Below are positions 1-64,000 of a stretch of DNA of 64,000 nt, piece after piece. Location: contig CBDBIB010000003.1 in NCBI GenBank assembly GCA_965205945.1, forward strand, positions 640,394 through 704,393. The letters are read 5' to 3'. The position numbers were made by a program, and so were the translations under genes. Under the pieces are notes generated by a model. The model made no database searches and was not told the DNA's origin. It saw only the letters and a program-made list of their open reading frames with translations. The stretch is from Bdellovibrionales bacterium. Lineage in GTDB: Bacteria > Bdellovibrionota > Bdellovibrionia > Bdellovibrionales > UBA1609. Positions within the stretch are counted from its first letter, which is position 1. The number at the start of each line of letters is the position of its first letter.

Positions 1-655
1 CAGGTTTAAGGCTTCTTTGAAATAAACATAAGTTTTTACTCTTTATAAGCCCTTCTTGTCCGGATGCCTTATAAGACTCTAAAACTTTGTTAAAAGATTC
101 ATTAGTTAAAGTAGAATTAACCAGTCCAAGATGAAAAGCTTTTGATGTGTTAAACATTATCCCCGAAGTCATTAGTGCTTGGGCGTGAGAAGAATTGCAT
201 TTTGATAAAATAAAACTAGAAATTATAGCGGGAGCTAAACCAAGCTTTACCTCACTAAAACAAAATTTGGTAGATTCTTCTGCAAGCACATAATCTGCAA
301 CGGCAAGAAGACCAAGACCTCCGCCTAAAACATGCCCATGAGCTTTAACTATTACTGGCAGTGGAAACGAATAGATTTCATAAAAGAGGTTATAGAGTTT
401 GTAAGAGTCATTAATGTTTTCATTAAAAGAGTAATTAATCATTTCTTTCATCCAGTTTAAATCAGCTCCAGCACAAAATGATTTGCCTTCCCCTAAAAGT
501 ACTAAAGCTTTTAAAGTACTTAAGGATGACCTTAACTCTTTAAAAGTAGAGGTGAGTTCTGTTATTAATTCAAGATCAAGGGCATTTCTTTTCTCAGGGT
601 TATTAAGACTAATATAAAAAATATCGTGTTTAGTTTTTGTTATTAATTTATTCAT
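1..655 (-). CDS. Enoyl-CoA hydratase/isomerase, probably methylglutaconyl-CoA hydratase (LiuC-like); 3' end runs off the window
   Basis: Manual translation from ATG at 655: MNKLITKTKHDIFYISLNNPEKRNALD...GKSFCAGADLNWMK...GHVLGGGLGLLAVAD...FCFSEVKLGLAPAII (crotonase motifs). Lies directly downstream of the MCC beta gene. Confidence 0.85.
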   Translation of the reverse strand, partial: MNKLITKTKHDIFYISLNNPEKRNALDLELITELTSTFKELRSSLSTLKALVLLGEGKSFCAGADLNWMKEMINYSFNENINDSYKLYNLFYEIYSFPLPVIVKAHGHVLGGGLGLLAVADYVLAEESTKFCFSEVKLGLAPAIISSFILSKCNSSHAQALMTSGIMFNTSKAFHLGLVNSTLTNESFNKVLESYKASGQEGLIKSKNLCLFQRSLKP

Positions 656-663
656 GTTATTTC

Positions 664-2268
664 CTACATTCTAAAAATATTTTGAACAGACTCTTTCATT
701 TCGGTGTTTAAACAAACCTCTAAAGATAAGGCTAATATGTTTCTAGTGTCTTTAGGGTCGATTATACCATCATCCCAAAGTCTTGCTGTTGCGTAATATG
801 CAGAGCTTTCTTTTTCATATTTATCTAAAATAGGTTGTTTAAAAGAAAGCTCCATTTGAGGGGTTATCTTTTCATTCATTTTTTTTATTTGATCTTTTTT
901 TATAGTCCATAAGACATTTGCAGCTTGCTCCCCACCCATAACTGAGATTTTAGAATTAGGCCATGTCCACAAGAATCTTGGTTGATATGCTCTTCCACAC
1001 ATTCCGTAATTTCCAGCACCATGAGATCCACCTACAATTAGTGTTATTTTAGGAACTCGCACATTGCTAATGGCAGTTACAAGCTTTGCTCCATCTTTTG
1101 CAATGCCACCATTTTCATATTCTTTTCCAACCATAAAACCGGTGATGTTTTGTATGAAAAGAAGTGGAATTTTTCTTTGATCACAAAGTTGAATAAAATG
1201 AGCTGCTTTAAGAGAACTTTGAGAAAATAAAATTCCATTATTAGCTATAATGCCTATTTGCATTCCACAAATTTTTGCAAAACATGTAACAATGGTTTTT
1301 CCATAGTTTTCTTTAAATTCATGAAAATTACTTTCATCAACAATACGTAAAATAATTTCTTTTATATTAAAAGGTTGTTTTAAATTTTTTGGAATAACTC
1401 CATATAATTCTTCACAGGGGTAAAGGGGTTTTGCATAATCTGTATAGTTTCGATGTTTTTGATTAATATTTAAATGGCTTACAATATCTTTTGTAATATT
1501 TAAAGCATCAGCATCATTTTCTGCAAAGTGGTCACAAACACCACTAAGCATAGTGTGCATTTTAGCACCACCAAGTTCTTCAGCTGTAACAATCTCTTTA
1601 GTTGCAGCTTTTACTAGTGGAGGGCCTCCAAGAAAAATTGTTCCGGTCTTATGAACGATTACGTTTTCATCACTCATTGCTGGAACATATGCCCCTCCAG
1701 CAGTACAACTCCCCATGACAACTGAAATTTGTGGTATGCCTTTAGCAGATAGGCGGGCTTGATTATAAAAAATACGTCCAAAATTTTCTTTATCTGGAAA
1801 AACCTCTGACTGAAGGGGTAAAAAGGCACCTCCACTATCTACAAGATAAATACACGGCAGGTTATTTTCCAGCGCAATTTCTTGGGCTCGAAGGTGTTTT
1901 TTCACGGTTATTGGAAAGTATGTTCCGCTTTTAACCGTAGCATCATTTGCTACAATCATACAAAGAGTGCTCTCAACTTTTCCAATGCCGCTTACCACAC
2001 CAGCTGAAGGGGCTTGGGATTTATACATTTGGTGGGCTGCAAGAGGGCTGATTTCTAAAAATGAGCTTTGGTAATCTATTAAGTTAGAGATTCTTTGACG
2101 AGCGGTCATTTTTCCACGAGATAAATGCTTCTGAGTAGCACTTTTGCCGCCTCCTAATTGAGCTTTTTTAAGGAAGTTTTTTAAATTTTTAGTAAGCTCT
2201 TTAAGGTGAGCATGATTTTCTTTAAAACTTGGGGCATTTACGTTTAGTTCTGACTTATAAATGGGCAC
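664..2268 (-). CDS. liuB: Methylcrotonyl-CoA carboxylase beta (carboxyltransferase) subunit
   Basis: ANDATVKSGTYFPITVKKHLRAQEIA, GSCTAGGAYVPAMSDE, GAGNYGMCGRAY and ARLWDDGIIDP motifs. Confidence 0.92.
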   Translation of the reverse strand: MPIYKSELNVNAPSFKENHAHLKELTKNLKNFLKKAQLGGGKSATQKHLSRGKMTARQRISNLIDYQSSFLEISPLAAHQMYKSQAPSAGVVSGIGKVESTLCMIVANDATVKSGTYFPITVKKHLRAQEIALENNLPCIYLVDSGGAFLPLQSEVFPDKENFGRIFYNQARLSAKGIPQISVVMGSCTAGGAYVPAMSDENVIVHKTGTIFLGGPPLVKAATKEIVTAEELGGAKMHTMLSGVCDHFAENDADALNITKDIVSHLNINQKHRNYTDYAKPLYPCEELYGVIPKNLKQPFNIKEIILRIVDESNFHEFKENYGKTIVTCFAKICGMQIGIIANNGILFSQSSLKAAHFIQLCDQRKIPLLFIQNITGFMVGKEYENGGIAKDGAKLVTAISNVRVPKITLIVGGSHGAGNYGMCGRAYQPRFLWTWPNSKISVMGGEQAANVLWTIKKDQIKKMNEKITPQMELSFKQPILDKYEKESSAYYATARLWDDGIIDPKDTRNILALSLEVCLNTEMKESVQNIFRM

Positions 2269-2376
2269 AATATACTCCTCTATACTTATTTATAAAGAAC
2301 AAACAATGGGTAGTGCAAGGCTCTATTGGTTATGATAATAAAGAGGGGGTTTGATTATTTACTTTAAGGGGAGGGG

Positions 2377-2790
2377 ATGAGGTTTTTAGGTTTATTCGTG
2401 TTGTTTGCGGCTCTTTATATTACATGGGGTTTATTTAATGGCAACAACGTTGTAGTGTCAGAAAGTGTACATGTACAGATCCAGAAGAACTTAGTAAAAA
2501 AGATTATTCAAGAAGTTATTGTTTCAAACCCAAAGGCTTATAATATTGAAGTTTCTGAATTTTGGACTGAGACAATAGATGAAAAAAATATAGTCGCTTA
2601 TTTTAAATTTCAATTTGAGGAAAAAGGTCTAGAAGAGGACCTAAAGGTAACTAAAAATGGGCAGATAAGACTTTCTAAAGCTAAGCAGATTAAGGGTGTT
2701 GAGCAATGGGAAGTAAAAGGTGCTTCATTAAAAGGTCAAAAGATTGATTTTAAAAAAGGGTTAACTTTTTTTAAAAAAGAGATGAAATGA
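2377..2790 (+). CDS. Hypothetical protein with N-terminal membrane anchor or signal
   Basis: 137 aa ORF with G-rich SD and hydrophobic N-terminus; ATGA overlap with next gene. Confidence 0.6.
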   Translation: MRFLGLFVLFAALYITWGLFNGNNVVVSESVHVQIQKNLVKKIIQEVIVSNPKAYNIEVSEFWTETIDEKNIVAYFKFQFEEKGLEEDLKVTKNGQIRLSKAKQIKGVEQWEVKGASLKGQKIDFKKGLTFFKKEMK

Positions 2791-3809
2791 AGAAAGTTAT
2801 ACAGATAAGCCATGAGGGAAAATTGTCTTTAAGTGGGCAGCCTATTAAAGACACTCAGTTTGGGAATAGTTTTTTTAAATCTATGTATAAAAAAGATTAT
2901 GTTTGTCAAGGACAGGTTGAAGGTGAAACAGTTCTTGTAGAGTCAGTTTTAGCTCCTTTAGTAGTTAAAAATGTAGAAAGTATGTTAAGTGGAGTGGTTA
3001 AATTAGAATTTTTTTATGGATATGAAGAAGAGTTTAAACTTTCTAAGGGCTTATACCAAGATGATTGGTCAAGGCTTTGTGGAGAGAGTAAGAATGAGGT
3101 TCCTTTTGTTTTTTCAATTCCTGCTCAAGTTAAATTTTTAGAAAAAGTTGTAAATCCTTTAAGTTATGATTCTTTTGTTTATAGAGAAAAAAACTATGAA
3201 TTAGAAGAATGGTATGAGGAAAATTTAGATGTATCAAAGTCTAAATTTTGGACTGAGCGTTATTTGCAAGAGGCTATGCCTTGGGATTTAAAAACTTATC
3301 ATCCGTGTATTGATTGGACTTTACCAAGGTTAAAACTCTTTAAAAGTAAGATTTTAGTTCCTGGCTGTGGAAGAGGCCATGATGCTGCAAAACTAGCTTC
3401 TTTAGGGCATAAAGTAACAGGGCTAGATTTTTCCTTAGAAGCAATTAAAAAAGCTAAGGAGTTTTATGGAAATAAGTTAAAATTTGAAACTATTGATTTC
3501 TTTAAATTCGCCCAAGAGCATAAAGAAGAGCATGATATAGTTTTTGAGCATACATTTTTTTGTGCAATTTCTCCAGGAGATCGAGAAAAATTAATTAAAT
3601 CTTGGGTTAAGGCACTAAAACCGGGTGGTTACTTGGTGGGGGTTTTTTTTATGGCCTTAAAGAGAAAAGGGCCTCCATTTGGAATCACTGAGTGGGAATT
3701 AGAGCAATTATTAGAAAAATATTTTAAGATTGAGTATTGGGGTAGGCTTAGAGGTGAAGAAGTTGCTAGAGAAGGTCAGGAACTTTTTATTTATGCTCAG
3801 AAAAAATGA
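2787..3809 (+). CDS. TPMT/thiol-halide-type class I SAM methyltransferase with an extra N-terminal domain
   Basis: FWTERY...PWD, LVPGCGRGHDA, GLDFS, FEHTFFCAI and GPPFG motifs in the C-terminal ~190 aa. Confidence 0.8.
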   Translation: MKKVIQISHEGKLSLSGQPIKDTQFGNSFFKSMYKKDYVCQGQVEGETVLVESVLAPLVVKNVESMLSGVVKLEFFYGYEEEFKLSKGLYQDDWSRLCGESKNEVPFVFSIPAQVKFLEKVVNPLSYDSFVYREKNYELEEWYEENLDVSKSKFWTERYLQEAMPWDLKTYHPCIDWTLPRLKLFKSKILVPGCGRGHDAAKLASLGHKVTGLDFSLEAIKKAKEFYGNKLKFETIDFFKFAQEHKEEHDIVFEHTFFCAISPGDREKLIKSWVKALKPGGYLVGVFFMALKRKGPPFGITEWELEQLLEKYFKIEYWGRLRGEEVAREGQELFIYAQKK

Positions 3810-3834
3810 ACTTAAAAAAAATATAGATAACTAG

Positions 3835-6453
3835 GTGATTATGGAAAACACAGAATTAAAGTTTAATTATTTAAAAGATTTTAGAGAATTAGAATATTCA
3901 ACGCCAGAGCTTTTTGCAACCTTTATATTAGGAAAGGAGAAAACAACTGTTAAAGCCGAGTATAAAATTATAAAAAACGCTGGCGTTTCAAAACTTTTTT
4001 TAAACGGTGTTGACATTAAATTCCTATCAGCTCGAATCAATGGAGTTTTGCTTTTAAAAGATCAGTATAAACTTTTAAAAGAAGGAATTGTTTTTTTAGT
4101 AGATCCAAATTTAACACAACTTTCTTTAACTGTTGAGAATGAAAACTATCCAAATAAAAATACAGAACTTGAAGGGCTTTATTTAAGTGGAGATCTTCTT
4201 TGTACGCAAAATGAACCCATGGGCTTTAGAAAAATTATGTATTCATTAGACCGTCCAGATAATATGGTTCAGTGTAGGGTTAAAATATTAGGTGACAAAC
4301 GCACTTACCCAGTTATGTTGGCCAATGGAAATTTAATTGAAGAAGGTTTTGAAAGTGGGCTGTATTATTGTATATGGGAGGATCCGTTTCCAAAATCACT
4401 TCACCTTTTTGCTCTTGTTGCAGGGGATCTTGCTAAGCTTACAAGCGAATACACAACAAAATCTGGAAGAAAGATTGATCTAAAATTTTATTTTAATCAT
4501 GGGGCTGAAAATAAATGCGATTTTGCAATAAAAAGCCTTAAGAATGCTATGAGATGGGATGAGGAGCGGTTTAATCTTGAGTATGATTTAGACCTTTATA
4601 TGGTTGCAGCTGTAGACTCTTTTAATATGGGGGCAATGGAGAATAAGGGGTTAAATATTTTTAACTCGGCACTTGTTTTAGTTGATCCTGCAACAGCAAC
4701 GGATTTAAATTACCATAGAGTTGAATCTGTTATTGGGCACGAGTATTTTCACAATTGGACAGGCAATAGAGTTACTTTAAAAAACTGGTTTCAGTTAACT
4801 TTAAAAGAAGGTCTTACTGTTTTTAGAGATCAGGAATTTTCTGCAGATTTAAACGATGCTGCAGTTGAGCGTATTGATATGGTGAAGAGTCTTAAGGAAA
4901 GGCAGTTTTCTGAAGATTCTGGTCCACTAGCTCATCCTATTAGACCTGAGAAGTATCAGGCAATGAATAATTTTTATACTCCAACAGTATATGAAAAAGG
5001 AGCTGAGGTTATTCGAATGCTTTTTATTCTTTTAGGAGAAGAAAAATTTCAAAAGGGAATGACTGAGTATTTTAAAGAATTTGACGGTAAGGCGGTCACT
5101 ACAGAGGATTTTGTTGATGTTATGACAGCTGAGGAGCCAAGGGTTGATAAGGAGTGGTTTTTAAGGTGGTATAAAACTCCAGGAACTCCATCGGTTACAA
5201 TTACAGAAGAATATTCATCAGGAAATTTAAGGCTTAAATTTATTCAAGAAAATAAAGTTTCTAAGATGCAAAAATTAGGATTTACTGAAACATACATTCC
5301 TATAAAAATGAGCATTTACAACTCTAAAGGGCATAAATTTATTTTGTCTTCTAAAGCTGTAGATCAACCTTTTTTAGATAAAGGGATTTTAATCTTAAAA
5401 AATAAAGAAACTCATATTGAATTTAATAGAATAAGCAAGGATTATATTTGTTCTTATTTTGAGGGTTTTTCAGCGCCAGTTTTATACTCTGTAAGAAACG
5501 ATAAAAGAAATATGGCAACACTAATTAAGTTTGATCAAGATAATTTTAATAAGTATAATGCTGTAAAAATAAGTGCTTTTCAGTTTGCCCAAGGGTTAAA
5601 TAATGATCATATTGAATCTTTAAAATATGTTTTTAAAGATGCCAATATGACAGATCTTATGAAGAGTCAGATTCTTGAACCTCCAACAGTAAATGATTTT
5701 TCTGAAGGGAAAAAAACTTTTAACCCAAATCAAATTCTAAAAATCCAGAAAGATTACATATCTAAAGTGGGTGATGAAGTGGGCGATATTTTTTTAAATT
5801 ATTTAAAAGAAACTAGTTTTAAACCTTTTAAATACTCTTTAGAGGCTAAAGGAGAGCGAGCTTTATACATTTGTGCTTTAGAGTATCTAGTTGTAAGTTC
5901 TAGGTACAAAACAGAGGCTGTTAGAATTTTAAAAGATATTTATAATAAATCAGACAATATGACAATTTCTTTTTCTGCTTTAATGCTCTTACAAAAATAT
6001 GCCTATACTCAAGCTTTAGATATTTCAAATGATTTTTATGAAACTCATCATAAAGAACATTTAACATTACAAAAATGGATATCTACATTCGTATCCATTC
6101 CAGATTTTAAAGAGGTTGAAAAAAGAATTAAGCATGTGGAGAGTTTAAAAGGCTATTTAGAAAAAATCCCTAATTTTGTTAGAGCTTTATGGGGCTCGTT
6201 TTGTAAAAATGATGCTGTTTTTCATGATGAAAAAGGACGTGGTTACGAACTGTTATTAAACAGAGTTCTTAAAATAGATAAAATTAATTCTCAAATATCT
6301 TCTGGCTTAATGAAGAACTTTAATATTACGCCAAGAATTTCTGGAAAAAACAAAAAAATTATAAGAAATGCTGTTTTAGGGTTTAATAGTGAGGGAGCAG
6401 TTCTTTCTAAAAACTTAGAAGAGACATATTTAAGCATTAAAGGAGTATTATAA
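3835..6453 (+). CDS. pepN: Aminopeptidase N (M1 family)
   Basis: GAMENKGLN, HEYFHNWTGNRVT, LKEGLTVFRDQEFS and NFYTPTVYEKGAEV motifs. Confidence 0.95.
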   Translation: MIMENTELKFNYLKDFRELEYSTPELFATFILGKEKTTVKAEYKIIKNAGVSKLFLNGVDIKFLSARINGVLLLKDQYKLLKEGIVFLVDPNLTQLSLTVENENYPNKNTELEGLYLSGDLLCTQNEPMGFRKIMYSLDRPDNMVQCRVKILGDKRTYPVMLANGNLIEEGFESGLYYCIWEDPFPKSLHLFALVAGDLAKLTSEYTTKSGRKIDLKFYFNHGAENKCDFAIKSLKNAMRWDEERFNLEYDLDLYMVAAVDSFNMGAMENKGLNIFNSALVLVDPATATDLNYHRVESVIGHEYFHNWTGNRVTLKNWFQLTLKEGLTVFRDQEFSADLNDAAVERIDMVKSLKERQFSEDSGPLAHPIRPEKYQAMNNFYTPTVYEKGAEVIRMLFILLGEEKFQKGMTEYFKEFDGKAVTTEDFVDVMTAEEPRVDKEWFLRWYKTPGTPSVTITEEYSSGNLRLKFIQENKVSKMQKLGFTETYIPIKMSIYNSKGHKFILSSKAVDQPFLDKGILILKNKETHIEFNRISKDYICSYFEGFSAPVLYSVRNDKRNMATLIKFDQDNFNKYNAVKISAFQFAQGLNNDHIESLKYVFKDANMTDLMKSQILEPPTVNDFSEGKKTFNPNQILKIQKDYISKVGDEVGDIFLNYLKETSFKPFKYSLEAKGERALYICALEYLVVSSRYKTEAVRILKDIYNKSDNMTISFSALMLLQKYAYTQALDISNDFYETHHKEHLTLQKWISTFVSIPDFKEVEKRIKHVESLKGYLEKIPNFVRALWGSFCKNDAVFHDEKGRGYELLLNRVLKIDKINSQISSGLMKNFNITPRISGKNKKIIRNAVLGFNSEGAVLSKNLEETYLSIKGVL

Positions 6454-7137
6454 ATGGCAAGTATGAAGCTTACAAATCCACTTAGATTTTTTGGATTTTT
6501 TGGATTATTTTTAGTATTTATGTTTTTAGCTGTAAAATCTTGTTCTGATAGAAGATCAAAGATGGAGTTTGTAGCGGCTGAAGATGTAACTGAAATCACC
6601 GATGTTTCAAGAGAAAAGGAAAATTCTAAGGAATTATCTGAATTCATCAAAGGTATAAAAAAAGACATCAAAAAAAAAGATGAAATCACTGGTGATCTTT
6701 TTATAAAAGATATTGAAAAACTTGAAGATAAAAACATTAATAAAGAAACTATTAAAAAATTTACGGGAAAAACTATTAGAATTAAGAAGAAAGTTAAAAA
6801 AAATATTTTTAAAAAATCGCCGTCTTTTAAAAAAGAAAGAACTAGAAACTGGAAAGAATTTAGAGTTTTAGTAAAAGCTAGTGGGAATAAAATAAATAGT
6901 TTTTCTAAACTTAAGCTTCAAAAAAATTTAAAAATCTTAAATTCCATTGGAAGAGGTAGGATTATTATTTACGGGGGGTACTTTCCTGGTGAAGTAAAAT
7001 CTAAAGGATTCATTAGGGCTGCAAATATTAAAAATGAATTAATAAGTTTAGGTCTTAACAGTTCGATCTCTATCTTTACTCTACCTTATTTTAGAAATAA
7101 TAAAGACTTTATAGGTGAGGTTAGGTTTTCTAAATAA
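6454..7137 (+). CDS. Membrane-anchored Lys-rich hypothetical protein, possibly with a degenerate OmpA-like C-terminal domain
   Basis: N-terminal TM helix; C-terminal IIIYG...RAANIKNELISLG weakly resembles the OmpA_C pattern; abuts the pepN stop. Confidence 0.45.
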   Translation: MASMKLTNPLRFFGFFGLFLVFMFLAVKSCSDRRSKMEFVAAEDVTEITDVSREKENSKELSEFIKGIKKDIKKKDEITGDLFIKDIEKLEDKNINKETIKKFTGKTIRIKKKVKKNIFKKSPSFKKERTRNWKEFRVLVKASGNKINSFSKLKLQKNLKILNSIGRGRIIIYGGYFPGEVKSKGFIRAANIKNELISLGLNSSISIFTLPYFRNNKDFIGEVRFSK

Positions 7138-7227
7138 AATTAAGATTTAGGCTGCAAGGCTTTTTAAGGAAACAGTTGTTTTAAGGGCTATGAGGTTTAA
7201 AGCATTAAAAAAATAGAGCTAAATCCC

Positions 7228-7276
7228 CAGGAAAAAAAGCAATGCACTCAAGTGTATAATAGTTTTTTTTCCTTGG
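7228..7276. terminator. Hairpin between convergent genes (possible terminator)
   Basis: CCAGGAAAAAAAGC ... GTTTTTTTTCCTTGG imperfect inverted repeat. Confidence 0.4.
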
Positions 7277-7311
7277 AGTGGAGGAGTTCATTAAAAAACT
7301 TAGTAATTAAT

Positions 7312-8205
7312 TTAAAGCTGTCGACCCTTAAGCATTGCAATACGTTTTTCTAAAGGAGGGTGTGTAGACATGAGTTGGCGCAAAAAACCCTTCTTAAAAG
7401 CTCCTGAAATTTTTAAGGCTGCAACTGATTCAGTTTTCTTATCTACTTTAAGGTTAGGGTTATAAACTTTTTGTAGTTTTTTAAGAGAGCTAATCATTTT
7501 CTGAGTTCCAGCAAGTCGTGCGCCGCCATGGTCGGCTCTAAATTCTCTAAATCTTGAAAAAGTCCCTGTAACCATGAGTCCTAAAAATCCAAGAGCAAAA
7601 GAAAAAAGATTCATAAGCATTATGCGCATGAAAAAACTTCCACGCTCATTATTTCTTGAAAGAACTGAGCAGGTAAGGTCGGCAAGAATTCTTGCTGCAA
7701 TCATAATAAGTGTATTTATAACACCTTGTAAGAGAACCATAGTGACCATATCACCGTTTTGAATGTGTGCTATTTCATGGCCTAAAACGCCCTCAACTTC
7801 ATCTTTAGTCATATTCTTTAAAAGTCCTGTTGAGACAGCTACTAAACTTCTAGATTTTGTTGGGCCTGTAGCAAAGGCATTAAGTTCATCTTCTTGGTAA
7901 ATTCCAACTTCAGGCATTTTTTTTATTCCAGCCATACGAGCATATCCATAAATAGATTGAAGCAACCATTTTTCAGTATTTGATTTTGGATTTAAAGGGT
8001 CAATTAGTTTAATCTTATGACTCCACTTAGCGGCTTTACGAGACATTAAAAGTGAGACTAGGGCGCCACCAAAACCAAAAAGAGCGTAGAAAATAACAAG
8101 GTTTATGTAATAGCCTGGAGGGATAGGTAGAAGGCTCATTATAAAACTAAATGTTATGAGTAAAACAAAATTAAGCCCTAAAACGTAAACAATCCTTCTA
8201 AACAT
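7312..8205 (-). CDS. htpX: Zinc metalloprotease HtpX
   Basis: NAFATG, LGHEIAHIQNGDMVTM, FSRFREFRADHG and STHPPLEKRI motifs. Confidence 0.93.
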   Translation of the reverse strand: MFRRIVYVLGLNFVLLITFSFIMSLLPIPPGYYINLVIFYALFGFGGALVSLLMSRKAAKWSHKIKLIDPLNPKSNTEKWLLQSIYGYARMAGIKKMPEVGIYQEDELNAFATGPTKSRSLVAVSTGLLKNMTKDEVEGVLGHEIAHIQNGDMVTMVLLQGVINTLIMIAARILADLTCSVLSRNNERGSFFMRIMLMNLFSFALGFLGLMVTGTFSRFREFRADHGGARLAGTQKMISSLKKLQKVYNPNLKVDKKTESVAALKISGAFKKGFLRQLMSTHPPLEKRIAMLKGRQL

Positions 8206-8286
8206 GACAGTCCTCCATTAATTTGTACAGAATATCATTTAAAGCAGAGGAGGCAAGAATTATATACTTACAGGTTCTAGTTTGGT

Positions 8287-10464
8287 TTAAGAAACGATAA
8301 GTTTGGAGTTTTTTATGTCTAGGGATATATTTTGAGCGTTTTTTTTTGTTTTAGAAACAAGGGTTTTTGCTATGGGTACTTTAATGTTATTTAAGATAAA
8401 TCGTTCAAAAGGGCGAGCTCCCATATTTTTTTCAAAGCCGGTTTTAAGAATCCATTTACAAACAGTATTTGTCCACGTAAGAGAGAATTTTTTGTCTTTA
8501 AGGTCGGTTTTTAATAAGGTAAGGTTTTTTTCAATTATTTTTAATAGTTCAGAATCTTTTAAATACTCAAATTTTATAATTGCTGTAAGACGATTTATAA
8601 ATTCAGGGTTGAAAAAATCTTTAATAGCTTTGTCTGAAAAATCATGGGAAGGGGCTTGAAAAATTCCTAAAGAACCTTTTTCAGCATCCTTTGCTCCAGA
8701 GTTAGAAGTCATAATAAGAATACATTGGTTAAAGTGAGTTTTTTTTCCAATAGAGTCAGTAAGTGATGCTGCATCCATTACTTGTAGTAAAACATTAATT
8801 ACACTAGGATGAGCCTTTTCAATTTCATCTAGTAAAAGTACGCAATGAGGGGTTTTTGAAACTTCATCAGTGAGTCTTCCTCCATCATCATGGCCGACAT
8901 AGCCTGGAGGGGCTCCAATAAGTTTAGAAACGGAGTGCTTTTCCATATATTCAGACATATCAAATTTTATAAGCGGAACGCTAAGGTGATAAGCTAATTG
9001 TTTAGAAAGTTCTGTTTTTCCAACACCAGTAGGTCCTGTGAATAAAAAAGATCCTAAAGGTTTGTCTTTATCATTTAAACCTACATGGGTGATAAGAACA
9101 TTTGAATTAAGCTGATCAATAGCCTTACTTTGTCCGTATATGTGTTTTTCTAGATTCTTTTTTAAAGATAAGATGGAGTTTTTAGTTTTTGTATCGGCTG
9201 TTTTTTTTGATACTTTATAGGCTCTAGATAAAGTTTTTAAAATATTTTTAGAGCTGACAAAACTGTTGTTATTAATAGATTCATGGGCACAAGTTTCGTC
9301 TAATAAATCAAGAGCTTTATCTGGAAATTTTCTGTCTAAAATATGTTTTTTTGAAAGTGTAACGGCGCTTTTTAATGCTTCAGTAGCTATAGTGAGTTTG
9401 TGAAACTTTTCATAGTTTGATTTTAGACCTTTAAGGATTTTAAGAGTGTCTTTTTCACAAGGTTCATCTATAAATATGGGTTGAAAACGTCTTGATAAAG
9501 CCGGGTCTTTTGCAAAGTATTTTCTATACTCAGTAAAAGTTGTAGAGCCAACAACTTTTATATGTGAATCTATTAAAATAGGCTTTAAAAGTCCCACCAT
9601 ATCAATATTACTGCCAGATGTGCTTCCTGCACCAACAATTGTATGAACTTCATCTATAAAAAGAAGGGGGTTTTTAATTTCCTTTAAACTTTTAAAAAGA
9701 GTTTTTAAACGGCCCTCAAAATCTCCACGATACTTAGCTCCAGCAAGAAGTGAAGGTAGATCTAGACTAAAAATAGAAAGATTTTTAAAGCGCTCGGGTG
9801 CTTTTTTTGTTTGAATAAGTTCAGCTAAACCTTCTCCTAAAGCGGTCTTTCCAACTCCAGGATCTCCGACTAAAAGGGGATTGTTTTTGTTTTTCCTAGA
9901 TAAAACCTCAAGAACCCTTTGGAGCTCAATTTGTCTGCCAATGAGTTTAGTTGTAAGATTATTGTTGAATTTTTCGTTTAAATTTTCACAGAATTTTTTT
10001 AAAGGGTTTTTTGATGAAGATGGTAAAGATTCGTCTTCTAGGTTTGAAGAAAGGTGCTCCATAATAATAAGAGGGGACAACTCCATTTGCTCTAATATAT
10101 AAACAGCGTAAGAATCAGATTCTTCAAAAATAGAAATCATGATGTGAAAACTACTAGTGGAGTTTTTACCAGAACTTTGAGTTTGCTTTAAAGCTTTATT
10201 AATACATCTGTGAAGGGCAAGAGTAGGTTCTGGTTTGTAGTTTGAGCCTGCGTTTAAAAGTTTTGGGTGATTTTTATCAATAAAATCCTCAAGAAGAATT
10301 TTAAATGAAACAGGGTTTATATTCTCTTCTTTTAGAAAATTAATAGTGTCAGTGATTTGTAAAGTGCCCCATAAAAAATGTTCTAAAGAAATAAACTCAT
10401 TCTTAAGTGCTAGGGCGTGCTCAGTAGCTTTATGTAAGCTTTCTTGTAAAGTGTGGTCAAACAT
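8287..10464 (-). CDS. clpA: ATP-dependent Clp protease ATP-binding subunit ClpA
   Basis: Two AAA modules (GDPGVGKT, GPTGVGKT), MSEYMEKHSVSKLIGAPPGYVG, no ClpB middle domain; immediately follows clpS. Confidence 0.92.
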   Translation of the reverse strand: MFDHTLQESLHKATEHALALKNEFISLEHFLWGTLQITDTINFLKEENINPVSFKILLEDFIDKNHPKLLNAGSNYKPEPTLALHRCINKALKQTQSSGKNSTSSFHIMISIFEESDSYAVYILEQMELSPLIIMEHLSSNLEDESLPSSSKNPLKKFCENLNEKFNNNLTTKLIGRQIELQRVLEVLSRKNKNNPLLVGDPGVGKTALGEGLAELIQTKKAPERFKNLSIFSLDLPSLLAGAKYRGDFEGRLKTLFKSLKEIKNPLLFIDEVHTIVGAGSTSGSNIDMVGLLKPILIDSHIKVVGSTTFTEYRKYFAKDPALSRRFQPIFIDEPCEKDTLKILKGLKSNYEKFHKLTIATEALKSAVTLSKKHILDRKFPDKALDLLDETCAHESINNNSFVSSKNILKTLSRAYKVSKKTADTKTKNSILSLKKNLEKHIYGQSKAIDQLNSNVLITHVGLNDKDKPLGSFLFTGPTGVGKTELSKQLAYHLSVPLIKFDMSEYMEKHSVSKLIGAPPGYVGHDDGGRLTDEVSKTPHCVLLLDEIEKAHPSVINVLLQVMDAASLTDSIGKKTHFNQCILIMTSNSGAKDAEKGSLGIFQAPSHDFSDKAIKDFFNPEFINRLTAIIKFEYLKDSELLKIIEKNLTLLKTDLKDKKFSLTWTNTVCKWILKTGFEKNMGARPFERFILNNIKVPIAKTLVSKTKKNAQNISLDIKNSKLIVS

Positions 10465-10770
10465 TTAGTTTTCCTCCATAATGCATTTTAAAGGAAAACC
10501 GTTTTCTTTTGCTGCCTGGTGGACTAAGTAAATTTTAGTTTCTGCAACTTCTTTTGTAAATATACCGACATTTGTACGGCCGTTATTGTGAATCTCTAGC
10601 ATAAGTTTAAAGGCTTCAGAACTAGATTTATAAAAGAACTGAGTTAAGATTTTTACAACAAAATCTTGAGTTGTAAAATCATCATTTAAAAGAAAAACAA
10701 TGTATAAAGAAGGTTCTTTTATTGAAATATCAACATCAAGGTTTTGGTCTGGGTTGCTTTCTTCATTCAT
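10465..10770 (-). CDS. clpS: Clp protease adaptor ClpS
   Basis: YIVFLLNDDFTTQDFVV...MLEIHNNG...AETK...FPL. Confidence 0.95.
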   Translation of the reverse strand: MNEESNPDQNLDVDISIKEPSLYIVFLLNDDFTTQDFVVKILTQFFYKSSSEAFKLMLEIHNNGRTNVGIFTKEVAETKIYLVHQAAKENGFPLKCIMEEN

Positions 10771-10989
10771 AGGTTTGCCTAGATCTGGATGTTTTAAAAT
10801 AAGACATTTAGATAATACCTTTCAGGTCGTATTAACCCATAAAGTTGATAGTCACAAGTTTAAAGGGTAAGGCACTTTTAACGTCTCTAAACTGCTTAGT
10901 CATCCTCTTCTTTTTTACAGTATGCCTAAACCCTGATCTTTTTATGCCCCTTTGTTCTTTAAAATTTAAATCACAGAGCTAGTGGCCTT

Positions 10990-11003
10990 ATGTGCAACAA
11001 CGC
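10990..11003 (-). repeat. Isolated copy of the GCGTTGTTGCACAT terminus of the 80-bp dispersed repeat (IS-end-like)
   Basis: ATGTGCAACAACGC is the reverse complement of the first 14 nt of the repeats at 32573 and 53754. Confidence 0.55.
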
Positions 11004-11482
11004 TCTCGAATTTTAAGTGGTTAAAAGCTTTAAAAAAAAATTGAATACTTATAGGCCTGCTTAGGAGTAAGGTCAATGTGTTCTTTAATAAGAAGTATAG
11101 TTTTAATATTAGTGATGTTTATATCTACGCAGTCTATAGCAAGTTAGCTTTATATAGGAAATAATACAAACAGTATTAAGAGTAGGAGTGAGTTCTTAAT
11201 ATCATTTAATGAAGAGGGAATTAACTTTGTAGGTTATTTAAAAAGTTCTTTGCTTGGGTTAAGCTTAAAGGGCGCAAGGTAAGTCTTACGTTCTTAAATA
11301 TATGGTCCAGAGTCTAGACCAAGTGAGAGCCTAATAAAACGCTACATAGCCTTAGTGTTGTGATAATGGGTTAATTAGCTTGAAAACTATAATTGCAACA
11401 CCAGGGCTTTAGGTTAATTTAGTCCATTTCGGTGTCATTAATAGGGGTTAATTCGCAAAGGGTTAAGGCTTTAGTAAAAATG

Positions 11483-11510
11483 TAAATATTTTTTCTGGTT
11501 CATCCGATGA
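11483..11510 (+). promoter_or_regulatory. Sigma28 (FliA)-like promoter upstream of the pilin gene
   Basis: TAAA-N16-TCCGATGA versus consensus TAAA-N15-GCCGATAA; same architecture at 47657. Confidence 0.55.
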
Positions 11511-11561
11511 ATAACAGTGTAGAATAAATTAAAAAATTAGAGTTTTTAAAGGAAAGGTGTG

Positions 11562-12104
11562 ATGAAGAATATAATATTAAAAAGGGGCTTTTCTCTTATA
11601 GAGTTAATGATGGTTATTGTGATTATCGGGTTTTTAGCAGGTGTTGGAATTCCTCAGTATCAGAAAGTTTTAATGAAAGCACGTCAGTCAGAAGCAAAAT
11701 CATTGCTAAGCGCTATGTACACTGCTCAAAAATCATTTTATTCAGAGTGGAATCAGTATTATGGAGATTTTAATGCTGTCGGCTATGGTTTAAAAGGTGA
11801 TTTGGGTTATCATGTAGGCTTTGGTTCAGCTGGTTTGCTTGGGCCTAAAATACACCCATCTACAACATACAGAGAAAGGCCGCCTGTTGTTAGGCTAGCC
11901 AGTGTATTTTGCTCTAATAATAGTGAAGCAGGATGTACAGTGATTAAGGCGAAAACAGTAGCTACTATTGCGGGAACAGAAGCCACTGAAAATAAATTTC
12001 TTTTTGGTGCAGCCGCAAATCTTGATGCTGACGCGGCTTTAGATAGATGGACTGTAAATGAGAATAAAATTTTTCAACAACAAGAGGACGACATAACTCA
12101 GTAA
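11562..12104 (+). CDS. pilA: Type IV major pilin
   Basis: Prepilin site RG|FSLIELMMVIVIIG, IPQYQK...KARQSEAK, C-terminal NLDAD..LDRWTV typical of Bdellovibrio/Myxococcus PilA; the ORF-track GTG start is at 11559. Confidence 0.88.
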   Translation: MKNIILKRGFSLIELMMVIVIIGFLAGVGIPQYQKVLMKARQSEAKSLLSAMYTAQKSFYSEWNQYYGDFNAVGYGLKGDLGYHVGFGSAGLLGPKIHPSTTYRERPPVVRLASVFCSNNSEAGCTVIKAKTVATIAGTEATENKFLFGAAANLDADAALDRWTVNENKIFQQQEDDITQ

Positions 12105-12365
12105 TATAGAGTTTTAGCAAGGGTGTGCTTTAATAAGGTTGGAGCATTATTGGTATATTTAAATTCATTCAGCCTTATAAGAACAGATCTTAAGTTTTTA
12201 TTTTTTAAAAGATTTATAGATTTTTTTATATAAAAATTCTATAAAATCGTTATATGAGATTATACTATGACTATAGGCTAAGGTTAGATTAAACAAGATT
12301 ATTCTTAGAATAATTTTTAGACGTTTGTAGGGTGTTTGAATTTTTAAAAGTTATTAAAATGAATT

Positions 12366-13037
12366 GTGTTACTAGCATCTATTAAAATATCTCTCGCATT
12401 TTTTTTTGGTGTATGCGTACTTTTTTTAAACCCTTTAAAGGACTTTAAAAAAAATACTAAAATACTGCCCCCCCCCAAAGGTGTAGAGTATTTTCATTTC
12501 GGATTTAAAGATAATGTTGCTGATTTTTTCTGGCTAAGCTTTATTCAAAATGCATTTGATTGTTCAAAGTATAAAGATCCTGAGCACAGATATTGTCCAA
12601 ATAGATGGGGTTATAGGACATTAAATGCAGCTAGTATTTTAGCACCTAAATTTAAGGCTTTGTACGAATTTGGAGCTGTGAAACTAACGGTGTTGCTGGA
12701 TGATCATAAAGGAGCAGTGGAGCTTTTTGAAAGAGGATTGGCTCATATAAAGGACAGTTGGATTATTAACTATAGGGCTGCATATTTATACTTAGAAGAG
12801 TTAAAAGATTTTAAAAGAGCAGGGCAGCTATTAGAGCAGGCAGCAGCCTTAGGCGCTCCATTTTGGACTAGATCTTTAGCGTCGCGAATGTATTATAAAT
12901 CAGGGCAGCTAGAGCTTAGTTACCGAGTTCTTAAAGACCTTTATAAAGAGGCATCAGACGGCTTTTGGAAAGATGATTTAAGAGGCAGAATGTTTCAAAT
13001 TGATAAAAAATTAAGAGATTCAAAGGTGTTGGAATAA
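12366..13037 (+). CDS. PilG-like TPR pilus accessory protein
   Basis: GF...ADFFWL..IQ, LAPKF...Y, A.ELFERG....W....AY.Y...KD...A pattern; directly downstream of pilA. Confidence 0.6.
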   Translation: MLLASIKISLAFFFGVCVLFLNPLKDFKKNTKILPPPKGVEYFHFGFKDNVADFFWLSFIQNAFDCSKYKDPEHRYCPNRWGYRTLNAASILAPKFKALYEFGAVKLTVLLDDHKGAVELFERGLAHIKDSWIINYRAAYLYLEELKDFKRAGQLLEQAAALGAPFWTRSLASRMYYKSGQLELSYRVLKDLYKEASDGFWKDDLRGRMFQIDKKLRDSKVLE

Positions 13038-13087
13038 AAACACAGTGGTGACCTTGACCATAGGGAGTTAATCCTCATATTTAATCC

Positions 13088-14173
13088 ATGTCTAAACGCG
13101 ATTTTTATGAAATTTTAGGTGTAGATCGTTCTGCAAATGTTGATGCTATTAAAAAAGCTTATAGAAAAAAGGCTTTTCAATATCATCCTGATAAAAACCC
13201 TGGTGATAAGGTTACTGAAGATAAATTTAAAGAGGCTGCTGAAGCCTATGAAGTTTTAAGTAATGCGGATAAGAAAGCTCGTTATGATGAGTATGGTCAT
13301 ACAGGTGTGGGTGGTGGAGGTTTTTACGAGACATCGGATATTTTTGAAAATTTCTCGGATATTTTTGGAGATTTTTTTTCTGGAGGAGGCCATCGTAGGC
13401 AAGGTTCTGCTAAGGCAAGGCCAAAAAGAGGGTCTGATTTAAGGTATCATTTAAATATTGATTTTAAGGACTCTTTAGAAGGGACTAAAACTACTATAAA
13501 CTATGAATCTGAAGAAGACTGTAGTCATTGCTCTGGAAAAGGTATCCAGCCTGGAAAGGAGGCGCAAACTTGTCAAACTTGTGCTGGTTCGGGTCAGGTT
13601 GTTCAAAGGCAGGGGCTTTTTACAATGGCAACTACCTGTCCAACTTGTAGAGGTGTAGGACAAATAGTTAAAGATCCATGCAGAAAATGTAATGGAGAAA
13701 AAAGAATTCAAAGATCTAAAAAATTAGAAGTTACTGTTCCTGCGGGAGTTGAAAATGGAAATCAACTTAGACTTTCTTCTGAAGGTGATGGTGGTCATTT
13801 AGGGGGCAGTAGAGGGGATCTTTATGTACTTATTCGAGTTGATGAACATAAAGATTATTATAGAGAAGGTTTAGACTTAGTGGGCAATATTAAAATCTCT
13901 TATTTGCAGTCCATTTTAGGTGCAGGCCTAGAGGTGAAGACTCTTAATAGCACCATTAAAGTTGAAATTCCGCCAGGAACTCAAAATGCAGATGAAATTC
14001 GTGTGAAGAAAGAAGGCTTTGTCTCTTTAAGAGGAAGAGCAAAAGGAAACTTAAGGTTTAAGGTGAAAGTTCAAATGCCAACGGCGCCAACAAAGCAGGA
14101 GATTAAGCTATTAAAAGAGATTGCTAAAGTAAAAGGTGAGAATGTAAATGAGAAATCTGGTTGGTTATTTTAA
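13088..14173 (+). CDS. dnaJ: Chaperone DnaJ
   Basis: J domain HPDKN, four CxxCxGxG-type zinc motifs, C-terminal domain. Confidence 0.97.
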
Positions 14174-14249
14174 AGCAACAACCTTGACGAATTGTAAATA
14201 AAGCACAAGCTATAACATATATAGAATTTAGATTTAGAGGAGAATTAAG

Positions 14250-16154
14250 ATGAGTAAAGTTATTGGAATAGATTTAGGAACAACAAATTCAGTTGTTGCA
14301 GTTATGGAGGGAGGAGTTCCTAAGGTTTTAGTTAATGAAGAAGGATCTAGAACAACGCCTTCAATTGTGGCTTTTACAAAAGATGGTGAAAAGCTAGTGG
14401 GTCAGGTTGCTAAAAGGCAGGCTGTGACAAACCCTGAAAACACAATATATTCAGCAAAGCGTTTTATTGGACGTAAGTATGATGATTTAAAAGATGAAAT
14501 TGAGCTCATGCCTTTTAAAGTCGTAGATAAGGGGGACTCTTGTGCTTTTGATGTTTGTGGTAAAATGTACTCGTCACAAGAGATAGCATCAAGTGTTTTA
14601 GGAAAACTTAAAAAAGTTGCTGAGGATTATTTAGGTCAAGAGGTTACAGGTGCCGTTATTACAGTGCCGGCATATTTTAATGATGCTCAAAGACAGGCAA
14701 CTAAAGATGCTGGTAAAATTGCAGGGCTTAAAGTTAAGCGTATTATAAATGAACCCACAGCGGCTGCTCTTGCATATGGCCTGGATAAGAAGAAGGATCA
14801 AAAAATTGTGATTTATGATCTTGGTGGTGGAACCTTTGATGTGTCCATCTTAGAAGTGGGGGATGATGTAGTAGAGGTTAAAGCTGCTAATGGAGACACT
14901 CTTTTAGGTGGTGATAATTTTGATATTGTTATTCTTGAGTGGTTAGTTAGTGAGTTTAAAAAAGATCAGGGAATAGATTTAAAAACTGATAAAATGGCTT
15001 TGCAAAGATTAAAAGAAACTGCAGAGAAAGCAAAAATTGAGCTTAGTACAGCTTTAGAAACAGATATAAACCTTCCATTTATTACAGCAGATCAGTCAGG
15101 TCCTAAGCATTTAAATATAAAACTTTCTCGATCTAAATTTGAGCAACTAACAGGTGATTTAGTTAAAAGAACTTTAGAGCCATGTAAGATCGCTTTAAAA
15201 GATTCAGGGCTTAGCTTGGCTGAAATTGATGAAGTTGTATTGGTTGGGGGTTCTACAAGAATTCCTGCTATTCAAAAAGTAGTTAAGGATTTCTTTAATA
15301 AAGAGCCTAATAAATCTGTAAATCCTGATGAAGTGGTTGCACTAGGTGCTGCTGTTCAAGGTGGTGTTTTAACAGGTGAGGTAAAAGATGTGCTTTTATT
15401 AGATGTGACACCATTGTCATTAGGTATTGAGACTTTAGGTGGTGTTTTTACAAAACTTATTGAGAAGAATACAACAATTCCTACAAAAAAATCACAAATT
15501 TTTTCAACAGCTGCAGACAATCAAACAAATGTTGATGTGCATGTTCTTCAGGGAGAAAGGGAGATGACTGTGGATAACAAATCTTTAGGACGTTTTGAGT
15601 TAGTGGGTATTCCTTCTGCTCCTAGAGGAGTGCCTCAGATTGAAGTGACATTTGATGTTGATGCAAATGGAATTATAAGTGTTTCTGCTAAGGATAAAGG
15701 AACGGGTAAAGAACAGGCTATTAAGATTACATCTAAATCTGGTTTATCAGAAGAAGAAATTGCTAAGATGGTTAAAGAAGCAGAGCTTCATGCTGAAGAA
15801 GATAAAAAGCGTAAAGATCTTGTTAATGCTAGAAATCAACTTGATAGTTTAGTGTATCAGCTTGAAAAACTGATATCTGATAATAAAGAAAAGCTTGCAT
15901 CAGACGAAGTGACTAAAGCAAAAGAAGCTATGGTTACAGCTAAAGAAACTTTGGCAAAAGAAGATGTTACTGTTGAAGACTATAATAGTGATATTGAAAG
16001 ACTTACAAATATTAGCCATACCTTAAGTACAGCTCTTTATGAGAGCCAAAAAAGCTCTGAAAAACCACCTACACCCAGTGGTGAAGGTGCCCCTTCACAA
16101 CAGGGTAGAGCAAAAGAGGATGTTATTGATGCAGACTTTAAAGATGTAAATTAA
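14250..16154 (+). CDS. dnaK: Chaperone DnaK
   Basis: [37 protein letters not shown] and C-terminal DADFKDV. Confidence 0.99.
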
Positions 16155-16181
16155 TTTTTAAAACTAAAGAGAACTGTATTT

Positions 16182-16214
16182 AAAAGGCAGAGCATTTAAG
16201 TGCCCTGCCTTTTT
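16182..16214. terminator. Rho-independent, probably bidirectional terminator after dnaK
   Basis: AAAAGGCAGAGCA-TTTAAG-TGCCCTGCCTTTTT hairpin with A and T tails. Confidence 0.8.
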
Positions 16215-16274
16215 CTGCGCTCAACAACAAAGATAAGATTTTTAGAGTCAACACATAAGCCATGTAAGTAAATC

Positions 16275-18326
16275 CTAAAGTTTTTTTGTTGAATGGTGGT
16301 AAAGATATTTCGTAGTCTCGTATAACCCACGCGCTAAACGATCAATTTTTTGTTGCTTAAGGGGTTTTTCTTTTGTGATATCAATTTTGTATGAATTTGT
16401 GCGATATGAATAAAGACCTTTTAATTTTTCAGGGGAACCTTTAGATATCCAATGATGGCTATGCAACCGCAGCTTTATGGGTGGTGAGAAATTACTAATA
16501 GTCATAGCAAAACGTTTAGAATCATACTGCTCATCAAAAAGATTTCGCCCAAGAGTGGTATTTTTATAAGTTTTTCCTGCTAGAGAAACAACACTTGGTA
16601 ATATATCTGGGGAGTAAGCAATTTTTGAAAATACTTGAGGCGGAATTTTTAAAGAGGGTGAGTAAAATAATAAAGGGACATGCATTATTGGTAGTCGAAA
16701 ATGTTTAAAGCCATCAGGTATAGATTTAGATGTGTAATGTGCAAGTCCATGATCAGCGTAGATTACAAAAAGGGTATTTTTAAAATAAGTTTCTTTTTTA
16801 GCAGCTTTAAAAAACTCGCTAAGTGAATAATCTAAGAATCTTAAAGAGTTAAATTCTTGGTTGTTTACAAAGCCATTGTCTTTAATCTGTTGAGCTGTTA
16901 AAGATTTAAGTTTAAAGTCTCTTTTTTTAGAAGGTATAGTATATGGCTTATGATATCCAGCTGTTTGTATAAAGGTAAATTGTTTTTTCTTAACAGGTTG
17001 TTTTTTTAAGAACTCATTAACTTTTGTAAAGAGCTCTAGATCAGAAATTCCCCAAACATTGGTTTTTCTAGATTTAAAATCTTTTTTTTCAAAGATAGTG
17101 ATGTTTTTAAGGCTTTGAGAAACAAAGCCTCGAATATTTCCCCAACTTGCGCTGCCTCCAATAAAATAAGATTTGTTATAATCAGTAAAAGCATTTGCTG
17201 CAGAGTATTGTTTTACTAATAAAGGGTTTCTTGAAGCTGTTTTTATTGAATTGACATCAGGAAGTCCTGTAAGAACACTAAAAATAGAGCGTGCTGTTCC
17301 AGTGCTGGCGACAAATGTGTTTTCAAAAAAAAGCCCTTGTGGAATTAATGAATTTAAAAAAGGAGTGCCATTAATTTTTTGTCCAAAATGTTGGAGTTTA
17401 AAAGCAGCAAGAGATTCCATCATAATGATCACTACATTCGGTGGCTTATCAAAAGCAAGGGTGGGTTTGATTGTTCGATTAAAATTTAAAGTGTCTTTAT
17501 TAGGAGATTCAACGTTTAAGTAGGCTGCAATTTCATCGTAATGACCTTTAACTTTTTTAAGATTGTAGGATTTTTCTTTAAAACTAAAAGTATCGTAAAA
17601 GTATAGGAGTGGGTTTATTCCAAGAGCGCAGATAAAATTATTAGAACTAAAGTGAGCATCGCTCCATCTAAGAGGGTACTGGGAGAGCTTTCCATGTCCG
17701 AGAAGAGCAAGTATGAAGAATAAAGGTAATATGATTTTAAAGGAAGTGTTAAAAATAGGTTCGCCGGAAACAAAAAGTTTTTCTGTAAAGATTATTTTAT
17801 TTAAAATGAAAAAAAATAAAACAAACGCAAGGAAAATTAAAGAAATAATAAAAGTTATGGGGTAGCTTTCACTAATCATTTGAAAACTAATGAGGGGGTT
17901 TTTAAGAAAAATAGTGGAAGAAGCATCAATTCTATTTTTTAAATAGTCATAATGGCCTAAGTCTATTAAGGAAAAAATACCGTAGGCGGTGAGTATTAAA
18001 GAAAAAGTTAATTTAAGAAAGGTTGTAGAATGTAGTTTTTTTGATAAAAACATTTTACGCCCTTTTTCTTTAAATAGGGCATTGACTAGTTTTAATGAAT
18101 ATCCAAAAAACCAAAAAGGTAGGCTTAGTAAAATTGCTGCTCTTATATCAAATTTAAAACCAATGTAGAAAGCCTTTCTAACTTCTTCTACGTTGTATGG
18201 AGTGTCATTTAAAGAGTCAAAGGTGAGAAAAAAAACAAGTCTAAATAAAACTGCTAGAACTAAAAAACAAAGGCAGAGTTTTAAAAAGCTTATAATTTCT
18301 TTAGAGATGAGTCTTCTTGGTGGCAT
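16275..18326 (-). CDS. LTA synthase family / sulfatase-like membrane protein
   Basis: Several N-terminal TM helices, PNVVIIMMESL, T-nucleophile segment STGTARS, HKPY and ADHG. Confidence 0.85.
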   Translation of the reverse strand: MPPRRLISKEIISFLKLCLCFLVLAVLFRLVFFLTFDSLNDTPYNVEEVRKAFYIGFKFDIRAAILLSLPFWFFGYSLKLVNALFKEKGRKMFLSKKLHSTTFLKLTFSLILTAYGIFSLIDLGHYDYLKNRIDASSTIFLKNPLISFQMISESYPITFIISLIFLAFVLFFFILNKIIFTEKLFVSGEPIFNTSFKIILPLFFILALLGHGKLSQYPLRWSDAHFSSNNFICALGINPLLYFYDTFSFKEKSYNLKKVKGHYDEIAAYLNVESPNKDTLNFNRTIKPTLAFDKPPNVVIIMMESLAAFKLQHFGQKINGTPFLNSLIPQGLFFENTFVASTGTARSIFSVLTGLPDVNSIKTASRNPLLVKQYSAANAFTDYNKSYFIGGSASWGNIRGFVSQSLKNITIFEKKDFKSRKTNVWGISDLELFTKVNEFLKKQPVKKKQFTFIQTAGYHKPYTIPSKKRDFKLKSLTAQQIKDNGFVNNQEFNSLRFLDYSLSEFFKAAKKETYFKNTLFVIYADHGLAHYTSKSIPDGFKHFRLPIMHVPLLFYSPSLKIPPQVFSKIAYSPDILPSVVSLAGKTYKNTTLGRNLFDEQYDSKRFAMTISNFSPPIKLRLHSHHWISKGSPEKLKGLYSYRTNSYKIDITKEKPLKQQKIDRLARGLYETTKYLYHHSTKKL

Positions 18327-18416
18327 ATGAAATTTTTATAGGATAAAAGGCCTAGAGCGGCAAGAATATTTATGAATGTTCTTTATCTTAAAAACTCGTT
18401 GTGTTAAATCCTTGCT

Positions 18417-19475
18417 ATGAGTGAATTAAGTGAAATAGTGATTCTTGGTGGTGTGTTTGCAGTCGGTTTAATAGGTTCAGGTATTTATTACTTTGCAAGG
18501 TTTTTCTTATTTAAGGATATGAGGCCAAATACTCAATTGTTGAAAAAAAAGGGAAACCCTAAGAAAGTAGACTCACTTTTTGAAGCTTTATCTAATTCAA
18601 GAAAAAGTATATGGCGTTTAGAAAGTGACTTACCCTTGGATTCTATTCAGGATTTAGAAGAGGCGTTGTATATAGCTGATCTAGGGCCTGATACGGTGGC
18701 ATTTTTAATAGAGCGAGTTCAAGAACAAATTAAGGGTGAAAAGTTTAGTTTAGATAAGATAAAAAATATTTTTAAGAGTGAAATGACTAAAATTTTTAAA
18801 GAGGATTTCTCAGCACAAAAAATATCAGCACTCATTAAAGAAAAACAAAGCTCTCCCCATGTTATAGCAATTGTAGGGGTAAACGGTGCAGGGAAAACAA
18901 CCACCATAGGAAAGTTAGCTTATAAATTCAGCCAAGAGGGGAAAAAAGTTATGATCGTAGCTGGTGATACTTTCAGGGCTGGAGCTGAAACACAGCTTAG
19001 TGTGTGGGCGGAAAAATCAAATACACTTATTTTTAAAGCATTGCCTCAAACAAAAGACCCTGGAGCGGTTGCTTTTCAAGCTTATGAGAAGGCTAAAAAA
19101 GAGGAGGTGGATATTTTGCTTATTGATACAGCTGGGAGGCTTCATACTCAGGATAATTTAATGCAAGAGCTTAAAAAAGTTAAAAGAGTTCTTAGTAAGC
19201 AGGACATTAAAGCTCCTCAAGATATTTGGATGATCCTTGATGCAAATATGGGCATGAATGTTCTTCATCAAACTAAGGTTTTTCATAAAACCTTAGGGTT
19301 GACGGGGGTAATTATGACAAAAGTGGAGGGGTCTGCTAAAGCTGGAATGGCCCTAGGGGTTAAGCAAAGCTTAGGAATTCCAATTTTAATGTTAGGAACT
19401 GGAGAAGGAATTAAAGATATTCGCTTATTTAATTCGCAGGATTTTGTAAGCTCTCTTGTAAGTTCAAAGCTTTAG
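18417..19475 (+). CDS. ftsY: SRP receptor FtsY with N-terminal TM anchor
   Basis: GVNGAGKTTTIGKLA, DTFRAGA, DTAGRLHT and TKVEGSAKAG. Confidence 0.93.
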   Translation: MSELSEIVILGGVFAVGLIGSGIYYFARFFLFKDMRPNTQLLKKKGNPKKVDSLFEALSNSRKSIWRLESDLPLDSIQDLEEALYIADLGPDTVAFLIERVQEQIKGEKFSLDKIKNIFKSEMTKIFKEDFSAQKISALIKEKQSSPHVIAIVGVNGAGKTTTIGKLAYKFSQEGKKVMIVAGDTFRAGAETQLSVWAEKSNTLIFKALPQTKDPGAVAFQAYEKAKKEEVDILLIDTAGRLHTQDNLMQELKKVKRVLSKQDIKAPQDIWMILDANMGMNVLHQTKVFHKTLGLTGVIMTKVEGSAKAGMALGVKQSLGIPILMLGTGEGIKDIRLFNSQDFVSSLVSSKL

Positions 19476-19551
19476 CAAGACTAAGGTGCGCTAAGAGTTG
19501 ACTGACTAATGGCGGCATTTTAAGGTGTCCTTTGACTGAAGGTGATAAAAG

Positions 19552-19857
19552 ATGACCTCAACAAAGAGCGCTAGAAATTTTGAACAGTACAACTTGTCAG
19601 TAGGTGGACATGCTCTAACTATATCTACAGACCAAGAGCAACAAAAAATGGATCTCATTGTTAAGAAGGCAAATGAGAAAATTCAAGGTTCTTTATTAAA
19701 GAACCATCCCTTTCAAAAATGTTTAATGATTGCACTGTTACAGGTGTGTGAAGAAAATATTGACCTTAAATCAGATATCCATGAAAAAGTTGATGGTCTT
19801 GAGCAAAAAGCAGAGCAGATTTTAAAAAAGTTTCAAAATTTTATATCTGAAGAGTAA
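19552..19857 (+). CDS. zapA: Cell division protein ZapA-like
   Basis: 101 aa, beta-hairpin plus coiled coil with ALxxxEE pattern; usual position upstream of 5-FTHF cyclo-ligase and rny. Confidence 0.6.
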   Translation: MTSTKSARNFEQYNLSVGGHALTISTDQEQQKMDLIVKKANEKIQGSLLKNHPFQKCLMIALLQVCEENIDLKSDIHEKVDGLEQKAEQILKKFQNFISEE

Positions 19858-19880
19858 AATCTAAAATCACCTTTTGTTGT

Positions 19881-20438
19881 TTGGAGTTTTTTGTGAACGA
19901 CTTAAGGCAAAAGAAAAATTTATTGCGCATGCAAGTAAAATCTTTAGATTGGGATGTTGAAGTTTCATTAAAACCTATAGTGGAGGATGAGGCTTTTCCA
20001 AAGGGTTTGTGGGGTGTATTTAAACCTTTAAGTGGTGAGCCAAGACTTAAAGATTTACCAGTTGATGTTGAATTTTGCTGGCCTTGCATTCTAGATTCTG
20101 CTTTAGGTAAGATGATTTTTTCTCGAGCCACGAGATTTAAAAAATCTGAATTGGGTTGTTTAGAGCCTTATGTTTGTAATGAAATTCCTAGAAAAAATAT
20201 TTCAGTAATTTTTGTCCCTGGGCAAAGCTTTGATTTTAAAGGAAATCGACTTGGCAGAGGAAAAGGGTTTTATGATCGGTATTTAAAAGGTTTTAATGGT
20301 GTGATTGTTGGAGTCTGTTCAAGGGCGAGGTTTTTAATGAAACCGGTTCCTGTTGAACAACGTTTAGATGTGCCTGTTCAGTACATATTAACTGAGCAGT
20401 TTTTGTATAAAGTGAATTCTTCTAGGAAGGTGGTGTAA
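19881..20438 (+). CDS. ygfA: 5-formyltetrahydrofolate cyclo-ligase (short N-terminus)
   Basis: IFVPGQSFDFKGNRLGRGKGFYDRYL and LDVPVQYILTE. Confidence 0.9.
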   Translation: MEFFVNDLRQKKNLLRMQVKSLDWDVEVSLKPIVEDEAFPKGLWGVFKPLSGEPRLKDLPVDVEFCWPCILDSALGKMIFSRATRFKKSELGCLEPYVCNEIPRKNISVIFVPGQSFDFKGNRLGRGKGFYDRYLKGFNGVIVGVCSRARFLMKPVPVEQRLDVPVQYILTEQFLYKVNSSRKVV

Positions 20439-20439
20439 A

Positions 20440-22011
20440 GTGAATATGATAATAGCCGGAGCTGCGTTAGTTGGTTTGGCCGTGGGTATTTTAGTTGCGT
20501 TAACAGTTAAGGTCATGGTTGATAATAAAGTTAAAAGAACAGCTGAACGTGAAGCTCAAAGAATTATTCAAAAAGCTAAAGCAAGGGCTTTTAAGATTGA
20601 GAAAGAGTCTATTAATAAAACTCAACAGTTAGAGAAGAAAGTAAAAAGAAGATCTGAAGAAGAAATTAAAAAAGAAAAAGAAAAAGTTAAAGACTTAGAG
20701 AGATCATATAATCAAAAATTTCAAAAAATTCAGGTTAAAGAAAAGTCTTTAAATGATAAAATCATTCAAAGAGAAAAACGTTTTGAGGTTAAAGAAAAAG
20801 AAGTTGAAAATAGAGAGCTTAGAACAGCTAAAAAGTATGAAGAGCTTGAAATTGTAAAAAAAGACTTTCAAGAAAAGCTTGAATCTGTTGGGGGAATGAC
20901 TCAAGACCAGGCTAAAAAAGAACTTGTTTCAACTCTTGAAGAAGAGGCTAAAAGAGATCTTGCAATAAGTATGACTGCCATTGAAGAAGAGGCTAGAGAA
21001 GATGCTGAGGCTAAAGCTAAGAGAATTATTAGCATAGCAATTGCAAGGTTTGCTGGTGGATATACTGCTGAAAAAACCACGAGTGTTTTACCACTTCCTT
21101 CAGAAGATATGAAGGGCAAGGTTATTGGTAAAGAGGGTCGTAATATTAGAGCTTTTGAAAGCCTTTGTGGTGTTGATTTGATTTTAGATGAGGTTCCTGA
21201 TTCAGTTGTGATTTCAGCATTTGACCCTGTAAGGCGTGAGGTTGCAAGGCGTGCGCTAGAGGTGCTTTTTGCAGATGGTAGGATTCATCCTGCCATGATT
21301 GAACAAGCCATTCATAAGGTAAAAAAAGAGTTGTTTAAATCTATTAGAGAAGATGGTGAGAAAGCATGTTTTGAACTTAGTGTAACCAATATACATAAAG
21401 ATATTATGGACCTAATAGGAAGTTTAAAATATAGACTTTCATATACACAGAATAATTATAGTCATTCTCTTGAAGTGGGCATGCTTTGTGGAATGATGGC
21501 GGCAGAACTTGGTGAAGATATTAAAGAAGCAAGGCGGGCAGGTTTATTGCATGATGTAGGTAAGGCTTTAGATCACTCTATTGAAGGAAGTCATGCTATT
21601 ATTGGTGCTGATTTTATTAAAAAACGTGGTGAGCAATCAAGAATTGTCCACGCAGTACGTGCTCATCACTATGAAGAAGAGCCGAGCACAATTTTAGCTC
21701 ATCTTGTGATTGCAGCAGATGCTATTTCTGGCGCAAGGCCTGGAGCAAGAAAATCAACTCAAGCAAATTATTTTAAACGCTTAGAAGATCTTGAAACTAT
21801 TGGTAATAGTTTTGATGGTGTTTTAAGAACATTTGCAATACAAGCTGGTAGAGAGATTAGAGTTATCGTGGACAGTGCTAAGGTTAATGATGAGCAGTCA
21901 GTAGTGCTTTCTAGAAATATTGCTCAAAAAATTACTAAAGAGATGAATTACCCAGGTCAAATTAAAGTGATTGTGGTTCGTGAAACTAAAGCCATTGAAC
22001 ACGCTAGGTAA
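20440..22011 (+). CDS. rny: Ribonuclease Y
   Basis: TM helix plus coiled coil, KH domain (MKGKVIGKEGRNIR), HD domain (LLHDVGK), DAISGARPGAR. Confidence 0.97.
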   Translation: MNMIIAGAALVGLAVGILVALTVKVMVDNKVKRTAEREAQRIIQKAKARAFKIEKESINKTQQLEKKVKRRSEEEIKKEKEKVKDLERSYNQKFQKIQVKEKSLNDKIIQREKRFEVKEKEVENRELRTAKKYEELEIVKKDFQEKLESVGGMTQDQAKKELVSTLEEEAKRDLAISMTAIEEEAREDAEAKAKRIISIAIARFAGGYTAEKTTSVLPLPSEDMKGKVIGKEGRNIRAFESLCGVDLILDEVPDSVVISAFDPVRREVARRALEVLFADGRIHPAMIEQAIHKVKKELFKSIREDGEKACFELSVTNIHKDIMDLIGSLKYRLSYTQNNYSHSLEVGMLCGMMAAELGEDIKEARRAGLLHDVGKALDHSIEGSHAIIGADFIKKRGEQSRIVHAVRAHHYEEEPSTILAHLVIAADAISGARPGARKSTQANYFKRLEDLETIGNSFDGVLRTFAIQAGREIRVIVDSAKVNDEQSVVLSRNIAQKITKEMNYPGQIKVIVVRETKAIEHAR

Positions 22012-22025
22012 GAGGATAATTGTAG

Positions 22026-23252
22026 ATGAGTTTTTCAATAAAAGAACAGTTTGAAATTTTAAAATCAAATACAGTAGATCTGATTTCTGAAAAAGAACTA
22101 TTAGCAAAGCTTAAAACGTCTATTAAAGAAAAAAAACCTCTTAGAATCAAGTTTGGAGCAGACCCATCAAAGCCAGATCTTCATTTAGGGCATTTAGTTC
22201 AATTGCTAAAATTAAAACAGTTTCAGGATTTAGGCCATGAAGTTTTATTTTTAATAGGTGATTTTACAGCGCAGATTGGTGATCCTACAGGAAAAAATGA
22301 AACAAGGCCTGCCTTAATTAAAGAAGAAGTATTAGAATACTCTAAAACTTATTCTCATCAGGTCTTTAAGATTTTAGATAAAAAAAAAACAAAGGTTATC
22401 TACAATTCAGAGTGGTTTGATAAATTTTCATCAAGTGATTTTATAAAACTTTCTAGTCAATATACAGTTGCTAGAATGATTGAGCGAGATGATTTTGAAA
22501 AAAGATTTAAAGCTAATCAACCCATAGGACTTCATGAGTTTTTATACCCCTTGGTTCAAGGATTTGATTCAGTAAAATTAAAATCAGATATTGAACTTGG
22601 TGGAACAGATCAAAAATTTAATCTTTTAGTTGGAAGAGATCTTCAAAAATCTTATGGACAAAGTGCTCAATCAATTTTAACACTGCCTCTTTTAGAGGGT
22701 TTAGATGGTATTAAAAAAATGTCAAAAAGTTTAGACAATTATATTGGATTTAATGAAACTCCAAAAGATATGTTTGGGAAGTTTTTAAGTATCAGTGATG
22801 AGCTTATGTATAGGTATGCAAAACTTATACTTTTAAAGTCAGACAAAGAAATAAAATCACTTCAAACTCAGGTTGGATTAGGTAAAGCGCATCCTAAAAA
22901 GATTAAGACAGCATTAGCAAAACAAGTAATTCAAATATTTTATACATCAAAGCAAGCTGATCAAGCAGAGCAAGAGTTTGAAAGAATTTTTGTTAAAGGT
23001 GGGATTCCTGATGATGTTAAAGAAGTGCATTTTAAAAAACAGGAGGCTCCTTTATGGATATGTAAGGTGATTGTAGAGGTTGGGTTTGCTCAATCAAATT
23101 CTCAAGCTCGAAGGTTGGTTGAATCTAGAGCTGTTGAGATTGATGGTATAAAGCTTAAAGATCCAAAATTTGAATTGTTGTTAAGTAGTGCAGACAACAC
23201 TTATCTTTTAAAGGTAGGTAAAAAGAATTTTGCAAAAATTATGACTAAGTAA
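22026..23252 (+). CDS. tyrS: Tyrosine--tRNA ligase
   Basis: [28 protein letters not shown] and S4-like C-terminus. Confidence 0.97.
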
Positions 23253-23278
23253 CCAGATTATTAAATTAGGAAAAAAAA

Positions 23279-23833
23279 ATGAAAATTAAGTTTCTCCCTA
23301 AAAATATAGAAGTAGAAGTAAAGCCGGGGCAGTCGGTTTTAAATGTGGCACAAGAAAATGGTATTTTAATACGTTCTGTTTGTAAGGGAGTTCCTTCTTG
23401 TGCAGAATGTAGGGTTATTGTTGTAGAAGGGGGTAATAATGTTCTTCCTCCAATGAGTGATGAGCTTGATTTAATTGGAACAGTTCATTTTGTTGACAGT
23501 AGGCGTTTAGCTTGTCAAATGCGTTGTTTTGGAGACCTTGTTATTAACCTTCAAGAACATGTTGATAAGGGTTTAGGTAATGTTAAGCAACCTAGAGGAA
23601 ACATTAGAAAAGAAATAGATGAGTCTAAAGCTAGGATGGGGAATATCTTAGAAGAGACTAAGGCTTTGGCGATTGAAATAGAAAAGACTGAAGAAGAAAA
23701 AAAAGAAGCTACAGCATTAAAAGTTAAACTCACTGATAAAAAGGTAATCTATAATAAAAAAATGGAAATATCAAAAAAATCTAAACCTAAATCAAAGAAG
23801 AAAAATAAAAATCACAGATGGAATAAAAAATAA
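23279..23833 (+). CDS. 2Fe-2S ferredoxin-domain protein with Lys-rich tail
   Basis: CKGVPSCAEC...RLACQ. Confidence 0.85.
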   Translation: MKIKFLPKNIEVEVKPGQSVLNVAQENGILIRSVCKGVPSCAECRVIVVEGGNNVLPPMSDELDLIGTVHFVDSRRLACQMRCFGDLVINLQEHVDKGLGNVKQPRGNIRKEIDESKARMGNILEETKALAIEIEKTEEEKKEATALKVKLTDKKVIYNKKMEISKKSKPKSKKKNKNHRWNKK

Positions 23834-23942
23834 TGGTAGAATAATTATTAAACAATAAAATATTTTATTAAAACCTTACTTTTAGAGGTGCTTTTTAAAT
23901 TATATATTTTATAGTTTTTAAAAATTTATCTAGAAGATAGAG

Positions 23943-24812
23943 TTAACTGCTTTTAATAAACTTTTTTAAATCCGTAGACAGGTTATTATCTTTTAAGGCC
24001 GCATGAATATTGGCTTTTAAAAGTCCTAAAACAGACCCTCCATCAAAACGAGGGCATTTTGTAATAACACCTGTAAGGCTATGATCTTTTGCCATTAAAC
24101 TTATAGAATCTGTTAATTGAATCTCGCCATTTTTTTTAGGACTTTCTTTTATATACTTTAATATTTTGTTTTTAAAAATATAACGCCCTGGAAGGATAAG
24201 ATTGCTTGGAGCATTTTTAAGCTTTGGTTTTTCAATAATTTTAGAGATATTTAAAGAACCGTTTGTTTCCTTAGTTTTTGCAACACCGTATTGACAAACT
24301 AAACTTGAATCTACCTGTAACAAAGAAACAACATTAGAACCTGTTTTTTCAAATTCTTTTTTTAATTCAATACAAGGGTTTTGTGATAAATCTGATGGTA
24401 GAAAAATCTCATCGGGTAAAAGCACGTAAAAATCACGATCTTTAAGGTTTTTTTCCGCTGAAAGAATCGCATGAGCTAAACCAAGCTGTTCTTCTTGATA
24501 GGTGAAGGTAACCTTAGGAAGCTGTTCGATATTTTTAAGTTCCTGAACTAAATGAGTTTTTCTATCTTTTTTTAACAAGTTTTTTAGTTCAGAATGATCT
24601 TTAAAATAGTTTTTTAAAGCCACTTTGTCTTTGTGAGAGATAATAATAGCTTCTGTAACTCCAGCATTTTTTAACTCATTTAAACAATGGTGAATTAAAG
24701 GAAGATTTAAAAGAGGGAGCATTTCCTTTGGAGTTGATTTTGTAGATGGAAGAAATCTTGTGCCTTTTCCTGCTGCAGGAATAATGGCAACTTTTGGTGT
24801 GTTATAAATCAT
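23943..24812 (-). CDS. galU: UTP--glucose-1-phosphate uridylyltransferase
   Basis: AIIPAAGKGTRFLPSTKSTPKEMLP, QLGLAHA, EKP and GEIQLTD. Confidence 0.92.
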   Translation of the reverse strand: MIYNTPKVAIIPAAGKGTRFLPSTKSTPKEMLPLLNLPLIHHCLNELKNAGVTEAIIISHKDKVALKNYFKDHSELKNLLKKDRKTHLVQELKNIEQLPKVTFTYQEEQLGLAHAILSAEKNLKDRDFYVLLPDEIFLPSDLSQNPCIELKKEFEKTGSNVVSLLQVDSSLVCQYGVAKTKETNGSLNISKIIEKPKLKNAPSNLILPGRYIFKNKILKYIKESPKKNGEIQLTDSISLMAKDHSLTGVITKCPRFDGGSVLGLLKANIHAALKDNNLSTDLKKFIKSS

Positions 24813-24835
24813 TTAATGATTATAACTAAAATTAA

Positions 24836-25165
24836 TTAAACAGCAAATGATGAGCCGCAGCCGCATGTTTTTGTAGCGTTTGGGTTTGAAAAAAGAAAGC
24901 CTTGTCCGTTTAAACCGCCCTGAAAATCAAGGCGCATTCCCATAATATAAAGTAAGCTCTTAGAATCAATTACAATTTTTAAGCTCTCTTCAGGTTCAAA
25001 GACTTTATCCTTCTCACCAACCTTAGAATCAAAATCTAATTTATAAGAAAACCCTGAGCAACCGCCGCGCTTTACATTTATACGTAAAAAGTCTGTTTTA
25101 GAGCTTTTCTCGGAATCTTTAATAAAAGCAATTTGCTTTAAGGCTGAATCAGTGACTGTAATCAT
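24836..25165 (-). CDS. A-type Fe-S carrier (IscA/ErpA/HesB family)
   Basis: GGCSGFSY and NPNATKTCGCGSSF; likely start is MITVTD at 25165. Confidence 0.93.
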   Translation of the reverse strand: MITVTDSALKQIAFIKDSEKSSKTDFLRINVKRGGCSGFSYKLDFDSKVGEKDKVFEPEESLKIVIDSKSLLYIMGMRLDFQGGLNGQGFLFSNPNATKTCGCGSSFAV

Positions 25166-25769
25166 ATGCTTATATAATAGCATAAAGTATCTAAATGTAA
25201 AATAATTTATGCTAGAGTACTATAATAAAAGAAGTAATTTGAAAATATTGATTGCTTAAGTGCTATTAAGGGCTTAGATTTCAGGGCCGATGCACTTTGA
25301 ATTTAAAAGGCTTAAGCCTCTACGGGGAGTTTGAGCAGCGCTTTTTAAAATTAAATATCAGTCTTTTCTCTACTGTAATGTCACTTTACTTAGATCAATC
25401 TTAGCTTAAGTCCAGGTAAAATCACAAGTTTTTGCAAAGTCTTTAAAAAGAGACTGTATTTACACAAGTTAAACATAGCATTATTTAAGTCTATATTCTG
25501 TAGAAGATAGAAAACTTAAACTTGTGACCAATGATGAAATTTTATTTGCCATTGCGACAGAGCTTCTCGATGAAAAGTTTACTCTTAAAACTAAAGATAT
25601 TATTAATTACATTATTAAAAACAACTCGAACCTGATATTAAAAGTTTAAGAAGCCATAGAGAATCTTGCGATTTTAAACAAGCAGATATTTAAAAATAGA
25701 GTTTTTTTTAATATAAATAAGCATTAATCAGATCTTCTCCTCCAATGTTTTAAAGCTGAGGCACTTAAT

Positions 25770-26000
25770 TTAATCTAATTTGAAGACCTTTTTTAAGAAA
25801 CTATTATCACAAGGCATCCGTATTTTTTTTGATTTCATAGTAGTTTTTGAACTTTCTTGTTTGAGTAAATTTAGTCTCATTCGTTTCATCAAATTAAAAT
25901 TTAGAGCACTATTTTTCGCACTCTTTTGATCAATATCATCTTTAAAGTGAACATCTAAAATCCAGTGTAAATTACTCTTATAAGAGATACCAATAGACAA
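25770..26000 (-). pseudogene. C-terminal fragment of an ISAs1-family transposase
   Basis: LHWILDVHFKDD...NSALNFNLMKRMRLNLLKQ matches the ISAs1 pattern LHWxLDVxFxED...NxxxLRxxALNLL; the N-terminal part is missing. Confidence 0.8.
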
Positions 26001-26044
26001 CTTTGTTTATTAAAAATTAATTATTTTTATAAATAAAATTATTT

Positions 26045-27139
26045 TTAAAGTTCTTTTAAAAAAAGTTGCCAATTAATGTTAAATTGATGTTTATTCTTAA
26101 TATTTTTATTTTTAAGTATAGCCTTAATTCTTTCTTCTGTAAGTGGATGGGTTCTAATAAATTCAGGTATAATGCCTTTTATACCTTTATTTTTTTCTTT
26201 TATTTTTCTTAAAAATGATATGAAATATTTAGGATGTATTCCTGCTTTTAAAAGTATTTGTACTCCTTTTTTGTCAGCATTTCTTTCTTGTTGGCGATTA
26301 TAAGAAAGTCCTTCTAAAGTAGAACTCAACTTAAGTAAACGTAATAAAGCACTGTTATCATTGAGAAGTAAACCGAATACAACAGCTGTTCCTGCTGTTC
26401 TAAGAAGTTTTTTTAAACTATGACGTTGTATACAGTGGCTCATCTCGTGAGCTAGAACTCCTGCAGTTTCCTTAGGGTTTTTTGTTAACTTTAACAATCC
26501 AGTTGTAATAATGATATAACCTCCAGGAAGAGCAAAAGCATTAACTAAAGGTGTATTAATAACAGTCCATTTATATCCTATTGATGCATCATCATAAGAG
26601 TCAAGGTGTTTAATAATCATCCCCATAGCTTTCTTAACTTGAGGAGAGTTGATTTTTTGTTTGTCTGTTAAATACTTCTGATAAGCAACTTTCCCAATTT
26701 TTTCTTCCCACTCATAAGGAACCCAATGATTTGCTAAGGTAAAAAAATTAAACACAAAAAAATAACAAAGTATAATTAAAAAAGCAGTCAAAGTAATATA
26801 AAATTTTACCCTGTGCTTTTCTTTTCTTAAAATTTTTTTTTGCTCTTTTAATACAGCTAAGATTTTTTGTTTTACTTTTAAGGTAGCTATACTTTTTAGT
26901 AAATCAGTTAATCGTTCATCGTGGCAATAAAGAAAATGCAACCCCTCTTCTTGCCAAGATATTTCTAGGGTAGTTTTTGAATCTCCTTTTAGATTAAATT
27001 GACATTTTGATAAAGAAACAAAGATTTTTTTTTCATCTTCTAAAACAATAAAAAGATTAGAGTCTTGTCCACTAATACGAGCAAGTTTTTTATTGTTATT
27101 AATATAATAACTACCAAGAATTGGCTTACTACTTTTCAC
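26045..27139 (-). CDS. M48 family metallopeptidase
   Basis: NAFALPGG, LAHEMSH, ERNAD and THP; one TM helix. Confidence 0.9.
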   Translation of the reverse strand: MKSSKPILGSYYINNNKKLARISGQDSNLFIVLEDEKKIFVSLSKCQFNLKGDSKTTLEISWQEEGLHFLYCHDERLTDLLKSIATLKVKQKILAVLKEQKKILRKEKHRVKFYITLTAFLIILCYFFVFNFFTLANHWVPYEWEEKIGKVAYQKYLTDKQKINSPQVKKAMGMIIKHLDSYDDASIGYKWTVINTPLVNAFALPGGYIIITTGLLKLTKNPKETAGVLAHEMSHCIQRHSLKKLLRTAGTAVVFGLLLNDNSALLRLLKLSSTLEGLSYNRQQERNADKKGVQILLKAGIHPKYFISFLRKIKEKNKGIKGIIPEFIRTHPLTEERIKAILKNKNIKNKHQFNINWQLFLKEL

Positions 27140-27150
27140 CTTAAAAGGTT

Positions 27151-27825
27151 TTATCTTTTAGAGGAAATAAATTGTTTAGCCCAACTACTAGAGCTCCTTG
27201 TTTGAATATAAACTTCACCAGGACCTTTAAAGCGACAAATTAAACCCTCACCACTGGTAAAACTAGAAATCCAACCTTTAGAGGCCTTTTCAATTTTATA
27301 ATTAGAAGTCTTTGCCCACGCAACCATATGACTATTATCAATAATTTTTTCTTCATCAGGAGCTAGTGTAATTTTTTGGATTCCACCATAGGTGGAAATT
27401 GCAACTTTCCCTTTTCCATGTAAACGCATCACAAAAAAACCTTCTCCAGAAAATAATCCTTTTGTTAAACTTTGAGCTTTTGTTGAAATATTTATTGACT
27501 CTTCAGCAGCAAGAAAGCCGTTTTTTTGTAAAAGATACTCTTCTGAACCATCTAACTCTAAAATAGCAATTTCACCAGGGTAAACAGAGGCAAGCATAAC
27601 ATCTCCATCACCTCGATTGGCTTTTAATGTTTGAAAAAAAAGTGTCTCTCCAGTAAATACTTTTCTAATAATTCCACTAAGCAAACCACCCTCTAATTTT
27701 GAATTTATATCAAGAGTATTGCTCATAGTAATCATCGCTCCAGATTCAGCTTTAATGGATTCACCGTGATTAAGTTTTACACCTAGTGTACTAAAAGCTC
27801 CCTTGTTTAATATATTAAACTCCAT
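27151..27825 (-). CDS. TIGR00266/AIM24 family protein
   Basis: AESGAM, GETLF, GEGFF, IIDNSHMVAW and GEGL..RF.GPG.VYIQTR. Confidence 0.9.
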   Translation of the reverse strand: MEFNILNKGAFSTLGVKLNHGESIKAESGAMITMSNTLDINSKLEGGLLSGIIRKVFTGETLFFQTLKANRGDGDVMLASVYPGEIAILELDGSEEYLLQKNGFLAAEESINISTKAQSLTKGLFSGEGFFVMRLHGKGKVAISTYGGIQKITLAPDEEKIIDNSHMVAWAKTSNYKIEKASKGWISSFTSGEGLICRFKGPGEVYIQTRSSSSWAKQFISSKR

Positions 27826-28639
27826 TAGCGATCTCCATTTTTTATTTTTCGTTAGACTTTGTATTTAAGCAGGATACTATAAAATTCATTATATTGGCAA
27901 TACTCTTTATCTAAATAGCTATAAAATAATATTTATCCTAAGAGTGGTGTTATTGTGTATGGGATCTGGTCTAGGCAAAGGATTTAAAATTGTTACCCAT
28001 TTATTCTACAGTATTTTTGTATGAACATAACCAAGGTAAGTAAAGTAAAGTTAAGGTTAATATTGTAAATAACAACAATAACTTAAATTAAAATAAAATC
28101 TTTTTGATTTGCTACTTAATTGTATTGGGTATTTTAGGTGTTTAATATAAGTTCACCCGAATTTAAACTTTTAACAGACTTGGGTTTTGACTAAATTAAA
28201 AAGTACTTTAGATTTTTGTAAGATATGGCTTTGAAAAATAAATTAATATTGAATTTAAAATTATGAATAGATAATGTGCTACCAACAGTGATTGTTTAAG
28301 TAGAGATGTAGGTAGAACTTAAGTGTAAATAGCAAGTTTTAGAGTAACTGTAACAGAGGATAATACTTTAGAAATTATGATACAGTTGTAAAAAATTGTC
28401 ATGGATTTACTTTAAAAGAGGTAGTTAATCTTAAAATTTTTAAAGATAATTACGTTAAAGCTTTAGCTCTTTATTATAAGGGGTAGAGCATTTTAATGTT
28501 TTTAGGTATTTAAAATGTTAGATTAGAGTCATTTTTTTACTTAAAGCCTTTTATTGTATTTTTAGTAAAATAGTGTTGTAAACATTAGTTTAGAATAGGT
28601 GCGTTTATTACTAAATCTGTAGATTTATAGGAGGTATGT

Positions 28640-29824
28640 ATGGCAGAGCAACTTGTTTTTAGCCCAACTAATGAGCATTCAATGTTAAGAGAGATGGTTA
28701 GAGATTTCACTCTAAAATCCGTAGAGCCTCAGGCTTTAGAGCATGACAGAAAGGAAAAGTTTAACTTAGATCTTTTAAAATCTACAGGAGAGCTTGGTTT
28801 GTTGGGGGTAGTTGTTTTAGAAGATTTTGGTGGTTCAGGAATGGATGCCACAGCCGCAGTAATTGTACATGAAGAGTTGTCTTATTCAGATCCAGGATTT
28901 TGTTTAGCATACTTAGCGCATTCTATACTTTTAGTGAATAATTTTTCAGTTAATGCAAGCAAAGAGCTTAAGGTGAAGTATCTTCCAGAAATGTGTGATG
29001 GAAGTTTTATAGGGGCCATGGCTATGTCAGAACCAGGTGTTGGAACTGATGTGTTAGGAATGATAACAAAAGCTGAGAAAAAAGGTGATAAATATATTTT
29101 AAATGGTCGTAAGATGTGGGTTACAAATGGGTGTTTAGATGATGATGGAACTCCAGCTGATGGTGTATTGGTTTATGCGATTACAGGAATGAAGCCTAAT
29201 GGGCGCCCGGAGTTGTCATTATTTTTTATTAAAAAAGAGTTTCAAGGGTTTTTAGTCGGGCAAAAAATCACTAATAAATTAGGTATGAGAGCTTCTAACA
29301 CAGCAGAACTTGTTTTTGAAAACTGTAAAGTTCCAGAAAATTATTTAATTGGTAAGGAAGGAAGCTCTTTAGTTCATATGATGAAAAATCTTGAAATTGA
29401 AAGATTAACATTAGCGGCAATGGGTTTAGGAATTGCGAAAAGATCTTTAGATGCAATGGTTAAGTATTCTTCTGAGCGTTATGCTTTTGGAAAATCAATT
29501 TCTAAATTTGGACAGATCCAAAGATACATCGCAGACAGCTATGCACAATATAAGGCGGCAAGAGCGTATGTTTATCAAACAGCTTTTGGTATGGGGCCTG
29601 AAGGAACTGGAGACCGTAAAGATTCTGATGGTGTAAAACTTGTTGCAACAACGATGGCAAAAAATGTTGCTGATAACGCCATTCAGGTTATGGGTGGCTA
29701 TGGTTATGTTGGAGAATATATAGTTGAGCGCTTGTGGAGAGATGCAAAACTTTTAGAAATTGGTGGGGGAACTCTTGAAGCGCATCAAAAAAATATTACT
29801 CAAGACCTTATGGCATCTTTGTGA
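28640..29824 (+). CDS. Acyl-CoA dehydrogenase, probably isovaleryl-CoA dehydrogenase (LiuA/Ivd-like)
   Basis: MAMSEPGVGTDV, KLGMRASNTAELVFE, RDAKLLEIGGGT; the IVD-type AHS segment. Confidence 0.85.
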   Translation: MAEQLVFSPTNEHSMLREMVRDFTLKSVEPQALEHDRKEKFNLDLLKSTGELGLLGVVVLEDFGGSGMDATAAVIVHEELSYSDPGFCLAYLAHSILLVNNFSVNASKELKVKYLPEMCDGSFIGAMAMSEPGVGTDVLGMITKAEKKGDKYILNGRKMWVTNGCLDDDGTPADGVLVYAITGMKPNGRPELSLFFIKKEFQGFLVGQKITNKLGMRASNTAELVFENCKVPENYLIGKEGSSLVHMMKNLEIERLTLAAMGLGIAKRSLDAMVKYSSERYAFGKSISKFGQIQRYIADSYAQYKAARAYVYQTAFGMGPEGTGDRKDSDGVKLVATTMAKNVADNAIQVMGGYGYVGEYIVERLWRDAKLLEIGGGTLEAHQKNITQDLMASL

Positions 29825-29943
29825 AAAAATGAGTTTTTATGATGGTGCTAAATTGATTATATAGGTTAATTCTTGCAGGAATCTTCATATTTTTCATATT
29901 AAGGAGTCTTTTTTATTGCTTCAATAGTTAAGTCCAGGTATCC

Positions 29944-30903
29944 ATGTTGACTATGAAAGACAATCATTTTTTTGAAGGTCCAGAAAAAAAACTAGAGCTT
30001 ATTTTTAAAGTTGAAGTGGGTGATCTACTTAAAAAACCAAATATTTTTTGGTATGGCCTTATGGATTTAGTAAAGGCAAAGATTTTATCTTCCATTGAAT
30101 CTAAAACCTGTAAAGCATTTTTGCTTTCTGAATCCAGTCTTTTTGTCTGGAAAAATAGAATTATTTTAATTACATGTGGGACAACAAGACTTATAGCAGC
30201 TGTAAAGTATTTGATTTCTATGTTTGGAAAAGATTTATTAGAAGAAGTTTTTTATGAAAGAAAGAATGAGTACCGGCCGAGTCTTCAAAAATCATCTGCA
30301 TTAGATGATATGGCCTGTTTAAAAGATATTTTAGGTGGAAGTGTTCACAGGTTTGGTCGAAAAGATGACCATCATGTATATATTTTTAATAGTTGTTTTA
30401 GTGAGAATAAAAATAATGCAAAAGTAAATACTCTAGAATTACTTATGTACGGCCTTCAAGGAGAATTTAATCTTTTTTTTATGAGTGATCCAGTGGTTCA
30501 AGAAAAAGTATTAAATTCGTTTAAAAAAATTCTGCCTGAATTTACTTTTGATCCATACTTTTTTAAACCAGAGGGGTTTTCTTTTAACGCCTTAAATGGT
30601 GATCAATATGCAACAATGCATGTTACTCCTCAAGGCTCAGAAAACTACGTAAGCTTTGAACTTGATCATGTGGATATTCAAAAAGCTAATAAAATAGTGC
30701 AAAATCTTGTGCACCTTTGTAGGCCTACTTCATATGATATTATTTTGTTTTCTGCAGAAGAGGAGGGTGTAGGCATGCGCTTTAAGCAATATGAGATAAA
30801 ACAGATTTCTAAATCAGAAACAGAGTCCGGCTACAATATTTTATATAGTCATTTTTATGATAAACAAAGTGTTTATATTAAACCGTTTGTAATTCAAACT
30901 TAA
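29944..30903 (+). CDS. speD: S-adenosylmethionine decarboxylase proenzyme, eukaryote-type (class 2, ~320 aa)
   Basis: FFEGPEKKLE, LLSE|SSLFV pyruvoyl cleavage site, ITCGTT, HVTPQ and YVSFE; precedes speE. Confidence 0.9.
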   Translation: MLTMKDNHFFEGPEKKLELIFKVEVGDLLKKPNIFWYGLMDLVKAKILSSIESKTCKAFLLSESSLFVWKNRIILITCGTTRLIAAVKYLISMFGKDLLEEVFYERKNEYRPSLQKSSALDDMACLKDILGGSVHRFGRKDDHHVYIFNSCFSENKNNAKVNTLELLMYGLQGEFNLFFMSDPVVQEKVLNSFKKILPEFTFDPYFFKPEGFSFNALNGDQYATMHVTPQGSENYVSFELDHVDIQKANKIVQNLVHLCRPTSYDIILFSAEEEGVGMRFKQYEIKQISKSETESGYNILYSHFYDKQSVYIKPFVIQT

Positions 30904-30913
30904 GAAAAAAGAG

Positions 30914-31780
30914 ATGATCAATATGAAAGAAGGCATTGATATTTGGGTAAGTGAAAATTTTAATGATGTTTATAAGATGAACTATAAAGTTAAAGAGACT
31001 TTATATTCAAAAGAGAGTGATTTTCAAAAAATTGATGTGGTTTTAACAGAGCATTTAGGAAGAGTGTTATTTAATGATGGGCTTTTAATGACATCTGAAA
31101 GAGATGAGTTTGTTTATCATGAAATGATCGCTCATGTCCCAATGTCTTCTCACCCCTATCCTGAAACAGTTTTGATTATTGGTGGTGGAGATGGTGGTAC
31201 GGCCAGAGAAATTTTAAAATATGATTATGTTAAAAAAGTTGTAATGGTTGAAATTGATTCTTGTGTAGTTGAAGCCTGTAAGAAGCATATTAAAGTTACT
31301 TCATGCGAATTAGATAATCCAAGATTAGAGCTTATCATTGATGATGGTTTAAAATATGTGAAAGAAACAACTAAGAAATTTGATATAATCTTAGTAGATT
31401 CTACAGATCCTATTGGGCCAGCGGCACCTTTATTTGATGTGGCTTTTTATAGTGATGTTAAAAATTGTCTTACAGAAAAGGGTATTGTTGTTTCACAATG
31501 TGAAAATCCATTTTTAGCAATACACATGCAAAAAAAACTTTTAGGGATTAAGGCTAAGCTTTTTGATAAAATTGCTGTTTATAATTATTCAAACATTACA
31601 TATCCGGGAGGTTTATGGTCTTTTTCTTTTGCTTCAAAAACTCAAGATCCCATTTTAGATGCAAGACCTCTTCCTGACAGCATTGTTAAAGATTTAAAGT
31701 ATTATAATCAACAGTTGCATAAAGCAGCGTTTGTCTTGCCACAGTTTCAAAAAAATGAAGTAAAAGAGTACTTAAAGTGA
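30914..31780 (+). CDS. speE: Spermidine synthase (aminopropyltransferase)
   Basis: DEFVYHEMIAH, VLIIGGGDGG, VEID, DSTDPIGP and YPGGLW. Confidence 0.95.
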   Translation: MINMKEGIDIWVSENFNDVYKMNYKVKETLYSKESDFQKIDVVLTEHLGRVLFNDGLLMTSERDEFVYHEMIAHVPMSSHPYPETVLIIGGGDGGTAREILKYDYVKKVVMVEIDSCVVEACKKHIKVTSCELDNPRLELIIDDGLKYVKETTKKFDIILVDSTDPIGPAAPLFDVAFYSDVKNCLTEKGIVVSQCENPFLAIHMQKKLLGIKAKLFDKIAVYNYSNITYPGGLWSFSFASKTQDPILDARPLPDSIVKDLKYYNQQLHKAAFVLPQFQKNEVKEYLK

Positions 31781-32472
31781 TAGAAATCGACTGGCGAACT
31801 AAAACAGTTTATAATAAAAAAAATGGATTTAAAGTTTTACCAGAGATTGTAATAAAGAGGTTAAATGAGTTTATAACAGATGAGAGAAAGGATAAGATTG
31901 AAAATATTTTATCTCAAAGAAGTTCTTACTTTATTCCTGTTTTAGAAAATGTTTGTGACAAAGGTAATATCAGTGCAGTAATGAGAAGTGCAGAAGCATT
32001 TGGATTTTATAGATTCCATATTATTAAAATAAGTAAAGATTTTAAAGAGTCTAAGAGAGTGACTCAAGGTGCAGATAAGTGGCTTGATGTGTCTAAGTGG
32101 ACAAATACAAAAGATTGTATTTTAACTCTTAAAGAGAGTGGTTATAGAGTTTATACAACACATTTGTCTAAAAAGGCGGTTGAATTTGATGAATTAGATT
32201 TAAATCAAAAAACAGCTGTTATTTTTGGAAATGAAAGAGATGGAGTTAGTAAAGAGGCGCTGTCTCTTGCTCATGGCAATGTCTTACTTCCTATGGCAGG
32301 TTTTACACAAAGTTTTAATATTTCCGTTGCAGGTGCCTTGAGTTTTCAGAGAGCTTTTTTTAAAAATCCTCCTAAAATTGATGAAGAAGAAAAAAAACTT
32401 TTAAAAGCAGTGTATTTTTTAAGAACTATAACCTGGCCTGAAAAAGCTTTATGTAAGATTTTTAGTGACTAG
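31777..32472 (+). CDS. TrmH/SpoU family RNA 2'-O-methyltransferase
   Basis: NISAVMRSAEAFG, FGNERDG and PMAGFTQSFNISVA. Confidence 0.9.
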   Translation: MIEIDWRTKTVYNKKNGFKVLPEIVIKRLNEFITDERKDKIENILSQRSSYFIPVLENVCDKGNISAVMRSAEAFGFYRFHIIKISKDFKESKRVTQGADKWLDVSKWTNTKDCILTLKESGYRVYTTHLSKKAVEFDELDLNQKTAVIFGNERDGVSKEALSLAHGNVLLPMAGFTQSFNISVAGALSFQRAFFKNPPKIDEEEKKLLKAVYFLRTITWPEKALCKIFSD

Positions 32473-32572
32473 TGTATCATAAATTAAATTTTAATGGCAT
32501 AGAGTGTTTTTATATTATACTTTTTTATTAATTTATAGAAGAGCTATAGAGTCAAAAAAAGTATTAAAATGG

Positions 32573-32653
32573 GCGTTGTTGCACATGAGTGTTTAATCTA
32601 AGATTAAAGGTTTAAAAAAATACTTCCTACCCATTTTAAAATAAATTTAAAAG
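32573..32653 (+). repeat. ~80-bp dispersed intergenic repeat, copy 1 (IS-end or MITE-like)
   Basis: Near-identical to 53754-53833 (4 substitutions and 1 indel by eye). Confidence 0.9.
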
Positions 32654-32710
32654 CGGATCTAAGAAAGTTTAGAAATAAAAACTTTGCTGACAATATAATT
32701 TGGTTTGAAT

Positions 32711-33169
32711 TTATTTAGTTTCTACTTTTTTTTTCAACGCCTCATTCATTGAATTTAGCATGCTAGGCACCGTAGTTTTTATACTGTTCCAAAACATGGG
32801 CACAAGAAGTCCTTTAAAGTATTCTTTGTGAATTAATCGTGTGCCATCTGGTGTTGCTTCTAATTCAAAAGATTTATCATTAGTGAAAATAAATCCGGCT
32901 ATCATTTTAGCGCGCCATCGAAAAGACTTAGCTTCATTAAAAAATGTGATTATAGGTTGGTAAGAAGGCCCATCCTTGCCTCCTTTTCCCTCTTTGCCTG
33001 TCATTATGATTGATAATTTTGCCCCTAAAAAAGGATCACCTTTTGATTTTTGAATAATAGGACTCCATTCATACCAGTTTTTAATATTAGAAATAATACT
33101 CCACACTTTATCTGGAGATGCAGAAATTTGAATTTCTGTTTTAATTTCTCGCATACTTTTTCCTTTCAT
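32711..33169 (-). CDS. SRPBCC (polyketide cyclase/START-like) domain protein
   Basis: TEIQISASPDKVWSII....W.EWSP...FRWR...GTRLIHKEYF.G...MNEALKKKVE. Confidence 0.85.
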   Translation of the reverse strand: MKGKSMREIKTEIQISASPDKVWSIISNIKNWYEWSPIIQKSKGDPFLGAKLSIIMTGKEGKGGKDGPSYQPIITFFNEAKSFRWRAKMIAGFIFTNDKSFELEATPDGTRLIHKEYFKGLLVPMFWNSIKTTVPSMLNSMNEALKKKVETK

Positions 33170-33445
33170 TTAAAACACCACTATTTTAAAATAGACACAA
33201 ATAAAAACACCAATAATTATTTTCTTTATTATAGTTTCTTACATGCAGCTTTAAAAGTAATGATCTAATTTAAATCATATTCATATTGTATTTGTCTAGT
33301 TATATTGCCAAAAGCCTTCTAATTACTTTTCTTTATTAACGATAAGTTGATTTTTAGAGTGTTATTTAAATTGTCTTTTTTAGAATATAGCGTTAGTAAT
33401 AATATTTTTAATAAAGGTGGGGAACCTTTTTATTTAATGTTGAGC

Positions 33446-33928
33446 CTATTTTTTCCAACTAAAACTGTTTAAAGAATTTCCACAAGCAATGAATTCATTA
33501 TTAACTTTGTTTGACTGGCAGGTTAGAGTAACAAGTTTATTATTTTTTATACTTATGTACTGCTTAAAGATTTTTTTAGAGCTTTTGTGCACAGCCTTAA
33601 TCAAGTAGCCGTAGGTGATTTTGTTAAGTTTAAGAGGAGTTTTTTGAGTAATTTTAAAACCGTAAGAATTATAGTCGATTAACCATGTGTGTACATTTTT
33701 CTTTAAAGATTTCTCTTTAAGATAATTAAACTCACGAATTGTGAAAGTTGATTTTTTTGATGGTGATTCAAAAGCCTGTTGAAGAGTTGAGATGTCTTTT
33801 AGTGCTAATTTACGCCATTTTACTTCATTAGTAATTAAGTAATCTTTAAATTCAATGGAAGCAAGACTTTGTATGCTTAGGGAAAAGATTAAAAAACTTA
33901 GGATTTTCATTAGTTTAGATGTTTTCAT
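33446..33928 (-). CDS. Secreted hypothetical protein
   Basis: Signal-peptide-like N-terminus (…SLA); overlaps the mutY stop. Confidence 0.55.
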   Translation of the reverse strand: MKTSKLMKILSFLIFSLSIQSLASIEFKDYLITNEVKWRKLALKDISTLQQAFESPSKKSTFTIREFNYLKEKSLKKNVHTWLIDYNSYGFKITQKTPLKLNKITYGYLIKAVHKSSKKIFKQYISIKNNKLVTLTCQSNKVNNEFIACGNSLNSFSWKK

Positions 33929-34934
33929 AAAAGTTAGGGTGTTGCCAAATCTTTTCGATAAGAGATGATGGTGTGGCTCTTTTAAGCTTTATTCTTTCTG
34001 TTTTTTGAGGCCTTGGTCCGGGTTTTGGGTTGTTTATAAACTTAATAAAGAGGTTATGGTTGGTGATGGTGTGCATGAAATCATATTTTTTAGGCTTTTT
34101 CTTAAGTTTTTTAAAAGAGCCTAGGGGGAGTATATTTTTTTTTAAAATAGGTGAGCTGATATCTTTAGCATTTATTGCGTAAAGAGCCTTAGAACCTAAA
34201 CAGTTTTTGTAAACACTATATTGCCAAAATTCTTTTTTTTTTCTTGGCCTTGGGAGTGGAAGTTTGTTTTGAAGTCTTTTTTTAAATGTTTCACAAACTT
34301 TAGTTAAAGGACATAGTGAGCACATTACTTTTTTAGGGGTGCAAATAGTTGAGCCTAAATCCATAAGAGCTGGGTTTATAATTTTAGGAGGAGCGATTTG
34401 GCAAAGAGTGTCAGAAAAATTTTGAGTAGAGTTAAAAAAGCTTTTTTTCCACCAATCTAGTTTTTGCCCCAAAAGTCTGTTGTAAACTCGAAGAACATTT
34501 CCATCTACAACGCCAACTTTTTCATTAAAACAAATACTGCTAATGGCCCTAGAAGTGTATGGTCCTATGCCTGGAAGCGTGAGAAGTTTTTCAGCTGTAT
34601 TAGGAAGTTTGCCGTTAAAATTAGAGTCTATAATTTGTGCAGCTTTAAGAATATTTCTAGCTCTAGAATAGTAGCCAAGACCCGCCCAGTACTCGTTAAC
34701 TTCTTCTTGTTTAGCCTTTGCTAGATCACTTACAGAGGGCCATTTTTCTGTAAACCGTATAAAATAGGGTCTAACCGCTTGTGTAGTGGTTTGTTGTAGC
34801 ATGATCTCTGAAATCCAAACTAGATAAGGGTTTTGTCTAGGTTTTCTCCAAGGCAAGTTTCTCTTATTAGATTTAAACCATTTTATAAGGTGCTTTGAAA
34901 TTTCTATGGAGTTTAGGCTTTGATTTGAGGTCAT
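33915..34934 (-). CDS. mutY: A/G-specific adenine glycosylase with reduced C-terminal domain
   Basis: LPWR, WISEIMLQQT, GLGYYSRARN, LPGIGPYT, DGNV and Fe-S motif CTPKKVMCSLCPLTKVC; start MTSNQ at 34934 avoids overlap with the divergent gene. Confidence 0.92.
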   Translation of the reverse strand: MTSNQSLNSIEISKHLIKWFKSNKRNLPWRKPRQNPYLVWISEIMLQQTTTQAVRPYFIRFTEKWPSVSDLAKAKQEEVNEYWAGLGYYSRARNILKAAQIIDSNFNGKLPNTAEKLLTLPGIGPYTSRAISSICFNEKVGVVDGNVLRVYNRLLGQKLDWWKKSFFNSTQNFSDTLCQIAPPKIINPALMDLGSTICTPKKVMCSLCPLTKVCETFKKRLQNKLPLPRPRKKKEFWQYSVYKNCLGSKALYAINAKDISSPILKKNILPLGSFKKLKKKPKKYDFMHTITNHNLFIKFINNPKPGPRPQKTERIKLKRATPSSLIEKIWQHPNFYENI

Positions 34935-34982
34935 AATGGACCTTATTTTGACTCTTTTTTGTCTATGTGTCACATCTTAATG

Positions 34983-35960
34983 ATGTCAAATGTACACTTT
35001 TTACCTATTCATGGTCGCCAGATGCCTCGTTTTGGTGGAATTAAAACCTTTTTTAGACTTCCTCATATTAAGAAAACAGATGAGCTTTTTAAAAACTTAG
35101 ATATTGCAATTTTTGGGGTTCCTTTTGATGGGGGGGTCTCTTATAGGCCTGGGGCTAGGTTTGCCCCATCTAAAATTAGAGAGGTTTCTTCATTAGGTAG
35201 AGGTTATCATTTTTCAAGAGATCTTACGGTTTTTGATAGTTTAAATGTAGCAGACACAGGGGACTGCTTAGTGACTCCTATGTCTGTTGAAAAAACATAT
35301 GAACTTATTAAAGCGTATACGGGAGAGCTTTTAGAAAAAAATAAAAAATTTATTTCAGTGGGCGGTGACCATTCAACAACGCTTGCTCATCTTAGGGCAT
35401 TAAAGGAAAAAAATGGAAAAGCAGTATCATTGCTTCATTTTGATGCCCATTTAGATACCTATGCTTCAGCATGGGGTTGTGAATATCACCATGGCGCTTT
35501 TGTAAGGCATGCTGTAAATGAGGGCTTGATTGATTCAAAAACCTCTATTCAAATTGGTATTAGAGGGTCTTTAGCTGGAAAATCTGACTTAGATTTTAAT
35601 GTAGAGCATGGCCTTTCATATATTACCGTAGACAACATTCGTTTAAAAACTTTAAGTCAAGTTATGAGTAAGATACATGGGCATTTAAAACAAGAGTCTG
35701 TATTTTTAAGCTTTGATATTGATTGCCTTGATCCAAGTTGTGCGCCAGGAACTGGAACTCCTGTTCATGGAGGTCTTACAGTGTATGAGGTTCAAAAGAT
35801 TTTTCAGGAGCTTAGAATTAAAAATTTAGTTGGAGCAGATATTGTAGAGGTTTGTCCTCCTTACGACACAGCAGAGATTACAGCTTTGGCAGCGGTAGAT
35901 GTTATGTTTGAAATTTTGTGCTTGTATAAAATTGAGATGAACAATGGTCATAAAATTTAA
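34983..35960 (+). CDS. speB: Agmatinase / guanidinobutyrase-type ureohydrolase
   Basis: PRFGG..TFFRLP, GARFAP, GGDHS, DAHLD, SFDIDCLDP..APGTGTP and EVCP. Confidence 0.85.
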   Translation: MSNVHFLPIHGRQMPRFGGIKTFFRLPHIKKTDELFKNLDIAIFGVPFDGGVSYRPGARFAPSKIREVSSLGRGYHFSRDLTVFDSLNVADTGDCLVTPMSVEKTYELIKAYTGELLEKNKKFISVGGDHSTTLAHLRALKEKNGKAVSLLHFDAHLDTYASAWGCEYHHGAFVRHAVNEGLIDSKTSIQIGIRGSLAGKSDLDFNVEHGLSYITVDNIRLKTLSQVMSKIHGHLKQESVFLSFDIDCLDPSCAPGTGTPVHGGLTVYEVQKIFQELRIKNLVGADIVEVCPPYDTAEITALAAVDVMFEILCLYKIEMNNGHKI

Positions 35961-37395
35961 TAGAGTAAAAGAAAAGTTTCATCATGAAAATTGGCCGACC
36001 CCAGTTTTTTATGCTCCGGTATTTTTATACTATCTTTATAATTCACTAAAATTTAGAAAATTAAATTATTTTACCACTGCAAATCCAGGTCTAAAGGCAG
36101 GTGGAATGTGTGGTTTTTCAAAATTTGAATCATTTAAACTTCTTCCCTTAAAAGTTATCCCTACTACGATTTTATTAAATAATAAGCTTTATAGTGAGCA
36201 GCAGATTAAAGAGATGTTGAGTGAAAAAGGGTTAGAGTTTCCACTGGTGGTGAAGCCAGATCAAGGGGAGCGTGGGTTTTTGGTGTCTAAAGTAGATAAT
36301 CTAAGAGAGCTAGTAGAAACAATAAGTAATAAGACTTTAAAAATAAATTTTTTAATTCAAGAGTTTATTGACGAGCCTTTAGAGTTGGGTGTTTTTTTAA
36401 TAAGGCAAAATAAAGAGTGGAAGGTGTCTTCTATTACATCAAAGGATTTTTTAAGTGTTTTAGGTAATGGGGTAAAAACCATTAAACAGCTTATTGTAGA
36501 AGATAAGAGAGGTCGAAAATATTTTAATCCTTCTAAAATGAAGCTTGATCTTAAAAGAGTGCCTAAGCATAATGAAAGAGTTTTGCTTGAACCTATTGGT
36601 AATCATTGTAGAGGAACTAAGTTTGTAAATGAATGTGGTAGCATCACAAAAGAAACACATAAGGTTTTTAATAATTTTTTAAAAGATGTTAAGGGCATTA
36701 ATTATTGTAGATTGGATTTAAGGTCTTCATCTTGGCAAGCTCTTTATAAAGGTAGGTTTAAAATATTAGAAATTAATGGTGTTTCAGCAGAGCCTGGGCA
36801 TATTTATGATTCATCTGTATCTTTAATAAGAGCTTATAAGGATTTATTCTTTCATTGGAATGAAATGGCTTGTGTGGCTAAAGAGCAAGTCTTAAAAGGC
36901 GAAAAGGCAGAGAAGTTTTTTGATACCATGGGGTTTATAAGAACTCATATGAAACGAAAAAAAGAACTTCAAAGAGCTAAAGATTTAGTTATTGATGTTA
37001 TAGGCTGTAAAGGGTTAAATCTTTCTTTGGATCCGGAGGTGATCTTAAATAAATTTTCACAAGAAGAGTTGACGTTAAATCATAAATGTGTAGAAACCAC
37101 TTATGGTTATGAGAGAGCAGTGCTTTTTAAAAACAAAGATGTTGAGATTGTATTTTGCCATTGGCGTCCAGGAGATAAAAGTTCTGTACATCTACATCCA
37201 GGTGTAAACTGTTGGTTTAAATGCCTAAAAGGTGATATTGTTGAATTAAGATCAATGGGAAAAGAACAAAATTTTCTTACTAAAGGAGCTATAGGAAATA
37301 TTGACGACACAAAAGGCGCTCACCAAATGCTTAACATGTCTAATGAGTGCGCTTACTCAGTTCATATATATCAAACTAAAAAAGAGAATTCATGA
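35944..37395 (+). CDS. Fusion of an ATP-grasp ligase (Ddl-like uncharacterised family) and a C-terminal cysteine dioxygenase domain
   Basis: ATP-grasp: FPLVVKPDQGERG, LIQEFI, RLDLR, ILEING. CDO: Y389-E-R391, W..G..S.H416-L-H418, C423, H460, S472-V-H474-I-Y476. One continuous ORF. Confidence 0.85.
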   Translation: MVIKFNRVKEKFHHENWPTPVFYAPVFLYYLYNSLKFRKLNYFTTANPGLKAGGMCGFSKFESFKLLPLKVIPTTILLNNKLYSEQQIKEMLSEKGLEFPLVVKPDQGERGFLVSKVDNLRELVETISNKTLKINFLIQEFIDEPLELGVFLIRQNKEWKVSSITSKDFLSVLGNGVKTIKQLIVEDKRGRKYFNPSKMKLDLKRVPKHNERVLLEPIGNHCRGTKFVNECGSITKETHKVFNNFLKDVKGINYCRLDLRSSSWQALYKGRFKILEINGVSAEPGHIYDSSVSLIRAYKDLFFHWNEMACVAKEQVLKGEKAEKFFDTMGFIRTHMKRKKELQRAKDLVIDVIGCKGLNLSLDPEVILNKFSQEELTLNHKCVETTYGYERAVLFKNKDVEIVFCHWRPGDKSSVHLHPGVNCWFKCLKGDIVELRSMGKEQNFLTKGAIGNIDDTKGAHQMLNMSNECAYSVHIYQTKKENS

Positions 37396-38783
37396 AAGAT
37401 CTGCTTTTTCATATTCTGGAAAAAGCATTGCTTTTAAAAGAAAAACCTTTAGTAAGCTTAAAATCTCCCAAAAAACTTACGGAGTCTTTTGATCTAAGTT
37501 TAAAAGATGAAAAATATTTAGGCGATGCTAAAAATCTAATAGATTCTGTTTTTAAAAACTCTGTAAATACTCAAAACCCAAGATTCTTAAATCAGCTCTA
37601 CGGAGGGTCAACTCAAGAATCTTGGATAGGTGAATTTTTAGTTTCCATTTTAAATACTTCTATGGCTACATATGAAATAGCGCCGCTAGCAACTCTTATG
37701 GAAAAAGAATTGATTAAAAGTGTTAATAAAAAAGTGGGTTTTCCTAAAGTTGAAGGACTCATGGTTCCAGGTGGGAGTTATGCTAACATGCTCGGTCTTC
37801 AGTGTGCTAGATACACTCATAATAGAAAAATAAAAGAACAGGGGCTGTATGATTCTCCAAAATACAAGGTTTTTATTTCAAAGGAAGCTCATTATTCTTT
37901 TGAAAAAGCCTTAGGTCTTATGGGGCTAGGAACAAACTCTTTAGTTGAGGTGAAAATAAGCCTAGATAAGAAGATGCTTAGTTTAGATTTAGAGTTAAAA
38001 ATTAAGAAGTGTTTAGCTGAGGGTGGAGTGCCTCTTTGTGTTGTTTCAACTGCAGGAACAACTGTTTGGGGTTCATTTGATCCAATTAAAGAAATTGATG
38101 AAATTTGTAAGAAATTTCAAGTTTGGCACCATGTTGATGCTGCCTGGGGGGGGCTGGGTCTTTGGTCACATAGGGGAAAAGACCTTTTTAAAGGTCTTAA
38201 GCAAGTAGACTCTATTACTATTGATTTTCATAAACTTTTTGCATCTACGTTAACAAAGGGACTTTTTTTAACATCACATAAGAACGTGCTTAAAGGGGCT
38301 AATTCTGGTGGAGGAACAAAATATATCTTTCACAGTGCAGATGAAGAAGAAATTTCATATGATATAGGCACTTACGCAATTCAGTGTGGTCGAAAGGTAG
38401 ACTCTTTACCTGTATGGTTTCAGTGGAAAATGGGTGGAACTGATCAGTTTAAAAATAAAGCCTCCCACTTATATAAACTGGTAAACTGGACCACAGAATA
38501 TCTTTTAAAAGAAGCTAAAGAGTATAAATTGCAACTAAGTCCTGAATACATGAATATATGCTTTCAAATGCTTCCTGGAGACAACAAACTAGATGTAGGA
38601 GAGTTTAATAAAAGAGCGAGAGCTCTTTTATTAAAGCGTGGAAACTTTATGGTGAATTTTTCTAGCACAGAAGAAGATGGTGTTTTTTTTAGATTAGTAC
38701 TAAGTCACTGGGGACTTACACAAAATATTCTTGAAGAGTTTTTTATTGAGTTAAAAAATATTAAAGAAGAGCTTAAATTCTAG
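37392..38783 (+). CDS. Group II PLP-dependent decarboxylase of animal GAD/CSAD type (putative cysteine sulfinate decarboxylase)
   Basis: FLNQLYGG...LNTSMATYEIAP, PGGSYAN, AHYS, TAGTTVWGSFD, HVDAAWGG, FHK (PLP lysine) and IQCGRK. Confidence 0.88.
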   Translation: MKDLLFHILEKALLLKEKPLVSLKSPKKLTESFDLSLKDEKYLGDAKNLIDSVFKNSVNTQNPRFLNQLYGGSTQESWIGEFLVSILNTSMATYEIAPLATLMEKELIKSVNKKVGFPKVEGLMVPGGSYANMLGLQCARYTHNRKIKEQGLYDSPKYKVFISKEAHYSFEKALGLMGLGTNSLVEVKISLDKKMLSLDLELKIKKCLAEGGVPLCVVSTAGTTVWGSFDPIKEIDEICKKFQVWHHVDAAWGGLGLWSHRGKDLFKGLKQVDSITIDFHKLFASTLTKGLFLTSHKNVLKGANSGGGTKYIFHSADEEEISYDIGTYAIQCGRKVDSLPVWFQWKMGGTDQFKNKASHLYKLVNWTTEYLLKEAKEYKLQLSPEYMNICFQMLPGDNKLDVGEFNKRARALLLKRGNFMVNFSSTEEDGVFFRLVLSHWGLTQNILEEFFIELKNIKEELKF

Positions 38784-38804
38784 TTCTTATGAGGAGAGTT
38801 TAAA

Positions 38805-39785
38805 TTGGAATTTTTTCCTGAATTAGATCAAATTGAAAAAGTAACAAAAAGGTTAAAACGTCAAGGAGTACCCTTTGAACGTAACACATTGGCTCAAATA
38901 GAGCATAAAGGTAAAAAATATCCAATACAGGGTTTTGTTATAGGATCAAAAAATCCAGAGGCCCCAACACTTGGTTTATATGGTAGTGTTCATGGTTTAG
39001 AGAAAATTGGAACACATGTTATTTTAAATTACTTAAACTCCCTTGCATTTAGATACTCTTTAAATTTATACATAAGAAAAAAATTTGAATCTTTTAGAAT
39101 TGTATCTATACCTATGGTGAACCCATATGGGGTAAAGCACAATAAAAGAGGCAATATGAATGGGGTTGATCTTATGAGAAACTCCCCAGTAAAAGCAATA
39201 GGCAAAACCTTACCATTTCTTTCAGGTCACCGAATATCTCCTAGAATTTGGTGGTACAGAGGTGAAGAGAATAAAATGGAGCAGGAGTCGTTGGCCCTCA
39301 TCAATTTTGTAAAAGAACAGATGTTTTCTTCAGAATTTTCTATGGCTCTAGATCTACATTCTGGTTTTGGATTAAGGGACAGGTTGTGGTATCCATACTC
39401 AAAAGCAGTAGGGATATTCCCCTTAGAGCATGAAGCTAGAAATCTAAAAAGAACAATGAAACTTATTAACCCCTTTCATATTTATAAGATTGAACCTCAA
39501 TCAGACTCTTATTTAATTCATGGTGATTTGTGGGATCATATGTTTGATTTACATTTTTTAGATTCTAAATACAAAGGGTTTTTTTTACCGTGGACTTTGG
39601 AGATGGGAAGTTGGAATTGGATTAAGAAAAATCCATTTCAAATTTTTTCACAAAAAGGCTGGTTTTATCCAATGAAACTACATAGGGTGAATCGAGTGAT
39701 GAGAAGGCATTGGTGGCTTTTAGACTTTTATACAAACTTTATTGCTAATGGTGGGATAGATTTAAGCTCTAGTAATTTTAAATAG
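38805..39785 (+). CDS. M14 zinc carboxypeptidase/deacylase-like protein (DUF2817-like)
   Basis: VHGLE (HxxE), NPYG...RGNMNGVDLMRN, DLHSG and TLEMG; GAGGAG SD before a TTG start. Confidence 0.85.
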   Translation: MEFFPELDQIEKVTKRLKRQGVPFERNTLAQIEHKGKKYPIQGFVIGSKNPEAPTLGLYGSVHGLEKIGTHVILNYLNSLAFRYSLNLYIRKKFESFRIVSIPMVNPYGVKHNKRGNMNGVDLMRNSPVKAIGKTLPFLSGHRISPRIWWYRGEENKMEQESLALINFVKEQMFSSEFSMALDLHSGFGLRDRLWYPYSKAVGIFPLEHEARNLKRTMKLINPFHIYKIEPQSDSYLIHGDLWDHMFDLHFLDSKYKGFFLPWTLEMGSWNWIKKNPFQIFSQKGWFYPMKLHRVNRVMRRHWWLLDFYTNFIANGGIDLSSSNFK

Positions 39786-39939
39786 CAGAACAATTTTTTA
39801 ATAGAGTTTTTTTAAAAGTAATGAGAATAAGAATTTGTCTTAATAGATTATTTCATAATGTAGGTAAAAATTATTAAGAGAGTAAGAAATAAGCCTAAAT
39901 AGGCTTTTGTTGAACAAAACCTTGGAGGTTAAGATTAAT

Positions 39940-40773
39940 ATGGAAAAAGTAAAACTTTTACAAGGTGTGACAGCATATGAAGACTTAAATAAAGAGTTTT
40001 TAAAGGTAGTTGTTTTTCTCCATGGTGGAACTATTCCAAGCTGGTGTTATGATCATGTGTTTAAAAAACTTCAGGGCAAAAACTTTAGACTTATAAGGTA
40101 TGATATGTATGGCAGAGGGGAGTCAGATAGTCCAAATCTTAAATATAATAGAATTACATATTTACAACAGTTAGAAAACTTTTTAGAAAATTTAAAAATT
40201 AATAAGGTGCATGCTATTGTTGGATGTTCTTTTGGGGCTTCTTTAGGAACTTTGTTTAGCTTAAAAAATCCCCGCGCTGTTAAGAAAATTATTTATATTT
40301 CTCCAGCTATAAATTGGGTTAATAATATTAAATTGGCAAGAATATTTTTTATTCCTATTCTGGGTAGAATTTTGTTTTATACAGTAGGTAAAAAACTCAT
40401 TAGAAAAAGAGCATTAGGTTTTATGAAGTTTTTAAAAGATGAGGAATTTTTAGTTTATCAAACACTAATAGAAAAACAATTTCATATAAATAATCATGGT
40501 TTTTGGGATTCTCTTTATAAGCAACTTACAACAGATGCGTTAAAGAGTTATCTTGCTGAGTACAAAACTTTAGGGGGTTTGAACCAACATGATGTGAGCC
40601 TTATTTGGGGTATTGGTGATAAGGAAGTAAGTGCGGATGATATAAAAAATATTAAGCAGTATTTTCAAAATATTAATATAAAAAATATAAAGGGAGCTGG
40701 TCATGGTCTTATGGCAGAATTTCCTGAACTGGTGGCAGCGTTTGTTGTAGAGGCTTTAAAGGAGGCGCCTTAA
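39940..40773 (+). CDS. Alpha/beta hydrolase
   Basis: FLHG, YDMYGRGES, GCSFG nucleophile elbow, GAGH; the ORF-track alternative start is 39907. Confidence 0.88.
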   Translation: MEKVKLLQGVTAYEDLNKEFLKVVVFLHGGTIPSWCYDHVFKKLQGKNFRLIRYDMYGRGESDSPNLKYNRITYLQQLENFLENLKINKVHAIVGCSFGASLGTLFSLKNPRAVKKIIYISPAINWVNNIKLARIFFIPILGRILFYTVGKKLIRKRALGFMKFLKDEEFLVYQTLIEKQFHINNHGFWDSLYKQLTTDALKSYLAEYKTLGGLNQHDVSLIWGIGDKEVSADDIKNIKQYFQNINIKNIKGAGHGLMAEFPELVAAFVVEALKEAP

Positions 40774-40840
40774 ATTTTTAGATAGTAGAGTCTTTATTTT
40801 ATGGAGTTTAAAGATTTAGCCTTAAAAACATTACGTTTTT

Positions 40841-43462
40841 TTAAGATAAAAGACTTATAACTGTTGAGTTTAGGTTTTTAATCGATTCAACGGTTCCTTG
40901 TGCAAAATCAGGTTTTCCGCCACCTTTACCACCGAGCTTTATGGTGAGCTCTTTTAAAAAAATCCCAGCACTAAAATCTTTAAAATCTTTTGTTTTAGAT
41001 ACAAGAATAGGAAAGCCTTTGTTTGTTTTTTCGGCTGTAAAAATACAGACTCCAGGTTTTTTCATCTGGCCCCTTGCTTTGTCTGCAGCAATTTTTAAAT
41101 CATTTCTACTAAAATTTTTAAGATGTGAAATACAAATCTTAATCTCTCCAAATTTAGAGTCTATACTTTCAAACTGAGAGGGGGCAGCTAAGGCTTTAGA
41201 TTTAATTTTTTTATTTAAAGTTTTAATTTCTTCAGTTAATTTAGATACTTGTGTTATAAGATCTTTACTTGAGGAGTTTTTATTAAAACCTAAATAAAGT
41301 GCAACCTCTTCAAAATCAGAAGTTTTTTGATTTAGGTATGAAAAGGCTTTAGCCCCTGTAACAGCTTCGATTCTTCTAATTCCTGAGCTTATTCCAGACT
41401 CAGTTTTAATTTTAAAGCTACCTATGTCTTGAGTATTAGAAACATGTGTTCCTCCACAAAGCTCTTTTGAGAGGTCACCCATGGTAAGAACTCTTACTTT
41501 AGAACTATACTTTTCCCCAAAAAGTGCTTGAGCTCCAGCTTTTTTAGCCTCATCAATATTCATAAGTTCTGTTTGAACAGGGTTAGCTTTTTTAATTTCT
41601 TTATTAACTAGTCGCTCAATTTCTTTTAAGTTATCTTTAGAAATAGGGCCCTTGTGGGAGAAATCAAATCTTAGCTTATTCTCATTAACTAGTGACCCTG
41701 CTTGCTGCACGTTATCTCCACAAACTTTAACTAAGGCAGCATGTAGTAGATGAGTTGCAGAGTGGTTTTGTTGGGTTTGATATCTTAGAGTTTCATCAAC
41801 TAAAAGAGAAATTTTATCACCATTTTTAAAGCTTCCATTAATTATTTTACAAAGGTGGACAAAAAGATGATCAAGCTTTTTAACATCTAAAACCTTAGCA
41901 ATATTTTTTTCACAAGTTATTCTCCCTCTGTCTCCAACTTGCCCACCGCCCTCAGCATAAAAAGGGGTAGTATTAGAAATTAAATAAAAATCTTTAAAGC
42001 TACTAGTGTTGATTTCGCCTTCACAGGTTGTATGCATTTGAAGAATGGTTCCTTTATCAGAGGTGTTTTTATAACCTGTAAACTTAGTAGGCTTTAAATT
42101 CTTTAAAGAGATTTTAATACTTTTAGGAAAATCAAATAAGAGGGTTTCTTTTTTACTTATAGATTTTGCTTGATTTTTTGCAGAGAGTAACTTTTCTTTA
42201 AAGCCTTTTTCATCAAGATTATAGCCTTTCTCAGTTAAAATGATTTTTGTTAAATCAATAGGAAATCCAAAAGTATCGTAGAGTTTAAAAGCGCTTTCTG
42301 CAGATAAAGTTTTTAACCCTTTTAAATTTAAGAGTTCTTTTTCTAAAAGCCTTTCCCCTTTATTAAGAGTATTTAAGAATTTGGTTTCTTCTTCAGTTAC
42401 GGTTTTTAAAATTATTTGAGAACGCTCGTTTAGTTCAGGGTAGAATTTACTCATTTGTGCAATCACTTTTTCACAAAGTAGGGGTAAGATTGGGGTGTTA
42501 GAAAGTTTATTATTAAAGCGGACTGCGCGTCTAAGAATACGTCTAAGAACATAACCACGGCCTTCATTGTTTGGTAAAATACCGTCAGCAATTAAAAAAG
42601 AAACAGCTCTTGCATGATCAGCTAGGACTCTTAAAGCAGCTCTACTAGAAGATCTTTTTGGATCATCTAAATCATAAGGAGTTTGTAAGAGTTTTGAAGC
42701 TCTTTGAATAATAGGTAGAAATAAATCTGTTTCATAGTTACTGGTTTTATTTTGTATCACCATAGAAATACGCTCTAAACCCATTCCTGTATCAATTGAT
42801 GGTTTTGGTAAGAGTTTTTGTCCGTCTTCATTTTCATGAAATTGCATAAAAACAAGATTCCAGATTTCAATAAAACGATCACCGCTTCCACCAACTACGT
42901 CCTTAAGTCTAGATCCCATTTTAGGTCCAAAGTCATAAAAGATCTCAGAACATGGTCCACAGGGGCCAACATTTCCCATTCGCCAGAAATTGTCTTCCTC
43001 TCCAAAAGTAGAATAATGGTTTTTTGATATTCCTATTTTTTTAAGCCATATTTTTTCAGTTTCATGGTCAGTTTTAAAGCCTGTGATGTAGAGTTTTTTA
43101 GGGTCAAGGCAAAGCTCTTTTGTTAAAAAATTCCATGCATAATCAATAGCGCTTTCTTTAAAATAATCTCCAAAAGAAAAATTTCCAAGCATTTCAAAAA
43201 AAGTGTGATGCCTGGCTGTAAATCCCACATTGTCTAAGTCATTGTGCTTACCGCCAGCACGAATACATTTTTGACAAGTCGTTGCACGTGGAGTTCTTGG
43301 AGTTTGAGTGCCAAGGAAAATAGGTTTAAATTGATTCATTCCAGCATTGCTAAACATAATTGTTGGATCATTGTGAGGAATTAAAGAAGAGGAAGGAAGA
43401 ATGAGATGGTCATTTTTCCTAAAGTAATTTAAAAAAGAAGACCTAATGTCTGAACTTTTCAT
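40841..43462 (-). CDS. alaS: Alanine--tRNA ligase
   Basis: NAGMNQFK, HHTFFEMLGNFSFGDYFK, DTGMGLER, HSATHLLH, ELCGGTH and GGGKPDFAQG. Confidence 0.98.
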   Translation of the reverse strand: MKSSDIRSSFLNYFRKNDHLILPSSSLIPHNDPTIMFSNAGMNQFKPIFLGTQTPRTPRATTCQKCIRAGGKHNDLDNVGFTARHHTFFEMLGNFSFGDYFKESAIDYAWNFLTKELCLDPKKLYITGFKTDHETEKIWLKKIGISKNHYSTFGEEDNFWRMGNVGPCGPCSEIFYDFGPKMGSRLKDVVGGSGDRFIEIWNLVFMQFHENEDGQKLLPKPSIDTGMGLERISMVIQNKTSNYETDLFLPIIQRASKLLQTPYDLDDPKRSSSRAALRVLADHARAVSFLIADGILPNNEGRGYVLRRILRRAVRFNNKLSNTPILPLLCEKVIAQMSKFYPELNERSQIILKTVTEEETKFLNTLNKGERLLEKELLNLKGLKTLSAESAFKLYDTFGFPIDLTKIILTEKGYNLDEKGFKEKLLSAKNQAKSISKKETLLFDFPKSIKISLKNLKPTKFTGYKNTSDKGTILQMHTTCEGEINTSSFKDFYLISNTTPFYAEGGGQVGDRGRITCEKNIAKVLDVKKLDHLFVHLCKIINGSFKNGDKISLLVDETLRYQTQQNHSATHLLHAALVKVCGDNVQQAGSLVNENKLRFDFSHKGPISKDNLKEIERLVNKEIKKANPVQTELMNIDEAKKAGAQALFGEKYSSKVRVLTMGDLSKELCGGTHVSNTQDIGSFKIKTESGISSGIRRIEAVTGAKAFSYLNQKTSDFEEVALYLGFNKNSSSKDLITQVSKLTEEIKTLNKKIKSKALAAPSQFESIDSKFGEIKICISHLKNFSRNDLKIAADKARGQMKKPGVCIFTAEKTNKGFPILVSKTKDFKDFSAGIFLKELTIKLGGKGGGKPDFAQGTVESIKNLNSTVISLLS

Positions 43463-43700
43463 ATTCCGTCCTTCAGGGGTGGGGGTGTTTTTTTAGTTCT
43501 TAAAAAAAAGATCCTTTATGGTAATATTAAAAGCAACGTATTTATTGTTTATTATGCCAAATTTTTTACAAAGATGATAGGTTGTTTTATGCTTTGTACC
43601 TTTTTTTATGGTCTTTAAGATTTTGAGGCGGTGAGTCTTGGTGACTTATAAGAGGCCTTTTCCTTTACTTTAGACTCTAACTAAAAGATATATTTAAAAT

Positions 43701-44168
43701 ATGCACAACAAAATTTGGCCAGAAGGTATAGCAACTTTATTCGGTGTGGGGCGTATAGGCAAAGCTCCTGGTACAATGGGGAGTCTTGTAGCCTTTCCTG
43801 TAATTTTTTTTATGAGTTATTTATCTCCCTTTTTATATATGGGTTTAGCAGTAGCATTAATTTTTTTATCTATAGTAGCAGCGGATAAATACGGTAAGGG
43901 CAGGGATTTAAAAGAAATTGTTGCCGATGAATTTACAGGCCTTATGGTGACCTTGTTCATGATCCCTCATAAGTGGTCGCTTTGGATATTAGGTTTTTTG
44001 CTTTTTCGCTTTTTTGATATTTTAAAGCCTTTTCCAATTTCTTATTTGGATAAGAATGTTAAAGGTGGTTTTGGGGTAGTTTTAGATGATTTGGTTGCGG
44101 GTCTGGCTGCTAATGCTTGTATTCACTTTATTTGGATTGTTTATGTGGATGCTTATGTTTCTTTTTAA
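43701..44168 (+). CDS. pgpA: Phosphatidylglycerophosphatase A
   Basis: APGTMGS, EIVADE, FRFFDILKPFPI and GVVLDDLVAG. Confidence 0.93.
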   Translation: MHNKIWPEGIATLFGVGRIGKAPGTMGSLVAFPVIFFMSYLSPFLYMGLAVALIFLSIVAADKYGKGRDLKEIVADEFTGLMVTLFMIPHKWSLWILGFLLFRFFDILKPFPISYLDKNVKGGFGVVLDDLVAGLAANACIHFIWIVYVDAYVSF

Positions 44169-44340
44169 CTTATTACCTCTATAGACTTAAACTTAGTGTT
44201 AAAGAAAGGTTAAAATAAAAGGAAAATAACTTTATATTAAGGGTATTAAAATAAGTCTTAAGCTTTGTTGTGTTGCTAAAGTATGGGGGAGTGTAGTTAA
44301 AAGTAAATAGAGTTAGCATTAATTTTTAAGTGGAGACAAA

Positions 44341-44820
44341 ATGTTAAAAGAAGAAATCTTTAATTATTTTAAAAAACATAATAAAACTTTATCTTTAGTA
44401 GAAAGCTGTACTGGAGGAGGGCTTTGTCAAGATTTTGTGCTTATTCCTGGAGCTTCAAAAGTTTTACGGGGTAGTTTGGTGGCGTACCAGGATTTTAGTA
44501 AAAACAAATGTCTCAAAATAGATCAAAAATTAATCAATGAGCAAACCTCGGTTAGTGCTTCTGTGGCATTAGAAATGGCTAAAAAGGGAGCTCTTTTTTT
44601 TCAAAGTGATGTAAGCTTATCAACGACGGGCTGGGTTGGGCCGGGAGGTGGAAATAGTGCTGATCCAGTGGGCACGATTTATTTTGCAGTGTGTGGTAAA
44701 GGCATTGAACTTGTTGAAAGGCGGATGTTTAAAGAGTGTAATAAACGTAAGTTACTAATGGAGCGCTCAAACACTTATGCATGGCAGGTGCTAGCAAGAG
44801 CTTTAAGTATAATAAAGTAG
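44341..44820 (+). CDS. CinA C-terminal domain protein (NMN deamidase, PncC-like)
   Basis: ESCTGG, PGAS, VSASVALEMA, TG..GP.GG...PVGT; located upstream of recA. Confidence 0.88.
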   Translation: MLKEEIFNYFKKHNKTLSLVESCTGGGLCQDFVLIPGASKVLRGSLVAYQDFSKNKCLKIDQKLINEQTSVSASVALEMAKKGALFFQSDVSLSTTGWVGPGGGNSADPVGTIYFAVCGKGIELVERRMFKECNKRKLLMERSNTYAWQVLARALSIIK

Positions 44821-44870
44821 GTTAAAATAAAAACTAAAAGATTAAACACAACAATGAAAAAGAGGTTTTG

Positions 44871-45956
44871 ATGAAACAAACAACAGATATAAATAAGACT
44901 AAAGCACTAGACTTAGCGTTAACTAATATTGAAAAACAGTTTGGTAAGGGTTCTATCATGAAGATGGGTGATGGAACATTAGTACAAGAAGGTATTGAGG
45001 CGATTAGTACAGGAGCTTTAAGCCTTGATATAGCATTAGGGATTGGTGGGCTTCCAAAGGGAAGAATCATTGAAATTTATGGGCCTGAAAGTTCAGGTAA
45101 GACAACTTTAGCTTTATCAACTATTGCACAGGCTCAAAAAATTGGTGGGACAGTGGCTTTTGTTGATGCTGAACATGCTTTAGACGTTACTTATGCAGAA
45201 AAACTAGGTTGTAAAATTAATGATATGTTAGTTTCACAGCCAGACACAGGTGAACAAGCATTAGAAATTACAGAAGCTCTTGTTAGATCAGGTGCTATTG
45301 ATGTGTTGGTTATTGATTCCGTAGCAGCACTTGTTCCAAGAGCTGAAATTGAAGGGGATATGGGGGATAGCCACATGGGTCTTCAGGCTAGACTAATGTC
45401 TCAAGCTTTAAGAAAACTTGCAGGGGTTATTAATAGAAGTAATACAATGGTTATTTTTATTAATCAGTTAAGAATGAAAATTGGTGTAATGTTTGGAAAT
45501 CCAGAAACTACAACAGGTGGAAATGCTTTAAAATTTTATGCTTCAATTCGCCTTGATGTAAGAAGAATCGGAGCCATTAAAAATGGTGAAGAAGTTATTG
45601 GAAATAAAACAGCTGTAAAAGTTGTTAAAAACAAACTGTCTCCTCCCTTTGCAAGAGTTGAGTTTGATCTTATGTACGGTGAGGGTATTTCTTTAGAAGG
45701 AGATCTTATTGAACTTGCGGTTAAGAAAGATATTGTGAATAAAGCGGGTGCTTGGTATTCCTATGAAGGTGCTAAACTTGGCCAGGGTAAAGAAGCTGCA
45801 AAAGGACTGTTAAAAAAAGACACTAAACTTAGAGAAGACATTATGAAAAAAGTTAGAGTGGCTTATGGTATTGCTAAAAAAAGTGATACAGTAATTGCTC
45901 AAGGAAAAGTTTTAAAAGCGCAGACTGTTAAAAAAGAAAAAAACTTTAAAGCATAG
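44871..45956 (+). CDS. recA: Recombinase RecA
   Basis: [27 protein letters not shown] and [10 protein letters not shown]. Confidence 0.99.
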
Positions 45957-45970
45957 CCTCTTAAGTTTTT

Positions 45971-46345
45971 ATGAAATTTTTAATAGTATTAGGATGTATT
46001 TTATTTTTTGGATGCAACACAACTCAAAACTCTTTTAAGGAAGCTTTTTTAGGCTTTGAAAAAGAAAAACTTAAATACCTTTCTTCTTTAGAGGGCGGGG
46101 CTTATAAAACACCATGCATTCATCTTCCTTTTATAGATAAAAACTTTCCTGAATTTTTAGGAAGTGTAATTAGGCTTTATGATCCGAAAGTTGATCTTGT
46201 TGGAGCATATAAAATTTCGCGTTTATTAGTAAAGCAGGAAGGAAAGGCAAGAACTCATGTTATAGATACTAGTTCTGTAAACCTTTGCAGATTAGGAGAT
46301 GAGATGGGTTATTCTTTTAAAGCTGTTAATATTGAAAAAAAATAA
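45971..46345 (+). CDS. Small putative lipoprotein
   Basis: MKFLIVLGCILFFGC lipobox-like signal. Confidence 0.55.
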   Translation: MKFLIVLGCILFFGCNTTQNSFKEAFLGFEKEKLKYLSSLEGGAYKTPCIHLPFIDKNFPEFLGSVIRLYDPKVDLVGAYKISRLLVKQEGKARTHVIDTSSVNLCRLGDEMGYSFKAVNIEKK

Positions 46346-46705
46346 ATAAAACTAAATTTTAGAACAATAAATTAAAAATAAGGCAGGGTTATTTTGTCAA
46401 CAAGCCCTTTATAAGCTGCTTTGAAAGTAAATCGTTGATTTGCTTCATAAATTTTTTAGATTTTATATAAGGTATAGAGATTATAAGGTGGTGGTTTTTT
46501 TGTAAAGATCTTGGATTAAAGCTTTAAAGTTAAAGAAGGCTTTAGTTTGATTTTTAAAAATTTTTGCAATCTTAAAATAAAAGAATCAAGGGGATATTTT
46601 CATAGGTAGGGTCATTTAGTGATTTTTTTAAAAACATCAAACCTTTAAAAGTTATCTTTTTTTTGAGTTATTGTGGTTTCAAGTTAGAATACTTTATTAT
46701 CACTA

Positions 46706-47579
46706 GGGTGTGTCCTCATAAGAGAGTCCTGAAATCAATACATTTGCCCAGTTGAATGACTTAAAATGATGGGAAAAACTCGACTTATCGAGGTATTTTG
46801 CATGGTAAGAAAAGTTTTAACAGATTCTCTATGGGAGCAGCTTGAAGTGATTTTGGTTTCACATGGCTGCAGAAGATCAAAAAATAACCGTAATGTTATG
46901 GAGGCTATCCTGTGGAAGCTTCGAACAGGTGGTCCTTGGAGGGGATGTACCTGAAAAGTTTTGTCCTTGGAAAACAGCTTACAATCGGTTTAATCGATGG
47001 GCTGCAAAGGGCTTGTGGGATAATTTTTTTTTGCTTTACAAGAAGAAGTTGATACAGAGTGGGTGTCCATCGACGGAACTTACGTACGCGCTCATCAGCA
47101 TGCTAGTGGAGCTAGGCGTGGAGAGTACCGTGCAATTGGAAGGTCTGCAGGTGGAGCCACAACAAAAATACACATGGCCTGTGATGCCCATGGAAATCCG
47201 ATTTGTTTTGAAGTCACTGGGGGTCAAGTGCACGACAGTAAAGCTGCACCCAGCTTGATTGAACAGCTAGAGGCAGAAAGTTTACTGGCAGATAAAGGCT
47301 ATGACTCTGAACAGATCAGGCAACTAGCTCGAGATAAAAATATGAAGCCAATGATACCTCAAAGAAGAAACAGTAAGAAATTAAATCCAGAACTGGATAA
47401 AGATACTTACAAGGCCAGACACCAAGTGGAGAATGTCTTTGTAAGGCTTAAACACTTTAGAAGTGTGGCGATTCGCTTTGAAAAACTCGCTAGAAACTTT
47501 AGATCGATAATATCTTTAGCGTGCACTTTTGTGTGGCTAAAACTTAACTATGCTGGTCCAGGGTTATGAGGACACGCCC
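46706..47579 (+). mobile_element. IS5-family (IS427 group) insertion sequence, ~874 bp
   Basis: 16-bp TIRs GGGTGTGTCCTCATAA / TTATGAGGACACGCCC (1 mismatch), flanked by TA on both sides; orfA (LTD..W...RTG.PWRD.P..F.PW.T.Y.RF.RW) and orfB (IDGT.VRAHQHA, ADKGYDS, R..VEN.F..LK.FR.VA.RFEK). Confidence 0.95.
46802..47569 (+). pseudogene. IS5 transposase with an extra frameshift in orfA besides the normal orfA/orfB junction
   Basis: An extra G in the GGGG run at 46941-46944 gives WRGCT* instead of WRDVP; a T9 run at 47024-47032 joins orfA to orfB in the -1 frame. Confidence 0.8.
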
Positions 47580-47633
47580 TAATAATGAATTAATTTGAGT
47601 CAATGCCCTAATAAGGAATTAATTTGAGTCAAT
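47576..47633 (+). repeat. 29-bp tandem duplication overlapping the IS right end
   Basis: GCCCTAATAATGAATTAATTTGAGTCAAT followed by GCCCTAATAAGGAATTAATTTGAGTCAAT. Confidence 0.9.
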
Positions 47634-47656
47634 TTAATTTAATTTGTATTTTTTTG

Positions 47657-47684
47657 TAAAGTTTTTTGATATTTAATCCGATGC
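47657..47684 (+). promoter_or_regulatory. Sigma28 (FliA)-like promoter
   Basis: TAAAGTTT-N12-TCCGATGC, 6 nt before ATG 47691. Confidence 0.6.
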
Positions 47685-47690
47685 TCAGTT

Positions 47691-49208
47691 ATGAGAAACT
47701 TAGAAAAAATACTGATTTTATTTGTGGGTGTTACAGCCTTATTTTTTTTAGAAATTAGCTTTGCCAAAAGTGTTGATCCACAAGCCATATTAAATGGGCA
47801 TGCACAAGATGAAGCAAAAACGACATTAGAAGAGATAGCTTTTGAGGCTTATGATGTTAAAAATTTAGAAGACCTTGAAAAAAAGATGAAGAAAATCAAG
47901 CAGGCCATGGACGACTTAATATTGGATAAGGATATTGTAAATGGGCCGCAAGGGGGGGCGACTCATCTAACGAGCTTTGAAGTTTTTTTAAATGACGCTA
48001 AGAGCTTTTATGATGAGCAAAAAGAATTATTTAAAAAGGCTGTAGGGTGTTGTGGAAACCCAGATTCTTGTAAATCTACTATTGAAGTAGTGGTAGAGGA
48101 GGCTGCGCCTTGGATTGGAGTTGCTGCTGGGCTTGGATTGGATATTCTTTCTGGTGGAGGCGCACAATGTGTTCAGAGTTTAACTCAAATTGGTCAAACC
48201 CTGGGTGGTTTTATGGGAGTTAGCAAGGCTTGTGAAATACTTCACAGTGGGGGCACTATTGAAGGGAAAACCGTTATTGGCGCAGTTAATCTTGCTAAAG
48301 GGCTTAAAGAAGTTCTTAAGGCCGCAAAGTTAAAAGATCTACCGGCAAATAGCTCAGCTGCGTTGGTAGCTAAGCAGCAAAGTTTAAAAAAAATTCAGAC
48401 AGACTTTATTCAAGACATGGACAAATCAATTAATCAAGTTTCAAATTTACTAAAAAAAGGTCAAGTGCAGGCTAAGGCTCTATCTGACAGTTTATTACAG
48501 TCAGCTGTTCCAGCAACGTCGTGTGTGCTAAAATTAGTAAGATTATTAGATGAGGATGGAACTAATACTAATACTAATTCAATTGCGGCTGTTAACTGTA
48601 TAAATTTAAATGATGTTGCAGCAAATCCTGGAATTTGTAGAGGTTATGGAGGATCAGCTTTTAATAAAGATATTGGTTTTCAAAAAATTGCAACGGCTGA
48701 TATTGGATCAGATGGGTCTCCTGGATTGTATAAGAACTCGCCCAAAGTAGATCCATTAGATCTATCAGATAAAGAAGAAAAACACACTGCTCCTTCTCCT
48801 TCTTCTTCTGGCCCAACAGCGGCTGCAAGCACATCACCAGGAGGCTTCGGTGCTGGAGGCTCTAACGGAGGCAATCAAGAAAAAACAACAGGCGGCAGCG
48901 GCAATAGAAAAACAGCTGGTAAAGAGGGTAAACTATTTAACGGTTATCGACGAAATAGGTCTGCAGGAGGATCATCATTTAATAGATTTAAAGGGTTTAA
49001 CAGCGGACTTAACATGTCAGGTAAAACTGAGGAACAAAAGAAAAATGCTTTAGTGGCTTTAGATCGATTAATTAAAGCAAGGGTTTCTCCTGATCAAGCA
49101 GGTTCTATATTTGAGAGAGTTTCAAATAGATTTAAAACATCAATAGTAAAAGAAAATTTATTTGATTGTAAGGGTAATAAAGAATCATGGATGGAAAACC
49201 TGAAATGA
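47691..49208 (+). CDS. Secreted Cys-containing, Gly/Ser-rich hypothetical protein (Bdellovibrionota-type)
   Basis: Signal peptide ending ISFA, paired Cys, hydrophobic Gly/Ala hairpin, low-complexity linker, C-terminal SIFERVSNRF. Confidence 0.7.
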   Translation: MRNLEKILILFVGVTALFFLEISFAKSVDPQAILNGHAQDEAKTTLEEIAFEAYDVKNLEDLEKKMKKIKQAMDDLILDKDIVNGPQGGATHLTSFEVFLNDAKSFYDEQKELFKKAVGCCGNPDSCKSTIEVVVEEAAPWIGVAAGLGLDILSGGGAQCVQSLTQIGQTLGGFMGVSKACEILHSGGTIEGKTVIGAVNLAKGLKEVLKAAKLKDLPANSSAALVAKQQSLKKIQTDFIQDMDKSINQVSNLLKKGQVQAKALSDSLLQSAVPATSCVLKLVRLLDEDGTNTNTNSIAAVNCINLNDVAANPGICRGYGGSAFNKDIGFQKIATADIGSDGSPGLYKNSPKVDPLDLSDKEEKHTAPSPSSSGPTAAASTSPGGFGAGGSNGGNQEKTTGGSGNRKTAGKEGKLFNGYRRNRSAGGSSFNRFKGFNSGLNMSGKTEEQKKNALVALDRLIKARVSPDQAGSIFERVSNRFKTSIVKENLFDCKGNKESWMENLK

Positions 49209-50101
49209 AAAAAGCTATTTCAATACTAATTTTAGTGCTTGGTATGAGTTTGATGGGGCCACATGCTTTATATGCAGGGGGTTCAACGGATGCTAATATT
49301 TCAAGAGCTACTAACCTTGTAGGGGCAGCGGCATCTAGTGTATATTCTGCCAAGAAATTTTCTTGCTGTAATCCTAAGGGTATATGGTGTTGTATTGAAG
49401 GTGTTTTAGGGGCTTTACAAGCTCTTGAAATGTTTCGTGGTGCAGTAAATTCAGGGAGTGTAGCAAAAGCTCTTAATAATGGTTCTTATGACGGGCTTGG
49501 TTTTGATCCTATAAAGGCAGGGTTTTGTTTTGAAGAAAAAAATGGCTGTACTTCTGATGACATAGATTCAACCTTAAAAGGTTTTAAAGAGGCTTTTAAA
49601 ACAGGTAAGGGCTATGGTGATGAGATTTTTAAAATGGAAAAAAAAGCTTTAGCACAGCTAGCTGAAATTGAGAAAAAAGGTTTTAAAATAGATAAAAAAG
49701 CTCGGACTATTACAGATCCAAAAGGTGAAGTTTTTAGTCTTGATGGAGCTCAGGGTTTAAAAATTCCTAAAAGTTTATCAAAGATAGCATCTAATAAGGT
49801 GGAAGGGGTTCAAAGTCTTTTAAATAATAAAAAAACAGGTCAAGGCAAAGCTGCAGCGTCAGCGGGTACAAGTAGCGATGGGGTTATTTTTAAAGATGAG
49901 TTTGCTCTAAACCTTGGTAATAGTGGCGCTTTAAATAATAAAAAAAGAAAGCCTTTAGGAGAAAATAAAAAGAAGTTTTTAGCAGGGCTTTTAGATAAGG
50001 ATACTAAGGGTGGAGTTGGTTTTTCTGGAGATGATATCTTTAAAATGATTCAAAGGCGTTACAGGAAAAAAATAGAAAATAAAGAATTTTTAGAAGAGTA
50101 A
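49205..50101 (+). CDS. Secreted Cys-rich hypothetical protein
   Basis: ATGA-coupled start MKKAISIL...ALYA signal peptide, CC..CC, C-terminal DIFKMIQRRY. Confidence 0.7.
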   Translation: MKKAISILILVLGMSLMGPHALYAGGSTDANISRATNLVGAAASSVYSAKKFSCCNPKGIWCCIEGVLGALQALEMFRGAVNSGSVAKALNNGSYDGLGFDPIKAGFCFEEKNGCTSDDIDSTLKGFKEAFKTGKGYGDEIFKMEKKALAQLAEIEKKGFKIDKKARTITDPKGEVFSLDGAQGLKIPKSLSKIASNKVEGVQSLLNNKKTGQGKAAASAGTSSDGVIFKDEFALNLGNSGALNNKKRKPLGENKKKFLAGLLDKDTKGGVGFSGDDIFKMIQRRYRKKIENKEFLEE

Positions 50102-50150
50102 GAAAATTAAAACTAGCAAGTGATATTTAAAACTGTTAGAATTTGTGTTA

Positions 50151-52271
50151 ATGAATTTTAAAAATAAGTTAGTTAAAATGAAAGGGCAGATTACAATTTT
50201 TGTAGCCCTTGTTTTTATGGTTTTGTTTACTTTATTTGGAATGACTATTAGTATGGGCATGTTTGTTCATGATAAAATAAATTTACAAAACGCAACAGAT
50301 TTAGCCTCATACTATGTAGCAACTAAGCAGGCTGAAATGTTAACAGCTATTGCCCATTCAAATTATCAAATTAGGCAAAGTTGGAAGCTTGCAACTTTTA
50401 GGTATAGAGTTATAGGAAACGGTGCAAGATCAATCGGCGGGTACAGACATCCAGGAACCTTTTCTTATCCAGATCAGTATAAGAATGATCATAGTGTTTA
50501 TATACCTGCAAAGGTACATATTAAAGGTAGTAATTTAATTCCTCCAAGAGTGTGTGTTGGTGCTACTTATATGTTTAAGGAGCTCAATACGGATAATGTT
50601 TGTTCGAAGATTAATTTTAGAGTGGGCTATATTCCAGAAGTTAAGTTATATACTTTAGGGAGTAGAGTAAGTCAAACTAATAGGCAAATTAGGCAATCAA
50701 CTATATCAATTAAAAACACTTGCTCAAAAAGTTCTTATATAAACTGGTGGTTTGCAAATACTATTGTTGGCTCCCATAAGTTAGAGCAAAGAGATAGAAG
50801 ACAAGTAATTCAGGCTTTAGCTAACAACTTAGCACTGCCCATTACTATTGAAGGAATGAAGGATTTAGAAGGTAAATCTGTTTTTGAGGGGGCGCTAAAA
50901 ACTTTTCGATTTAATCTTTCAGAGTCTAATCGAGAAGATCTTAATACAGCCACTATTAAGTTTACAAACTCGATGAAAGGGTTAAAACCAGAAGATTGGC
51001 TTAAGCCAATATATATAAATACAATTATTCCGTATTCTTTTATGACAACTACTGGCGGCAAGTGTGAAGAAAAACTGTATACACATACAAATTCTAGCCC
51101 AGTAAAAGGGTTATTTAATTCTGCAGAGGGTTCTTTTGCTGTAAAGTTAAAAAACTATTTAGATCCAGACAATCAGATAGAGTACTATGGTTCTTTAGGG
51201 GCAAATAGTGATAAATTTTTGAATCTTTCTGTAGGGGTTGAGAAAAACCCATGGTATATGGTTTATAACAAAGCAAGCGCAAGCGCTGTTTCTAGACCAC
51301 TTTTTTTAAATGATCTTTTTAAAATAGGAATTCAAATGAAAGCCATAGCATACTCAAAGCCTTTTGGAGGGCGTATTGGCCCATGGTATAAAAGCCAATG
51401 GTCCTCAGGTTCTTTAGAATCTGATAGTGGATACAGAACAGACCCTCTTCTTCCTCCTCGTGTTACTAGTAAAGAACTTGGGAGACCTAAAGAGGAACTG
51501 GATAAAACTCTATGGCCTAACTACTCACGTTTTCCTGGTGATAAAGAGGGGATGACCTCTAAGGCAGCAATGGTTGCAGCAGGTAAAATTATAGGGAAAT
51601 GGGGAATAAATGGTAAGTCTGAAACAAGTGTATTTCATTATCATCGAGCAACCTACTCTTATACAAATACTTTATATAATGATCCATTAGCACAAAATAT
51701 TTCTAAGGAAGGTCAGCCTTGGAATGCTTTTAATCGAAGACTTGAAATTGCTGCCATTGCGCCAGACATGTTTGATATGATTTATTATACAATTGTTCCA
51801 GGCTTTTATGATTATTTTATAGATGGCCCTAATGGAAAACTAAAAGATTGGCTAGTTGTACCAAGCGAAGTACAGGTTCGAGGTGATATAGGTTCTTCTA
51901 ACGAAGGGCCAGTAAAATTTGATATTAAAGATCAAATGAATATTTCTCAACCTTCTGAGCATTTTGATAAGGTTAAAAGAGAGCGCTTGGCGCCATGGTT
52001 GAACAATCCAGGTGGCAAAGCTTTTTTATCTTCATGGATACCGGGTACAGAAGTTATGAATTATGATCCGGCGGATCAGGGTACTGTAAAAGATAGGTTT
52101 GCCAAGTGTAATAAAGGGTTGGCTTCAGACAAAAAGCCTAAAATTCCATCAGAATGTTTAAACGGTGGACGTTCAGGTTATTCTGTTAAAATAATTTCTA
52201 AAAAGTACCTTGAGGCTGATCATCCTATTGGTGGTTCAGGAGTTTCAGGAAAGATAAAAATTGTTTACTAG
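50151..52271 (+). CDS. TadE/TadG-like (Flp pilus) pseudopilin-headed large protein
   Basis: KGQITIFVALVFMVLFTLFGMTISMG...KINLQNATDLAS, a Tad N-terminal motif, followed by a ~650 aa Cys-containing domain. Confidence 0.75.
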   Translation: MNFKNKLVKMKGQITIFVALVFMVLFTLFGMTISMGMFVHDKINLQNATDLASYYVATKQAEMLTAIAHSNYQIRQSWKLATFRYRVIGNGARSIGGYRHPGTFSYPDQYKNDHSVYIPAKVHIKGSNLIPPRVCVGATYMFKELNTDNVCSKINFRVGYIPEVKLYTLGSRVSQTNRQIRQSTISIKNTCSKSSYINWWFANTIVGSHKLEQRDRRQVIQALANNLALPITIEGMKDLEGKSVFEGALKTFRFNLSESNREDLNTATIKFTNSMKGLKPEDWLKPIYINTIIPYSFMTTTGGKCEEKLYTHTNSSPVKGLFNSAEGSFAVKLKNYLDPDNQIEYYGSLGANSDKFLNLSVGVEKNPWYMVYNKASASAVSRPLFLNDLFKIGIQMKAIAYSKPFGGRIGPWYKSQWSSGSLESDSGYRTDPLLPPRVTSKELGRPKEELDKTLWPNYSRFPGDKEGMTSKAAMVAAGKIIGKWGINGKSETSVFHYHRATYSYTNTLYNDPLAQNISKEGQPWNAFNRRLEIAAIAPDMFDMIYYTIVPGFYDYFIDGPNGKLKDWLVVPSEVQVRGDIGSSNEGPVKFDIKDQMNISQPSEHFDKVKRERLAPWLNNPGGKAFLSSWIPGTEVMNYDPADQGTVKDRFAKCNKGLASDKKPKIPSECLNGGRSGYSVKIISKKYLEADHPIGGSGVSGKIKIVY

Positions 52272-53503
52272 CTTGAATTTTTAAATGACAAATGTAGAAA
52301 AACAACAGCAGCTAAAAGAAATGGAAATAAAATTAAAACTGAATAGGTGTTTCCTCCTAAAAGCTTAGCACTTACACCAACAGCTAGGGGCCCTAATATG
52401 GCAGAAAGTTTTCCAAAAACATTTAAGAATCCAAAGCTTAGCCCTTGCTGAGATGCATTAATGAGTGTTGCAAAGTGTGAACGACTTAGTGCTTGAAGAC
52501 CTCCCTGTGAAAGGCCAATAAAACTTGCTAAAAAAGTAAAGGAATAAATATTTGTTATAAAGGGTGAGAATCCAACAACAATAGAATAACATAAAAGTCC
52601 TAAGTAAAGAGCTGCTTGAGTTGTGTATTTTTTAGCAACCCAATTCATGAACAGAGTTCCTGGTACACCAACAATTTGCACATAGATTAAAACCATGATA
52701 AGAGCGTTTTGCGATATCCCCATGCTTAGGCCAAAATCAATAGCCATTTTATACATAGTAAATACAACATCAATATATAAGAAAAACCCTGTTAAGAATA
52801 AGAGAGTTTGTTTGTTTAAACTTTTTAAGAATTTTAAAAAGTTTGAAAAAACTTTTTCAGGTGTATTTGAAATATTGTTTAATTTTTTAATGCCTAATAA
52901 AGGAATTGAAAAAAAGATCCACCAAAGACCCGCAGTTAGAAAACAAAGTTTTACTGGCATGAGAGGAGATGAGAAACCTAAATTTTTATAAAAAACTAAG
53001 GTAAGGCTTTGAAGAAGTAAGAGAAGTCCTCCTCCTAGATAGCCATAAAGATAACCTTTAGAAGAAAGTGTATTTAATTTTTTATGAGAGGGGTTTTTAT
53101 AAATTTTTAAGAATATTCCATCATATTGAGTATTTCCGAAAGCAAAAAGTATGAAAGAAGCTACATATAAAGCTAGAGCCACTTGATATGATCCTTCCTG
53201 GACAAAAAACAAGCTTGCTGTAAAACCACCACCTAAAACAGCGGTGAAAAAAAGAATTTTTTCAGGCTTATTAATTATTTGATCAATGGCATGACCTAAA
53301 AAAGGAAGGAAAAGAACAAGGATTAAAGATGTTGCAGAGCTTGCAAGACCTAAGTAAAGAGTAATTTCTTCAGATAAGAGTCCTTTGCCCCAATAATTTC
53401 TGAGCACTATGGGGAAAAAGGCAGAAGCTACACTAGTTGCAAAAACAGAGTTTGCAAAATCATATAAGACCCATCGTTTAGGGTTATTAAGATTAATAGT
53501 CAT
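52268..53503 (-). CDS. MFS transporter (UMF1/Atg22-like)
   Basis: WVLYDFANS, GYLGGG, QALSRS..A, FG....GK.SAILGP; about 12 TM helices. Confidence 0.88.
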   Translation of the reverse strand: MTINLNNPKRWVLYDFANSVFATSVASAFFPIVLRNYWGKGLLSEEITLYLGLASSATSLILVLFLPFLGHAIDQIINKPEKILFFTAVLGGGFTASLFFVQEGSYQVALALYVASFILFAFGNTQYDGIFLKIYKNPSHKKLNTLSSKGYLYGYLGGGLLLLLQSLTLVFYKNLGFSSPLMPVKLCFLTAGLWWIFFSIPLLGIKKLNNISNTPEKVFSNFLKFLKSLNKQTLLFLTGFFLYIDVVFTMYKMAIDFGLSMGISQNALIMVLIYVQIVGVPGTLFMNWVAKKYTTQAALYLGLLCYSIVVGFSPFITNIYSFTFLASFIGLSQGGLQALSRSHFATLINASQQGLSFGFLNVFGKLSAILGPLAVGVSAKLLGGNTYSVLILFPFLLAAVVFLHLSFKNSS

Positions 53504-53753
53504 AGTTTTTATTATAATTTTTCTCCTAAGAGTTTAGAGCTATTTTTTAAATCTATATAAGAAGGTTTTTTATAAGATTTGGTTTATTTAATTTAAAGTA
53601 AAAATAAGTCAATGTTTACCTTAATTTTTTAACTTGTACTTGTTAAGGTGGCAATGACAGGTTTTTAAGAAACCTATCTAGGTGTAAAGTTTAAAATTTT
53701 TAAAAGCTCTTTTTTAGTTATACTTAAGCTCTTTGCATAAAGCCATGGAAACA

Positions 53754-53833
53754 GCGTTGTTGCACATGAGTGTTTAATCTAGACCAAAGGTTTAAAAAAT
53801 TACTTCCTACCCATTCTAAAATAAATTTAAAAG
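53754..53833 (+). repeat. ~80-bp dispersed intergenic repeat, copy 2
   Basis: Near-identical to 32573-32653. Confidence 0.9.
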
Positions 53834-53889
53834 AAACATATTAAGTATGCTTAACCCTAGTTTATTGTTAAGTAGTCATACAATTTAAT

Positions 53890-56049
53890 TTACAGGCTCG
53901 AATAAAAAGTTTTTTCTGATTGAGCTAGTGCTACTAACGAGTCTGCAGGATTAAATCTTTTTCCATATTTAGATTCATAAATTTCAAGTTGTGAAATAAT
54001 TTCTTTAAGGCCTTGCTTATCTGCATACTTTAAAAGGCCGCCTCTAAATGGAGGAAAGCCTGCACCCATAATCATAGCTAAATCTACTTCATGTGGTTTT
54101 TGAACAATCTTGTCTTCTAATAAAGCACGACTTGCTTCATTCACCATTGTAAATATTCCACGTGTAATGCATTCTTCTTCTGATAACGAATTTTTTCGAC
54201 TTCCTAACCCAAGTTCACTATATACAGTAGGATCAAAACCTGACTGTTTTCCTTTACTGTCATACTTATAAAACCCTAAGCGGTTCTTTTTACCTAACCT
54301 TTTTAAACCCTCTAATTTTTTAACTAAATTTGAAGTTTCTATCCTATCTGAAAATGCAGTTTTAAAAATCTTTAAAACCTTAACGCAAACATCTAAACCT
54401 ACTTCATCCATTAGTCTATATGGTCCCATGGGCATACCAAAAGTATGAGTATACATTCTATCAACTTTTACAACATCCATTCCATCATCTAAAAGAAATA
54501 AAGCTTCAGCAAGCCATGGGAGCAAAAGTCTATTTACTAAAAAACCTGGACCATCATTAACAACAACAGGAAATTTCCCCATATTTTTAGCTAGTTTAAA
54601 TGTAGTCGCTACAACTTCATCACTTGTTTCTTTTCCTCTAATAATTTCAACAAGAGGCATTTTATCTACTGGATTAAAAAAATGCATTCCTACAAATTGT
54701 TTAGGGTTAGGATGAGCCTTGGCCATCTCATTAACAGATAATGATGATGTATTCGTCGCCATAATAGCATCTGGTTTTAGGTTTTTTACTGTTTCTAAAA
54801 TAGTAGTTTTTTTAATATCCATATTTTCAACAATAGCTTCGATAACTAAATCTGTATTTGCAAATCCTGAAAAATCTAAACCTCCACTTAGATGGTTCAT
54901 TTTTTGAGTAAAATCATACTTTGTCATACGTTTTCTTTTTACTTTCTTATTCCAAACTGTAGCAGCAGCTTTAAAGCCTAGTGCCAAGGCTTCTAATGAG
55001 ATATCTTTCATCCTTACAACAATACCTTTATCTGCGGCTAGTTGAGCAATGCCTCCACCCATAGTACCAGCACCTAAAACTGATATATGGCTTACCTTTT
55101 TAGGTTTAACGCTAGGCCCTAGAACTCCTGTAGCTTTTTTAATATCTTCAGTTATAAAGAAAATATTTATAAGATTCTTGCTAATATCTGTTGTAGCAAC
55201 TTTTAAAAAACCTTTTGCTTCTCTTTTTAATAATTTTTCTCTGTTTGAAGAACCATAAGTATCCTTAATAACTGATAGCGCCTCTAAAGGTGCTGGATAG
55301 TGACCTTTTGAAACTTTCATAATATTTTTTCTGGCTCCTGAATAAATGAAATTTCTTAAAAAAGGTCCTTGCATAAATTTAGCAATTCCTTTTCCAGAAA
55401 ACTGTTTCTTTCTTTTTTTAGCCCCTTTTTTAATAATATTTAAAGTAAATTCTTTAACTTTCTTCTCAAAAATCTCCATAGGATAAACTTTATCAACTAA
55501 TCCTATTTTTTTTGCCCTAACAGCTGGAATCAATCTTCCTGTTAAAATAAGTCCTAAGGATTCCACTAAACCAATAACTCTTGGAAGTCTTATACAACCA
55601 CCAAAACCTGGAATAATACCTAACTGAGTTTCAGGCAATCCTATTTTTGTAAACCGATCATCTGAAGCAATTCTATAATCACAGGCTAGGGCAAATTCAC
55701 AACCCCCACCGACGCAAGCACCGTTGATTGCAGCAATAGTTGGAATAGCTAGATCCTCAAAACTGTTCATTAAACCTTGTCCAGATTCAACAGCCTTTAA
55801 AAACTCTTTTTTAGTATTTATTTTTTTAATCTCATTAATATCAGCGCCAGCTATGTAGATTCTAGGTTTTTTAGAGATAATAATTAGAGCCTTTATTTCT
55901 TTATTTATTTTAATTTCTTCTAAAACCTTTTTAAATCTAATAAGAACAGGTTTAGAAAACTTATTTACCTTCTCCCCTTCTAAATCTAATTCTAACCATC
56001 CAATTTGTTTATCTATTCTTAAAGCTACACTTTTTTTCATATCTAACAT
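53890..56049 (-). CDS. fadJ: Fatty acid oxidation complex alpha subunit (enoyl-CoA hydratase / 3-hydroxyacyl-CoA dehydrogenase)
   Basis: AGADI, GGGCEFALACD, GLPETQLG, VLGAGTMGGGIA, NTSSL, GMHFFNP and PGFLVNR. Confidence 0.92.
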   Translation of the reverse strand: MLDMKKSVALRIDKQIGWLELDLEGEKVNKFSKPVLIRFKKVLEEIKINKEIKALIIISKKPRIYIAGADINEIKKINTKKEFLKAVESGQGLMNSFEDLAIPTIAAINGACVGGGCEFALACDYRIASDDRFTKIGLPETQLGIIPGFGGCIRLPRVIGLVESLGLILTGRLIPAVRAKKIGLVDKVYPMEIFEKKVKEFTLNIIKKGAKKRKKQFSGKGIAKFMQGPFLRNFIYSGARKNIMKVSKGHYPAPLEALSVIKDTYGSSNREKLLKREAKGFLKVATTDISKNLINIFFITEDIKKATGVLGPSVKPKKVSHISVLGAGTMGGGIAQLAADKGIVVRMKDISLEALALGFKAAATVWNKKVKRKRMTKYDFTQKMNHLSGGLDFSGFANTDLVIEAIVENMDIKKTTILETVKNLKPDAIMATNTSSLSVNEMAKAHPNPKQFVGMHFFNPVDKMPLVEIIRGKETSDEVVATTFKLAKNMGKFPVVVNDGPGFLVNRLLLPWLAEALFLLDDGMDVVKVDRMYTHTFGMPMGPYRLMDEVGLDVCVKVLKIFKTAFSDRIETSNLVKKLEGLKRLGKKNRLGFYKYDSKGKQSGFDPTVYSELGLGSRKNSLSEEECITRGIFTMVNEASRALLEDKIVQKPHEVDLAMIMGAGFPPFRGGLLKYADKQGLKEIISQLEIYESKYGKRFNPADSLVALAQSEKTFYSSL

Positions 56050-56108
56050 TTTTACTCTTCTTTTTTAATTTGTTTATTTTAATTAATTTTTATAAGTTTT
56101 CTTTATGA

Positions 56109-57455
56109 TTAATTCATTCGCTCAATGATCATAGCACCACCTTGACCGCCACCAATACATAACGTTGCAAGACCAAACTCAACATCTCGTCGTTGAATTT
56201 CTTTCATAAGTGTTATTATTAAACGAGTTCCCGTTGTTCCTACCGGATGTCCTAAAGCTATTGCCCCGCCATTTACATTTAAGATTTCATCTTTAATTTC
56301 ACCCACAGCCTGACTTAGACCTAAGTTATCTTGCGCAAATTTCTTACTTGCAAAAGCTTCTTGGCAAGCTAGGACCTGTGCAGAAAAAGCCTCATTAAGT
56401 TCGATTAAACCAATATCTTTCATTATAAGACCGGCTCTTTTTAAAGCTAGTGGTGTTGAGTATACAGGGCCCAACCCCATACGTTTGGGCTCTAAACCTG
56501 CAAAGCCATAGCTTTTAATTTTTGCAATTGGCTTATACCCTTTAGCTAAGGCTTTTTCTTTCGTCATTAAAAGAACCGCAGCAGCTCCGTCTGTAATAGG
56601 ACAAGCATTTGCAATAGTAACTGTTCCATTTACTTTATCAAAAAAAGGCTTCATTTTTTTAAGATTTTCTAATGACTGCCCTTTTCTTGGGCCAATATCT
56701 TTTGAAACAACTTTATCAAAGTTTTTACCAGCAAATACGGGAGTGATTTCTTTTGCTAAAATCCCATTTTGTTCAGCTTTAATGGCTTTATCATGGCTAT
56801 TTTTTGCAAAAATATCCTGAATTTCTCTGCTTAAACCAAACTCCTTAGCTAAAATTTCTGCTGTCTCTCCCATGCTAATACCTTCAAAAGGGTCTGTAAG
56901 GCCTTCCATAATGGCAATACGAGGTTTAAATTTTGAAGGTTTTAAAGGTGACATTGTTGCAAAGTCTTTTATCTGGCTAATATTTGCACTAAGAAGGCTT
57001 ATTAAGCTCTTTACTTTAGAAAAAGGATTTTTTGCTTTTGATAAAGCTTGTAAACGCCTTACATGTTCATAATTCCATAAAAGTGGGCTTTGAGACATAT
57101 TCTCTGTTCCACCTGAAATAACACAATCCATAGCTCCTGACATGATTTTATCATATCCAGTTGAAATACTTTCTAACGCTGATGCACAGTTTCTATGTAC
57201 AGTTGCTGCTGAAACTGATAGCGGTAAACCTGCACCTAAGGCGACAACTCTTGAGATATTAACTGCATCTGAAGGGCTTCCTACATTCCCCATTAAAACT
57301 TCTTCTACAAGCTTAACATCAAGACTAGTTTTGTTAATAAGCTCAGTTACTGCTATTCTGCCTAAATCGCTTGCATGCACATCTTTTAATGCTGTTCCTG
57401 ATTTTGCAAATGGTGTTCTGACGCCTTCAACAATCACAACTTCTTTATTAGACAT
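56109..57455 (-). CDS. fadI: 3-ketoacyl-CoA thiolase (complex beta subunit)
   Basis: RTPFAK, HRNCAS, NEAFSAQ, NGGAIALGHPVG and LCIGGGQG. Confidence 0.9.
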   Translation of the reverse strand: MSNKEVVIVEGVRTPFAKSGTALKDVHASDLGRIAVTELINKTSLDVKLVEEVLMGNVGSPSDAVNISRVVALGAGLPLSVSAATVHRNCASALESISTGYDKIMSGAMDCVISGGTENMSQSPLLWNYEHVRRLQALSKAKNPFSKVKSLISLLSANISQIKDFATMSPLKPSKFKPRIAIMEGLTDPFEGISMGETAEILAKEFGLSREIQDIFAKNSHDKAIKAEQNGILAKEITPVFAGKNFDKVVSKDIGPRKGQSLENLKKMKPFFDKVNGTVTIANACPITDGAAAVLLMTKEKALAKGYKPIAKIKSYGFAGLEPKRMGLGPVYSTPLALKRAGLIMKDIGLIELNEAFSAQVLACQEAFASKKFAQDNLGLSQAVGEIKDEILNVNGGAIALGHPVGTTGTRLIITLMKEIQRRDVEFGLATLCIGGGQGGAMIIERMN

Positions 57456-57595
57456 ATTTAACCTCGCTTATTTTTAAGCAACATCATCTACCTCACGTTT
57501 GTTTTTGTCAAAACGTGTTCAGATTGACACATAAACTTTTGAGCTCGACACTTATTCTTAAAGAAACTAGTTAAATCTTATGGGGCTTGAGAGTC

Positions 57596-57611
57596 AAATA
57601 ATGCATTATTT
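57596..57611. promoter_or_regulatory. Perfect 16-bp palindrome upstream of maeB
   Basis: AAATAATGCATTATTT is its own reverse complement; lies in the divergent fadI/maeB intergenic region. Confidence 0.4.
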
Positions 57612-57638
57612 ATGCACTACTGCTTAAGAGGATTAAAA

Positions 57639-59942
57639 ATGGATAAAATTGAACGCGACTCCTTAAAATATCATTCAAAAACAACTCCTGGAAAAGTTGA
57701 AGTAATCTCTTCAAAAGATGTCAGCACTGATTATGCTCTCTCGTTAGCTTATTCACCTGGTGTTGCAGCTCCTTGTAAAGAAATAGCAAAAGACCCGCTT
57801 AAAGTTTTTGAATATACATCTCGTGGAAACTTAGTTGGTGTTATTACAAATGGAACTGCTGTACTTGGCTTAGGTGATATTGGTCCTTTAGCAGGAAAAC
57901 CTGTTATGGAAGGAAAAGGTGTTCTTTTTAAAAAATTTGCAAACATAAATGTTTTTGATATTGAAATAGACACTAAAGATATAGAAGTTTTCATTCAAAC
58001 GGTTAAAGCCTTAGAACCAACTTTTGGTGGAATCAACCTTGAGGATATTGCGGCCCCTGAATGTTTTGAAATCGAAGAGCGTTTAAAAAAAGAAACTTCT
58101 ATTCCTATATTTCATGATGATCAACATGGTACTGCAATTATTTCAACAGCTGCATTAATAAATGCATGTGAGTTAACCGAGCGAAAAATAAAGGATATTA
58201 AAATTGTTTTCAATGGTGCTGGTGCAGCTGCAATGGCTTGTGCAAAACTTGTTGTCGATATGGGTGCAGATCCTAAAAATCTTATTATGTGTGATTCAAG
58301 GGGCGTTATAAGAAAAGACCGCACTGATTTAAATAAGTATAAAATTCCTTTTGCTCAAGATACAGCGCTAAAAACGCTTAGTCAGGCCTTAAATGGTGCT
58401 GATGTTTTTATTGGTGTTAGTGTTGGAGGATGTGTTACTGAAGATATGGTGAAGAATATGGCGGATAAACCTATTATTTTTGCCATGGCAAATCCTGAGC
58501 CGGAAATTCGACCAGAGCTTGTGTTAAAAATCTGTCCTAATGCCATTATGGCAACGGGTAGAAGTGACTATCCAAATCAAGTTAATAATGTTTTAGGTTT
58601 TCCATACATTTTTAGAGGAGCTTTAGACGTTAAAGCCACTAATATTACTGAGAATATGAAGCAAGCTGCTGCTTATGCTATTGCAGAACTTGCTAGAGAA
58701 TCTGTTCCTGATGAAGTTTCTCAAGCTTATGATGGTGAGATCTTTCACTTTGGCCCTAATTATATTATTCCAAAGCCTTTTGATCCTCGTGTACTCTTAA
58801 GGGTTGCCCCTGCTGTAGCTAAAGCTGCTATGAAGGATGGGGTTGCGCAAAATCCTATTAAAAACATGAAAGCCTATATTGAAGGGCTAGAAAGGTTTTT
58901 AGGCGCTAAACAAAGTTTTATAAGGCCAATCATAAATAGAATTGTTAGAACAAATAAAAAAATAAAGAACATACCTAAAATCGTTTTTCCCGAAGCCAGA
59001 AGTAGGAAGGTCTTAAAAGCCTGCCAAGTTATTATGGAAGAAGGTTTTGCAGAACCTGTATTGATTGGATCTAAACAAGATGTATTAAGAATAGCTGGAG
59101 AAAATGAACTTCCATTAATTAAAAATATTCAAGTCATTAATCCAAGAACTGCTAAGAACATTAATACTTTAAAAAAAAACCTTTATAAACTTAGAGCAAG
59201 AAAAGGTCTTTTAGAATCTGAGGCTTCTCAATTAATTGAAGATCCCTATTACTACTCAGCTATGCTCGTGCAAGAAGATTTAGTTGATGGTTTAGTCTCA
59301 GGCGCAGCCACAGTATATTCTCAATCTATAAAACCAATCATTGAAATCATAGGGCCTGAAAAAGATAAAGTTATTTCTGGTTTAAATATATTTTTACAAA
59401 ATGGAAAATACTTTTTCTTAACCGACACAACAGTGAATATTAATCCAACAGCTGAAACACTTGCACAAATTGCAATTGATGCTGCTAAAGTAGTAACTTC
59501 ATACAAGCAAACACCTTCGATAGCTTTTTTATCCTATACAAATTATAAAGGGCATGGCAACTCTCCATCAAAAATGAAAAAAGCTGCTAATTTAGTTAAA
59601 GAACACTCTCCTTTATTAAATGTTGATGGAGAAATGCAGGCTGATACCGCAGTAAATAAAACTATTATTGATAGACTTTTTTCTTTTACCAATTTAAAAA
59701 GTGAGGCAAACTTACTAGTATTTCCTAATCTTGATGCTGCAAATATTTCATACAAACTTTTACAACAACTTTCTAAGGGTGAGATGATTGGTCCGATCTT
59801 AGTGGGTGCTAGCAAACCTGTTAATATTGTTCAAAGAACTGGTGGAGTGACTGATATTGTTAATGCTGCAGCTTTAGTGGCTTTAGAGTGCCAAGAAAGA
59901 AAATCTAGAACTCAGGTTTATACTGAAGAAATCAAGTTATAA
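57639..59942 (+). CDS. maeB: NADP-dependent malic enzyme with PTA-like domain
   Basis: [37 protein letters not shown], and C-terminal [18 protein letters not shown]. Confidence 0.96.
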
Positions 59943-60214
59943 TTCTAGATTAGATAAGGTTAGTGTTGTTGGATGAGTGATAAATTTAATTTTAAAAATT
60001 TTTAAAAGAATAAAAATATAAAATACAGTGGCACCTTTATTAAAGGACTTTGTCGGTATTGGTACGTTAATTTTTTTCTTTAAAATTTAAAAAAAGCTTT
60101 ACAAAATTTAATTTTTTTTTAAAAGCCTCATGGAACGAAACATAATATTTAAAATGTTATTTCTACTAAACTTACATTGACCCTAGATAAGTTGGTTTCT
60201 ATAACTTATTTTTA

Positions 60215-61102
60215 ATGTCTAAAAGTCTTTTTACGGTCTTTGACCAGCCTTTTGAATTTTGGGAAAAAGTAATATTTACGGCTCATTCTATTAAAAACGG
60301 TAATTTTAAGCCTTGTAAAAATTTAGAAAATAAACGTATAGGGCTTTTATTTTTTGAACCAAGTTCAAGAACAAGGTGGAGTTTTGAGAAGGCTTGTTTA
60401 GATCTGGGTGTTCCTTTAATGACCTGTGTTGTTGATGAGTCTACAAGTCTTATAAAAGGTGAGACTAATCAAGACACTTTGGATCTTTATATTCAATTAG
60501 GTTTTGATCTTATAATTATGAGATCAGGTTTAGAAAATGTTTTAAAAAAAATAGCGCTTGAATCAAAGGTGTCTTTTATAAGTGCAGGGTTTGGCTCTGA
60601 ATCCCATCCAACACAAGCTTTATTAGATTATTTTACTTGGACTACTGATTGGAGCCTTGAAGTTAAAAAAGTTCTTATTATGGGGGATCTAAAACACTCA
60701 AGAGTTGCAAGATCGCACATTAGATTTGCTCAAATTTTTGGCTATGAAGTGGGTTTGTTAGCAGCTAAAGGTTATGAAATTTCTAAAGAGGAGCTTTTTA
60801 AGCTAGGCGTGGCAAGAGTTTTTTCCAATAGAGCTTTAGCTATTTCCTGGGCAGATGTAGTGATGCCCCTTAGAGCTCAAAAAGAGCGACATAAAGGTAG
60901 TAAACTTAGTGGCCTGGAGCCTTTTCCCCCTTTAAAAAGTATAGAGCTATCTGCTAACCAAGCCATTATGCACCCAGGTCCTTTTATACGAGATAAAGAC
61001 TTAGAGTCATCATTAATAAAAGATTCAAGGAGTTTAATTTTTAAACAAAAACGTAACGGTGTTTATTGTAGAGCAGCTTTGTTAAGTTGTATGCTTTCTT
61101 AG
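60215..61102 (+). CDS. pyrB: Aspartate carbamoyltransferase catalytic subunit
   Basis: FFEPSSRT..SFE, KGE...DT, HPTQALLD, GDLKHSRVARS, R.QKER and MHPGP. Confidence 0.92.
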   Translation: MSKSLFTVFDQPFEFWEKVIFTAHSIKNGNFKPCKNLENKRIGLLFFEPSSRTRWSFEKACLDLGVPLMTCVVDESTSLIKGETNQDTLDLYIQLGFDLIIMRSGLENVLKKIALESKVSFISAGFGSESHPTQALLDYFTWTTDWSLEVKKVLIMGDLKHSRVARSHIRFAQIFGYEVGLLAAKGYEISKEELFKLGVARVFSNRALAISWADVVMPLRAQKERHKGSKLSGLEPFPPLKSIELSANQAIMHPGPFIRDKDLESSLIKDSRSLIFKQKRNGVYCRAALLSCMLS

Positions 61103-61114
61103 GTAGGAATTATA

Positions 61115-62218
61115 ATGGATAAAAAAGGTTTTCTGATTTTAGAAGAGGGTAGTGTTTTTAAAGGTGCTCATCTTAATGATTCCTTTGGTATTGGTGAAGT
61201 TGTATTTAACACATCCCACTCAGGTTATGAAGAGATGGCAACAGACCCAAGTTATTTTAAACAAATTCTTGTTACCACAGCACCAATGCAAGGAAACTAT
61301 GGTGTGTCAGATGATGTGTGGGAGTCTAATAAAATTAATATTAAGGGATTTTTATGCTTAGAAATGCAGAATTCAAAGATGGACTCTTCTTGGCTTAATA
61401 GGCTTTCAAAACATGGTGTTCCTGTGCTTTCAGAGGTAGATACAAGAAAACTTACGCTTTACTTAAGAGATAGAGGCTCTATTTGGGGTGGTATTTTTAG
61501 TACTAAAGATATTGAATTTGCAAAGAAGGCAATAGCATTAGAAAAAGAAAAATTTATAAATAAAGATTGGACGAAAATAGTTTCAATTAAAGAGGTTGAG
61601 CAGTTTAAAGGAGAGAGTTTAAAAGGGTTTCATTTAGGTCTTTTGGATTTTGGATATAAAAAAAATATTTTAAGAGAGCTTTTAAAAAGAACTTCAAAGA
61701 TCACAGTATTTCCATCAACAACAAGTGCTGTTGATATTATAGAATCAAAAGTAAAAGGCCTTTTGCTTTCTAACGGTCCTGGTAATCCGGATTTAGTTAA
61801 AGAGCCCGTTGTTCAGATTAAAAAACTATTGGGTAGAATTCCTATTATGGGGATTTGTATGGGTCATCAGCTTTTAGGAAGGGCCTTAGGTATTTCAACT
61901 TTTAAGCTTAAGTTTGGGCATAGAGGTGTGAATCATCCTATTCATGATTTAAATAAAGATTCTGTATATATGAGTGCTCAAAATCATGGCTATGCTTTGA
62001 AAAAAGAAGAGGTTTTAGGTGATGTTAAAGTGACGCACATAAATCTTAACGACAATACAGTTGCAGGAATTAAAGATTTATCTAAAAATTGTTTTTCAGT
62101 GCAGTTTCATCCAGAAAGTCACCCAGGACCACATGAGGCAGTATATTTATTTAATGATTTTATTGAGTTAATTAGTAAGCGTGTGATGAGTAGGTCTTTT
62201 TTAGTAAATGGGGTTTAA
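61115..62218 (+). CDS. carA: Carbamoyl-phosphate synthase small subunit
   Basis: GEVVFNT...GY.E..TDPSY, LSNGPGNP, GICMGHQ and QFHPE. Confidence 0.96.
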   Translation: MDKKGFLILEEGSVFKGAHLNDSFGIGEVVFNTSHSGYEEMATDPSYFKQILVTTAPMQGNYGVSDDVWESNKINIKGFLCLEMQNSKMDSSWLNRLSKHGVPVLSEVDTRKLTLYLRDRGSIWGGIFSTKDIEFAKKAIALEKEKFINKDWTKIVSIKEVEQFKGESLKGFHLGLLDFGYKKNILRELLKRTSKITVFPSTTSAVDIIESKVKGLLLSNGPGNPDLVKEPVVQIKKLLGRIPIMGICMGHQLLGRALGISTFKLKFGHRGVNHPIHDLNKDSVYMSAQNHGYALKKEEVLGDVKVTHINLNDNTVAGIKDLSKNCFSVQFHPESHPGPHEAVYLFNDFIELISKRVMSRSFLVNGV

Positions 62219-62219
62219 A

Positions 62220-62905
62220 ATGGGGTTTAGCTTTTTAAAATCAAAGGCTATAGTTATGAAAGACTCAGAGTATAATCTTGAACAAATTACAAATGAAGTT
62301 TTTTTATTTTTTCAAGAAATGTACCCTAAGGATGTTGAATTGGCTAGGGTTAACTTTGTTAAACTTACAGGGCAATTTGATGAAGAACATGAATATTTTG
62401 AATTAAAACTTGATGATTTTAGGAACTGGTTTTTATTTTTTTATGGGGATGCTCAATTTACTAATTTAAAAAAAATAAAAAAAGAAAAAAGATTTAGTAA
62501 ATATTATGATTATCTTTTGTCAGGAATATTTTCTATATTTTTAGTTCAAAATATTAAAGGTGAAGAAGTTACGCTTAAAGATATAGCTAGCAATATTATT
62601 TATAAGGTAAAAAATGCAGCTGTAGCTTTAAGTATGGAGCAAGGAAGCTGTATACAAACTTCTTTGTATTATCAAAGTGGTGGATTATATGAATTTGGTT
62701 TAAGTATATTGGTTCACCCTATTAGGAGTTTAAAATATATTAAAAAAAAGTTAAAGAAGTAAAAAAAGGAAAAGGCATTTTAAAAGAAGATCTTTTTAAA
62801 AAACTTATTGGGATGAGATATCAACTTTTTAAGTATAAGCATCTAAAGGTTAAAGAAATTTATTCAGATAAATCATTGTTATTTAAGAAAATGAGTGAAT
62901 CATAA
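62220..62905 (+). CDS. Hypothetical protein between carA and carB; needs a -1 frameshift at 62744-62750 to be full length
   Basis: The 0-frame ORF stops at 62762; the -1 frame continues VKEVKKGKGILKEDLFKKLIGMRYQLFKYKHLKVKEIYSDKSLLFKKMSES* to 62905. Confidence 0.6.
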
Positions 62906-62927
62906 ATAAAAAAATATAGGGAGTCTT

Positions 62928-64000
62928 ATGTTAGATCCAAAAAGAGAGAAAATCTTAATTTTGGGTAGTGGCCCAATTAAGATTGGGCAGGCTTGTGAGT
63001 TTGATTACTCAGGTACACAAGCGTGTAAAGCATTAAAAGACCGTGGTTATAAAGTTGTTTTGGTCAATTCAAATCCAGCAACGATTATGACAGATCCTGA
63101 GATTGCAGATAGAATTTATATTGAACCATTAACACTAGAGTATGTTAAAGAGATTATTAAAAAAGAAAAACCTACAAAAATAATTCCTACACTCGGAGGG
63201 CAGACAGCATTAAACCTTGCCTTAGAGTTAAATACTAAAGGAATACTTGAAAAATATAATATTCAGCTTTTAGGTGCTAACCCTGAAGTGATTAATAAAG
63301 CTGAAGATAGAGAGCTTTTTAATGGAGTTCTTGATGAGGTTGGAGCTTCTTATGCTAAAAGTTTTATGGCAAGAACCTTTGAAGAGGGTTTAAAGGATAT
63401 TAAAAATTTAGAGTTTCCAGTGATTCTAAGGCCGAATTTCACACTTGGAGGAGGAGGAGGAGGAGTCTGTTATTCTTTAGAGGAATACAGGCAAAATCTT
63501 ACAAAAGGCTTACATGAGAGCCCCACATCAGAAGTTTTAGTGGAGCAAAGTCTTTTAGGGTGGAAAGAGTTTGAGCTAGAGGTTATGAGAGATCATAAAG
63601 GGACCTTTGTAATTATATGTTCAATTGAAAACATTGACCCTTGTGGCGTTCATACTGGAGACAGCATTACTGTTACCCCACAACAAACTTTATCTGATGG
63701 TGAGTATCAGCAGATGCGTGATGAAACCTATAGAATTGTTGAAGCTGTAGGGGTTGAAACAGGCGGAGCTAACGTTCAGTTTGCGGTAAACCCTAAAAAT
63801 GGCCATAGAGTTGTAATTGAAATGAATCCTCGTGTGAGTAGATCATCTGCTTTAGCTAGTAAAGCAACGGGATTTCCCATCGCTAAAATTGCAGCTCTTG
63901 TGGCTGTTGGAGAAACATTAAAGAACTTAACAAATGATATCACCCAAACAACGCCTTCTTGTTATGAGCCGGCACTAGATTATGTTGTTACTAAAATTCC
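62928..64000 (+). CDS. carB: Carbamoyl-phosphate synthase large subunit (N-terminal part, runs off the window)
   Basis: Manual translation: [36 protein letters not shown]...[10 protein letters not shown]...[12 protein letters not shown]...[23 protein letters not shown]. Confidence 0.97.

Follow-up and report, generated by a model that had tools for sequence, protein, structure and literature searches.

A gene cluster of Bdellovibrionota links predicted hypotaurine synthesis from cysteine to an uncharacterised ATP-grasp ligase and may serve aminolipid synthesis

The window analysed here, a stretch of 64,000 nucleotides from a predatory bacterium of the Bdellovibrionales, carries a cluster in which an ATP-grasp ligase is fused to a cysteine dioxygenase (CDO) and is followed by a PLP decarboxylase (DC) of the clade that includes cysteine sulfinate decarboxylase (CSAD). 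Across at least six families of the phylum, gene fusions and neighbourhoods that recur indicate that the functional tie between the ligase and CDO plus DC is real. We propose that these genes encode a cysteine-to-hypotaurine module together with an amide ligase, whose acceptor would most likely be the carboxylate of an ornithine lipid, yielding a cerilipin-like product; to this proposal we give an even chance of being correct.

Organisation of the cluster

The sequence-only reading had described four same-strand genes with operon-like junctions (Table 1), and direct reading of the letters confirmed the overlaps, the gap and the GAGGAG motif. The ureohydrolase and ATP-grasp-CDO genes share 17 nt (35944-35960), the latter is joined to the DC gene by an ATGA overlap (37392-37395), and the M14 gene follows after a 21-nt gap, with GAGGAG at 38791-38796, 8 nt 5' of its TTG start at 38805. 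The ureohydrolase frame opens at 34959, position 34983 being an in-frame ATG eight codons inside it. Between the four genes, a consensus scan gave no convincing terminator; one weak hairpin (37402-37427) lies within the DC gene. The cluster has mutY on its 5' side and alaS on its 3' side, and both flanks are syntenic in relatives too. The alpha/beta hydrolase gene downstream was considered as a further member and rejected, given that tblastn returned no match to it in 80 related loci, including L001 (74% ligase identity), or in the later loci; it probably lies outside the conserved set.

Table 1. Genes and domains of the cluster and its surroundings (positions in the window)
Feature	Position	Strand	Basis
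SAM decarboxylase-like and spermidine synthase genes (context)	29944-31780	+	PF01536 1.4e-54, PF01564 1.2e-58
Agmatinase-like ureohydrolase (arginase family)	34959-35960	+	PF00491, TIGR01230
ATP-grasp::CDO fusion, 483 aa	35944-37395	+	ORF list, profile search
ATP-grasp ligase domain, fusion residues 1-335	35944-36948	+	weak profile matches, predicted fold
Linker and Arg-type CDO cupin domain, fusion residues 336-483	36949-37395	+	PF05995
CDO core, fusion residues 388-477	37105-37374	+	PF05995
Group II PLP decarboxylase (DC), CSAD/GAD/GADL1 clade	37392-38783	+	PF00282
Cytoplasmic M14 (DUF2817-like) zinc carboxypeptidase	38805-39785	+	PF00246, PF10994
Alpha/beta hydrolase, 121 nt 3' of the M14 gene	39907-40773	+	PF12697, PF00561

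Predicted synthesis of hypotaurine

The C-terminal part of the fusion protein matches PF05995 (CDO_I) with 29.8 bits (cut-off 23), a profile comparison matches it to mammalian CDO (3.6e-12) and B. subtilis CDO (4e-9), and the domain model resembles 4qm9 and 4z82 (1.5e-9, Foldseek). Alignment to 6bgf/2ic1 equates R391 with R60, H416 and H418 with H86 and H88, C423 with C93, H460 with H140, H474 with H155 and Y476 with Y157. The 3-His iron site (H416, H418 and H460) is invariant in 21 sequences, as are R391, C423, H474 and Y476, and the Ser153 position is occupied by S or T. Judged by its fold, iron site and substrate-binding residues, the domain is an Arg-type CDO.

DC matches PF00282 (Pyridoxal_deC) at 1.9e-64, its closest solved relatives being human CSAD (2jis, 3e-81) and GAD67 (3.7e-79), followed by mouse CSAD (4.3e-78) and GADL1 (2.2e-76), with which its HK motif, containing the PLP lysine, and its HYS motif align, so that both the PLP lysine and the stacking histidine of the family are present. 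A published preprint reports that the specificity site Phe94 is Phe in CSAD, Ser in GAD and Tyr in GADL1, and that GADL1 also makes beta-alanine while still preferring cysteine sulfinate (bioRxiv 10.1101/2020.09.25.308866). This position is Tyr in the window DC (NQLYGG) and Phe in the CDO-DC fusions of relatives (NQLFSG). Matches of the window DC to the NCBIfam models for PanP and diaminobutyrate decarboxylase are weak and sub-threshold, and the enzyme is predicted to convert cysteine sulfinate to hypotaurine.

An uncharacterised ATP-grasp family

The ligase domain matches the RimK-type ATP-grasp profile over fusion residues 60-145 (26.4 bits, cut-off 21), and profile matches to solved ATP-grasp chains reach E values of about 1e-3 at best. 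That it is not an ordinary D-Ala-D-Ala ligase, on which the sequence-only reading had depended, was borne out by a TIGR01205 score of 16.7 bits against a cut-off of 245.65. Identity with RimK (30.1 bits, cut-off 143.4), LysX (25, cut-off 275.6) or cyanophycin synthetase (26, cut-off 850) was likewise ruled out by sub-cut-off scores. In the AlphaFold model (pLDDT 84.3) the closest folds to the ligase part are the G domain of cyanophycin synthetase (7wae, 9.3e-11), GshF (3ln6, 9.5e-10) and Ddl (2i80, 7.8e-9; all Foldseek), but the window ligase falls far under every one of these family cut-offs and begins differently, the usual N-terminal domain being replaced in the secondary-structure listing of the model by short helices (~residues 1-65), a region rich in invariant aromatic residues in the alignment of the fusions. 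The ATP-grasp fold is accompanied by the nucleotide-binding Lys (K104) and the Mg-binding E-x-N (E276/N278), and all three residues are invariant in 21 fusion proteins. The ligase is matched at E <= 0.001 by 586 proteins, none of which, among the matches listed, is informatively named, and from these comparisons the ligase is assigned to an uncharacterised ATP-grasp family. No hydropathy segment of the window ligase reaches 1.6 (maximum 0.67), which excludes it as a membrane protein; among the relatives only those fused to VTT are membrane proteins.

Association of the ligase with CDO and DC across genomes

A sample of 401 genomes of the phylum contained 31 loci of the ATP-grasp family, distributed over 28 genomes. 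Both CDO and DC lay within the fetched stretch at 19 of the 31 loci, which come from related genomes and are not independent samples, and every CDO match abutting a DC (13/13) had the ligase within ~3 kb. At eight loci the queries used detected neither CDO nor DC in the vicinity, and a further two were on contigs too short to tell. The parts are linked by three kinds of fusion: grasp-CDO, in the window, two further genomes of its genus and ~21 protein clusters; CDO-DC, of 543-548 aa, in L113, L114, L118-L120 and others; and VTT/DedA-grasp, in relatives. In L004-L006, as in family f20, the genes are separate but lie side by side. The trio occurs in at least six families, in differing orders, strands and fusions, and in both major clades of a quick tree of the ligase. 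The sequence-only reading had proposed to look for ATP-grasp, CDO, DC and M14 recurring together elsewhere, and the first three were found to do so. Our literature search found no paper describing the gene combination, in agreement with the remark that no such system is known to have been described. Among 14 metagenome loci, VTT-grasp had a complete or partial CDO-DC close by in five, and CDO-DC occurred without a ligase within the flanks in two (L156 and L160). Three weak CDO matches (G007 C8, G140 and G367 C124; L121-L123) proved empty on fetching.

Lipid genes in the neighbourhood

Genes resembling those for the acyltransferases OlsB and/or PlsC/OlsA were present at seven of the 19 loci having CDO, DC and ligase (L113, L114, L124, L125, L126, L130 and L133), the other 12 having no acyltransferase in the fetched stretch, and also in metagenome loci L154-L156 and at 4 of 74 Bacteroidota ligase loci, all four in one clade. 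L113 is arranged as VTT-grasp, OlsB-like, arginase, OlsA-like, and the arginase exceeds the TIGR01229 cut-off (237.5 bits against 227.6); arginase-type genes are also found in L114, L126 and L130, and their presence implies ornithine. An OlsB-like gene lies between CDO and DC in L125, in L130, L133 and L154 OlsB-like and PlsC-like genes come directly after CDO-DC, and in L155 and L156, with no ligase in the flanks, an OlsB-like gene is divergent beside CDO-DC. The OlsB-like GNAT of these operons belongs to PF13444/FeeM; its 115 bits against an NCBIfam equivalog cut-off of 320, and the 83 against 300 of the OlsA-like protein, are family-level matches only. VTT/DedA and DoxX membrane partners are further neighbours of the ligase in relatives.

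The window cluster itself contains no OlsB-like, PlsC-like, DoxX or VTT gene, and the single OlsB-like gene of its genome is on another contig. The presence of OlsB was tried as a discriminating phyletic test and proved uninformative, since NF052555 (E<=1e-10) is matched in 242 of the 401 genomes overall and in 17 of the 19 that have the cluster; the two cluster genomes without a match are G018 (99% complete) and G345. Redox genes are recurrent as well: a glutathione peroxidase gene follows DC in L004-L006, MsrB and DUF1223 genes lie in many VTT-grasp loci, and thioredoxin-like neighbours also recur.

The ureohydrolase and the M14 peptidase

The ureohydrolase matches PF00491 (Arginase) at 9.9e-87 and exceeds the cut-off of the agmatinase model TIGR01230 (204.2 bits against 174.3), scoring 87 against 227.6 for rocF arginase and 299.6 against 302 for PRK02190. 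With speD- and speE-like genes 3-5 kb 5' of it and a SpeA-sized frame of the Orn/Arg decarboxylase family (639 aa) elsewhere in the genome (contig C1), it is most simply read as SpeB. The nearby SAM decarboxylase-like and spermidine synthase genes provide an independent reason for an agmatinase at this place. Its gene adjoins the ligase in L001-L003, L128 and L129 too. The enzyme is probably SpeB, and its membership in the pathway, to which it would be loosely connected, is uncertain.

The M14 protein matches PF00246 with 57.2 bits (cut-off 21.6) and PF10994 (DUF2817) with 31.7 bits, and the top Foldseek matches of its model (pLDDT 67.3) are carboxypeptidases B and T (~1e-10, TM ~0.6). It has the HxxE...H zinc ligands, the catalytic Glu and the Arg for the C-terminal acid group, and H63, E66, R125, H185 and E266 are invariant in seven homologues. 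Of the 31 sampled loci, 3 have the gene near the ligase, and two genomes of the window's genus lack it next to the cluster. Its linkage is therefore weak, and we regard the trimming or recycling of a conjugate, which the sequence-only reading had suggested for this enzyme, as possible. Of the four-gene operon for a hypotaurine or taurine conjugate proposed from the window, the linkage of ligase, CDO and DC stood, but M14 is sparsely linked and the agmatinase is likely SpeB.

Proposed pathway and its alternatives

As its conserved residues suggest, the CDO domain would convert free L-cysteine to cysteine sulfinate, from which DC, by homology and in view of the CDO-DC fusions of relatives, would form hypotaurine, possibly oxidised later to taurine. 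Lacking a carboxyl group, hypotaurine can only be the amine partner, and since PLP chemistry requires a free alpha-amine the ligation would follow decarboxylation. The fusion and neighbourhood of the ATP-grasp enzyme suggest that it would convert a carboxylate to an acyl phosphate for coupling with the amine of either hypotaurine or taurine. The likeliest carboxylate would be the free alpha-carboxyl group on an acyloxyacyl aminolipid of ornithine type, which the OlsB-like and OlsA-like acyltransferases would make, and the product a hypotauro- or tauro-ornithine lipid, from which the M14 carboxypeptidase might remove the terminal (hypo)taurine or which it might recycle otherwise. The sequence-only reading had thought of a small peptide, a cell-wall or protein modification, or an osmolyte or antioxidant; its link to an amide ligase was kept, but the neighbours indicate a membrane aminolipid head group, absent from that list. 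More tentatively, and with somewhat less than even confidence, we suggest that this ATP-grasp family is the long-missing (hypo)taurine:ornithine-lipid ligase and that Bdellovibrionota make such lipids from cysteine and arginine by means of CDO, CSAD-like DC, arginase, OlsB/OlsA-like enzymes and a ligase that DedA/VTT and DoxX membrane partners assist. On this view the sulfinate head group might protect the membrane as a sacrificial antioxidant, and neighbours such as MsrB, glutathione peroxidase and thioredoxin-like genes would recur for that reason.

The window ligase without a transmembrane segment, the window cluster without lipid genes, the soluble amino-acid or peptide carboxylates used by the enzymes of closest fold (cyanophycin synthetase G domain, GshF, Ddl), the redox genes nearby (glutathione peroxidase, MsrB, DUF1223) and the cytoplasmic, carboxypeptidase-type M14 protein would also suit a soluble conjugate, in which (hypo)taurine is joined to a free amino acid or small peptide, such as ornithyl- or glutamyl-hypotaurine, serving as a cytoplasmic antioxidant or osmolyte with a carnosine-like turnover by the M14 hydrolase. 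We consider this unlikely, as it leaves unexplained the VTT/DedA fusions, DoxX and the OlsB-, PlsC- and arginase-like genes of the same operons; were the acceptor soluble, a hypotaurine-consuming ATP-grasp enzyme would still be new biochemistry. Direct N-acylation of (hypo)taurine is decidedly unlikely: an OlsB-like enzyme would acylate the amine and a PlsC-like one add the second chain, as a preprint proposes for the roseobacter sulfur-aminolipids (SAL), described there as having an aminosulfonate head group and needing the PlsC-like SalA (bioRxiv 10.1101/2021.02.05.429882), and the ATP-grasp enzyme would have another task, for example forming an acyl amide by a different ATP-dependent route or adding a second residue. 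The CDO-DC genes placed directly before, or divergently beside, acyltransferase genes are compatible with this scheme, but it has no role for the ligase, to which CDO and DC are tied more closely than to any other gene, nor for the ornithine implied by the arginase-type genes.

The cluster might instead serve plain hypotaurine or taurine synthesis, with ATP-grasp, M14 and agmatinase as unrelated neighbours held by inherited synteny. A bacterial CDO with CSAD is reportedly a pair already described, by Agnello in 2013, and the syntenic mutY and alaS flanks suggest that part of the conservation among close kin of the window is simple ancestry. Against this stand the covalent grasp-CDO fusion, with the catalytic residues of both halves invariant in 21 proteins, and the recurrence of the trio in varied arrangements across families and both ligase clades, and we find such a reading very improbable. 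Scarcely probable at all is a DC acting mainly as an aspartate decarboxylase (GADL1/PanP-like), with a beta-alanyl ligase product and a cupin using another thiol substrate. The Tyr at the Phe94 site and the weak PanP and diaminobutyrate decarboxylase matches point that way, but even GADL1 prefers cysteine sulfinate, the CDO-DC fusions of relatives have Phe at this site, and Arg60 and the full set of cysteine-binding residues are retained in the CDO domain.

Comparison with known systems

The reading that we prefer, a module ending in a (hypo)taurine-modified ornithine lipid, would, if true, give a large ATP-grasp family its first function and add the Bdellovibrionota to the makers of sulfur-containing aminolipids. 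With the CDO and CSAD pathway of animals and some bacteria the cluster shares an Arg-type CDO, complete with 3-His iron site and Cys/Tyr pair, as well as a DC of the CSAD/GAD clade, but here CDO is fused to a ligase, or in relatives to DC, the Phe94 site of the window enzyme is Tyr, and the ligase appears to use up the product instead of letting it accumulate. In the carnosine system (GADL1/CARNS1/carnosinase), as proposed here, a beta-amino compound made by a decarboxylase meets an ATP-grasp ligase and a metallopeptidase that can undo the bond; however, beta-alanine contributes its carboxyl group, which is impossible for hypotaurine, carnosinase is an M20 and not an M14 enzyme, and there is no sequence relationship to the window genes beyond superfamily. 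The ligase operons of relatives recall the OlsB/OlsA pathway and SalA in holding OlsB-like GNAT and PlsC-like acyltransferases, although such genes are absent from the window cluster and the relatives' copies are below the equivalog cut-offs.

Ornithine lipid modified with taurine was already known in 1976. In cerilipin of Gluconobacter cerinus, the amino group of taurine forms an ATP-dependent amide with the alpha-carboxyl of an ornithine lipid, and the gene for the ATP-dependent taurine transferase is listed as unidentified in a 2026 review (PMC12971839). This chemistry is that expected of an ATP-grasp enzyme encoded beside OlsB-like, OlsA-like, arginase and (hypo)taurine-synthesis genes, and the cluster supplies a concrete, cloneable candidate family for an ATP-dependent taurine-ornithine-lipid synthase together with a built-in amine supply. 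We make no claim of homology to the Gluconobacter enzyme; in Bdellovibrionota the amine would be synthesised de novo, perhaps as hypotaurine rather than taurine.

The ATP-grasp–cysteine dioxygenase gene cluster

The sequence-only reading had described four same-strand genes with operon-like spacing, and the junctions read directly from the sequence confirm this: genes 1 and 2 overlap by 17 nt, genes 2 and 3 by ATGA, and a 21-nt spacer separates gene 3 from gene 4, which starts at TTG with GAGGAG 8 nt ahead of it. A consensus scan gave no convincing terminator between the four genes, which are flanked upstream by a divergent mutY and downstream by a convergent alaS.

Features of the window and of related loci (window coordinates unless a genome or locus is named)
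Feature	Position	Strand	Evidence or remark
SAM decarboxylase-like gene, then spermidine synthase	29944-31780		PF01536, 1.4e-54; PF01564; 3-5 kb upstream of agmatinase
Gene 1, ureohydrolase	34959-35960	+	ORF in window
Gene 2, ATP-grasp::CDO fusion	35944-37395	+	ORF in window; 483 aa
Gene 3, group II PLP decarboxylase	37392-38783	+	ORF in window
Gene 4, M14 carboxypeptidase	38805-39785	+	ORF in window
DDE transposase fragment	47063-47569		PF01609; 168 aa
VTT/DedA-ATP-grasp paralogue region	G000:C1:414000-423500 (L117 7621-16458)		paralogue of 534 aa
Glutathione peroxidase gene	L004: 11035-11703		after decarboxylase

The ATP-grasp half of gene 2 (residues 1-335) resembles RimK, LysX, cyanophycin synthetase and Ddl only below threshold. 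Modelled with AlphaFold from 21 homologues (pLDDT 84.3), it comes closest in fold to the G domain of cyanophycin synthetase, to the ATP-grasp domain of GshF and to Ddl, and K104, E276 and N278 are invariant across 21 fusion proteins. The cysteine dioxygenase (CDO) cupin occupies residues 388-477 approximately (PF05995, 29.8 bits; 3.6e-12 in a profile comparison with mammalian CDO). Alignment to solved CDOs and to the 21 fusion proteins showed all catalytic positions to be invariant, namely the three His iron ligands, Arg60, Cys93, His155 and Tyr157 (rat numbering).

The best solved relatives of gene 3 are human cysteine sulfinate decarboxylase (CSAD; 3e-81), GAD67, mouse CSAD and GADL1, and the specificity site Phe94 of CSAD is a Tyr, as in GADL1. 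According to a preprint on mouse CSAD, both CSAD and GADL1 favour cysteine sulfinate, with aspartate better accepted by GADL1 (bioRxiv 10.1101/2020.09.25.308866). Gene 4 encodes an M14 carboxypeptidase that carries a DUF2817-like signature and lacks an obvious signal peptide. Seven homologues share its zinc and catalytic residues without variation, and its fold is closest to carboxypeptidases B and T, in a model with a pLDDT of only 67.

Gene 1 belongs to the arginase family of ureohydrolases, passing the agmatinase equivalog TIGR01230 (204 bits versus a cut-off of 174) and failing the arginase equivalog (87 bits versus 227.6). Given this score, the SAM decarboxylase and spermidine synthase genes upstream, and a 639-aa, SpeA-sized frame of the Orn/Arg decarboxylase family on contig C1 of the same genome, the simplest reading of gene 1 is SpeB. 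The SAM decarboxylase is of the eukaryote type and lies directly 5' of spermidine synthase; together these four genes would make up a full polyamine route.

The genome carrying the window (G000) has 1.87 Mb at 97% estimated completeness. The other two genomes of its genus measure roughly 2.0 and 2.4 Mb, against 2.6-4.2 Mb in most of the family's other genera, which points to a reduced-genome lineage. On contig C1, the VTT/DedA-fused ATP-grasp paralogue has as neighbours a weak MipA-like protein and a YHS-domain protein, followed by three unusual Rieske fusions (Rieske-TPP enzyme, ferric-reductase-Rieske and Rieske-glutamate-synthase-like); neither CDO nor decarboxylase was found near it. In the window, the transposase fragment is followed by three large ORFs, two without a Pfam family and a third with only a Tad/Flp pilus-assembly domain (PF13400, 1.3e-7).

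Recurrence of the ligase, dioxygenase and decarboxylase genes

A protein search returned about 21 clusters of full-length ATP-grasp-CDO fusions (42-100% identity) and hundreds of ligases that stand alone (about 340 aa), most of them unnamed and from Bacteroidota. A genome scan gave six Bdellovibrionales loci (L001-L006), all six with adjacent ligase, CDO and decarboxylase, the ligase and CDO being separate genes in L004-L006. When 401 evenly drawn genomes of the phylum were searched with the CDO domain of the window, 46 matched. Among them the ATP-grasp-CDO fusion (frames of 484-499 aa) was confined to the genus of the window (G000, G172 and G232), the three genes occurred in split form in four genomes of family f20, and a CDO-decarboxylase fusion of 543-548 aa was present in families f2, f14, f16 and f24. 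Wherever a CDO match abutted a decarboxylase, a ligase lay within about 3 kb (13/13).

The remaining CDO matches are mostly stand-alone proteins of about 200 aa (L088-L112), present in 29 of the 34 f16 genomes; neither decarboxylase nor ligase was found within 1.5 kb at the 22 loci compared. Most of the compared f16 loci keep the equivalents of Arg60, the His ligands, Tyr157 and Cys93, the exceptions being Ala at the Cys93 position in one and Phe at the Tyr157 position in two.

A second search of the same genomes, with a VTT-fused ligase as query and tblastn comparison of up to 19 kb per locus, identified 31 ligase-family loci in 28 genomes. Both CDO and decarboxylase were present in the fetched stretch of 19 loci, CDO only in one (G393), decarboxylase only in one (G116) and neither in eight, the contig being too short to tell in two (G114 and G032). 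In an independent metagenome scan with the CDO-decarboxylase fusion (14 loci), a VTT-ligase was near the fusion in L153, L157, L158, L162 and L163, and in L161 it adjoins a decarboxylase without a CDO domain; none was found within the flanks of L156 and L160.

In a quick maximum-likelihood tree, 51 ligase domains fell into a VTT-fused and a non-VTT clade (SH-aLRT 99 each), the latter mixing Bacteroidota with the group of the window, and linkage to CDO and decarboxylase is present in both. Since gene order, strands and fusion partners vary between lineages, the comparison argues for selection on this linkage rather than frozen synteny, although the relatives compared are not independent. The sequence-only reading had asked whether ATP-grasp, CDO, decarboxylase and M14 genes recur together or never co-occur elsewhere: the trio of ligase, CDO and decarboxylase does recur, as the 19 loci and the 13 abutting pairs indicate, and linkage of M14 to it is sparse. 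As in the window, an M14 gene adjoins the ligase system in L001 and L002; in L004-L006 the distance is 5.2-5.6 kb, and in L114 and L141 the gene is part of the VTT-ligase operon. It is absent from the fetched stretches of G172 and G232, both of the window's own genus.

Lipid and membrane genes near related ligases

OlsB-like and OlsA/PlsC-like acyltransferase genes accompany several of the related ligases. In the phylum-sample locus L113, a DoxX gene, the CDO-decarboxylase fusion, a gene for a 258-aa protein and an abhydrolase gene are divergent from an array of DUF1223, VTT/DedA-ligase, OlsB-like GNAT, arginase and PlsC/OlsA-like acyltransferase genes. The top NCBIfam matches of the two acyltransferases are OlsB (ornithine N-acyltransferase) and OlsA (lyso-ornithine-lipid O-acyltransferase), well under the equivalog cut-offs, and the ureohydrolase encoded between the two scores above the arginase equivalog cut-off (237.5 bits versus 227.6). 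L114 has the order MsrB, VTT-ligase, ureohydrolase, OlsB-like, M14 and abhydrolase; L125 has an OlsB-like gene between CDO and decarboxylase; and the L124 operon comprises Pirin, ligase, CDO, decarboxylase, DoxX-YHS, VTT and PlsC-like genes, its DoxX being fused to the YHS domain. An OlsB-like gene directly follows the CDO-decarboxylase fusion in L130, L133 and L154, with a PlsC-like gene too in L130 and L154. Altogether, OlsB-like and/or PlsC-like genes were found in seven of the 19 loci with all three genes, in three metagenome loci and in one Bacteroidota clade (4/74 loci: L024, L076, L078 and L079).

The commonest partner is DoxX (17/31 Bdellovibrionota and 23/74 Bacteroidota loci; 50-65% identity across phyla), a small membrane protein encoded directly 5' of nearly every CDO-decarboxylase fusion (L113, L114, L118-L120, L130, L132-L139, L153-L164), which may serve the ligase as a membrane partner or take part in hypotaurine oxidation. 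In each of the three split-form loci L004-L006 the decarboxylase gene is followed by one for glutathione peroxidase, and MsrB and the thioredoxin-like DUF1223 recur next to the VTT-ligase in other loci, suggesting an oxidative-stress theme around the system.

The Bacteroidota stand-alone ligases (L007-L080; Cytophagales, Chitinophagales and Saprospiraceae) have recurring neighbours of their own, and neither CDO nor decarboxylase was found at these loci with the queries used. Over all 80 loci, neighbours included a DinB-like protein (53; a weak Pfam match of 21.3 bits versus 23 on one representative), a LysE-type exporter (44) and a TANGO2-like protein (31), besides YceI, YHS and DM13. The ligase of L028, from a contig labelled Nanoarchaeota that may be mis-binned, groups with those of Bacteroidota and Bdellovibrionota and has a mutY-like gene alongside.

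Proposed pathway and comparison with known systems

From the established domain identities and gene linkage we infer the following pathway. PLP-dependent decarboxylation requires the alpha-amine to be free, and binding of cysteine by CDO involves both the amine and the thiolate, so that both the conversion of cysteine to cysteine sulfinate by CDO and that of cysteine sulfinate to hypotaurine by the decarboxylase would take place on the free amino acid. Because hypotaurine has no carboxyl group, its only possible role for an ATP-grasp enzyme would be that of nucleophile, joined to the carboxylate of an acceptor. Given the OlsB-like, OlsA-like and arginase genes near the ligases of relatives, the acceptor that fits best would be the free alpha-carboxyl of ornithine lipid, and the product would be the known tauro-ornithine lipid cerilipin or its sulfinate analogue.

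The cluster of the window itself is pared-down, without OlsB-like, PlsC-like, DoxX or VTT genes, which counts against a lipid product here and keeps a soluble conjugate a live rival. No transmembrane-like segment is seen in the window ligase, where 19-residue hydropathy peaks at 0.67; its VTT-fused relatives have several. The G000 genome has a single OlsB-like gene, next to feoB on contig C2, and the DoxX query used gave no homologue in this genome. Since an OlsB-family gene is a common feature of the phylum (242/401 genomes), finding one in 17 of the 19 cluster genomes says little; G018 and G345 have no match at E<=1e-10. Also live, by analogy with the sulfur-aminolipid of roseobacters (bioRxiv 10.1101/2021.02.05.429882), is a lipid in which hypotaurine would be directly N-acylated.

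The core of the sequence-only reading, that a cysteine-derived sulfinate or sulfonate is conjugated through an amide bond, gains support from the recurrent neighbourhoods and fusions, and ornithine lipid would still best explain the acyltransferase genes near related ligases. Full-text literature searches retrieved no paper that ties an ATP-grasp enzyme to the (hypo)taurine-ornithine-lipid step or describes this gene set. In cerilipin synthesis, the gene for the ATP-dependent attachment of taurine to ornithine lipid is given as unidentified in a recent review (Moyano-Palazuelo et al. 2026, PMC12971839), and this ATP-grasp family offers a testable candidate for such a (hypo)taurine:ornithine-lipid ligase.

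Follow-up and report, generated by a model that had tools for sequence, protein, structure and literature searches.

In the window (the whole 64,000-nucleotide stretch of Bdellovibrionales DNA that we analysed), positions 35944-37395 of the forward strand form a single open frame that begins with ATG, contains no internal stops and encodes a 483-aa protein with an ATP-grasp domain at its N-terminus and a cysteine dioxygenase (CDO) domain at its C-terminus. Judging by the genes around its relatives, it may take part in a pathway not described before, in which hypotaurine or taurine is produced and then joined to a second molecule that could be a membrane lipid. Taken as a whole, our account is that a bifunctional enzyme would act in a three-activity pathway in which hypotaurine is amide-linked to a carboxylate, perhaps in the head group of an arginine- or ornithine-based aminolipid; drawn as it is from gene content, we hold this complete account tentatively, at slightly under an even chance.

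The ATP-grasp ligase domain (residues 1-345, positions 35944..36978, + strand) includes a conserved N-terminal HHENWP/aromatic-rich helix segment. It is followed by a helical/beta linker equivalent to the N-terminal part of a CDO domain (residues 346-384, positions 36979..37095, +), and then by the CDO cupin core (residues 385-480, positions 37096..37383, +), which holds Y389, R391, H416, H418, C423, H460, S472, H474 and Y476. For the linker, an AlphaFold2 model of the 483-aa fusion (pLDDT 84.3) predicts helices at 325-346, 364-370 and 373-379 and strands at 349-359. The Pfam CDO_I match in the homologue from locus L033 begins at residue 348, which is profile position 9 (the match covers profile positions 9-157), and the alignment of a profile of the fused clade to the PDB opens at query residues 363-364, corresponding to CDO1 residues 34-35.

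That the two domains are joined in frame, as the earlier note had proposed, is borne out both by the uninterrupted reading frame and by 20 further full-length fused homologues with 42-83% identity to the window protein (21 fused proteins in total). Their sources include two further genomes from the same genus, one Bdellovibrionales MAG and one metagenome contig, and the fused clade has 100% SH-aLRT support in the ATP-grasp tree. With regard to a possible assembly or frameshift artefact joining two genes, a check of the reads across positions ~36980-37100 had been proposed. Logan contigs from one run tile positions 35700-37700 with no differing letters, indels or joints, and the domain junction is crossed by one of them (record 7, 36945-37700). 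The only run holding this stretch is probably the source sample, the one point in favour of an artefact, so the tiling provides a second, indel-free assembly of the junction and not an independent sample. No RNA data set was listed as containing the stretch. The 20 other full-length fused proteins come from separate assemblies, which argues that the fusion is no artefact and leaves that explanation a negligible probability. Invariant CDO catalytic residues and ATP-grasp motifs in the 21 fused proteins indicate that the fusion is under selection, and we regard it as almost certainly real and functional.

Pfam CDO_I (PF05995), whose gathering cut-off is 23 bits, matches the CDO domain over residues 388-477 with a score of 29.8 bits. 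When aligned by HMMER, human and rat CDO1 place Y389/R391 at Y58/R60, H416/H418/H460 at H86/H88/H140, C423 at C93 and S472/H474/Y476 at S153/H155/Y157, with the first-His-to-Cys spacing being +7 in the window domain and CDO1 alike; these alignments confirm each catalytic residue named in the earlier note, as well as the spacing. R391, H416, H418, C423, H460, H474 and Y476 are invariant in 21/21 fused proteins, Y389 is present in at least 90% of the fused clade, and the S472 position is Ser or Thr throughout. Foldseek recovered the rat, human and B. subtilis CDO structures at probability 1.0, and identity to solved CDOs is 22-25%. According to the accessible text of a published study (PMC8050391), Arg rather than Gln marks true CDOs. 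The residue set thus points to an Arg-type CDO that is capable of forming the Cys-Tyr crosslink and is predicted to oxidise free L-cysteine.

Calling this domain mammalian-type, as had been done earlier, captures the presence of Cys93 and the score of the fused-clade profile, which lies ~10 bits nearer CDO1 (48.7 vs 38.6), whereas by single-sequence scores the distance to B. subtilis CDO (19.4 bits) is the same as that to mammalian CDO1 (20.5 bits). The label is overstated, since further bacterial CDOs with Cys at the position 93 equivalent are on record (accessible part of PMC13689094). With both mammalian CDO1 (PDB 2b5h, 6bgf) and the Arg-type B. subtilis CDO (3eqe/4qm8) the window domain has in common the cupin fold, the 3-His site, Tyr58/Arg60 and Ser-His-Tyr, and the crosslink Cys at +7 from the first His is a CDO1-like feature. 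Unlike either, it is shorter (about 135 aa) and lies behind an ATP-grasp domain on one chain. A word-indexed search of shorter proteins returned no close standalone relative of the domain, a result that reflects a limit of the index and does not prove absence.

In the ATP-grasp domain, every motif quoted in the earlier note is present in the translation (W17-P18...F22-Y23.P25, A46-N-P-G..G53-G54.C56..S59-K60, G219-N-H-C-R-G224 and E276-I-N-G....E283-P.H286-I-Y-D289), and when the 21 fused proteins are aligned, most of the motif positions do not vary. Among these proteins K104, E147, R256, D258, E276 and N278 are likewise invariant; they presumably lie where the canonical ATP-binding Lys and Mg-binding Glu/Asn are expected. 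The Pfam RimK ATP-grasp profile matches residues 60-145 (26.4 bits vs a cut-off of 21), and Foldseek on the model found cyanophycin synthetase (7wae), GshF (3ln6) and Ddl structures, each at probability 1.0, with 12-19% identity between the domain and solved structures. The likeness to the cyanophycin synthetase G domain, the GshF module, Ddl and RimK/LysX is one of ATP-grasp fold and weak RimK/LysX/CphA HMM matches; the window domain differs from these ligases in its distinctive, conserved N-terminal segment and in NCBIfam scores below the cut-offs. Identity as a D-alanine--D-alanine ligase was rejected at 11-17 bits with the NCBIfam Ddl models (11.5-16.7) against cut-offs of 243-520, as was membership of the RimK, LysX and cyanophycin synthetase families, for which scores are far under the cut-offs (RimK 30 vs 143). 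Contrary to the earlier statement that the family is often labelled D-Ala-D-Ala ligase, its members are mostly annotated 'hypothetical protein', with that name on only one of the relatives listed.

The family is large, with at least 602 representatives (50%-identity clusters) at E<=1e-30, only 3 of them full-length fused; most of its members are Bacteroidota-like, Pseudomonadota-like or Bdellovibrionota sequences. Most of its paralogues in the phylum carry a fused DedA/VTT membrane domain. Custom HMMs found no CDO or decarboxylase near 79 standalone ATP-grasp genes in one metagenome sample, and the family as a whole therefore need not use hypotaurine. Standalone members lie beside a LysE-type exporter in 36 of 80 loci, and have redox/metal-related neighbours, namely a YHS (seleno)protein, DoxX, YceI and occasionally AhpC.

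The genes flanking the fusion overlap it on both sides. Upstream is an arginase-family ureohydrolase of the agmatinase/guanidino-acid hydrolase type (34959..35960, +; Pfam Arginase E 9.9e-87), whose stop overlaps the fusion-gene start by 17 nt and whose true start may be a later ATG. Downstream is a group II PLP decarboxylase of the CSAD/GAD/GADL1 type (37392..38783, +; Pfam Pyridoxal_deC E 1.9e-64), whose ATG overlaps the fusion-gene stop (ATGA), followed by an M14-family zinc peptidase-like gene (DUF2817-like; 38805..39785, +; Pfam Peptidase_M14 E 2.7e-15). The ureohydrolase directly upstream and the CSAD-like decarboxylase downstream are each found in 5/5 fused loci, and the M14 gene in 3/5 (the window, L001 and L033).

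The window decarboxylase is the sole PF00282 gene found in the genome, and among solved structures human CSAD (2jis, E 3e-81) ranks first, ahead of GAD67, GAD65, mouse CSAD and GADL1. Characterised CSADs carry the selectivity motif F/W-X19-S-X-Y, according to the accessible part of a preprint (10.64898/2026.08.27.747329). The corresponding motif is Y-X19-S-X-A in fused-type loci (4/4) and F-X19-T-X-A in loci of family f20 (4/4); the first two positions are compatible with the CSAD motif and the third is Ala, not Tyr, in 8/8 aligned sequences, so the substrate of the decarboxylase could differ from cysteine sulfinate. For the ureohydrolase, the NCBIfam agmatinase model TIGR01230 gives 204.2 bits vs 174.3 and NF002564 gives 299.6 vs 302. 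Its nearest solved relatives are guanidinobutyrase 3nio (230 bits), proclavaminate amidinohydrolase 1gq6 (222) and guanidinopropionase 3nip (215), ahead of E. coli agmatinase 7lol (192 bits). The same genome encodes a true arginine decarboxylase, as well as a SAM decarboxylase and spermidine synthase 4 kb upstream. Given these polyamine genes and the passing of the agmatinase cut-off, the window ureohydrolase may simply be a housekeeping SpeB.

Across the phylum, the association of ATP-grasp, CDO and decarboxylase takes three layouts. The ATP-grasp-CDO fusion with a separate decarboxylase is seen in 5/5 fused-type loci. Family f20 has the same activities in three separate neighbouring genes at four loci; at one of these, the ATP-grasp and CDO genes share one frame and are parted by a single TAA. 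In the third layout, a DedA(VTT)-ATP-grasp gene lies beside a CDO-decarboxylase fusion, an arrangement found in 11 of 20 loci picked solely by ATP-grasp match and spanning 6 families of the phylum; locus L121, which also has this layout, was picked by CDO match and is counted apart. All 11 CDO-decarboxylase fusions examined keep the equivalents of Arg60, the three His, Cys93 and His-x-Tyr. The link between ATP-grasp and CDO/decarboxylase extends over three clades of the ATP-grasp tree and at least 8 families. Genes often seen nearby encode DoxX, YHS, acyltransferases (OlsB-like and PlsC-like), ureohydrolases and the M14 peptidase also present in the window. The ureohydrolases fall into two subfamilies, one agmatinase/guanidinobutyrase-like (the window) and one arginase-like (L025, L121 and L129), with 29% identity between the window and L129 enzymes.

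Judged by these gene arrangements, a tie between the three predicted activities is supported by the three layouts. The suggestion that the fusion acts as a Rosetta stone linking an orphan ATP-grasp family to cysteine oxidation products likewise gains support from the f20 neighbours and from the DedA-fused paralogue beside CDO-decarboxylase fusions. The link itself stands; the product that matters is probably hypotaurine from the adjacent decarboxylase and not cysteine sulfinate.

In the pathway we propose, the C-terminal CDO, with its complete set of catalytic residues, would convert L-cysteine to cysteine sulfinate, and the translationally coupled decarboxylase, to judge from its homology and from the CDO-decarboxylase fusions of relatives, would convert cysteine sulfinate to hypotaurine, which may be oxidised further to taurine. 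We consider it likely that CDO and decarboxylase together yield hypotaurine. The ATP-grasp domain, on the evidence of fusion and neighbourhood, would then activate a carboxylate as an acyl phosphate and form an amide with the amino group of hypotaurine or taurine, and we somewhat favour one of these as the amine it uses. In the last and weakest step, the acceptor carboxylate may be arginine- or ornithine-based, with the co-transcribed ureohydrolase turning its guanidino group into an amine; the pathway would then end in the head group of an acyloxyacyl aminolipid resembling tauro-ornithine lipid. That the acceptor is such an arginine or ornithine aminolipid is a possibility about which we are doubtful.

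A lipid acceptor is suggested by several relatives of the window locus. In L121, VTT-ATP-grasp, OlsB-like, arginase-family and PlsC-like genes are abutting or overlapping ORFs opposite an operon of DoxX and the CDO-decarboxylase fusion. OlsB-like genes also occur in L125, L129 and L134, amounting to only 3 of the 20 loci picked by ATP-grasp alone. In f20, PlsC-like genes are present in 3/4 loci and OlsB-like genes in 2/4, with OlsB/OlsA acyltransferase linkage in L025 and L026; the L025 proteins match the OlsB and OlsA NCBIfam models with scores under the cut-offs. The window M14 protein has an orthologue of 42% identity in L129, whose gene follows VTT-ATP-grasp, ureohydrolase and OlsB-like genes there and lies immediately behind the OlsB-like one. 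No acyltransferase was found in the flanks of the window locus or of the four other fused-type loci, and the single OlsB-like gene and three PlsC-family genes of the genome are on other contigs.

There is a biochemical precedent for such a product. In Gluconobacter cerinus, taurine is transferred in an ATP-dependent manner to the carboxyl of ornithine lipid, and the enzyme and gene are listed as unknown in the accessible part of a review (PMC12971839). This transfer, which gives the tauro-ornithine lipid cerilipin, is the chemistry of an ATP-grasp amide ligase, and the operons that hold relatives of the window system also encode arginase-type enzymes and acyltransferases of the OlsB-like and OlsA/PlsC-like kinds. 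Unlike the G. cerinus system, the window locus has no acyltransferases, and the amine first made would be hypotaurine. An extended form of the lipid hypothesis, which we think unlikely in its entirety, is that the ATP-grasp family is the sought ATP-dependent ligase that puts taurine or hypotaurine on the carboxyl of an ornithine-type aminolipid, and that de novo synthesis of (hypo)tauro-ornithine lipids in Bdellovibrionota starts from cysteine and arginine. Cysteine would be fed in through CDO and the CSAD-like decarboxylase, arginine would enter by OlsB/OlsA-like acylation, and the ureohydrolase would unmask ornithine. Oxidation of hypotaurine to taurine, at the membrane, would fall to the DoxX/YHS pair, and the window gene would be a variant that joins the ligase to the enzyme opening head-group synthesis.

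Other fates for the amine have to be weighed against attachment to a lipid. The product may instead be a soluble conjugate, such as arginyl-/ornithyl- or glutamyl/aspartyl-hypotaurine, that would act as an osmolyte, as an antioxidant or in protection from metal stress and be turned over by the M14 peptidase. The five fused-type loci, with no lipid genes, fit such a product, as do the LysE-type exporter and the redox and metal neighbours of standalone members, and the nearest structural relatives (the cyanophycin synthetase G domain and GshF) use soluble amino-acid or peptide substrates. Against it, most paralogues in the phylum are DedA/VTT-fused and repeatedly abut OlsB-like or PlsC-like acyltransferases, and the window operon itself has no exporter gene; we judge a soluble conjugate to be unlikely. 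A somewhat smaller probability still attaches to direct channelling, in which the ATP-grasp domain would use cysteine sulfinate or cysteine, as amine or as activated carboxylate, to make an X-cysteine-sulfinate dipeptide or a cysteine-sulfinyl-polyamine, with the decarboxylase supplying some other partner or working in a side branch. Fusions often join consecutive steps, and here CDO and ATP-grasp are on one chain. Cysteine sulfinate moreover resembles aspartate, the amino acid added by the cyanophycin synthetase G domain, which is the nearest match in structure; the agmatinase-like enzyme and nearby polyamine genes could provide putrescine as the amine. Yet a decarboxylase is present in 5/5 fused-type loci, and the fusion of CDO to decarboxylase in 11/20 loci argues that cysteine sulfinate goes to the decarboxylase.

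The domains could also be independent, with CDO and decarboxylase disposing of excess cysteine or making free taurine or hypotaurine, and with the ATP-grasp serving a purpose outside sulfur amino acid metabolism, the fusion then being a matter of co-regulation alone. A role in cysteine detoxification is established for bacterial CDOs (PMC13689094, in its accessible text), a CDO/CSAD taurine route is known in bacteria (Agnello et al. 2013, as described in citing papers), and the family is far larger than its CDO-linked part. Recurrence of the link in three ATP-grasp clades, at least 8 families and three layouts is hard to explain without a shared pathway, and we regard independence as very improbable.

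The pathway proposed here resembles the CDO and CSAD taurine pathway of Synechococcus sp. PCC 7335, known to us through papers citing Agnello et al. (2013), in pairing a CDO gene with a CSAD-type group II PLP decarboxylase whose first two motif positions (aromatic, Ser/Thr) are compatible. It differs in the Ala at the third position and in the added ATP-grasp ligase, CDO-fused in the window; DoxX, YHS, ureohydrolase, M14 and acyltransferase partners are likewise present here and absent from those accounts of the Synechococcus pathway. We found in the literature no published description of an ATP-grasp-CDO fusion or of the three-activity system, and no mention of this family fused to DedA/VTT, alpha/beta hydrolase or CDO. 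For a large ATP-grasp family that is still uncharacterised, the fusion offers a first clue to function, and the three reinforcing layouts make a candidate extension, by ATP-driven conjugation, of a little-known bacterial route from cysteine to hypotaurine and taurine. If the acceptor is ornithine lipid, the ATP-dependent taurine transfer described in G. cerinus in the 1970s, for which the accessible part of the 2026 review (PMC12971839) lists no gene, would gain a testable one. Crosslink-capable (Cys93-type) CDOs would appear to be usual throughout one bacterial system and no oddity of a few pathogens.

The host is a predatory-type bacterium of the order Bdellovibrionales. Beyond the M14 gene in the window lies an alpha/beta hydrolase whose membership of the system is uncertain (39907..40773, +; Pfam Abhydrolase_6 E 6.8e-17). 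We do not count it as a conserved part of the operon, since L001 and L033 have unrelated ORFs in its place, and it bears only a fold-level resemblance to the hydrolase of L025. In L025, L121 and L123, however, the system is bordered by alpha/beta hydrolases. A search among proteins of 847-2415 aa, in which tri-functional ATP-grasp, CDO and decarboxylase fusions were not found, yielded instead proteins (~880 aa) that combine alpha/beta-hydrolase, VTT and ATP-grasp domains.

The gene at 35944-37395 on the forward strand is an ORF without interruption that encodes 483 amino acids, with Pfam matches to RimK-type ATP-grasp at residues 60-145 (26.4 bits; cut-off 21) and to cysteine dioxygenase (CDO_I) at residues 388-477 (29.8 bits; cut-off 23). 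The earlier note had read this gene as an in-frame fusion and named its CDO catalytic residues, and HMMER alignment with CDO1 of human and of rat bears those assignments out: Y389 and R391 correspond to Y58 and R60, H416, H418 and H460 to the histidine triad H86, H88 and H140, S472, H474 and Y476 to S153, H155 and Y157, and C423 to C93, which lies at +7 from the first histidine in both proteins. In an AlphaFold2 model made from 21 fused sequences (mean pLDDT 84.3), the N-terminal part resembles the cyanophycin synthetase G domain, the GshF ATP-grasp module and D-Ala-D-Ala ligases, and the C-terminal part resembles rat, human and B. subtilis CDO, each with a Foldseek probability of 1.0. The Ddl, RimK, LysX and cyanophycin synthetase models of NCBIfam all scored far under their cut-offs; the ligase domain is therefore an ATP-grasp enzyme outside any named family. 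The sequence thus shows a complete and conserved CDO catalytic set, an ATP-grasp fold for the ligase and a neighboring decarboxylase similar to cysteine sulfinic acid decarboxylase (CSAD).

The ATP-grasp-CDO fusion is real. Logan contigs of the only run that contains this stretch tile 35700-37700 with no differences, indels or joints; as the run is probably the source sample, this amounts to a second assembly and no independent sample. Another 20 full-length fused proteins (470-499 aa, 42-83% identity) turned up among 5.8 billion proteins, and in an alignment of the fused proteins R391, H416, H418, C423, H460, H474, Y476 and the ATP-grasp motif positions are invariant. Among 1.84 billion representatives, 2524 relatives lie within E<=1e-3, a number that falls to 602 at E<=1e-30; because only three of these (P0014, P0017 and P0019) are full-length fused proteins, with two further fragments, the fused form is a small clade inside a large family. 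Of 401 genomes from the phylum, those with a full-length fused match all belong to the genus of the window: its own genome and both of the others sampled there. The nearest public locus is a Bdellovibrionales MAG.

In the window (33% G+C, from a 1.87-Mb genome in five contigs), the fusion gene is part of a tight set of genes that all run in one direction. A ureohydrolase gene (34959-35960) overlaps its start by 17 nt, and a group II PLP decarboxylase gene (37392-38783), whose best solved relative is human CSAD (E 3e-81), follows with an ATGA overlap; an M14-like peptidase (38805-39785) and an alpha/beta hydrolase (39907-40773) come next. All five fused-type loci (the window, L001, L022, L023 and L033) have the gene order ureohydrolase, fusion, decarboxylase, and three of the five also have the M14 gene. 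The window M14 protein is 42% identical to that of locus L129, which comes after an OlsB-like acyltransferase gene. The ureohydrolases are non-orthologous: the window enzyme comes closest to guanidinobutyrase, proclavaminate amidinohydrolase and guanidinopropionase, L025, L121 and L129 have arginase-like enzymes, and the window and L129 proteins share 29% identity. A terminator-like hairpin (37402-37427, a 9-bp stem and then a T-run) lies close behind the decarboxylase start codon, and could be either chance or a regulatory element of the translationally coupled junction. Elsewhere in the window, at 29944-31780 and thus 4 kb ahead of the operon, a gene for an S-adenosylmethionine decarboxylase of eukaryotic type (Pfam PF01536, 319 aa) is directly followed by one for spermidine synthase. 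An IS4/IS5-family transposase is split between two overlapping ORFs (46863-47569; a DUF4096 part and a DDE part), perhaps because the copy has decayed or because it uses programmed frameshifting.

The same three functions recur in other layouts. In four loci of family f20, picked for having ATP-grasp and CDO matches together, ATP-grasp, CDO and decarboxylase are separate genes; in one genome (G345) the ATP-grasp and CDO genes share a frame, with one TAA between them. Downstream, three of these four loci carry a VTT/DedA gene as well as one for a PlsC-type acyltransferase; an OlsB-like N-acyltransferase is found in two, and in one an arginase-type gene overlaps the OlsB-like gene. We surveyed a further 20 loci whose sole selection criterion was a long-form ligase, in which a VTT(DedA) domain precedes the ATP-grasp domain. 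In 11 of the 20, from six families (f2, f8, f14, f16, f20 and f24), the long form adjoins an operon of YHS, DoxX and a CDO-decarboxylase fusion; OlsB-like genes were found in three of the 20, and ureohydrolase, PlsC-like and M14 genes in two each, counts that are lower bounds because the custom HMMs came from few sequences. These CDO-decarboxylase fusions (538-548 aa) place a compact cupin of ~105 aa with all CDO residues, including the cysteine, N-terminal to a CSAD-like PLP decarboxylase, and all 11 that were aligned keep the arginine, three histidines, cysteine at +7 and T-x-H-x-Y. Two more loci were picked for CDO matches nearby, and L121 has the fullest arrangement: DUF1223, VTT-ATP-grasp, OlsB-like, arginase-family and PlsC-like ORFs abut or overlap on one strand, and on the divergent side lie DoxX, a 548-aa CDO-decarboxylase fusion (L121:4619-6265, minus strand; fusions of this kind are also in L125-L132, L134, L139 and L142), an uncharacterised gene and an alpha/beta hydrolase.

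The CDO-decarboxylase fusions suggest that cysteine sulfinate would be decarboxylated to hypotaurine, and the ATP-grasp-CDO fusion, with the recurring neighborhoods, points to a ligase acting in the same pathway as CDO. ATP-grasp enzymes couple a carboxylate to an amine. As hypotaurine has an amine and no carboxylate, the simplest role for the ligase would be to join it, or taurine, to a carboxylate through an amide bond. The OlsB-like, PlsC-like, DedA and ureohydrolase partners hint that an arginine or ornithine aminolipid may be the acceptor. In Gluconobacter cerinus taurine is joined to the carboxyl group of ornithine lipid in an ATP-dependent reaction whose enzyme and gene are given as still unknown in a 2026 review (PMC12971839). 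Counting against hypotaurine, the decarboxylase motif is Y/F-X19-S/T-X-A, whereas F/W-X19-S-X-Y marks characterised CSADs according to a preprint (10.64898/2026.08.27.747329). Counting against a lipid, none of the five fused-type loci contains an acyltransferase, and the OlsB-like gene (contig 2) and the PlsC genes of the window's genome are on other contigs. The window ureohydrolase may, moreover, simply be SpeB, since the genome has SpeA and the S-adenosylmethionine decarboxylase and spermidine synthase at 29944-31780.

Bacterial CDO/CSAD pairs are reportedly already known, from work by Agnello in 2013. Bacterial CDOs of the Cys93 type are likewise on record (PMC13689094). Literature searches with few subscription journals within reach found no account of the ATP-grasp-CDO fusion, of CDO-decarboxylase fusions partnered by DedA-ATP-grasp, or of lipids from this phylum that contain taurine or hypotaurine, which leaves room for an account elsewhere in print. 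The fusion system offers a testable connection to a long-standing question.

The ATP-grasp family extends beyond CDO. A metagenome sample of 80 loci comprised one fused and 79 standalone members (L034-L112), with no CDO or decarboxylase at any standalone locus. These ~340-aa proteins sit in a recurrent module that also has an uncharacterised 245-aa protein; neighbors across the 80 loci include a 170-aa uncharacterised protein (41), a LysE-type exporter (36), TANGO2-like (35), YceI (23), YHS (seleno)protein (22) and DoxX (21), the counts for standalone loci being lower bounds because many contigs are short. The window's genome itself encodes a second paralogue on contig 1 (L113:4543-10078), a 534-aa VTT(DedA)-ATP-grasp fusion; after it come genes for a member of the YHS (seleno)protein family, for a fusion of Rieske with a thiamine-pyrophosphate enzyme (649 aa) and for a protein with ferric-reductase-TM and Rieske parts. 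CDO and decarboxylase are absent from this locus. A quick IQ-TREE phylogeny (LG+G4 model, with SH-aLRT as the sole support measure) covered 76 ATP-grasp domains: 21 fused, five f20, 11 unfused without known context, 11 long-form and 28 standalone metagenome rows, the last a random draw from those of the 79 with a length of 320-400 aa. It resolves four groups: the fused clade (100) and, as its sister, a clade of proteins of ~328 aa (99); the long forms (100); the CDO-adjacent f20 group (97); and the standalone group (84). It does not resolve the branching order among the f20, standalone and fused-plus-sister groups, and is therefore compatible with one origin of the CDO link or with several.

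Further variants were seen. Proteins P0265-P0268 (~880 aa) join an alpha/beta hydrolase and VTT/DedA to the same ATP-grasp domain. In G053 a single in-frame TGA breaks a VTT-ATP-grasp gene (L143:8001-9571) beside a YHS "(seleno)protein"-family gene, and could mark a pseudogene or a recoded codon. In family f6, proteins of 660-669 aa (L122:4716-6725, plus strand; L124:3488-5470, minus strand) combine an N-terminal CDO_I domain with a C-terminal SAM methyltransferase, and their genes adjoin an Asp/Glu racemase-family gene, with an FAD-linked oxidase near.
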